From Asterionella formosa (lineage: Eukaryota): a stretch of DNA of 41,988 nucleotides. Position 1 is the first letter of the stretch, and each line of letters opens with the position of its first letter. Location of the stretch: the NCBI GenBank assembly GCA_002256025.1, contig NKIB01014626.1, forward strand, positions 1-41,988, read 5' to 3'. Positions 1 to 41,988 of the stretch are shown here, in pieces. The position numbers were made by a program, and so were the translations under genes. The notes under the pieces were generated by a model. That model searched no databases, was not told the DNA's origin, and saw only the letters and a program-made list of their open reading frames with translations.

Positions 1-110
1 ACTATATTACATCAATGGCAACAAGAAGAACGGCTCAGGAAGAAGCCAACTACTTTGCAATTCGAACCCTGCTGAGATATTGTTTTGGCTCGATTCCATC
101 GGCGGAATAT

Positions 111-1503
111 CTACCGGGTAGTGGAAAATGAGCTCCGACGCAATTCACGACTGCTCATGTTCAAGTCGGTAGAGTCAGATCCATTAGGGTTCATTGACAG
201 ATCAGCCTTTGAGAAATCGAAAATCATCGATTCATATCTGGATGAAAATGAGTGACTAAGGCGGATTCCAGGGTTGCTTCCAGACTCTTTGAGTGCTTTG
301 ACTTCGACAAGCAAGTTCTCCAGAATATCATCGATGCTTTCGAAAGTGGGGCGGTTAGAAGGATTCGGATCCCAACACCTAGTAAGTAGGTCTTTCAGTA
401 ATTTTGAGGAGAAGCTTTTCAAACATGGGCGCGAATTTGTGTCAACCACTTTCGTTCGCAGCGCTTCGAAGCAAATGCCCTTTCCAAAAGGCTTTTTCAG
501 TGCACATATCTCCCAAAGAAGGATACCAAATGAGTAGACATCCGAAAAAAATGTTATGTCTTCATTCTTGAATCGTTCAGGAGCCATGTATCTATAAGTA
601 TAAAAGGGAGATGCTGGTGAGTGGACGAATCTTGTTCTGCGAATGCATTTCAAGACTGACAGAAGAATCAAAGACTTACCGTGGCGTCCCCATGACGATC
701 CCTGCCTCTTCGCAGACGATGGAAGAGCTGACTTGCTTTGCAAAACCGAAATCAAATATCTTGACAGTTCCATCGGCTAAGAAACCAATGTTTCCTGGTT
801 TCAGGTCCAAATGGACAATCCCGCGTCGGTGAAGGTAAATCATGCCTTGGATTATTCCTTTCATACAGAGTTTCAGTCGCTCATAAAGGTGCTCGCTCTT
901 TGTTCTTGTATCAATTCTAATCTTCATGAGGAGATTTCTGTCATTTCCTCGGCAGTGAGCAAGGTATTTATCAAGCGTTTGATCAAGCGCCTCCAAAATC
1001 AAAAATGGAGACTGTTGCACATTGACACAATCTTGTACTTGTGGCTTGTTATGAGACTTTAGGAAACAACCTGATAATCCACAAAGGGTGATGATGTTCG
1101 TGTGTGACAGAGAGGAAAGTACATTTACCTCGTTGACGAGGTCGATCATTCCAATGTTGTCACGACTACACAAAATGTTGTCATTTACGCTTTTCTGTTG
1201 TTTACCTCGACTGACAAGAGACTTCATTGCGTATGTTGTGTCAGGAGAACCCAATGGACCATCAAGTACCCTGACGCAATCGACTGAAGCGAATGCACCC
1301 CGCCCTAGATTACCTAGAATTTTAATGCTTTCCAAAGGAACATACACCACACCCAAAGAATCTTCTTGAGATTCAGATTTGTATTCCGGAAAAACGTCGT
1401 CTAAGCGAAGGGATTCGTCGCTGTCCAATCCTCTTTTCGGAATATCATGTTCAGAACTGATCCATGTGATTGCTTCGATCGAGCGGACAGAATTTGGTTG
1501 CAT
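111..1503 (-). CDS. Ser/Thr protein kinase, TKL-like, two exons (1503-680 and 591-111)
   Basis: Kinase motifs LGRGAFASV, YAMK, HLDLKPGN, DFG, SDVYSFGILLWE and RPTF are split over two ORFs. An 88-bp GTAAGT...TATAG intron at 679-592 joins them to give GTPR-YMAPE in frame. Confidence 0.93.
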
Positions 1504-1844
1504 CTTCGTTTTAGTCTATAATGCTTCTTGCCCTTGAATCAACGTTTTCGTATTTTCGCACACACAATGAGGTTCAAGGTAACAAAGTGTGAAAATTAAG
1601 TAATTTACACGATATTGGAACCAGGTGCAATGCAGTCCTGCTACGTACAGCTGCTGTACATTGCCGGGACCTTCGTCTTATTCCAGGCCCAACTTGAATG
1701 AATGTCCGAGGTGATGGGGGTCATCATGGTATTTTGCTGATTCCAGGTACCAGGTACTGGTACCGCCAGGTACTCTTATCTTTCGATAAATGTTTTCAGG
1801 TTACCAGTTTCTGCCGGTACTTGAATTTCCTGGGTTGGAACGTG

Positions 1845-2397
1845 AAGGGGTCATCATGATATTTTACATGCATGTTCCGTAAGTAGGTGTCACAATTGCG
1901 AGCTCAAGGTGCGTTCCCTATCGCTCTTGCTTGCTTCAGGCAATTTATTTCGTGAATGATATTTCATGGAAGAACACCCCTCCGGATTTTATTATGTGGG
2001 TGACGCACTTTGAACAAAAGACTTAACATACCCGGTAACAAGTTTTTACACTTACATGTCGACCGATTACCGTACCAGTAGTGAAGCAGCAGAATAAGGA
2101 GTCCATGCCTCCTAAGTATTCCAAACTATTCGGAGTTTAGCGACATATCGTGGTCAACGGGAGGGGATTGAACTCCTGTAAGTTAACGGGACATGAACCC
2201 TTTTAAATAAAATAATGCAACTGCCGGAAGCAAAAGCGATAGGAAATGCCTCTGGCGCGGTCAAATCCCCCACATTCAAGTTCCAACAGGATACACGTAC
2301 CGGTAAGCGAATGTCGAAAGAAATCGGGTCATTTTGATGCCTAATTTGCAGTAGGTGTCACATTTGAGAGCTCCAGATGCATTCCCAATAGCTCTTG
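1845..2397 (+). repeat. Degenerate dispersed direct repeat: about 1883-1930 vs 2351-2397, plus GGGGTCATCATG at about 1717 and 1847
   Basis: gtaggtgtcacaattgcgagctcaaggtgcgttccctatcgctcttg aligns by eye with gtaggtgtcacatttgagagctccagatgcattcccaatagctcttg. Confidence 0.7.
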
Positions 2398-2480
2398 ATG
2401 AACGCAAGACATGCCCGAGGTGGTCTCTTGCCTGAGAGTACCTGGTACACATAACTCTATACGAGAGAAGGCAAGAAGTG

Positions 2481-2645
2481 TGGAAAAAGGTGAGAAGCTA
2501 TCTTATGTAGGAGATTCTCCTACATTTTGGGAGAGATTCTCCCCTTTTTTCCATGCTGGCTTTTGTTCCCCTCTAGCTTTTAACATGTATATTTTCTGCG
2601 GCGCCATCAACAGAGGCTTTTTGGGGAGACTTTTCTCCCTAAAAA
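2481..2645. repeat. Cluster of GGAGA-n-TCTCC inverted repeats
   Basis: ATGTAGGAGA/T/TCTCCTACAT (2505-2525, perfect 10-bp stem); GGGAGA/GAT/TCTCCC (2529-2543); TTTTTGGGGAGA/CTTT/TCTCCCTAAAAA (2618-2645). An outer pair TGGAAAAAGG (2481-2490) and CCTTTTTTCCA (2543-2553) encloses the first two. Confidence 0.8.
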
Positions 2646-2831
2646 CATGTATAAACAGCTTTCAATTTTGTACTGTCGTAGGATTCACGTTGACAGTTCA
2701 TGCATGATATTACATTGACAGTTCATGCATAATAACTACTGCTAATATCTATAGTAGGGGTTCCGACTCAATTATGAACATCAATTGAGAACAACAACAA
2801 TCAAAAATATACCTATAGAAGTGACCCACTG

Positions 2832-5560
2832 TTGCCACATCAAAATATCATCTCAGACAATGAAAAAATAGTTTGTGCTTCTCAAGATAGATGCATGGTG
2901 AAGAATCTACCAAGGTCAATTGCACATAACTGCCCTGGATGTGAAAATAGCATTCATGCTCTTTGCGGTCATGTTTGCATGAAGAAGCAGATGTTCAGTT
3001 CAAAACAACATGCTTCCATTGCTATGAAAAGTTTGGTTGCGCCCTGATAGATCCAGATGATGCAAATGCATTGCCAAAACTTCAACAAGATGAAGAGAGG
3101 AGACATGATTCCAATCAAGGACAAGTGTACTAGGACATAGTAGTACTTGTGCAGCATGCAAATATCATGGATAGCATTTTAGCACAAGAGATTGATGAAC
3201 AAGGCAGCACTATTAGAGGACATGATACTCAAAAAGCGAAGAAGGAAGAAAATAAAATGAAGCCATTATATCTCATGAATTTAGCAAACATCAAAGGGAA
3301 CACAAGAGCAAATGAAAAGTGAGCCGGCATCAGTCTGAACATGAAGTCTTTCTGTTATATATATAAACATGAGGTTCAGCAACTAAGACTGGAGATGCTA
3401 CCACAGATCAGTCATATCACTGCTGATATTGACAACATTCCCATTCATATAAAGAAAGCACAATCAGTGATATGCAGTTTTCTTGAAAGGGAAAGTCTCT
3501 TCATGATTGCATCAAATTGAATTTGAGGACTTGAAGCCTATTACTGACTTCACAGCATTTCTTGGCACCCTCAATAATCCAGTGACAGGCTGTCTACTTA
3601 CTCAGAAAATGAATAAAAACAAGAAGACATCACTTAACAACCTGTTTAAGAAGCATAAGATGAAGGCTCCAGATGACTTTAATGATGAGGTGAAAGATCT
3701 CATTGCCGGCATCAAATAAATTGCAAGTAATGCAAAACAAGGTGGGATGACCAGTCTTGAGGAGGGAAACTTGAATTGACAATCGACCTGTACCGAAAAA
3801 TAAACATATGATTTATTGAAGATGACTATCCATCAGCTGTTTTTGCATGTGCTTTTTAAGTCTAGCTTGGAATTTGATGTGCCGTGTTGATAGTACTGAT
3901 GGTTTGGAGTAAAGATGCTGTATAGATTCGATTTCCTCACACACCAAATGATCAAGATGGCTCTAAGAATTTCAAGCCCTCACACTGCTACACCAACCCT
4001 GAAGATTTTGTATTGTGCCCAATAACTGCATTTTTTTAGTACATAGCTAACGTTCTTCCCGGAAATTCTACAAGACAGCCAGATGGTCTATTATTTCCTG
4101 GTGTAGGGCAGGAGGATCGATTCAGAAAAGTTATCAAGAGGTTGCTACATGGACATGAAGGTGATCTATATTGATATGAGGTGGAGTATATTGGTACTCA
4201 CAACATCAGGAAGGGTGTAACAACATATGCATCAAGTGGCTTGCTCTACAGTAATTCCATCAAGTGTAGAAACAGCAATCGAGGTGGTTGGACATTAGTC
4301 GCTGTGCGAGATGTCTACATTCTTTATGAAACGGCAGGTGACCAATATGATGGTCGAATATTGGCTGTATTGCCAGTGCTATCTGCTCATTTTGCGGTTT
4401 CAGAACCAAATTTTTGGATTTGAAACCCCAATGATGCAAATGCACAAGTAAATCAAACAGACCTTGATGGATATTCTGGCTTTACTTTCCCTGTTTGGTG
4501 ATGTGATTCACCGGCAAGTTTTCGTTTTGCGGTTTCAGAACCAACCTTTTGGATTCGAAACCCAATGATGCAAATACACAAGTAAAGCAAACAGAACTTG
4601 ATTGACAAGTCATTCTGGCTTCACGTTCCCTTTTTGGTGATGTGATTCACCAGCAAGTTTTGGTGCTTCCATTTCTTTGTGTTGGACTAGCATGTATCCT
4701 GCTTCACAGAAAACATCAACAACTTTGTAATGACAAGTTGGCAGGTAGTAAGACTGCTATCTACACATCAAGGCAGTTTTTTGCACTTGATGAACATATT
4801 TTTGTTCGATATCTTTCATGCAAGGAAGAATAATCATTTGCTGTGAAGCTGACAGGTAAAACTCCTCATGTTGCCCATCTTACAGCCACCAGGAGTATGA
4901 GATGAGAACTCCAGAGTTTTGGAACATCACTGCTAATGGACATTTGGAGTAGTATTTTCGGAATCTCGAATGGATGAATTAATTCAGAAGGTTTTTGGGT
5001 CAAGTCTAGGGGGGATCAAGGACCAGTTTAATGGAATGACAAATGAAATTATGATAAACAATGAATAAAATGGTTCTGACAAGTTGATACATGCATCCAG
5101 GTATTCTTCGTTTGAGAAAGAATTGTTCTTGAATCCACACGATGAAATTTTACGGCATGTTCTGATTGTTTGGCAGTTCCCATTGTGCACAGTCGCATTT
5201 TCGAGATCAAGTGAAAAAGATAGGCCCACTAAAATACTCGGACAATCTGGCTGCATGTGTCTTTTGCAACCATAAGTGATATCAATAAGGTTATTTGGTG
5301 TGAATGTAAAAGAGGAATGCAGTATCTAGACGAATTAGAAATTTTGATGAAGAGGTTGGATGGAACTGCAAAGAGCCGTGGCTTCCTTCAACTGCCTTTG
5401 GCTTGAGAGAAGGTACTGATTGCATTGGAACAATACAAAGACTGCCTTGGAATCTCGCTATGGATGCCAAAGGGTAGAATCAGGCGGAGTCCTGGGATTT
5501 AATGGTCCACTGTCTTTAAACAACTGATGCCAAACAATTTATCATTTTCGGCAACCAAAG
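2832..5560 (+). mobile_element. Decayed Crypton-like (stramenopile CryptonS-type) tyrosine-recombinase transposon, pseudogenised; boundaries approximate
   Basis: Frameshifted and stop-broken fragments read LAWNLMCR, HCYTNP..CPI, GTHNIRKGV, RGGW..VRDVY..AGDQYDGRILA. These match the R...HxxR...W...Y tyrosine-recombinase pattern of oomycete/diatom Cryptons. An N-terminal Cys/His cluster (HNCPGCENSIHALCGH) is present. Confidence 0.8.
4390..4661 (+). repeat. Diverged tandem duplication of about 135 bp inside the Crypton relic (4390-4522 and 4525-4661)
   Basis: Both copies run ttttgcggtttcagaaccaa...aatgatgcaaat.cacaagtaaa...tttggtgatgtgattcacc.gcaagtttt. Confidence 0.9.
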
Positions 5561-6243
5561 AGGTTTAGCTTACCGAAATTGGTTTTTATAAGTAAATATA
5601 ACTAAATATACAGGTAGTCTATCAAAAAAGGATAATTCATGATCTATTACAATTTAATCAAATTCAGAAAATGCTGGTTCCTAGATTCAATATAAACATG
5701 ATAAAATGTAGGAAATAATGATTTTGAAACCAACTGCATCTAAGATGCCATTTACATCACTTTTTCGAATTTATTCCTAAAGAGACGTATTTATGCTATT
5801 TTTCTAAAATATTATGTTTTTTATATTATGTTACTTCTCTAGAATATTATGTTACTTTTTCGTTAATTTATTCGGGTTAATCGAAAATGTATTTCACTTC
5901 TCGAAAATTTATGTGATCACACCAATAATTATGTGTGTTTGCGACAATATATGTTGACCAGCTAGCCATTGCGACAGGATCAAAGCGAAATTATGCTTCT
6001 CAGCGGCAATTATATGCTGCTTTCACCATTTTTTAAAAGATAGAGTCGTCAATTCCGATTCACTAATTATGTTTTTGCTTCGACATATTTCCTCGATCTA
6101 AACTGGCATTTTTTGCACATACAAGAGGAAGATTCACACAGTAGAATTCAGCACACGTAGTAGTAGACACATTATAGCACATTGAATAGTCATTGTTGAT
6201 AGTATAATTTACAATAGCCAGCAAGATTAGAAATAAAGCATCG

Positions 6244-7400
6244 TTGAGCCTTGCATGGCGACATAATGAGTCGAAATTGAGATTTGACGCAATGGCCTTC
6301 TCCTTTTCGGATCGGCTAGATTACGTCTACATTGATAACTGTAGAAAGAACGATTTGGTAGTAGAAGCAAGGGTTAAGGAGCTGATGACCATCAAATTCA
6401 TTGAATTCATGATCTACTTTTTTTGCACTTTTTCGCACTTATTCTGAAACCAATCAACACACCCCAAAACTATTTGCTGACATCTGATTTGACCAATACA
6501 AATCCGTTCTAGCCACATCGACACATGAAAGATAGGAATTTATCTTGTTTACAAGGCAACAAAGAATCCTTTTCAATTTAGTTGCTGGATACAATTTAGT
6601 AGAGAATCTTAGCTTTGAGTTTTGGTAAATCCCAGCTAATGTACAAGTATCTATCATCATGGGGGAATGGCGTAGTGGTTAGCAAACCCACTGTGGTGGC
6701 GGGTTTGATTCCTGCATTCTCCACATGTCTTTTTCATGTAGTCCGTAGGGTTCCAGGGGGTGGCTGAAGAAAAGACAGGCCCCATTGTACTGTACCAATG
6801 AACAAAACCTGTATTACTTGTTTTGTGGGCACAAGTGTGATTATTGGATAGCTATTATGTAATTTAAATTTAATTTCAAATTTTTACTATCTTTCATCAT
6901 GACATACTAGCACATCCTATGGTAAATTGAAAATGAGAAGTGCCACAATGGCCATCTTCTTCTCAGACCAGCTATATAACATCTAAATTGATATCTTTAG
7001 CAAAAACAACCTGATGAAAGAAGAAAAGTATGAGAAGCCTTGTTTGATAACAATTATTGAACACATCAAGGAGGAGTTTTTAATTTTCCAACATTCTGCA
7101 GTCCACAAGCACCGCAAATTTTACACATCCTGATGCCTCCTTTGATCAAAATATGTTCTTTCTGAGCATATTGACATTCGACATGAAGGCATTGATCAAT
7201 TGTACTTTGAATACTATGCTAGATAGAAATCAGCCTTAAATTGGTGGAGAAAGATGGATTGGAAGTTTGGTTGGTACAGCACTGATGATCATTGCACAGC
7301 AAGCACGAAAATTTTTACACATCCTGATGACCAATTTGATCAATATACTTTTTTTGTTGTGCAATTGACTCTAATTACTCACCTTGCTACTACATTCCTG
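6244..7400 (+). pseudogene. Decayed, internally repeated coding relic of unknown family, interrupted by the SINE-like insertion
   Basis: AMAFSFSDRLDYVYIDNCRKNDL (about 6290) resembles TMAIFFSDQLYNI*IDIFSKNNL (about 6945). HPDASFDQ (about 7127) resembles HPDDQFDQ (about 7320). Stops and frameshifts occur throughout. Confidence 0.4.
6662..6887 (+). mobile_element. Full-length tRNA-derived SINE-like element with a tRNA-Ala-like head (6662-6723)
   Basis: Acceptor stem GGGGAAT/ATTCTCC+A with a G3:U70 pair; A box TGGCGTAGTGG (6668-6678); B-box-like GGTTTGATTCC (6702-6712); T stem GCGGG/CCTGC; anticodon arm shortened; AT-rich tail. Flanking direct repeats are TATCTATCATCATG (6648-6661) and TATCTTTCATCATG (6888-6901). 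Two further copies of the body occur in the window. Confidence 0.8.
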
Positions 7401-7528
7401 GACCTTCTTTCAGTGCAATTCAGTCACCATAGTTTACATTGGGGGTCTAGGACACTGAAGTATATGGCAGACATGGACAAGTTTGTGACCTGTAATAATT
7501 TATATATAATGCATATTTCTTTTGAGAT

Positions 7529-9583
7529 TCAAACACCTGAAACTTTAAAAGATGAAAGGGTATTATCCTGAAGAGAACGCAAAAAGCATTCAAGTGTCAA
7601 GTTTTCCATTTTTTTATTTTGGAGGTAGTAGTGTGCTCTTTTTAATTGCTTCATCAGAACAGCTGGGTCTTGATTGATTTCATGTTCAAGATCTGCTTTG
7701 TTGTCAAAGAACATGGGATAGTCTTCACCAAGATACTCAATTGTTGATGGCAGTCTTTTCACGTATGCAGGAATAGTTAGAGCCATTATTTCCAGTATTG
7801 CATTATTTGCTGTGGCCCCCCAAAGGTCTAAAATGACAATGTTGTGCTTTAGCAAATTATCATAATCTGTAAAGTTCGAAGTGTAAAGTATCTTCACAGA
7901 GGGATCTTGTTTTGTTGAATTATCTTTTTTCAACTCAAAATGTAGTTTTCTTCTCATCTTCTTTAACTCAACAGTGCCTTTCGGTGTCCCTGGTAGCCAA
8001 AACTTCTGTCGGGTGGTCTTTAAACTGTGTATTGTGGCTAATCGCCTATACTGTTGTCCGAGCAAGATAACTCCTGAGCTTGATGATTCAATCAAAATGT
8101 CAAGATCTTGCAAAGTGAATTTTTCAGCATTGCTTTCCACTGTAATTGGATGTCGAACTGTGTAAACCGCAACTTTCTCAAACCCAATAGAATTCAGATT
8201 TTTTGTCAAGGATGTTCGGACATCATCAGACAGAACAAACAAAGCGAGGCAGTGCTCAAGACTTGCCAGAAAGTTACTGTTTCTTAATGTACTCTCTAGA
8301 CGTAATGATGTACGAATGTGTACGGGGAGATTCAAAGCGAGATGCATGATACCAACCCATGGCATTCTTATTGTCTCTTTCTTGTCCCATTCAAAATATT
8401 TCTCTGTAAAATCTAGAAAAAAAATGTCGGTCAGGTTACTGCCTTTTCGATCAATATCGATCTTTTCAGAATTCGAAACCACAAGATTGAAATCAATCAA
8501 ATACTGTATTACGCGTCCCCATCCACCTCGATGTGTCACCGTTTTAAAATAACTGTCATCTGCCAAATGAAATTTCATGGCGTTACTTTCCTTTAGCGTC
8601 TTGACAAAATTAGGATTCCAAAAGTCACAGAGCATATAGTTCTTGGGACGGTTAGCGGTGACTTCAACAAGAAATGCACGTGCTTCGTCTTCATTAGTGG
8701 CTGTGGTCGAGTCGATAATAAACTTCCAGGGCTGTGATGACGCTGGGGTTTCATTATATGACCGAGCGCAATCACCACCATTTTCACACTGCCCATCATG
8801 AAATGCCTCAAACTCGTCAATAACACCAACAGTTACATTGCACTTTCCTGAAAGAACAAGATCGTAACCCCAACCTAGTCTGTTGTCTTCTGTTATCAAG
8901 CTTAGCCAGCAAAGCCAAGTGGGTATTGTGAAAACGGAAAACAGAATCTCGGAATAATCAGATCGATGACTACTGCAGACACTTCGACTTTGCATTACAG
9001 GATAGTGCCACTGAGGAAAGGAAGCGGAGGCCATACCATATCCGGAAATGCGCATCAGATTCAAAAATTTGGTTAAGTGAACGTTTCTGACATCAATATC
9101 ATCAATTAAAATTGCAACGTGTGTCAAACGACCAAAGTTTATTTTGGGGTGATCACTGGTTATTAATTTCATATGATCAGTCCACATTCCAGAATTATAC
9201 TGGACATGGCAAAATTGGAGTTCTTCTTTAAACTGCTTCATCGCCGAAGCATTCCAAACAATAACCAAGCAATCGGCAGAAGAAGTTTGCCGAAGCTGTA
9301 GGAGTGAAGCTTTCAGGTTCGTGAGTCTGCTCGTGTCACCGATACCGGGAACGACTACCAGCACGGAGGAATCAAGCGTGGTAACGTCATTACTTTGCAG
9401 TTTCAAATGATTTAGTGGTTCAAAAAAAAAGGTTTTACTTTCGTCCTCTGAGGAAAATTCAATGTTGATTAAGAAAAGCTGACCGAGCAAAATGACAAGC
9501 GCGAAACAAGAAAAAAAGTGCTGCCACTTTCTCAAATTTCTGAAGCGTCTCCGAATCAGCTTTAACCTAGTTTCTCGACTCAT
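7529..9583 (-). CDS. 684-aa type II membrane protein, putative two-domain glycosyltransferase
   Basis: Intronless ORF with a basic N-tail and one hydrophobic helix. The N-terminal GT-A/DUF707-like region has ILIDDIDV and GWGYDL. The C-terminal region has HRGGW, PWVGIMH and ANNAILE..LPSTIEYLGEDYPMFF (GT-B-like). Confidence 0.75.
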   Translation of the reverse strand: MSRETRLKLIRRRFRNLRKWQHFFSCFALVILLGQLFLINIEFSSEDESKTFFFEPLNHLKLQSNDVTTLDSSVLVVVPGIGDTSRLTNLKASLLQLRQTSSADCLVIVWNASAMKQFKEELQFCHVQYNSGMWTDHMKLITSDHPKINFGRLTHVAILIDDIDVRNVHLTKFLNLMRISGYGMASASFPQWHYPVMQSRSVCSSHRSDYSEILFSVFTIPTWLCWLSLITEDNRLGWGYDLVLSGKCNVTVGVIDEFEAFHDGQCENGGDCARSYNETPASSQPWKFIIDSTTATNEDEARAFLVEVTANRPKNYMLCDFWNPNFVKTLKESNAMKFHLADDSYFKTVTHRGGWGRVIQYLIDFNLVVSNSEKIDIDRKGSNLTDIFFLDFTEKYFEWDKKETIRMPWVGIMHLALNLPVHIRTSLRLESTLRNSNFLASLEHCLALFVLSDDVRTSLTKNLNSIGFEKVAVYTVRHPITVESNAEKFTLQDLDILIESSSSGVILLGQQYRRLATIHSLKTTRQKFWLPGTPKGTVELKKMRRKLHFELKKDNSTKQDPSVKILYTSNFTDYDNLLKHNIVILDLWGATANNAILEIMALTIPAYVKRLPSTIEYLGEDYPMFFDNKADLEHEINQDPAVLMKQLKRAHYYLQNKKMENLTLECFLRSLQDNTLSSFKVSGV

Positions 9584-10417
9584 TCATGAATGTTTATGAA
9601 AGTTTAGAGTCCATCCAAAACATGATGGATTGGATGATTAGGACGGTGCTAACCGTGGACCAAAACCAACACCAGACCGACGAATGAGCGATGCTAACGG
9701 TTTTTGGGGAAACCTAAACATTGTCAGCCAATAAATAGACTGTGACGTAGCACAACAAAAATATAATATTGTATGTATACAATAAAAATACAAAATATTT
9801 TTTTAGACTACTTTTACAATATATAATACCGGTAGTATGATTCCTATTTGGGAATTAGCTACCGGTACCGGTAATTGGTTTTCAGCGCAATTTGAGGATG
9901 CAGTGGTGATTATCTGGCTTTGTATATTGTTAAAGTGAGCTCATCTACCGTACTACGTCGTTATGACTCTCAGTCAAATGAGTCAAATGATTCGAATGAG
10001 TCAACTTTGATGTACCATGCTCTCATCAACCATATGTTCAACATTGTTACTCCGGCTATAATGAGCTGGATGATATAAGCTATTTTGGAAGACCGATGGT
10101 TTGAAATGAATGATCAATGGTTATAAACCTATGATCAGTAAGTGCAAGATAGACATGGGTCTATCTATGATTGTATGTTTCTAGAAATGCAAACAGCATT
10201 TGAGAATAGTTCGTTTGTTTATTCAAACCGAACAACCTAAACTAGTAGTTAAGTAAACTCACAATAAGAATATAGAAACGAAAGAGAAACGAACATCTCT
10301 ATCTTTAGTCTTCTTTGTCTAACGATATAGATCTGTCCAATAAAGGTAATACTTTAACAGTACATCACATGGAGCACTTGTCGTTACAGATAGGATTCGG
10401 ATGCCAGGGCAATAGCA

Positions 10418-12236
10418 TCTCGTTTGGATGTCTTTTATTTCCTGCATTGACATTCCAACCTCGTCCTTGCAAAGCTTGATTCCGGCGTCTGTAGCCATTA
10501 CCAAACACGCCACAAGCATTACCCCAACGATTTCATTTCCTGTAATCTTTGGGAAACATCTATGGAATCCACCATAAAAATTGCCCCTTGGCATATCCTG
10601 ATAGCTTTGATGTTGCATCAGCCATCTTTGACAATTTTATGAATAATGTATCAAAAGCGGTTCTATTTTTCAACCCCTGAGCAGAGGTAACAGTGCCGAA
10701 CTTTACCGAGAACCACAGTAGAATGAGATAACGCATCATACCCTCATGTATTGAGTGCAACTTTTCAGGAGGGCAATGGCCATTGATTCCCAATGGATCT
10801 CCACCAAAATCCAACGCACACCAGCAAGGTATGATAAAATGTTGTGACACAGCATCCATTAGTGCTTTTTCATTCATTCCTAATAGGGCAGTATAACCCA
10901 CTTTCCCTCCTACTGGAGAGCATTTGATTGATGGTATATCTAAACTGTTGTATGAACAATCACATTCCCAACAGAGACGAAAAGTTTTCAGGTAATATGT
11001 AATCCTTCCACACTCATTATCCAATCCTTCCGCATTGCCAAGCACCAACCCGACCGTTACCTTTACAACCAGGCTAGTATGCTGTTTGCCTGGAAATTGA
11101 TACTTGAAGCCACCAGATTTCTGCGTCTCTTAACTCCCGGCAATATAATTGCCAAAATTGTATGATAATCCTTGCACTTATCGTTGGCAGTCATATTTTT
11201 GTTCATCGCAAGACTCTGACCATCAAGTTTTGGGATACTAAGACCAAGGGGGCGCCAAGCAATGACTTTGTTCCTTACAGTTGTACAGAAAATCCCAAGA
11301 GAAAAAAACTGGCTCCATGGTGAATTAAGATTTTTCTACAGTGTTTGTTCTATCAATGAAAAACATGAGAAGGACGAGAAAATCATTGGGTTGAATGCAC
11401 AGGCAGGTGTGAGTGTCAATCCACCAGCTCCCGGTGTGTAATTCTGAATGGACATCAGACGGTTGTGGAGCCTTGCAGGGATCAGAAAAATCAAAAGAAA
11501 CATTGTTATTGGGATGCATTAATCTGGGATTGGAAAGTAAGCTCTTGATTGCAACAAGAAAATCAAAGCAAACAACGTCGACACTTCTACCACAGTGGAG
11601 GGTGACTGCCTTCTTAACATATGGCTTTTGGTCTTCCATCTCGAACCGGGTAAACAGATCTCTGAGATATGTGTTTCGACATAGAGGTAAAACTTCTAAA
11701 ATCGTCATTTCTGCCATTTTAGAAGAGACATGCCATTAAAGAATTGCATCATAAAGATATAATGATGACCTACTACCAAGTAAAATGCTAAGTAGCTCCG
11801 TTTTTACATCATCCTTTTGTGTGTAGGCTGTACCTGGATCTTCTTGGCAAAATCGGAAGTTGGTAGGGTTTACAACGTCGTTTATTTCTCTGTTCTGAAT
11901 GATTGGACTGTTAATAGCGGCAGCATCATGATCTATTAAACTATCAAGGAATAAACCATGATCATAGTCATCGTCATCAAAACAAACTGTTTGAACGAAA
12001 TCAATGGCTGGTGGCGATTGTTTCAGGAATTTTGCAAGGGGGTCTTGAGAGTGGTGTCTTCCATCTCTTGGCGAAGCAGCTACCATTGATGATGTCTGCG
12101 ATGCTTGAATCTGAGATTGAATTGTATACTGTTGTCCACACGAGGGGCTGTGTCTGTGATGATCACGAATTGATTTAAAAGGACCTTTATCACAGAATTT
12201 ACATTTGTCCTTGTCGTTATTGTCACACAGATCCAT
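10418..12236 (-). mobile_element. Decayed Plavaka-like (CMC/CACTA-related) transposase
   Basis: Frameshifted fragments read ELHTGSWW..LMFFIDRT, LGNAEGLDNECG..CWECDC, CPPEKLHSIHEG, HQSYQDMPR..KITGNE. An N-terminal zinc-finger-like CKFC..HHRHSPSC is present. The sequence is C-terminally truncated near 10418. The motif order is the same as at 39701-41310. Confidence 0.72.
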
Positions 12237-12970
12237 GATGCTTTCTGTCGTTGGTTGCAGTGCTGTGTTGGTGAGAAAAATAAGAACAACTGATAGCTAA
12301 AGTTTGCATAACAAGTATCAGTATCAGTCTCTAATGTGCTTTAGGCTTCTGGATTGGCAACTTAAATGGACCTTCGGCACATATTTAGCAAACAATAACA
12401 TCCTTGTCAGCAGACATGATTCCAGTGTTGATTTTGAGTAATAATAATCACGTAGTACAGTTACCTAGTACCGGTAGGAACCTACATTACATGAAAACTG
12501 GGAAGAGTGAGCTTTTTTACCGGAAAAGCGTGAGTTCTTTATGTGATGTGGCTGTACAACGGTAAAACTTTGATCTCAGATGCATGACATTAGAAATCAC
12601 AAATATTCTTACTATTTCACTAAGTAAAATGCGTGTCGTGAATGAATTAGCCTCAAGATCAGGATCTTAGTTGAACTTTCAAATGAATTGTTTGAAACAT
12701 CGACTAATTCAGTCTCGCGTTCAAAATTCATTGTGAAAATTTCACATGAAACAGTTAAAACTTCACATGAATTCGTTAAAAGTGATCTGTTTTGCGTGAA
12801 GAGTGGCATTAATGCATGTGAAGTATCACATAATTAACATTCGTACGTAGACGAAATTTCGAAAAGTGGCGTATTTCGCTGCTGAGATGCAGGTGATCAT
12901 GGCATTCCAACATGAGTATCAAACGAAGGGCAAAAGTGCAGGAAATTCGGTATTAGAGGTTACTAAGCTC

Positions 12971-13012
12971 CTTAATTATGTCAATTCATCTCTTAATTAT
13001 GTCAATTCATCT
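12971..13012 (+). repeat. Perfect 21-bp tandem duplication
   Basis: cttaattatgtcaattcatct occurs twice in a row. Confidence 0.95.
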
Positions 13013-14900
13013 GAATGGGAGTCTTCAATGTTTCCCATTGAAGAAGAAGCTAAAATGTGGTGGAAGTCGGGGATGTGATGGTCACAGTGCTGGCTGATTC
13101 TGTGACATCACCTTTCTTAGTAGTGCTTCACCTTAAAATTAGATAAAAAGTTTCTCTAATTATTACTATTTTTGATTCACCTGTAAAAGTACTATGGCTA
13201 GGAGCATAGTTTCATTGACGGTTGCTTGGGTTTTAAATGCTGACACCTGAGATGTCATCTGACTAGGGTGATGAGTTGCGACTGGTCACTTCATATCCAA
13301 TGAATTTGTCCATTCTGAGATTTAATTTCAAAAATTTTCATCCATTGATGCAATTTGTTTGTGCGACTCTTGTTAAAGATTTTCTAGTACATGTTTCTGG
13401 TCCGCTGTCTCCTTTTATCGTTAGTTGAATGGTGACTTCCTTACCTGCCATGAACTCAAACGAGTTGACATTCTGTTTCCTGCGGTTTGTTTCATTGGAG
13501 TTTTTGCCTTGTTCGTGACCTCCTAGTATTTCTGGAGGCCGTTTACCACTTTTTTCCATTGGTGTTTTCTTGAACCTTGTCAACAGTGCGTTCACTTGAT
13601 TTTTCTTCTTCCTTTGTTTGAGCTCCTCCAAAAATGGGAACCTGTTTCATCGAATAGTCTTTGTGGGAGGTGCCGCCCCTTGAAACTCCTGTAGGATCAA
13701 ATCATTGAATTCGCTTTGATCGTTGGAGTGCTAGCACTTCTTGTGACTTGGGGTAAATTATGATTGGGATACCCATGGAGGTATAGTCTGAATCGGAAAG
13801 AATACATTATTTGCACAAAGAAAGAGTCTGAAAATTAACAAACCGTCAGTCAGGGGAATTCATGACTTTGCTCACAATTCGAATTTTCTAGTCACGTACT
13901 AAAGAACATGCAGTTTATTGTTACATTTCCATATGTATGTCTATATTTAACTTCGAGATGACCTGCTCAAGATTCCAAAGATATATGAAACTATGACAAT
14001 TAGTATGTACATGATAGTCAGCAGTACAAAATTATCCCTTGAGGTACTTTCTTACATTTTGAGATGTTGCTCCCTCCCCGAGATTTCTATTGCTCAAGTT
14101 ATCTCGTTAATTTGAACATTAGATAAAAAATAATCATCTAGTAAAAATTATTAAGCTAGCCACTGCGGACTCAACGATCTCTCGCTTTTGTTCGCTCGTA
14201 TCCTCAAAAATGAGAACACGATGGCGAAAACAAATTCTAGCGGCAATTTCAAATTTTTGTTAAGGATATTGGCGTAAAAAATCTATTATTGAGCGATTAC
14301 CTCGTCTATGTTAGGCTAGATACGCACACGAACGAAATAGCAATAGTTCATGCATTGTCAATCTTCTAAGAGATATTCAGTCCAACAATTTCGTCATGGT
14401 CAAGACGGAGTTGCTGTCTCATCATCCCCCTACTACAGCTTTATAAATCAAATTTACTTATGTAGCTATGTGAAACATATATAATATTTCGGTATAAATA
14501 TTAGTATAATTTGAGCTGGAACCACCGGTAGTCCTATGTATAGATATGAAACCATGCATACCGCCAGTAGTACCAATACTGCTACCTGGTACCTGGCTGG
14601 TACCTGGTACTCTAGCTACTAAACTACCGGTACTGACCATATAGCTGTACAGAAGATTTTCACATACCGTAGTATGATTGTAAGAACAACATGCATTTGT
14701 CGAGGATTTTGTAACAAGCATAGTACTGTACCTGGTACCGGGTAACAGCACTACGATTTTTGATGATTGCTGCTGTAACTAGCTAGTACTATAATAGTGT
14801 TTTTTAAACTCGCCTTAATACTTAGCTAAAAGTATACTCCTGTCATATATATTACGTGATGCATCTTTTTTTGATGTAATGTCATACCCTTAAATACAGG

Positions 14901-14996
14901 CAAATAAACCAGTACTATTGTGTCCATCTATTTGGTGGGCCCGAATGCAATTATTGGATAGTTTTTTTGTGCTATAAAATTTAATTGACTTATTTT
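14901..14996 (+). mobile_element. 3' fragment of the SINE-like family
   Basis: caaataaaccagtactattgtgtccatcta..tttggtgggcccgaatgcaattattggatag..aaaatttaattgac aligns with the reverse complement of 34120-34232 and with the 3' part of 6662-6887. Confidence 0.72.
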
Positions 14997-15950
14997 CAAT
15001 GGATGTAGTTTCAGTCAACTTGATCCGTCATAAAAAAGAGGATTATGTTTTAAGTTTGCACAGCACTCTTACTTACATATTATGAATCAAAAATTCATGA
15101 TCCTGCAGGGGGGGGGGGAATCTCTGCAACCACCGCCAGAACCACAACCATTTTACCATCCAGCATAGACTTCTAGCTCCAGATCAGCGTTGACTGAATC
15201 AAATTTGCTCTGGTAGTCGCCTCGATGTTGTTGGGCTTGCTGTACTATGCTTCCACAGCAACAATATTTTGCTTCTGCCTGATGCAGAGATTTTTTTTGG
15301 TCGTCATGCTGATGATTCCGCAGAAAATGATTTGGTTGGCTAACCTCAATTTCTGTCACGATCGAAGTCGTAGAACCTACACAAATTATTAGATCGCAGA
15401 ATAAGGTACAAAATTGTACACTCCGCCCAGAAATTACTCTTGAAGTCATCACGAATTCGGGCGCGCCAGCGCTCCAAAAATTGAGATTCAATTGATCCTA
15501 TGTACAAACCGATTGAACCTACATAAAACAATTTATCTTTTAATGTTGCTTTTTATGTTTTCGACTACATATTGAGAAAATGAAAGTGAGGTTGGTTAAT
15601 TATTTTTTTTGATGATCAAAAAGCGAAGGTACAATATCTTGCACTCCTCTCTAAGTAAAATCAGTCGTGGCTGTATAAATTGTGGATGTACGAGACACCA
15701 GGTTTTACGGTATGTTGTACTGTTAGTACCGGTATCTGGTACTGGTAGTTCGAATTGGTCGCCGGCCTTTCAGTCGAATCCTCATTCTTGTTTCTGCGCG
15801 CATATCATCCTCAGGTCAACAAATTTACTACCGGTACGGGTACCGGTACTAGCTGAATCCTGTTCTGTGGTAACAACAAAAACGAGAACTGTCACAGAAC
15901 AGAGGTTACCATATTTTGTATTTTTGAAGTGATTGCGGACAGCTATTATC

Positions 15951-16898
15951 ATGAAGGCCAGCAATGGAAAGTGGAGTGCTCGATGGAGCCATCCAGTTCC
16001 GCACGATAATATGTATTACGGTAAATGTGTGATTGGCGGTATTATTTCTTGTGGGGTGACTCATACAGCGATAACGCCCCTCGATGTTGTCAAATGCAAC
16101 ATGCAAGTGAACCCTATGAAATATACCAGCATGATGGGAGGATTAAGAACCATTATTGCCGAAGAAGGAGCGAGAGGTATCTTTAAGGGATGGGCTCCGA
16201 CTGCGATTGGCTATTCCCTCCAGGGCGCAGGAAAATTTGGGTTGTATGAATTGTTCAAGGATGTCTACTCTACCATAGCAGGCGAGGAGAATGCCTTCCA
16301 GTACCGAGGCTTCATTTATCTGGCAGGAGCTGCATCTGCCGAGTTCTGTGCTGATATCCTTTTGTGTCCAATGGAAATGACGAAAGTGAAAGTTCAAACT
16401 AGTCCTGCGGGAACCTTTCCTACTAGCCTTGGACCGGCCTTGAATCAGATGCGAGCTACATCCGCTGAGACGCGTTTCCCGTTTGGAAGCCTGGTTCCTC
16501 TTTGGGGTCGTCAGATTCCTTACACTATGGCCAAGTTCTTTTTCTTCGAAAAGATTGTCGAAGCCTTTTACACTCATGTTTTTACTGCTCCCAAAGACTC
16601 GTACCCTCAGACAACTCAGCTCGGGATCACATTTGCTTCTGGTTATCTTGCAGGAATTATATGTGCGATTGTGTCTCATCCTGCCGACTCTGTGGTGAGT
16701 TTGATGGGCAAAACAGAACACAAAGGCAAGAGTATGGGTCAAATTGCTGGAGAGGTAGGCCTGAAAAACTTGGCTACCAAAGGTCTTGGTACTCGTATTT
16801 TGATGATCGGTACATTGACTGGCTTTCAGTGGTGGATTTATGATACCTTTAAAACCATGTTGGGCATGGGCACCACGGGAGGTGTGGTTAAGAAGTAA
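15951..16898 (+). CDS. SLC25A3: Mitochondrial phosphate carrier (SLC25A3/MIR1-PIC2 family), 315 aa
   Basis: Three carrier repeats with PLDVVK, PMEMTK and PADSVV, plus family-typical CGVTHTAITP, GYSLQGAGKFGLYE, RQIPYTMAKF and MIGTLTGFQWWIYD. The first in-frame ATG is at 15951. Confidence 0.95.
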   Translation: MKASNGKWSARWSHPVPHDNMYYGKCVIGGIISCGVTHTAITPLDVVKCNMQVNPMKYTSMMGGLRTIIAEEGARGIFKGWAPTAIGYSLQGAGKFGLYELFKDVYSTIAGEENAFQYRGFIYLAGAASAEFCADILLCPMEMTKVKVQTSPAGTFPTSLGPALNQMRATSAETRFPFGSLVPLWGRQIPYTMAKFFFFEKIVEAFYTHVFTAPKDSYPQTTQLGITFASGYLAGIICAIVSHPADSVVSLMGKTEHKGKSMGQIAGEVGLKNLATKGLGTRILMIGTLTGFQWWIYDTFKTMLGMGTTGGVVKK

Positions 16899-17926
16899 GT
16901 ACATTCCCTTATAAGCCTTGAGCTCATTGGCAAATGTAGAGACATGCAGCACCCACCCAGAATGAGGCAAGAGTCCAGCACGACATGGCAGATTCAATAA
17001 TTGTTAAGTATTTGTAGAATTTGATCACGTCTGAAACACGAACCATAACTTGAATGCTAGGATTGATTGTGTACGCTTGATGATTAATTATTCATGCAGG
17101 TCTGCTTGGCAAAGAATCATCCAATCAGTTCGCAAATACCTACTAGTGAAATTATGAGAGTTCGTGGGTAGACCAATGTTCTGATAGCTAGTGTTGACTG
17201 CAACTTACAATTGCAACTGCTAACTGATACAAAATGCTATTGTATGTTGTCTGAGTGGTTTTTTCCCACTTCCTCTTTATACATTCTCCTTGCCTCTAAT
17301 ACTAAGGTACACTCCCATGTCTGAAAATATAGGATAAGGATGCATTCCGGATACCGGGAATAACAGTATCTGGTACCAGTGCCCGTACGGTGGGAAGTTT
17401 ATTTCCATGAAAGCATGGATTCTAGAATATTGGAATGTGGTGCTTTTTCGACACCATTGCAGCTATGAAACACACCCATATTATGTGCATATACCGGTAT
17501 TCCTGTATATATATACAACATACCGGTAATCATTTGTAAATAGTGTATCAGACGACGTACCGGTAACTACGACGTACAGGTAAATTTGTTGCTTCGCCTA
17601 AAATGGGCGGCTGACCTTCAGTTTCCCCACCAATTTTTGGCTTCTTGCAGTACCAGTACGTACCACCAGGTTGAACTCCGAATTTCACAACCACATTTAC
17701 TGGTATTCATGTACTGCATGCTTACCGGTAATTGTTTAGGCGACAAGTATTTGTCAGTTTCAGCGTATATACCGGAATGACTACTGTATTTACTTTGCAA
17801 CTGGAAGTACATAGCAACCTGCAAGCGTTGAGCTTTTCTGATAAAATGCCATGCACGACCGGTATACCGGTAGGTGTACGCATTCCTAATGTGTATGCAT
17901 TCCAATTATGTTACGGTAGGCTGAAA

Positions 17927-18023
17927 CTTACGGTGCACGAAATACGAAGATCGAATATTGCGAAGCTATCGCGGCAAAATCTTCGATCTTTGTATTCGGG
18001 AAATTTTATGGCCACCTTACGGT
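17927..18023. repeat. Small MITE-like unit: 15-bp inverted repeat bracketed by 8-bp direct repeats
   Basis: AATACGAAGATCGAA (17941-17955) and TTCGATCTTTGTATT (17982-17996) match at 14/15. CTTACGGT occurs at 17927-17934 and 18016-18023. Confidence 0.5.
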
Positions 18024-18270
18024 CCCAATGATTAAATAGTATGTCAATCCATACGTCAAATGACCGATCTCGAGAATTGAAATTTATTTCCAACATGAAA
18101 AATAGTAGTCTCGTCTGCAGGAATATTGTGGTAATTAATTATAATGAAAATTGCCAACACTCAATGCTCCATTATCATCGTTGCTGTTGTTGTTTTAAGG
18201 TGATCGGCCTTCACATCGTCCTATCTCCTTTCTCCTCTGCTCCCACCACCAGCATCTCTCTATTATCACA

Positions 18271-19548
18271 ATGGCGACTGAAGGACCAACAGAATACTCA
18301 ACTGAGGAGGAGCATTCCTTTTGCGACCTTATTCGATATTGGATAGGCAGCCCCATTCAAGTGCACATGCTTCGAAGTGTGCAGATTGCCATTATATTTG
18401 CTGCTGGTTGTGAACTTCAACACAGGTTTGCATCTAGGGAGGAGAAGAAATTTCGAGATATGGCTGAAGCGTATTTTCGAATTCTGGATGAAGACCTCAA
18501 GGATGATATGTGTAATAACGCCATAAAAACTCAACTGCGATATGCATGGGGGTCCAAGGATAAGTCGAGCATGACTGGCGATACCTTATGGAGAAAGTGG
18601 CAGGAGATTAGAAACAAACAACAGTATCATTTCTAGTTCAAACATCGCCCAAGATTTGCACAAACTTCCAAGTGGACAAGGTTTGAAGGATGCATATTTC
18701 AAATTTGTCTGCAATATATACAAGCAAAGCTTCCAAAAGAAGAATACAATGTGTCAAATCATGATTGATGGAGTTAATCTACCTGGTCAATCAACCAGCA
18801 GACTCGAAATCATGGTTGTTCCAAGCCCACCCAATCATTGGGAATACAGGGATCCAACTTTGTGCTATTTGCTTACTTTAAAATTTTTCGGAAGAATATG
18901 CAATTGGTTCCAGATGTGAAAGACAGTGATGTTGTAAATATAATTCGACGAGAGACGCTGCTGGCAGATCGCGAAGAGAAGAGGAATAAGGAGCATGGAA
19001 GGAGCAACAAACGAAAGCATCATCATGATGAATATTCATCACCAAGCAAACAGAAAACCCCAACCATGATGGATATGTCGATGCTCAATTTTCAAGCAGC
19101 ACAAACTCGAAAGGGAAAAACTGATGAGATTGTTGCTCATCTTGATCTATATGAAAGATTCAAGCACATACTCCCTGAAGACAGATATCATGCAGCTGTT
19201 TTGATTTGTTTCGATAATCTAACTTTCCTACAAACTTATGATGTTGAGAGTACAAGTGTTTTGACTGACAAAAGTGTTGTCAGTGCAACAAGTGTCTTTG
19301 GAAATGAGCTCACTCCAACAAATACTACCCCAATTGAGCAAGATAAAGATCAAGGCCCAGGACTTGTTGGAGGCATTTGCACTGACTCCCAAGTCATGAA
19401 CAGTGAACACCTTTGCATTGATTGCAACAAATTTGTATGCTCCATTTGCTGTGATGGTTTTCGAAATCTACAGAACATTTGGTGTTGTGGTGCTTACTTT
19501 TCTATGCACAGCTCTGATGTTGCGGATTTAATTAGGCAACATAAATAG
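18271..19548 (+). pseudogene. Frameshifted accessory (putative DNA-binding) gene of the Harbinger element
   Basis: Three consecutive or overlapping ORFs in different frames converge on the transposase. Features include the Myb/SANT-like LWRKWQEIR segment, a basic NLS-like KRKHH and a C-terminal Cys cluster (HLCIDCNKFVCSICC..WCC). Confidence 0.55.
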
Positions 19549-19594
19549 TCATGAATATATTTTACTAAGAATATATATAGTTACATAACATATA

Positions 19595-20470
19595 TTAAGC
19601 TATCTTGCTAACTTGCTTCTTGTTACATCTTTTACGAAATCCGTCATAATGATCAACAAGTAGTTGAACTCTATTCCACCATTGACTTTGTTTACCCCCA
19701 GCCACTGTTTCATTCAAGAAGTTGCGGTGTGAAGTAACATGCGATTCCATGCAGTCACCTTGCACAGTATGCGCAATATGCTGTGTGTCAGAACTTTCAA
19801 AGTCAAGGTAACCATCGCTTTCTAATAGAATGTTATGGAGCATACAGCATGACGTGAACGCATTTTCGATATGCTCAGGTCGAGACAAGTTGTTCCTGTT
19901 CTTAAGAAATGACCATTGAATTTTCAACATACCAAAAGTACATTCAATATCTTTTCGAACTGACTCCACCATCATACCCCATGCCCTTTCTTTTCCATGT
20001 TCATTGCTGTATTTAATTGGACAAATCAACACTGGCCATCGTAGGTACCCTCCATCATAAATGAAATAGTAGCCTTTACAAGTAATAGAAGACTCAACAG
20101 TGAGCACATTCCACTCCTGCCTGTCAAGAAACGAATTTCTACTATCGTGTAGATTGGAAACAGCAGCATCAAACTTGACTATGTGTTTGTCATTTCTTGT
20201 TCCTGGGTGTAGGTAGCTGATTGATAAAATCTTTCTTCTGTGATCAGAAACCACCTCAAAAACAACTGAAGGATACCCCTTGGAACCTTTAAATATATTC
20301 TTCTGGTAGGCAGGACATCGATTCCATCCAATGTGCACACAATCGACTGAGCCTATACAACCTGGAAGCCCAATGGAACTGTAATCATTTGGAATTCGTT
20401 GCAGTTGGTCATCATCTTCCTCTTCCTCTCTCAGTATGTATACATATGCATCCATCTTTTCTGTAATCAC
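19595..20470 (-). mobile_element. PIF/Harbinger (HARBI1-like DDE) transposase, N-terminally truncated
   Basis: Motifs GLPGCIGSVDCVH (D1), GTRNDK, YDGGY (D2), SVRKDIECTFGMLK (E) and CCMLHNILL. The N-terminal HTH region is not recognisable upstream of about 20500. Confidence 0.9.
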
Positions 20471-20843
20471 AAGAAATGCCCCGAAACTATGTATGATTTT
20501 GACACCAGGACTAAGTGTGACGGGTACGCATCCGAGTCGGCTGGCGACGCCCTCCTTTGGTTAATAAAGCGCGATGTTGAGTACTGACATGTCCGCCGGG
20601 CCAGGCAATGCTGGCGCGTGACAGGAAGTCTATGGGCAGAATACATACATACTGGTTAAGTATTTATAACATGTAAAGAGAACAATGTTCGTCGCACAAA
20701 ATCCAAATTGACTCCCTCGACCAGTGGAAAGATGTCACCTACGTACACAAATGTACCTGTACTCATAGCTCCCCTCGCTCCGCCGAATGTGTCCATATGA
20801 TAGTGTCTGGTTTCTGAAGAAAACCCATGTATCAGTCAGAACC

Positions 20844-22698
20844 ATGAATATTAAGCTTTCCCTTGCCCTTGCGGCCTTGTTTCTCTCTCCTGTTGGTGCC
20901 CATGAAGGTGAGCCGCTTTGCAAACTGCGAATTGAACGAGAATGGAGCAATGAATGGTATCTGAGTGTCTAGCAGAATTGAGTCAGCCGAACTGCCGCTC
21001 CACATGGTACCTTTTCCACGCAATTCTACAGGTGGCACGAGTGCCCAACCATGGTTCGTTCGTTCCCATTGTGCTCACGGAACTGTTCCTCTCTTGCTTC
21101 CTCGGATGACAGGGCATGCACCTCACCAGCACCCTCCTCCTCCCTCTACTCGGATGTTGAGTGCCATGGACTCTGTGAAGGCTGCCTGCGAGATAGATGT
21201 ATTGTTCTTGTGCCCCATGCCGTCGGATTTCCCCTTGGCCCGCAGCGATTCTGTGCTGGAGTTTGCCTTGTCCCCCTTGGCTCCGCCTCCTTTGATCGTT
21301 GACTCCCAATTTCTGGACGACATGCTCAACAGCGTCTTGCATATGGCTGCGGATCAACCAATGGACACGTCCTGGACCGTGATTTATGATTCGAGAGACG
21401 AGCATCGCGAGCCCAAACAGCTCAAGTTGGCCAACGATGTGATCAGCTCGGCACAAGTTGCTGCAACACCAGAAAACTTTTTGGATTCCGTGGTGTCCAG
21501 CCTGGCGGACAAGCAAAAGGAGGCGACCGCAGAGACCTGGGACCCTGTTGACTTTTCCAAGCGCCTCGTGGAACACGGAGACGCGCTTTTGAAGGAACGC
21601 GACCTTCCTGAACAGAAGCGCCGTCTGGCACGCCGACTTTCGGAAACAACACCAGACCGTTTTAAGGGACCACGTCTCCCCCTTCCCTTTTCATGTCCTA
21701 AAAGCCGCTGCTTGATGGATGCCTACGAACAAGGTGCTGTCTCGAACTCGTGTTTCGATGCTCTCAAGGCCGCAGAGCAGGTCAGAGAAACGGAGAGTTC
21801 AACCGTTTCCTTTATGGTGGCGCATCAGGTGCCCGAGTCTGCTACTTTTCTCGGATTTTCCTTGCTCTGTACGTTTCTCTTGGTTTCCGCTCTTTTCTTG
21901 ACATTGCGTCAAGGAGCACACTTTCACCATGGCGCAATGCAACAACGACGTTTGAATAAAAAGATTCTTCAAGCGGTCTACTCGAACCCTGAACTCAAGA
22001 CTTCCATCGAATTTCAGCTCCAGGAAGAAATTGGAGCTGTACCTCCTCTCCCACCACATGTTCTTGCAACCATGGGTGGAACAAAGCCTCCCAAGGCGGT
22101 CATTTGTTGCACCAAGGCAATCTCCATGGCATTCTTCCCCGTGATGTTTGTCGTTTTCTTTGTCAACCCCGTCCTTGCAGTGCTTTCCCTGTGCGTTGCC
22201 ATGACAGTTCGTTTCTTGATGTGGGGAGTATGCCCCAATCCACCCGTCCTTATGTGCAAGTGCTGCTGTTGCGGTGTCACTACTGAAGATGTCAAGAATG
22301 ACACAGTATCCGCTGAACAAGCGTGCTGCACCTGCTGCAACGGCCTTGGAGTTTGCGGTCCACTTTGCATGTCGTGCTGTGGTGCCGACCCTGACGATGC
22401 ATGTGACTGCTGCACTGGTGACTGCGATTGTTGCAATCCTGAACCCGAGTGCACCTGCTGCTGCTGTGGATTAACAAATTGGAATGCCAAAAAGGGAATT
22501 ATGACCGACGAGCAGTCATGCTGCACTTGCTGCAATGCGACGGGGAACTGTGCTGATGGATGCGCCGCCTGTTGTGAAGGTGGATCTGGCTGTGCCTGCT
22601 GCAGTGAAGGCTGTGATTGCTGCTCAGGTGAATCATCTCCCAATGGCAAGAAAGCCAAGGTTTTTGTCTACCAAGGAATTCCCGTCCAAATGGTGTAA
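20844..22698 (+). CDS. 576-aa secretory-pathway membrane protein with about 3 TM helices and a Cys-rich C-terminal tail; exons 20844-20907 and 21032-22698
   Basis: Signal peptide MNIKLSLALAALFLSPVGA in exon 1. A GTGAGC...CTACAG intron (20908-21031) joins in frame to the long ORF. Hydrophobic segments are present, and the tail has 38 Cys in 123 aa. Confidence 0.85.
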
Positions 22699-23855
22699 AA
22701 TGACCAAATATTAAGGACTTTTAATGAAAGCACCTTCATGTACTTGCATATTACCCGGATAATTGAGTAAATTTCTTGTTAAATTCTCTTTTCATGTGAC
22801 TACCGTGGATATTACAATGCAACGTCAGGACAAAAATTAGTCACAGGGGTTGACAAGGAGAATGCTTGGCAGCATTGATTTGAGGATTCCAGTACATAGT
22901 AACTATGCTTGGTGCTTTTCCAAGCCATTTTCCTCATCTAGTTTTATGGGTATGTGCATGATTGCTGACATTCAGCTAACAAGTATCTGTGCGAAGGTGC
23001 CGATGACTCCTACTATTGCCAAGTTCAAGGTAAATGGATAGTTGTTTACCGGTGTTACATCTTCATAGGACGTAAAATGGTTTGTCAATGAGCGAGAAAG
23101 TTTCTTTTACTCCAAAAGCCTCAAAAATTCTCCCAACAAGCTGAATCTCACGGAGAAACAAAGCCATACATCATGCAATATTACTATTCCAGTTCCTACA
23201 GTATTTACATATCATAAGATGTCCCTCGCATGATTTAGTGATGCTCGTCAATTGCAATGATGCTCATTATGAGATCATGCATGCAGTATTAAGTACAATA
23301 AACAATGTTGCAATCTGGGTGTTCGACTGCCTGGTGCAACAGTGCCTGTTACTGGTACCACCAAGTTGCGGTCATTTTGCTTTAACTAACATTTTAATCT
23401 CGAATAAAGACAGCTAAATCCTTAGTTTCAGCAAAATTACCGCAACTTGCAGGAATCTGTAATGTATACTGCCAAGAGTACTAAAAAAAACCAGTGCCGG
23501 TAGTGTGCGTGATGAGAAGTGAACGACTTGTTCGACTTCAAATTTGTTTTGGCGACATACGTCACGACATGACGAAACCGAAGCAGCTCTATATATTCAC
23601 TCTTTCTTGGCCTTGTACGAGCATGTCGAGCATACGTCAGGCGTGCGTCAGCATTTGCCAACACCGTCATCATACATGATTTTCTTGCCATAAAAAGCAA
23701 ATCTTGAAACTAATGACACATCATCTGAGATATAACATCATATGAGAAATTATCATATAGCTGTCTTAGGAGCAAAGCAGGTCACTATCCACATCGAGAA
23801 ACCTCGTTCTTGAGATATATACTTGCTGTTTATAGTTTAATAAAGGCTTCTGTTC

Positions 23856-24866
23856 ATGGCAATAATGGCACGTCACATGGTTATGTTCGTATTGTTGGTG
23901 ATGCTTGAAGAAAGCTGCTGTGGCTTTTTCAAGCCCATGAAATCCACAACCCTTGCCAGACCATGTCAAGTACAAATGGATGAAAGTGATCGTCAAGTAG
24001 GATATTACAAGAGAAACTACACTTGGCCTGTGAAAAATTATGTTCCAGATACTCCTGGATGGAGAAGAATCTTTGAACGACGGTTTGCTCAAATCCAACA
24101 AATTCCAGATCTGACCCAGAGGTACAATGGATGGCTATCTGCCGTGACATCAGCCTATGTAATACCAAACTTCACTTCCAGTGGATTCCTGCTTACAAGA
24201 GCTCCAGCTGGCATCTTGGAAGAACTACAGGCTTCGTTGTACGCTGGTCTGAATGATACTTCAACTCCGATAGAACGCCCCATTGAAATTATCCAGTCTG
24301 GTTCCAAAGAAGGTTTCCTTCCGCCATTTTATATAGAACAAGAAGCATTGAATGCCAAAGTGTTAAGAGAGTTGCGTGACATTCATGCTGAGTGGTCAAA
24401 CGTTCCATCCTTGGTAAATGTCAAGGCCTATGGTCTCCGTGTCTACCGGAACCAGTCCTGCCTCATGATGCACACTGACAAACCCAACACTCATGTCATT
24501 GCAAGCATTTTGCACATTGACCACTCACCAGATTCTGAACCATGGCCGCTCGTTCTGGAAGATTTTCATGGCAACACACATGAGATTATAATGGAAGCTG
24601 GAGATTTGTTACTCTACGAATCAGCCAAAGTGTATCATGGTCGACCAAAGACATTTCATGGGAGTTGGTATTGTTCCATCTTCACTCACTACTTTCCAGA
24701 AGGTTGGGATACAATAGACCAGCAGCTGGAATCTCATTATGGCGTCCCACCCATTTGGTTTGAGACGGTGGCACATGATGATACCTTGGATGCTTTGGAA
24801 GTGGTTGGGACTGGTGTACGAGAGCCTGATAGTATCCATGGATGGGCAGCACTAGGTGGTAGGTAG
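23856..24866 (+). CDS. 2OG-Fe(II) dioxygenase-like (prolyl-hydroxylase-like) protein, probably secreted; start codon uncertain
   Basis: YGLRVY..HTD (HxD)...GDLLLYES..HGRP (distal His) pattern, with a hydrophobic N-terminus. Confidence 0.75.
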   Translation: MAIMARHMVMFVLLVMLEESCCGFFKPMKSTTLARPCQVQMDESDRQVGYYKRNYTWPVKNYVPDTPGWRRIFERRFAQIQQIPDLTQRYNGWLSAVTSAYVIPNFTSSGFLLTRAPAGILEELQASLYAGLNDTSTPIERPIEIIQSGSKEGFLPPFYIEQEALNAKVLRELRDIHAEWSNVPSLVNVKAYGLRVYRNQSCLMMHTDKPNTHVIASILHIDHSPDSEPWPLVLEDFHGNTHEIIMEAGDLLLYESAKVYHGRPKTFHGSWYCSIFTHYFPEGWDTIDQQLESHYGVPPIWFETVAHDDTLDALEVVGTGVREPDSIHGWAALGGR

Positions 24867-25026
24867 TAGTATTTCTCCCCACATCATACCTTGGCAATGT
24901 TTCTGGAGAGTGAAACTACCGGTGTATCATTATACTGCAACCATATTATACTGGTCAAGAATAAAAGCAAAAGGATACGGTTTGTTAAACTAACATTTGT
25001 ACATAGCGTCTCGTCGCCTACTAATA

Positions 25027-25716
25027 TTATTCCGTCTTTTTGGTATCATCGTTTTCGGGTGGTGCGTTCGCTATTACACTGACCAAAATGATTTTAACAA
25101 TCTTGTACCACCAAAACACATTGAGCATATAGAACGCCCCAAGACATACCAACCTCGGATCCGTTCGTTCCATGCCATGATGAATCAATTGCATCATTAG
25201 AAATGGGATCCACACAATTCGACATGCCGTAAAGACAAGAGCAAAGATGGCAAAGTGCCATGGCGTTCGTGTCCTTTTTGCCAAATGCATAAATGGGTTC
25301 GACAGTTCGCAGAGTGCGGCTTTGGAATTCATTCGCAATTGTCGTGAAAGTGGAGTCGTGTAGTTGGATATCCCAAGGACCAGACAAAAAATGGCATGGG
25401 CCAAGTACACCCCGTCCCACCGGTAGGCGCAATCCAAGAGGTCGATGCAAAAGTATCCGATGGACCACAGAATGGGAATGCGCTCTGAAAAGATTTGATC
25501 GTTGTTAGAGTACATGGACGTCAAGCCCAGGAAAATGGCTCCAAAGTTGTGAAAGTTATGCAATGAGTACCAGCGATGAAACGTTGGTCGCTTATTCTTC
25601 GTGTTGTGCAATGGGACATAGCAATACAAGAACGTGGAGATCCAAATACACAGTGGACAGTAGAATGGCAAGAAACTGTCCTCGGCGTTGTACGCTGTCC
25701 ACAAATCTCTCAACAT
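25027..25716 (-). CDS. TLC (TRAM/LAG1/CLN8) domain membrane protein, 229 aa
   Basis: Multi-pass hydrophobic ORF with SIGYFCIDL, YLAHA, CELSNPF, FTACRIVW and LNVFWWYKI. Confidence 0.85.
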   Translation of the reverse strand: MLRDLWTAYNAEDSFLPFYCPLCIWISTFLYCYVPLHNTKNKRPTFHRWYSLHNFHNFGAIFLGLTSMYSNNDQIFSERIPILWSIGYFCIDLLDCAYRWDGVYLAHAIFCLVLGISNYTTPLSRQLRMNSKAALCELSNPFMHLAKRTRTPWHFAIFALVFTACRIVWIPFLMMQLIHHGMERTDPRLVCLGAFYMLNVFWWYKIVKIILVSVIANAPPENDDTKKTE

Positions 25717-26966
25717 GGTGGAGCGGAGATTGTATGAATGATGTATTTTAGGTTTAGTGCCTGTACCTAAGTGGACACTACCAGTTTTAGAATTTGAGTA
25801 TCTGTTTTCATATTGTGGTTTTTTATTAGCAAGGAGATATTAGCCATTTGAACAAGTGCGATGAGAGTACAGGTTACACGGTTCCTTGTACCAGTGGGCG
25901 AAAACTATCATTGCGTCGATTCTTACCATGGCTGAATCATTTGATTAGACTACTGGTACCATGAGGAATACGACTTTGCCGGATGGTGTGGCATACCCGG
26001 TACATGTTATCGAACGTACCTGGTACCTGGTATACTTATTTGTGTAGGTACATCATACAGTTGCTACGTATTGTGATCAACTTATACCGGGCGGTACCAG
26101 TTTAGACTACCTGGTACCTTGCACTCCACCTAGTTGTCTACTACGAATGTAAAGTAGTACAGACAGTAGTACTTAGGAGTTGCGGTAAAGAAAGACGGGT
26201 TTTACTATGAGAAAAAATGCTAAATTTCTCATTTTCACAGCGACTTGCAGTTGTGAAAGAAAAGAAATTATATGGGCCGGTGCATGTATGAGCAGGTAGT
26301 TATGACACCCCTATGTACTACTGCCCTATTCGTACCACTGTAGTAAACGGTGCCAGTAATAGTCCCTGGTACAGGTGGACACACTGTATACTCTCTCTTC
26401 AGAAGTAAAGGTAGAGAACTGGTACCAGGTACTGTACATCATTGTCATGTGATCGTCTGGCCTCCCCCCACCCAAGTCAAACCAGAACCGCTTGTTGTTT
26501 TTCATGATCATGATTGCGAGCGCGCCAGTTCTGAATACCGGGTAGCGGTATATGATTAAATAAAACAGTATTTTCAAATATAGCAATTCTTGCCTTGCTT
26601 AAACTATGAAAATTAATCATGTTGGCTCAGGTAGCGACGTGAGTGGTTGAAACCACATGTTATCCATATACCTGTATACATGGAACATTTGATTATACTT
26701 TTATTAAATAAAATGAAAATAAATGGATAAGCGAGCCAACAATTAATTCACTTCATTACCTCCCCCTCCACAGCCTTGTCTATACTAGGAATGTTCTGAA
26801 CTCCTAATAGACTACACCACAAACATCGGTCCCTTCCTAATCATTTGCATTTATACAAACTAAATATCAGCCACAATCGTCTTTGTCTTGAAGCCTACCA
26901 ACAACAACATTTTCATATACAGTATAGAACAACAACGACGCCGCCGTTCATCCGTTCATGTAAACC

Positions 26967-27937
26967 ATGCCACCTAAAAAGGCAGACGGCGCATCCAAGA
27001 AAAACGACAAGAAAAAGAAAGAAAAGCTATTGGAAGATCGAACGTTTGGATTGAAAAACAAGAATAAATCGAAAAAAGTTCAGCAGTACATTCAAGGCGT
27101 TGCTGCCAATGTGTACACTGTAGACCCCAAACAACGTCGACTCGATGAAGAACGTAAAAAACTAAAGGAGAATGCCAAATTGGCGAAAAAAGCTATGCTG
27201 GACGAACAAAATGCTTTGTTTGGAGCAGCATTGTTGGCAGTACAGAAAAAGGGAACTGAGTCGGGCAAAGTGGAAGCCAAGGGAAGAGATGGAGAGGACG
27301 ATGGTACCAAAAAGGCGGGAACATCCAGAGCTATGAAAATGATGTTTCAAATGGATGCCCAAGAAATGGAAGAGAGACTCAAAGAAGATGTGAGTTGGGA
27401 TGCTATACAAGTAGGACTGGATGGTTCATTGTTGCCTGGCGTCACGTCAGACCTGTCATGTGTCTGTGGTTGATTTTGACTGCTCCATCTTAACTTACCC
27501 CTTTCTACTTGACCAATATTCCTTTTTATATACAGCCCAATTACGTTCCAACATTAGAAGACGAAATTGAATCAAAGCGCCAAAAACTAGTCATGGAATT
27601 AAAGGCTTCTGGCAAACCTGGTACACCCGTGACTCCGGAAACCTTCAAAATATGGCAAGATAAGAAACGAAAACGTAGAGCAGAGGAAGCCAAGAAATTG
27701 GTAGAAGCTGAATTGAAAAAGAAAAAGGGTGGTAAGGGTCTTTCGATTCTGTCAGGACGAGATCTATATGAATACAAGAAGGAGTTGTTTGTGGACGATG
27801 AAAATGCGGCAGATGACATTGTTGCTAGTGACCGGCTCGGGGCCAATGAAGAGTTGGAAGAAGTGGCCCAAAAGGTGGAACAGAGTCTATTTTTAGACGA
27901 AGAAGCCGATGTGGATTTGGATGATTTAGATGATTAA
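26967..27937 (+). CDS. ZC3H15: TMA46/ZC3H15 (DFRP1)-like protein, 274 aa; exons 26967-27389 and 27536-27937
   Basis: N-terminal MPPKK..EDRTFGLKNKNKSKKVQQYI and DFRP C-terminal TLEDEIE..TPVTPETFKIW..LSGRDLY..DDE. A phase-0 GTGAGT...TACAG intron lies at 27390-27535. Confidence 0.85.
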
Positions 27938-28028
27938 GGCCTTCTTGACTTTTAGCTATTTGAGAATATTATTATCCTTTACGCTCTTGATCTAATCATA
28001 GAAAACAGTGTCGAATAGCCACTTGCAC

Positions 28029-28715
28029 TCATTCCATCTCATCTTCATCGTCTTCTAACCCAGGATGGAGCTTTCCCCACCCATGGATGTCATTCTCCGG
28101 ATCGACACCTTTAAAATACCGATGCTGTAGTGTCCCTTGTTCCTTGAGTCGCTCCAACTTGTCGGGAGCAAATTCTCCTCGAATGGCACGTTCATGCAAA
28201 TCGTTTTGATGAGCCACCAAAATTTCATGAAAGTCAGCTCTGGTCCATTCCGATTTTGGCTGAATAATCGAAAAATCGTACCATGCGGGCACAAAACGTT
28301 TACGAAAGTCTGGATTCAAAGCAATTTCACGACCAATAAATGGTGTAGCAATAAACGCAACAAAAAAGGAAGCGACTGTATGGGGCAGTTGTGACCACAC
28401 AGACATGTTGGTTAATTGCCGAAATCATCAATGGAACAAACGTAAAAAGAGTCAAACAGCATTTATTCCACAAACTCACTCACCAATAGCTAACTGGATT
28501 CCATGCTCCCGATCTCTTTGAGAAGATCGACGTTTGGACTCTTGGATCACTTCGATGGGAGGTCGATTGATGTAATAGGCTTTCATTTTCTCACAGGCAT
28601 CAAGGTATTTTGCGTCTCGTTCCGCCGCGGTGAGCGGAACTTTGGAGGACAAGAACCGCAGTGTTCGTGCGGATCTTGGCGCAGAGGAATAGCGGGCACT
28701 AACGATGGTAAACAT
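28029..28715 (-). CDS. 192-aa hypothetical single-TM protein, possibly mitochondrial; exons 28715-28484 and 28375-28029
   Basis: A GTGAGT...ATACAG intron (28483-28376) joins two ORFs in frame and creates the TM segment IQLAIVASFFVAFIATPFIG. The N-terminus is Arg/Ser-rich and acid-free. Confidence 0.8.
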
Positions 28716-29217
28716 TCAGATGAATTAGTATTGGTAGGAGTATGTTGACGACAATGAAAACGAGCAGTTGTGAACGACAATGATAGCGACAAAGAAAAAA
28801 TGTAAATCTTCGTTCTCTATTAATTCTCATTCGTCCTTTGCTATGTAACATCCCGATAATAGGAAGCAATGCATGTGCGTATTTTGTCAGAATCGAAGAA
28901 TGCTTCGCTCTCCTACATTGGCTCATATAGTATATGCATATATGTATACCAGTCATTGCTGTCCTGCCTTTTTTTTATCGAAGTGCCCAAAACATAAAAA
29001 TACCGGTAGTGCCTCATCATTAATTCCTATAATTTGTTATCATTTTTCCTGTTTGTTAGGACCTCACCAATGCTACCAAAAGCATATATGCATATACCGC
29101 TATCATAGTGAGTAACATCTTGTTAATGTGGCTGACCCACAATCTTTCAAAACTTCGATAGCAGAGGGTAGTATGTATTTTCATAGGAATCAGTGACATG
29201 ATCTCCCTATTTGTTGC

Positions 29218-30750
29218 TTAGCTACGCTTATTCTTCTTTGGCTTTCCAAAGATCAGTGATACGAGCCATAAGAAAAAGGCCAATAGCTGGGGAAGGATGA
29301 AGTTCTGAAGAATGAAAATAGTTTGCCTGACAATGGAGGTAGCCTTTTCTGACGCGGCCTCCTCGGACTCCAATTGCCTAAAAGACTTCTTCTTTTTCTT
29401 TCTCTTTCGTTTTGCACCAGCCGTGGCAGCTGCACCTTCTACCAGAGCGTTTTCGCTTTCTACATCCTCCTCATCAGATGATTCATCATCATCATCATTA
29501 TCATCGTCTTCTTCCTCACTACTAGTGTCCATAACCATGGAAGAAAAAGCAGATCCCCCTTTTTGCTTCTTCCTTTTCTTCTCTGCTTCTTTTTTGGCCC
29601 ACGCCTTTTGCTCTTGAGGCGTCAGCCATTTCGTATTTACTTTGACTTTTGTATCTGTACCAATAGAGATCATCTTGAGGGCCTTCTTTTTCTGTTTCGT
29701 TTCAAACTTAGTGCGACTGGCCTGGAGTCTCGATTCAAAGAAGGCGTCCTCTTCAAACCACCCGCGACTGGCATGTTCCAAATATTCAATTTCGTCGTCA
29801 ATTTCCACCTTTCGAGCTAGCGTCTGAGTTTCCTTGAGAGTCAATAATCTTCCTCGTGCTTCTTTTTCCAGAGCAACCAACGGGACTCGTTCCTTTCGTA
29901 ATTTGGCAATGTCCGCCTCATATTTCAGTCCATGTGGTAACATGGGTTCAATGGATTGCAATAGATTTTTACGTTGGAGTGCTTTTGCCGTAGATTTTTT
30001 CTCCTTTGTGACTAATGACAAATTCCGTGCATTATGTTCCACCAATATCCCTAATTCATAGGATGTGACATTTCCGGTTTCTACTTGATGAAGTAGTTCC
30101 TGCCGAACATGCGCATCCTTGTCGTCCAAGAGTACCACAGCATCATAAAACGCTTGTTCCGAGTCATTGAGAGGTGTGCCATTCATTAATTGTTCGTCGA
30201 GGCTGTGTAGTAATTCCCGCAGCCCTTCGATGCATTCAAGACACCCCTTCTTCTGGGACCACGACGGACATTTGGCCTTGACCATGTTCGTAAACACTGG
30301 CATGGAACATACAGCAAGTTTGTATCCTGGGCTGTCTAGTGGTAGGAGTGGTTCAATTTCTAGAGCATTTTGCTTCGTCTTGTTCACTTGTATTTTTGGA
30401 AACACCACAACAGTCTTAAGGTTCTTTCCTGTGTCATGCTGCAGCTTGTAACATCCTGCACACTCCATAACACAGGATGCTCCTCGATCTTCTTGATAGC
30501 CATAGGTGTTTAATACAGACGTGACGGCTCGTGCTGCCCCCTCATCGTACTTTTGCCTCCCCTGCTTTCCCGCACCAGTAATGAAAGTGAGTCGAATCAT
30601 TTTGGCATGTTCCTCCCCCTCCACGACAAATGGCTCGCGGAAGGCATCGTGGATGGTACTGGAAATAGTTGTCACATTCTGACCTCCCAAGTCAAAGGTT
30701 TCACTCTCAGTTGCATCTCGGATGGACGCTGCAAGGCCGCTAATGCCCAT
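29218..30750 (-). CDS. 510-aa hypothetical protein with helical core, acidic and basic tracts and a C-terminal hydrophobic anchor
   Basis: Long uninterrupted ATG-initiated ORF with natural composition; no family recognised. Confidence 0.8.
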   Translation of the reverse strand: MGISGLAASIRDATESETFDLGGQNVTTISSTIHDAFREPFVVEGEEHAKMIRLTFITGAGKQGRQKYDEGAARAVTSVLNTYGYQEDRGASCVMECAGCYKLQHDTGKNLKTVVVFPKIQVNKTKQNALEIEPLLPLDSPGYKLAVCSMPVFTNMVKAKCPSWSQKKGCLECIEGLRELLHSLDEQLMNGTPLNDSEQAFYDAVVLLDDKDAHVRQELLHQVETGNVTSYELGILVEHNARNLSLVTKEKKSTAKALQRKNLLQSIEPMLPHGLKYEADIAKLRKERVPLVALEKEARGRLLTLKETQTLARKVEIDDEIEYLEHASRGWFEEDAFFESRLQASRTKFETKQKKKALKMISIGTDTKVKVNTKWLTPQEQKAWAKKEAEKKRKKQKGGSAFSSMVMDTSSEEEDDDNDDDDESSDEEDVESENALVEGAAATAGAKRKRKKKKKSFRQLESEEAASEKATSIVRQTIFILQNFILPQLLAFFLWLVSLIFGKPKKNKRS

Positions 30751-31162
30751 GATGGATAATTGTAAGAAGAGATACCGGTATACTATTGATTGTTATTGGG
30801 GCTGGAATGGCTTGCTTGTGATGTGATATGGCTGATGGATGATGATGAATAATTTAGGGTTGCGTGGTTTCGTTTCCGTGCCTGTGTACCTGAGTACGGT
30901 ACCTGGTACCACCATCAGGTAAATAAACAAACAATAAGAAAGACGTAGTACTCTATACACTCTATACATATATGTACATACGAATGCACAACAATATGGA
31001 CGAGGGCTGAGTTCACAAAGTGCAAGCACAACATCACAATACCTTGCACACTCCTGTGTAGTGCAAACAGCAAAGGACAAACTGGACTATCTATACCTTT
31101 GTAATTGTTGACACCAATAAAGTAATCCACAGGATTTCTTTCAGTACTTTCCTTTCAGTGCG

Positions 31163-33784
31163 TCAGGAATGTTGATTACTCCATTCAATACCTAAAACTG
31201 AAGTACCATTGACCATCAGGGTATGCATTTCAGGTGGAAAAGGAGGGGCAGCACAAGGAAACGAAATCAACGGAACCAATTTGCCGGTGGAGGGATCTTT
31301 CACCTGGGGCAGGAGTTCATCGCCCCATTTCAGGTATTGCTTTGGCGTTTCTCCACCTCTAGATCCTCTAGAGGTTTCAAAAGGTGAATAGAAGAAATCC
31401 CTAGTGTCGACGGCGTGCTCGTATCGCTTCTTCTTTAATTTTCTGTTTGCGGTAGTATTCGAGACAATGAAACGTTGTCGGGAAATAGCATTGTTCATTG
31501 AAATGTCGGTGGTAATTAAGTCGTTCCTGGAAAGATTAGATGTTCCCCTCCTCACAGGTATGGCCTTGTCATTCTTCTGTGCTTCCCACCAATTCTTTAA
31601 CTCTTGGCTGAACAAGTCGATCTCAGCTAAAGTTATGATGGAGTGATCACTACTGGTTGATTCAAACTTTTCGCCACAAAGCCCCTCCAATGAGCAAATG
31701 ACTAGCTTTGTGTGCTTGTATGCTTTCATCACAATTGTCAGGAGGTCATCGCCCTTTTGCTTGGTCTCATTCCATTTGACAACATCGGACCTTGCCATTG
31801 GCAATTTTTCCAATGCATTGGAAGCAAGGTCAACTAAAGACACGCAGCAGTAGTAACAATCAATCGTCAGCAATATTTGCAAATTGGCTAGCTCGGGGTC
31901 ATGAGAGCCGTCGGTGCAAAATAACTGAGACGAGGATAATAGCGTCTCAACGGCAGCATCTCGATGTCCGCTTTTCCAAAGGGAAATCCCAAGCCATCGT
32001 CCTGTGAGGCTCTCCAACTGGTCTGCTTGCAACATGTCGAACGCCGCTTCCATAGCACTTGACTTGTCAATACCAGCACTCTTACGAACTCCTTTCGTGC
32101 AGGTAAGAGCCTGCTTAAACACGTCGATAGCGTCAGACGCGAGATTACCTTTATGCAAAGCCTTACTCAATTCAGAAAGCTGCTGCAATGCTATGCCGTG
32201 GTTTGTGAGAGCTCGCCCACGCAGAAGAATGAGCGTTCGTCGAATCTTTCGCGAATCTTCCGTGGCTTCATTTATAATAGTCTCCTGAGATTTTTCCAAC
32301 TCCTTGACGATGTCAGTAGCTCCCCGAAATAAGTCACTAGCTTCTGCCAATAACTTGCTCCTGTCATCGGAATCTGCACTACTCAGATTGGCCAGGGAAA
32401 GTATGCTGCTCCCTAGAGACATCATGCTTTCCCTTAGCATTTCCCTAGCATCCCACATCTCGAAGTCATCTTCGTTCTCCTTGGCGTGTTCTACGATTCT
32501 TCGATATCTTGTCACCAATAATCTCCCAGCATGAATTTCTTCGTTGAGCTCAGAGGCTTCGTTCGAATTATCGAGGGATGACGGATTGAGAACGTTTGTC
32601 GATTCAACAAATTGGCAATTTTCCTCGTTTTCGACAGCTTCTCGAGCGGTCTGTAGCTCTATTGCATTGACTCCAAATGATCTTTTGATTTCATTCAAGC
32701 TCTTGTTTTCTGTTGGCTCCAAGTCTCTCTTCGCCTCCATCCTAACCTTGAGACCAATTTTCTGTTTCACCGTTTTTACGACACCATCTTCGTCCGAACT
32801 ATCATCAATCACTAGGCGTCGTTTTCTCGCTTTCTTTGTTGCAACATTATCGCAATTATTAATGGTTTTCGCCTCTTCTGGAAGCATCATTGATCTCTTC
32901 CATTCCGATTGCTGCCACCCATGTGGCAATACACCACCCTTGTCAGTCACGTGAAACTCATTGGCTCGTCTCTCCACAACTATATGAGATACTCCATTAG
33001 CAGGTGCTGTCAGGGTGACCTCTAACCGCTCCATTTTATCCTGAATGCTCATCTTTACTTTACCTCCATTGGCGTACTTGTCCAACAGTCGTTTAAGATC
33101 TCGCACCCAAGCGTTTCTCCAATGCTCTAATTCGTCTATGCATTTTCTCATTAGAATTTCGTGCTTGTCTAATTCTGACTCAAATAGTTGTGCCCCGTGA
33201 TCGATCAGAACGTCCCAGGCTCCGGATTTCCCGGAAAACCGCTGTAAGTGACGAATTAACAAGTGTCGTACCCCGACGTGTTCATCAAATAGTTCATCCC
33301 AGCTAGCTCCAGAATATCCAAGTTCACTTTTATACAATTTAGTGTATCCATCACTCCGTTCTGCCAAGGACGAGAATCTGGATGGAAAGTTCTTATTCTG
33401 ATGGTTGGATGCATCTCCAGCATGTCGACATTCTCCGCTAGTGACCAAGACCAACCCATCTCGGATGCGAAGGAAATGATAAAAAACATGTGTCAACACC
33501 ACGGATAGATTATTCAGTTTGGCGTGGATGAGTGCGGTTTGACAGTCTTTCCAGCACTCGTGGTGCAGGACATGTATCGCATACTGCAACGACGTGCGTT
33601 GTCGAGTTAAGACGCGTAGAATATGACATGCATGCTTCGTGAGGTGATCCACGTGTCGTCGTTGTTGTTGTTCGTCGGCAGAGGCTCTTGTGTACTTCTT
33701 CATGTACCATCGGACAGCTCCCTCCAGGCCTTGACATGCCAACTCAATCAAGTCACTATCGCTATCAGTGCCTACAATTGCCAT
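31163..33784 (-). CDS. 873-aa hypothetical protein with NLS-like motifs and a TPR-like helical region
   Basis: Long intact ORF with KKARKRR and TPR-like segments (RGRALTNHGIALQQL, AIDVFKQAL, LGISLWKSGHRDAAVETL). Confidence 0.8.
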   Translation of the reverse strand: MAIVGTDSDSDLIELACQGLEGAVRWYMKKYTRASADEQQQRRHVDHLTKHACHILRVLTRQRTSLQYAIHVLHHECWKDCQTALIHAKLNNLSVVLTHVFYHFLRIRDGLVLVTSGECRHAGDASNHQNKNFPSRFSSLAERSDGYTKLYKSELGYSGASWDELFDEHVGVRHLLIRHLQRFSGKSGAWDVLIDHGAQLFESELDKHEILMRKCIDELEHWRNAWVRDLKRLLDKYANGGKVKMSIQDKMERLEVTLTAPANGVSHIVVERRANEFHVTDKGGVLPHGWQQSEWKRSMMLPEEAKTINNCDNVATKKARKRRLVIDDSSDEDGVVKTVKQKIGLKVRMEAKRDLEPTENKSLNEIKRSFGVNAIELQTAREAVENEENCQFVESTNVLNPSSLDNSNEASELNEEIHAGRLLVTRYRRIVEHAKENEDDFEMWDAREMLRESMMSLGSSILSLANLSSADSDDRSKLLAEASDLFRGATDIVKELEKSQETIINEATEDSRKIRRTLILLRGRALTNHGIALQQLSELSKALHKGNLASDAIDVFKQALTCTKGVRKSAGIDKSSAMEAAFDMLQADQLESLTGRWLGISLWKSGHRDAAVETLLSSSQLFCTDGSHDPELANLQILLTIDCYYCCVSLVDLASNALEKLPMARSDVVKWNETKQKGDDLLTIVMKAYKHTKLVICSLEGLCGEKFESTSSDHSIITLAEIDLFSQELKNWWEAQKNDKAIPVRRGTSNLSRNDLITTDISMNNAISRQRFIVSNTTANRKLKKKRYEHAVDTRDFFYSPFETSRGSRGGETPKQYLKWGDELLPQVKDPSTGKLVPLISFPCAAPPFPPEMHTLMVNGTSVLGIEWSNQHS

Positions 33785-34119
33785 GTTTGGTAAATGCTGT
33801 TCGCTTTTGTCGCGAAATGGTTTTAAAAATCAATCCGTTTTGCAATCATCAGGTCGGATACGGTCATGTCATACAATAAGTTAGTACAACTAATGTACTA
33901 TGTACTTACTGTCTGGTATACCGGTAAGTAACCAAGTTCCCTTTGCTGCAATACATTCATATTATATATTTTAGCTATCTAGTAATTAAAAACCCGGTAT
34001 TTATCAAAAGCCAGAGCACGACATGAAAATTAAATATGGCGCGAAGTGATAATGCAATTTGTGCCGTGACCTCTACTAACGGGTGCCCTTTGCTATTAGG
34101 TGCATATAATAAGCATGAT

Positions 34120-34317
34120 AAAATGTCAATGAAATTTTAAAGTACATTAAAGCTATCCAATAATTGCACTCAGGCCCACCAAAAATAGAACAATATAGGT
34201 AGATGGTCACAATTAGTATCGGTTTTTTTGGTCCGTAAGGTACAATGGGACCTGTCTTTTCGTCAGCCGCACTCCCTGGAACCATAGGGACTACAAGAAA
34301 AAGACAGGTTGAGAATG
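34120..34317 (-). mobile_element. 5'-truncated copy of the SINE-like family
   Basis: The reverse complement cattctcaacctgtctttttcttgtagtccctatggttccagggagtgcggctgacgaaaagacaggtcccattgtac...gtgggcctgagtgcaattattggatagct aligns with 6715-6885. Confidence 0.85.
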
Positions 34318-35094
34318 ATAGAGGAATTACGACAGTGATGTTATCAGCAGATTTGACACTAAAAATTTCACAGTAGCTGTACAACAACTACAAAAATGAC
34401 TAAAACAATGAAATGATTAATTAAAGCAATGGATGTCAAACAAGTTATTTATTAGCTTGAATATGATTGCTTGTATTGACACCGTAAAAACCCATCATGA
34501 TCTTCACATCGAAATTTGAAATGGGTCCAATATTGCCCATCATTAAAATATATTTTGTGTATTTCCTATGTTCGCATTTTGGCATTACAATTTGTGCCAA
34601 TTGCCCCTTGGTTTTCCAGCCCTCGGATTCTTGCCGAAATCGGCAAGGGGTCTACTTGAGGAAACCATTTTATTTAGTCTACAGATTTTGATAATTTATA
34701 TCTAGAGTTCACCTCGTTTTTGTTCGTCTCCTGACAAGTGGACTCCGGCAATTCACCTTTCACCATGCCGATCATTGTCCATCATGCCCAGTCTGAAGTG
34801 AAATTAGTTCAGTGATCGTTGTCGAACGGATGCGGTTTGTGGTTGGATAGCTTGTCTTCTTGTGGGATTCATGTTAGTCACATCGTCCATATTTCGTTGG
34901 ACGAACAATGATATTGGTGCGTATCTGATGTTGGTGGCAAGTTTTTCCTCCGGTCATGCTACATATGTACGTGGTACTAAAAACAACCATGCATGGATTA
35001 AGCTAAACTTTAACGCTTACATATGACACAATAAAATATTATCGCTGTAGACTCGGTATTATCTTTACGAGACCAAAATGTTAAAATATATCGT

Positions 35095-35900
35095 TTACAT
35101 ATTGATTGATTTAACGTACTGTATGCCTAATTTTGTCCTCACAATTATACTTCTCACTCTATCCTGCCTCCGTGGTGGTTTTTTTGTTGTTCCACCAGCA
35201 GCCACATGATTGTCTACTGCAGCCTCCACATCAGCTCCAACCTCATCAATGTACACCTGCGCCTCTGAACCATTAACAACAATCAGTCCCCGCTCAACTG
35301 GATTATTATTGTCAGTTCTCAGCAGATATGATTTCATATGCAGCTTTAATCCTACGTGTTAGTGATTGAGGCAGGTAACCCTGCAATGTAGGCTCAAACA
35401 CTGCCCACAAAAATGGAGGTGCCAGCACCAGTGCACCGTCACGTGCATACTCAGTGCAAATATTTGGGACCACATACTGTAAAAGCCAGCTGTCTGACAC
35501 TCCGTTTGATTCCTTTATGACATATTTGCATGCTCCACCAATGCAAAGTGCTACGGCCACCTTGGCATCAGGGTAGGGGAGCTCTACATCTATGTACGTA
35601 TCCACTTGCCTTGTATGTCTTTTCCAGCGCCCGCGGAAGTCAATATCATCCATGGAGCATCCATTTCTTCTTGCATGCATCGATGTCACAACTTTCTCGA
35701 ACTCACTCTTTGCCCAAACATCGTCTCGCAGGATCCGATATGCTCTATTCTTTGCGTTTTGGGGAGAGTCAGTTTGGATATCGAAGACAAAGTTTGCAAA
35801 ACACTGCTTTCGATGGACCGTCTGCAAAAAAAATCATATTCCCTTGATGCATCATAGGATTGTAATCATCTGATCATAATTTTTCGTTATATCATCTAAG
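35095..35900 (-). mobile_element. Fragment of a second, distinct Crypton-like tyrosine-recombinase element
   Basis: ARRNGCSMDDIDFRGRWK..QVDTYIDVELPYPDAKVAVALCIGG..WLLQYVVPNI..ALVLA..LWA, followed after a frameshift by NPVE...VYIDE. The expected GTHSxRK block immediately upstream appears deleted. Confidence 0.75.
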
Positions 35901-36481
35901 AATTTTGATAAATGCCCTTGTAATTTAAATAGTAACCCTTTTGAATATGCATATTTAATTATTATATGTATTGTTTCTATTATATTCCTGTATTTGAATT
36001 TCTTGGTAGTAGGATAATGTACCAGCTAAAGTAATGTAATTTGGCTCGCCAGTTCCATCTGTCATCATTCCGATTTTTGCAACAACAACGAAATACCAGT
36101 GATGAGAAGTGGAATGAGTGCTTGCGATAACATCTTCAATTGTTGGTCAAGCGATCATTATATCTTTGAGTAATTGTCTTGTGCAGTGAACCTTTGTTCA
36201 TAATCATTCAATGAAGAGTTTACAGAGAAGAAATCAGTCGAACTTGTAATGGTTCCGCACACAGCGCAAATAGTAAATCTGTTTCGTCAACCACCAGCAT
36301 GACAATATCGCAAATCAACTTGTAAACAAACACATTCTACTTGTTCTATTTTCAATTCTCACATGATACTACATCTAGAAGGAGATACGAAAATGTAGAA
36401 TGATTCTGATTACAATTTCTCTCATATCGCTCATTTCCGCATTTCGCATGCATGCTGCACATGTATTTGCGTCTTTGATAC

Positions 36482-36961
36482 CATCAAGAGAGCAACAGCA
36501 AGTGCCTCTCTTCATTGTTGTTTGCTCATGGAAAAACCGCCTGGTATCTGAATCATCAACAATAGAAGGAAGAATGTCCTTCGTCATTATCATTGTGGCC
36601 TGCTAAGGGAAAATTTTATATCTGTATCATCATTTGCTTGTTGGAAATGTCAGTGGCCGCAAACCTGCTTAGCGTGTGCGTACACACACTGTCGACTTGT
36701 TTTCATTGGTATGTTGTTCTTGTATTCACTGTTGAAATTGTCCGCATCTTTGTTAACATCAATAGAGCGACAAGTGGGTCTCTTCATTGCTGTTTGCTCC
36801 TGGAAAAGTCGGTGTCTGTGTCATCCTCATCAATAGAGAGACAAGTTCTTTCGCTGGAAAAATTGGTACTCGTGGTATCATCATTCGCTCGTTGGAACCA
36901 CTGTCTGTTGCCTCAAACCTGATTAGCGTGTGAGTATGTGCACTGTCGACTTTTGTACATT
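36482..36961. repeat. Diverged tandem duplication (about 36482-36708 vs 36757-36961)
   Basis: Shared blocks tctcttcattg.tgtttgctc.tggaaaa, gtatcatcatt.gct.gttggaa and caaacctg.ttagcgtgtg.gta...cactgtcgactt. Confidence 0.8.
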
Positions 36962-37243
36962 ACAGGCGGAGTGACTTGTTGGCTACTAAATTACGTGATA
37001 TAATAATATACCCCGTAGCACGATGCATAATACAGTTGCTTCCCAATCATCTCATCATGATTGATAAGATGATACTGCGATATCATGATAGGGTTACATC
37101 GATGCATACATCACCAAAGTATGATACGTAATATTGAGTAAAGGACATCACATAGCTAGGATACATTGATCATAAAACTATGATGATTTTATAAAATGTT
37201 TATGATATAATTTTGATCAAAATATGATCATGTTAAAATAATT

Positions 37244-37549
37244 CAATGACAATAAAAGACGATAAAATATGTACGCAAGTGTTACCAAGACATCATAGAA
37301 AATAAATAAATAAATCATAATTATGTTACTTAATATAGACATTCGCTTTTTAATGTATACAGTTAAAGTCAACAGTTAATATGATAGTATTATACAGCGG
37401 ATAGGATCTAAGTATACGGATGCGTTGATATGAACATCACTATAATATGATTTGTGATATGGATTGATGCATATCACATACCGGTATCCTCAACAACCAG
37501 CCATCACGTTCATTGTCGTGTCGTCTTTCCTTGTTTTAGCTATATATAT
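37244..37549 (+). repeat. Direct repeat of about 305 bp, copy 1
   Basis: Matches 41315-41625. The last 201 bp (37349-37549 vs 41425-41625) differ at two positions by eye. Both copies end in (TA)n. Confidence 0.95.
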
Positions 37550-37734
37550 ATTGGCATGTGTATTGTGTAAACACTACGCTGGCGGAACATGCATATTACA
37601 CTGTCCTCTGTTCAACAATTACTACACTCGGTTAACATCACACCAGTTCCACCTCCACAAGCGCCGCGAAAAGCTCCGCGTTTCCCTTCCACTGTTTTAC
37701 ATCATAGTCTTCTGGACCTTCGACAACTTTCCAA

Positions 37735-39653
37735 ATGGCATTTAACGGATTTCTTGGAAAGGATCAGTCAAACAAGAAAGGAGACTTACTTCCATTGTTT
37801 ACACTAAACGACTTTATGTTTTCGGAAAAGAAGATGAAGAAAGTTATGAAATCAATCGAAGATTCCTTTGAATACACTCAAAGATCAGATGAAATTGAAC
37901 AGATTCATAATACTCTAGAAAAAATAATAAAGCAAGTATGCCGATACAATAGTGGCTGAGATTGAAAAGAAGGAAAGAATGCTTTCGAAGAGCAGAGGAA
38001 ACTCAAACAGTTGGTCTTCGTGGATGAAGACTCTATTCGTACAGAGTCACAGTTCCACCTTCCAGTGTCGTATTTTGCTTATTCACCCGAAATCGCTGAT
38101 AATGAAGAAGAACTCAGTGATTCTCATTCATTTGATGAACAAAATCATGCGATGAATAAAAATATCGGCGAAAATGTGGCAGACATTTCTTCAGAAGTAG
38201 AAATGGTTGAAAAGTTGCAAAACCAAGAAATATGTCTCAATATTTGTCCAGAACGACATCAAGATGAACATCATGAAAGCAGAGAAACTATTGCATTTCT
38301 AAAAGAACCGATATTCAAGAAAAAGTCCGAGCTAGATCAAGACCTCGAATTCAAGAAGATCAATGCAGACAGAGATGTGATGCTGGCTAAGGCAGTTGAT
38401 GCTCTGAATAGGGAACGAAGTCAGAAACACAAAATTGAATCTTTTTCCAAATCATACATGGAAGAAAAAGAATTTCTTTGTAAAATCATTGAAAACTTTT
38501 GTGAAAGGTCGGCATGTGAAATGTGTAGAGTTATTATGCCGAAGAAAGCAAACGGCATTTTCCTTGAGTTTGCCGAAATCGCATGGAAAACTAAAATTGT
38601 GGAAAGAGTTGTACACTCGTACCCCGCAAGATATATGCAATTACTTCTCTGTATTATTTGGAGTCAAAGGTATCAAAAAATCATGTTCAGATTTTAAAGA
38701 TCTTGCATATTGGGACCTTGAAACAATTACCTCTATGATCCATTATATAATTCATGAACTTCATCCAAGTGATGTAAAGGTTATATTAGATCTGGATGAG
38801 AACCCAGAAAAGGATAATAACACTCCATATATATACCAAGGTGATTTTCATCCACTTCATCACGAAAGTAACTATGTGCTAATTGTGTATTGCAAAAGAT
38901 CAGATGAGGAGGAAAAGAATTATTTTGTGCATTATCTTTTTGCTATAAATGATGGATTATGTCAAGTCCGTGACCCAGGAAAAGATGCAAGTGTGGATGA
39001 ACATTATGATCAAGTATTTCACCTTGCCCGTAAGTACTGCATCATCCCCGGATGCAGAATAGAATTGGAATTGTTATGCACCGATACAGTTGATTCAAAA
39101 GCTCGTTTCGCTTGTTGGGGAGCACCAATGTAAAACAAAACCAAATTGCGTAAGTGTTCTTGTCGCTCGTTGGACCTATTCACTTCTGTTGGAACAAAAC
39201 TGACAAAATGTTTACCTTCTCTCAAAGTTAAGCTGACAAAAATGAACCGGTAAGTTTTATTCAACAACATTGGATACTACCCGAAATTTACTTATTCAAG
39301 AATTTACTGACAAGTTACTATTACAGACTTATGCATCAGTTGCATTGATTTGTGGTAAGTGAAGCAAGAGGATACGATGGAATTGCGTGTTCTTGTGTCA
39401 ATGTAACATGACTAGCTAACAAGTCATTCCTTCTCATTGTCACTGTAACTGCATGCATAGGAAAATAAAAACAATCAAACAACGGAATAGTCAGGAAATT
39501 CAGAATGACACTTACAGCAGGGAAAGAGACGCAGCATCAGTAAGGCACTGCCTCGCACACGATTCAGAAAAGATGAAGAAATTGGCGAGACAGGAACAAT
39601 ATACATTGAGCCGAGTAGAGAGAGAAACGTTGGGTCGCTGGCATGTAGATTAA
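37735..39653 (+). pseudogene. Frameshifted, intron-containing accessory gene convergent with the Plavaka transposase
   Basis: Chain of overlapping + ORFs (37735-37959, 38011-38697, 38435-39133, 39453-39653). A GTAAGT..GCTAAC..ATAG intron at 39355-39460 joins LCISCIDLW to KIKTIKQ in frame. Confidence 0.5.
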
Positions 39654-39700
39654 TAGATAGCATTGCTTAATTTGATAGTTAAATTACGATCCATTTCAAT

Positions 39701-41310
39701 CTATTTTGAACCTGAAGCAGAGAATTGAACTTTAACAGGAAGGGATGATGGTGAATGGATCTTGGTAGGCGATATTCCCAAATTATCAGGCGACGTACTA
39801 GGCAACATCCTTGTATCCGGAATCATTCCTTCGAAATCAATTTCTGTTGAAATACCCTCATTTACATTGATATGTACTACTTTACTCATCTTCTGTTGTT
39901 TGTTTTCTGTATGTTATGTATCACTTGCAAAAACCATTTTTCGTGCCAAGGAAAACTGCCTTGTTTCATATGACCTTGTTAAAATGTCATGCTTTAATCG
40001 ATGTTATTGTCCATTGACACGCTTACTGGGTCGTTTCAATTTGTCTTTCAAAAAAGACTCCAAATATCCACCAAAGAAATTCAGAGGAGATCCGAACTTC
40101 CTGATCAGATGAGGTTAATGTTTCATTCCATGAAATTTTGCCATTCGTAAGCCAATTTGAGATATCATTTCCCATTGGGGACCAATCATAATCTTAGCAA
40201 CTGACATAAATTTCTTAACCCTTTCCTCTAAAATATCAATACATGTTGATGTATACTGCGGTATGAATAAAGTGTCATTGATATATATTTATAACCATAA
40301 CAGCAATGTGAAATCCTTTTCTAGGTGCATGTTCTCTGAACCCATCATTCCACCCATTGAAAAAATAGTTAACAGACATAATCCGGGAATTTCTTGCCCT
40401 GACATTTTTGACAAAGCTGTCATCCCAGATCTGTATGAAGATTTTGTGATATCACGATCGCTTTGCCTTTCCAAATGACTATTGCTATGTCTAGCACTTT
40501 GTTCGAAGTATAGTTTCGAAAATACATTTCTGGTGCTGGTACAAGTGTTGGGTCTTGATTTTTGCCAGTGTTGATATTTTTGATAACTGGTGCGTGTGTC
40601 CTTTTTGGTCTTTGCCCGTTTCTTCGGTTGGTCTTGATCAAGAAAAGCAGTTTCTGTTGTTTCAGTGATACGTTTCTGACCAGAGATGCTCTCTGGAATA
40701 TCTGGAGATTTTCTTTCTTTAAAAAACATGTCCATTCTTCAGGGATTGTCCGATAATTGTACAATGATTCCAAAATGTACTCAAAAATCCCAAGTAGTAA
40801 TTGATGAAGAACCTCAAATGGAGTTGCACCAAATAATCCTTCTAAGTCACCACCAAAAAAATGATTTATAAGTGCAGGCATAATAGGATTATGCGATATA
40901 ACACGGCACCACTCGTTTGCAGTTGCGTATTTGCCATTAGATTGGGAGACACAATACTCAGATGGGATACATGGTAATTTTCGATCGGAATATCGGGATT
41001 ATCAGCATCTTCAGTTGAAACCAGGCAATCACGACAAACATATCGTTGATATAATCCATTACCACCCCTGAAACCACAAATTTTGTTGTGCTCTTCTGTA
41101 TCACCAATGATCATTCCAATCTGGAAAAAACTTTTGTCATACCAAGACCATGAACCCAAGTATCGTATGACTTGTTTGGATCTTCGAAAGGCGACAATAG
41201 AAATCCTGTAACAGAATGGTATAATTTGAGTCTACATTAAGACAAGTCATAACTTATTATTTATTTGTTTTGCCAGATCACTGACTTCAATGTCTGGCAA
41301 AAGAGATACC
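39701..41310 (-). mobile_element. Second decayed Plavaka-like transposase, 5' end cut off by the direct repeat
   Basis: Frameshifted fragments read MIIGDTEEHNKICG..CRDC..ADNP, GATPFEVLHQLLLG, RQSDRDITKSSY..KMSGQE and FGSPLNFFGGYLES. Confidence 0.78.
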
Positions 41311-41314
41311 AATA

Positions 41315-41625
41315 CAATGACAATAAAATACGATAAAATATGTACGCAAGTGTTATCGATACATCACAGAATATAAATCAAGCAATCATACATAAAGTAT
41401 GTTAATTAATATATGTGTTTGTCGTTTAATGTATACAGTTAAAGTCAACAGTTAATATGATAGTATTATACAGTGGATAGGATCTAAGTATACGGATGCG
41501 TTGATATGTACATCACTATAATATGATTTGTGATATGGATTGATGCATATCACATACCGGTATCCTCAACAACCAGCCATCACGTTCATTGTCGTGTCGT
41601 CTTTCCTTGTTTTAGCTATATATAT
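41315..41625 (+). repeat. Direct repeat of about 305 bp, copy 2
   Basis: See copy 1; the offset of the near-identical part is 4076 bp. Confidence 0.95.
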
Positions 41626-41988
41626 GCTCAGATCCGTTCCATTGCAAATCTTCCTTCAAAAGGTCAAACTCGTCATCCTTGAGCATTTGCCTTCCAGTGG
41701 CATCGTAGGACTGAAGCGCGTCCAGAAAGATACGCTCCTTTTCGGCTACTGTGAGACGAATGAGTTCCCCACTTTCCGGATCGACGACACAGTATTCCTC
41801 GTCAGGACCACTTTCGTTTTTGCTTGATTCCTATGGGGAAAGATGGAAGTAAGAATTTTTATTCACTCATAAATAGTTACTAACAAAATGGTTATTTGTT
41901 TTTAATCAAGTACAGCCATTTGCAAATAACCGGACGCTGGTGTCGTTTCTTTTGCTCCATCGACCGAGTCGGACAGAATTGTCATGTT
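41626..41988 (-). pseudogene. PGRL1: PGRL1 (PGR5-like 1) 5' portion, truncated at the repeat junction; partial exon 41988-41914, intron 41913-41831, exon 41830-41626
   Basis: Manual translation gives ...GYLQMA|ESSKNESGPDEEYCVVDPESGELIRLTVAEKERIFLDALQSYDATGRQMLKDDEFDLLKEDLQWNGSE. This matches the PGRL1 pattern FLxALQSxY..G..EFDxLKExLxWxGS. The frame then enters the repeat and stops (HIYS*, stop 41614-41612). Confidence 0.85.

Follow-up and report, generated by a model that had tools for sequence, protein, structure and literature searches.

Results

Structure of the element

The window analysed here, a stretch of 41,988 nt, carries a short element (W1) that occupies positions 6648 to 6901 of the forward strand with its target-site duplications (TSDs) included, and two further copies of the same family (W2 and W3). 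The following features were delimited:

6648..6661, forward strand: 5' copy of the TSD, TATCTATCATCATG, adjoining the first base (G1) of the head and 13/14 identical to 6888-6901
6662..6723, forward strand: tRNA-like head with acceptor stem, A box, mini-hairpin, T arm with B box and discriminator A
6724..6734, forward strand: short trailer and T5 run (T5 at 6730-6734), directly behind the head
6724..6823, forward strand: 5' and central body, conserved in W2 and in the metagenome copies L002-L005
6824..6880, forward strand: conserved 3' domain, GTGGGCAC ... ATTATTGGATAGC ... AT-rich, found in the three window copies and in L002-L004
6881..6887, forward strand: terminal T run (6881-6885), then AC as the last bases, which are uncertain
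6888..6901, forward strand: 3' copy of the TSD, TATCTTTCATCATG
14895..14991, forward strand: W3, the third copy (nhmmer E 5.7e-15, W3 not being in the profile; repeat family D3)
34119..34347, reverse strand: W2, the second copy (nhmmer E 2e-57, W2 being part of the profile; repeat pairs I1-I3)

The flanking direct repeats with 13 of 14 identical positions that the first-pass annotation had described at W1 were borne out, as the score of the TATCTATCATCATG/TATCTTTCATCATG pair was reached by only 4 of 2000 shuffles in the ungapped and by none of 1000 in the gapped comparison. The 5' repeat may extend upstream to the TAC at 6642-6644. Since the duplicated target may take in the TAC at 6885-6887, the 3' end of the element is placed between 6884 and 6887, and the length of the W1 duplication is 14-17 bp.

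Contigs from public sequencing runs (X1, X2, X3 and X6) include paralogous sites from which the element is absent. Joints of this kind run from 6625 to 6894 in X2 and from 6644 to 6907 in X6, while a loose end before 6885 in X3 joins the upstream flank directly to the downstream flank. All three junctions hold a single copy of the target and belong to paralogues of the repeat that hosts W1, a repeat whose contig depth is 20-90 times that of unique sequence. W1 is thus a true insertion into a pre-existing repeat, accompanied by duplication of the target. Matches starting precisely at 6662 were found in 15 (X1), 19 (X2) and 14 (X6) contigs, and the letters upstream of this position show a mutual agreement of only 0.41-0.43 in these runs. 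The 5' boundary of the family is G1 of the head.

The tRNA-like head

The head contains an acceptor stem of 7 bp, in which GGGGAAT (6662-6668) pairs with ATTCTCC (6716-6722), G3:T70 included, followed by the discriminator A at 6723. The A box, TGGCGTAGTGG, occupies 6668-6678, and a B-box-like motif, GGTTTGATTCC, occupies 6702-6712. Searched in combination, the A/B pattern had one match in the window and none in any of 100 shuffles. The B box by itself was matched in 26 of 100 shuffles and is therefore uninformative alone. Across the run contigs C prevails at 6706, and with it the B box fits GGTTCGANNCC, the consensus motif. A mini-hairpin of 4 bp with a loop of 4 or 6 nt stands in place of the anticodon arm, so that the anticodon segment of family members comprises 5 nt vs 13 nt in the tRNA model and the head measures 62-64 nt. 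The initial description of a tRNA-like head with acceptor stem, discriminator A, A box, B-box-like motif, T stem and shortened anticodon arm is confirmed.

Alignment to covariance models, which the first-pass annotation had proposed as a check, gave a divided outcome. With Infernal, positions 6661-6723 of W1 aligned end to end to a model of the tRNA clan (tRNA-Sec), but with 20.5 bits (E 0.11), and no Rfam match at gathering scores was obtained in the window. The heads of two relatives scored higher against RF00005 (gathering score 29), L002 reaching 30.0 bits (E 0.002) and L003 28.3 bits (E 0.006), both over model positions 1-71. ARAGORN detected no tRNA gene in the window or in L001-L005. 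Given this result and the reduction of the anticodon segment from 13 to 5 nt, the head does not qualify as a functional tRNA gene.

Which tRNA gave rise to the head was addressed through its identity elements and its relatives. The G3:U70 pair and A73 are identity elements of tRNA-Ala. Both are present in W1, L001, L002 and L003, and L004 has kept the pair although it lacks G1. No alanine anticodon (NGC) can be read, however, because the mini-hairpin takes the place of the anticodon arm. Compared with annotated phage tRNA genes, the head matched over 34 nt in its 3' half only, and the matching genes were those for tRNA-Ala in three phages and for tRNA-Cys, tRNA-Asp and tRNA-Asn in one each. 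No match was found in E. coli genomes, and a 23-mer from the head occurred in none of the prokaryote genomes and in none of the viral contigs searched. Origin of the head from tRNA-Ala in particular is therefore hypothetical. G3:U70 and A73 agree with it, but no anticodon can be read and the 3' half matches cysteine, aspartate and asparagine tRNAs as well as those for alanine.

Body, 3' domain and tail

The element totals ~225-250 nt, of which the body makes up ~150-160 nt. The order of trailer and T5 run recalls the end of a tRNA gene, with its 3' trailer followed by a Pol III terminator. Five of six family copies have at least T5 at 6-7 nt past the head, the sixth (L004) having T3. The body contains an imperfect hairpin with arms at 6726-6733 and 6770-6777 (inverted repeat I2, 8/8 complementary), and one of its column pairs shows a compensatory change. 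The fold of the whole element was matched equally well by shuffles. With this fold z-score of -0.12 and compensatory changes in 2 of 39 pairs of the consensus fold, a selected RNA structure is not claimed. All three inverted pairs in 6655-6895 are internal, and no terminal inverted repeats were found. A run of T4-T8 ends all six of the six copies that retain a 3' end, and a poly(A) tail is absent at the 3' end of the element.

Further copies in the window and in metagenomes

W1, W2 and four metagenome copies, but not W3, went into a profile. At E < 1 it matched the window at exactly three sites, 6662-6886 (+), 34347-34119 (-) and 14895-14991 (+), and repeat finding (families D3, I1, I2 and I3) supports the same copies. 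The recurrence of the body near 34 kb on the reverse and near 14.9 kb on the forward strand, as first noticed by eye of the sequence reader, is hence substantiated. Both copies had also been described as truncated at the 5' end with the 3' end kept, which is correct for W3. This copy shows a clean 5' truncation, starts at profile position 134 of 235 and consists of the last ~100 nt with 3' domain and T run. W2, on the other hand, has the complete body and 3' domain with an internal insertion of 19 nt, and of its head only the part from the T loop on (~34327) can be recognised. What lies upstream of that point may represent the remains of a decayed head and not a site of truncation. No TSD was found for W2, where 983 of 1000 shuffles were equal or better, and none that was convincing for W3 (182 of 1000).

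Further copies were present at five metagenome loci (L001-L005), although L002 and L005 represent one locus (~91-92% identity), so that the independent insertions are fewer than the loci. Full-length copies in unrelated flanks are L002, L003 and L004. L001 carries the same head on a second, unrelated body, for which neither the window nor the other loci gave a match. Apart from the L002/L005 pair, pairwise identity among the copies is 71-86%, a range of divergence that fits the earlier designation of the family as old.

TSDs stood out from shuffles in three of the six copies tested, with shuffles as good in 0 of 1000 cases for W1, 6 of 1000 for L001 and 22 of 1000 for L004, in which the repeat adjoins the head. 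They were undetected in the other three (W2, W3 and L003). The duplications vary in length, from 14-17 bp in W1 to ~12 bp in L004 and ~8 bp in L001.

Abundance of the family

Contigs of the four runs, each from a different study, were placed on 6450-7100 at a likeness of at least 80%, which gave 2426 (X1), 381 (X2), 254 (X3) and 288 (X6) contigs; these are metagenomic or mixed samples, to which other organisms may contribute. At 6714-6735 the summed depth was 1,282,743, 123,831, 23,943 and 4,791 in X1, X2, X3 and X6, compared with ~1,032, 160, 30 and 5.3 for the unique flank. The head/body junction accordingly lies ~1240, 760, 790 and 900 times above the unique flank, ratios of summed contig depth that are not a copy number. 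The highest depth within the element is reached at 6692-6757, and that of the 3' domain (6824-6845) is 58-112 times that of the unique flank. The falls in depth at 6758-6823 and 6670-6691 are not read as biology, since they fall on indels and variants private to W1 at which short contigs are clipped.

The family is highly repeated and dispersed in the host genome, where, on the basis of depth, it probably has at least 100 copies, perhaps several hundred or more. An abundant, dispersed family with a tRNA-related 5' head and a common body, as initially suspected, agrees with both the junction depth and the metagenome copies.

Discussion

Proposed mode of amplification

We consider it quite probable that W1 is one copy of a family of SINE-type non-autonomous retroposons whose head derives from a tRNA and has kept the A and B boxes. 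The definitions of SINEBase (Vassetzky and Kramerov, 2013; PMC3531059), as far as they are set out in that description, served as our criteria for a SINE. The element is shorter than 1 kb, and its copies are interspersed and non-tandem, three being dispersed in the window and the metagenome copies lying in unrelated flanks. From 5' to 3', its modules are a head probably derived from a tRNA, a short trailer with T5, a body with a conserved 3' domain and a terminal T run.

In the SINE-type reading, RNA polymerase III would initiate at the head through the internal A/B promoter, and part of the transcripts would pass the internal T5 and end in the T run at the 3' end. A LINE would provide the reverse transcriptase/endonuclease that recognises the 3' domain (6824..6880), a candidate recognition region for such a partner enzyme, and copies the RNA into staggered nicks. 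Copying of this kind would lead to the long and variable target duplications and to the 5' truncations. Truncated and decayed copies do retain the 3' end. No reverse-transcriptase domain, and hence no partner LINE, was detected among the scanned open reading frames of the window (77 of the 104 with at least 80 aa), and the pattern of the 3' domain searched for in this connection occurred in none of the viral contigs and none of the prokaryote genomes.

A T5 run is a Pol III stop in many eukaryotes, and here it precedes the body. With such a run behind the head in five of six copies, simple full-length transcription by Pol III is not a given. The run also speaks for an alternative in which the element is retroposed without being a Pol III unit. 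Head, trailer and T5 would then be a captured tRNA pseudogene, and the templates would be Pol II transcripts, produced either by read-through from host genes or from a promoter of LINE type, as they are in non-autonomous derivatives of LINEs. A precedent is RTEX-N1 of Ectocarpus, which is abundant, non-autonomous and LINE-like at its 3' end and for which the repeat description identifies no Pol III head (PMC12477816). Nevertheless, the 5' boundary coincides with G1 in many copies, as expected of an internal Pol III promoter, the A and B boxes were retained while the anticodon arm was lost, and the occurrence of the same head on the unrelated body of L001 fits a head kept as promoter. We therefore regard Pol II templates as improbable.

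Other classes of element are far less credible still. Solo LTRs or parts of miniature LTR retrotransposons with a tRNA-like sequence, of the TRIMp3 or Helenus type, are known and disperse tRNA-like sequences in genomes (PMC10886601). As described there, Helenus has two LTRs with a PBS and a PPT between them and duplications of 4-5 bp. The present family likewise has a tRNA-like, putative Pol III promoter module in a short non-autonomous retroelement, but is without LTR pairs, PBS, PPT or duplications of 4-5 bp. The W1 duplication is 14-17 bp long, the next copies, at distances of 8 kb and 27 kb, are truncated or inverted, and the metagenome copies are single with unrelated flanks. With single units and a duplication of this length, the family was not assigned to the TRIM/Helenus elements, and we give such an origin very little credence.

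A MITE or another derivative of a DNA transposon that holds a tRNA-like stretch by chance is equally hard to sustain. The PIF/Harbinger-type transposase reading frame in the window (19598-20560) indicates that DNA transposons are active in the genome, but terminal inverted repeats are lacking (the three inverted pairs being internal), the duplications are long and of no fixed length (14-17, ~12 and ~8 bp) and W3 has lost only its 5' end. Membership among the MITEs was rejected on the absence of terminal inverted repeats and the unfixed duplication length. Finally, multiplication of a tRNA pseudogene and adjacent DNA by segmental duplication, to which the position of W1 inside another repeat at 20-90 times the unique depth might point, is most improbable in view of the sharp common ends, the unrelated flanks, the hundreds of variants (2426 contigs in X1) and, above all, the paralogues of the host repeat with a single target copy and no element, which contradict it.

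Relation to known elements

Like the tRNA-derived SINEs of SINEBase, as characterised in PMC3531059, the family has head, body and tail modules and a tRNA-related head with A and B boxes, is shorter than 1 kb and interspersed with probably at least 100 copies, and shows long duplications and 5'-truncated copies. Unlike the SINEs outlined there, its tail is a short T run and not poly(A) or a simple repeat, and its head of 62-64 nt is followed by T5 and has lost the anticodon arm.

SINEs were once believed to be missing from unicellular eukaryotes, as recounted in PMC7466962 and PMC5859163. Among stramenopiles, SINE families are reported for Phytophthora infestans (Whisson et al., 2005, via PMC3429519), a non-photosynthetic oomycete. 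In Phaeodactylum tricornutum, Table 2 of PMC5859163 lists a 'putative SINE' with 13 copies, a very low number, and 1,454 bp, and annotations of the same name appear for Cyclotella cryptica (PMC7466962) and, as cited in PMC8147415, for Skeletonema costatum. These diatoms may belong to the lineage of the present host or to one adjacent to it. Such entries, few in number and the only form in which SINEs are known from diatoms, are automated calls whose head, body, tail and TSDs are left undescribed in the corresponding sections of the reports. The family presented here is structurally defined and reaches depth ratios of several hundred or more, but the distinction is one between descriptions, and the family may be identical with one of those entries. 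RTEX-N1_Ec32 of Ectocarpus is likewise an abundant, short, non-autonomous retroposon of an ochrophyte alga, but is given as ~600 bp in the account of PMC12477816, compared with ~225 nt and a clearly tRNA-like 5' head here. The type of element, a tRNA-derived SINE, is ordinary; the group of hosts is one in which such elements are barely described.

The family would give repeat annotation in this lineage a suitable model, would account for false positives resembling tRNAs in such genomes and could yield markers, based on insertions, for studies of strains and populations of a bloom-forming freshwater alga. An active LINE partner would also be indicated, and the T5 behind the head would offer a simple test of whether Pol III termination limits the spread of SINEs.

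A more far-reaching and doubtful reading, which we put forward tentatively, is that of the first Pol III SINE superfamily to be defined by its structure in the diatom/ochrophyte lineage, with about a thousand copies, freshwater and marine occurrence, and a head that lacks the anticodon arm, has kept its own trailer and T5 terminator and has been joined to at least two unrelated bodies. If it were true, most transcripts would stop after the head and give a tRNA-like small RNA of ~70 nt, rare read-through would supply the template for retroposition, and the strength of the terminator would set the rate of amplification.

Host and neighbouring sequences

In a single-gene tree that contained no other ochrophyte, the host grouped with two diatoms as opposed to oomycetes. 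The host appears to be a freshwater stramenopile alga, with diatoms as its nearest named relatives in this tree. Protein searches returned for the most part environmental proteins without names, and Atlas searches with a TLC-domain reading frame and with a homologue, P0135, yielded no taxon of use for placing the host. A scan for bacterial promoters and terminators, which is unsuited to a eukaryote, returned nothing in this sequence. Besides the PIF/Harbinger-type transposase frame, the open reading frame with the TLC domain and a neighbouring one of 684 aa were noted, and the homologue P0135 gave glycosyltransferase-like clusters in the Atlas search.

Structure of the element

The first-pass annotation had read the interval 6648-6901 as a tRNA-like head followed by a body, a tail and flanking direct repeats, and this layout was confirmed when the sequence was read again. 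The features of this SINE-type copy (W1) are as follows:

6662-6723, forward strand: tRNA-like head, 62 nt, directly after TATCTATCATCATG (6648-6661)
6662-6668 and 6716-6722, forward strand: acceptor stem, GGGGAAT paired with ATTCTCC, G3:T70 included
6668-6678, forward strand: A box TGGCGTAGTGG, matching the consensus TRGCNNAGTGG
6702-6712, forward strand: B-box-like motif GGTTTGATTCC, 10 of 11 positions of the consensus GGTTCGANNCC
6723, forward strand: discriminator A, read from the sequence
6730-6734, forward strand: T5 run which, with a short trailer, lies directly 3' of the head
6726-6733 and 6770-6777, forward strand: arms of an internal body hairpin, from the inverted-repeat search
about 6824-6880, forward strand: conserved 3' domain
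6881-6885, forward strand: terminal T run
6888-6901, forward strand: 3' direct-repeat copy TATCTTTCATCATG

The direct repeats are identical at 13 of 14 positions and adjoin G1, the first base of the head; their score was equalled in 4 of 2000 ungapped and in none of 1000 gapped shuffles. Run contigs from paralogous sites without the element suggest that the triplet TAC at 6885-6887, which also stands at 6642-6644, is part of the duplicated target; the duplication would then measure 14-17 bp, and the element would end somewhere within 6884-6887. The inverted-repeat search found no terminal inverted repeats in the element, and no LTR-type pairing of its copies was found.

The head motifs were scored against the A-box (TRGCNNAGTGG) and B-box (GGTTCGANNCC) consensus. 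The joint pattern was matched once in 41,988 bases and in none of 100 shuffles; the B box alone was not significant (a match in 26 of 100 shuffles). Since ARAGORN found no tRNA and Rfam at gathering scores gave zero matches in the window, and since the tRNA-clan model, which aligned 6661-6723 end to end in the E-value mode of Infernal, reached only 20.5 bits (E 0.11), the W1 head is no working tRNA gene. A 4-bp mini-hairpin takes the place of its anticodon arm. Against Rfam tRNA (gathering score 29), the heads of two metagenome copies reached 30.0 bits (L002, E 0.002) and 28.3 bits (L003, E 0.006); both heads span model positions 1-71, with an anticodon arm of 5 nt versus 13 in the model. Of the proposed tRNA-Ala origin, G3:U70 and A73 stand, as both are kept in the heads, whereas the anticodon is unreadable. 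Annotated phage tRNAs, which formed the comparison set for tRNA identity, matched the head over its 3' 34 nt only and carry the labels Ala (three phages), Cys, Asp and Asn. Judged from these bases, descent from tRNA-Ala is possible.

Copies in the window and in metagenomes

An nhmmer profile built from W1, the 34-kb copy (W2) and four metagenome copies matched the window at 6662-6886 (+), 34347-34119 (-) and 14895-14991 (+), with no further window match below E 1.7. The two additional copies had been noted before and were also recovered by the repeat search (repeat pairs D3, I1-I3). The 14.9-kb copy (W3), which was outside the profile (E 5.7e-15), begins at profile position 134 of 235, and the 5' truncation ascribed to it is therefore clean. 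The same loss ascribed to W2 applies in part: its body is full, with a 19-nt insertion, and its head is still recognisable, though only from the T loop onward. TSDs of W2 and W3 were no better than shuffles, being equalled by 983 and 182 of 1000, respectively. About a dozen G in a row stand at 15105-15120, ~110 nt past W3.

A 23-mer of the T arm and acceptor of the head recovered five metagenome loci and had zero matches in the prokaryote genomes or viral contigs searched. L002, L003 and L004 are full-length (241-250 nt) and share the head, trailer, body, 3' domain and terminal T run, while their flanks are unrelated. L004 has a gapped 12-nt TSD adjoining the head (22 of 1000 shuffles as good); no TSD was found for L003 in the shuffle test. 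Main-family copies are 71-86% identical in pairs. L005 is the L002 locus in a different metagenome, 92% identical in element and flank alike, and is without the SINE 3' part and about 300 bp of flank (L002:33-666 versus L005:184-532). It is not an independent insertion; it represents a deletion in an old insertion common to related genomes or paralogues. L001 comes from a marine assembly; its head, 91% identical to that of W1 over 75 nt, precedes an unrelated body of ~190 nt that had no match in the window or among L002-L005. With direct repeats of 8 nt on either side (6 of 1000 shuffles as good), this element (L001:561-800) may, as a single instance, stand for another SINE family that uses this head.

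Abundance and family boundary

Parts of 5200-8600 were found in 24 public runs, of which the top one is labelled 'algae metagenome' and most others are freshwater or lake metagenomes. Contigs of four runs from four studies were aligned to 6450-7100 at a likeness of at least 80%.

Table. Summed contig depth over the element and its unique flank; summed depth is not copy number, and other organisms may contribute. The 3'-domain ratio was taken at 6824-6845.
Run; contigs; unique-flank depth; depth at 6714-6735; ratio to flank; 3'-domain ratio
X1; 2426; ~1,032; 1,282,743; ~1240; 112
X2; 381; ~160; 123,831; ~760; 58
X3; 254; ~30; 23,943; ~790; 81
X6; 288; ~5.3; 4,791; ~900; 70

Because the ratios are alike in four independent runs, they argue that the repeats and the unique flank belong to the same organism, and they point to a copy number between the hundreds and about a thousand. 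Contigs matching from exactly 6662 numbered 15 (X1), 19 (X2) and 14 (X6), and their upstream letters agree with one another at just 0.41-0.43; the 5' boundary of the family is therefore G1. At 6706, 6725 and 6745 the run contigs have a majority C, unlike W1; the C at 6706 completes the B box. Where contigs are clipped at 6691-6696, their upstream part is a different yet tRNA-like D-arm sequence (agreement 0.5-0.69), so the head of most copies is a variant one. The family majority has CC after the discriminator A (region 6723-6725; 6725 A>C in at least 124 X1 contigs). The CC is like the start of a CCA end, and a mature tRNA that was reverse-transcribed may be the ancestor of the head; chance (1 in 16) could equally account for the CC.

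Insertion into an older repeat

The DNA on either side of W1 is itself repeated, with 6582-6625 and 6890-6977 at about 20-90x unique depth. In X2, one contig connects 6625 with 6894 across 30 diverged letters; in X6, one connects 6644 with 6907 across 23 letters; and in X3 contigs starting at 6885 the upstream flank stands directly before that position. Some paralogues of the surrounding repeat, as these joints show, hold a single target copy without the element. At the orthologous site the element is present in X1, X2 and X3, with contigs that span a junction at 0-10 differences, and no empty allele was seen there in the run contigs. The host repeat comprises 6450-6498, 6582-6647 and 6888-6977, and also 7106-7161/7300-7355. 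Its paralogues differ by replaced segments (joints from 6498 to 6574, 6577 or 6586), and loose ends past 6957 run into sequence like 7120-7150, duplicated at 7300-7355 (repeat D7).

Proposed mechanism and comparison with known SINEs

The W1 family is very probably a genuine, abundant, tRNA-derived SINE-type retroposon, for which we infer the Pol III and LINE steps. The tRNA-derived 5' end, the common ends, the long variable TSDs, the insertion into an older repeat, the 5' loss with the 3' end kept and the lack of TIRs or LTR pairing are the marks of TPRT by a LINE enzyme on a short RNA. Pol III would start at the head through the A and B boxes and the terminal T run would be its terminator; because there is no poly(A), the conserved 3' domain would be the site recognised by the partner reverse transcriptase. 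The chief obstacle to this scheme is a T5 or longer, 6-7 nt 3' of the head, in five of six copies (W1, W2, L002, L003, L005); L004 has T3. This layout looks like a tRNA gene's own trailer and terminator, and a full-length RNA would then depend on read-through or on another polymerase. In the window, the 77 of 104 stop-to-stop ORFs (at least 80 aa) that were scanned showed no LINE or reverse transcriptase, the other 27 overlapping longer ORFs in other frames; the sole transposon protein among the scanned ORFs was a PIF/Harbinger-type DDE transposase.

SINEBase, as summarised in its description, considers size, interspersion, copy number, 60% identity to tRNA species over 60 nt and Pol III transcription (PMC3531059). 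The W1 family is likewise short and interspersed; for copy number, its figure consists of contig-depth ratios, not a count. Among diatoms, the P. tricornutum listing has 1,454 bp of 'putative SINE' sequence in 13 copies (PMC5859163), SINEs of C. cryptica appear in the version 2 annotation only, in an account that calls SINE roles in diatoms poorly understood (PMC7466962), and another account limits SINE reports to two other diatoms (PMC8147415). Ectocarpus is described with an abundant ~600-bp non-autonomous element with an RTE-X-like 3' end and no identified head (PMC12477816), and SINE families of P. infestans are cited in PMC3429519. The open-access literature searched yielded no account of how a tRNA-derived SINE is built in any diatom or other ochrophyte alga. 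The W1 family belongs to a known kind of element, in a group of hosts whose families of this kind have hardly been described. It is unusual only in the T5 that follows the head and in the apparent use of that head for another body as well (L001, a single instance).

Host placement

For the mitochondrial phosphate carrier, a tree was built from 31 of 120 listed matches (the named and the top unnamed ones). The window carrier, 76% identical to those of named diatoms, falls in a 7-row clade with Phaeodactylum and Amphora (support 100/99), and oomycetes are separate. On the diatom-like host proposed earlier, this single-gene tree, which includes no other ochrophyte class, sets the carrier apart from oomycetes but does not place it within the subgroup of Phaeodactylum and Amphora. 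The tree takes the host no further than a stramenopile alga near the diatoms.

Other features of the window

A 684-aa ORF at 7532-9583 (-) is the neighbour of W1 and has no Pfam family; its homologues at 82-86% identity are all environmental proteins, and the 82% homologue lies nearest to glycosyltransferase clusters in the Atlas (score 0.93), which serves as a lead only. The transposase ORF at 19598-20560 (-) matches Plant_tran (E 4.2e-27) and DDE_Tnp_4 (E 4.4e-17). Two direct repeats of ~310 nt (D1/D2; 37240-37549 and 41311-41625) lie 4.07 kb apart, share 88-90% identity and have the shape of LTRs; at E 1e-5, Pfam gave no match to the ORFs that they enclose. The stretch 4387-4675 holds a tandem pair of units, each about 135 nt long, with 83-90% identity (D4, D5, D9).
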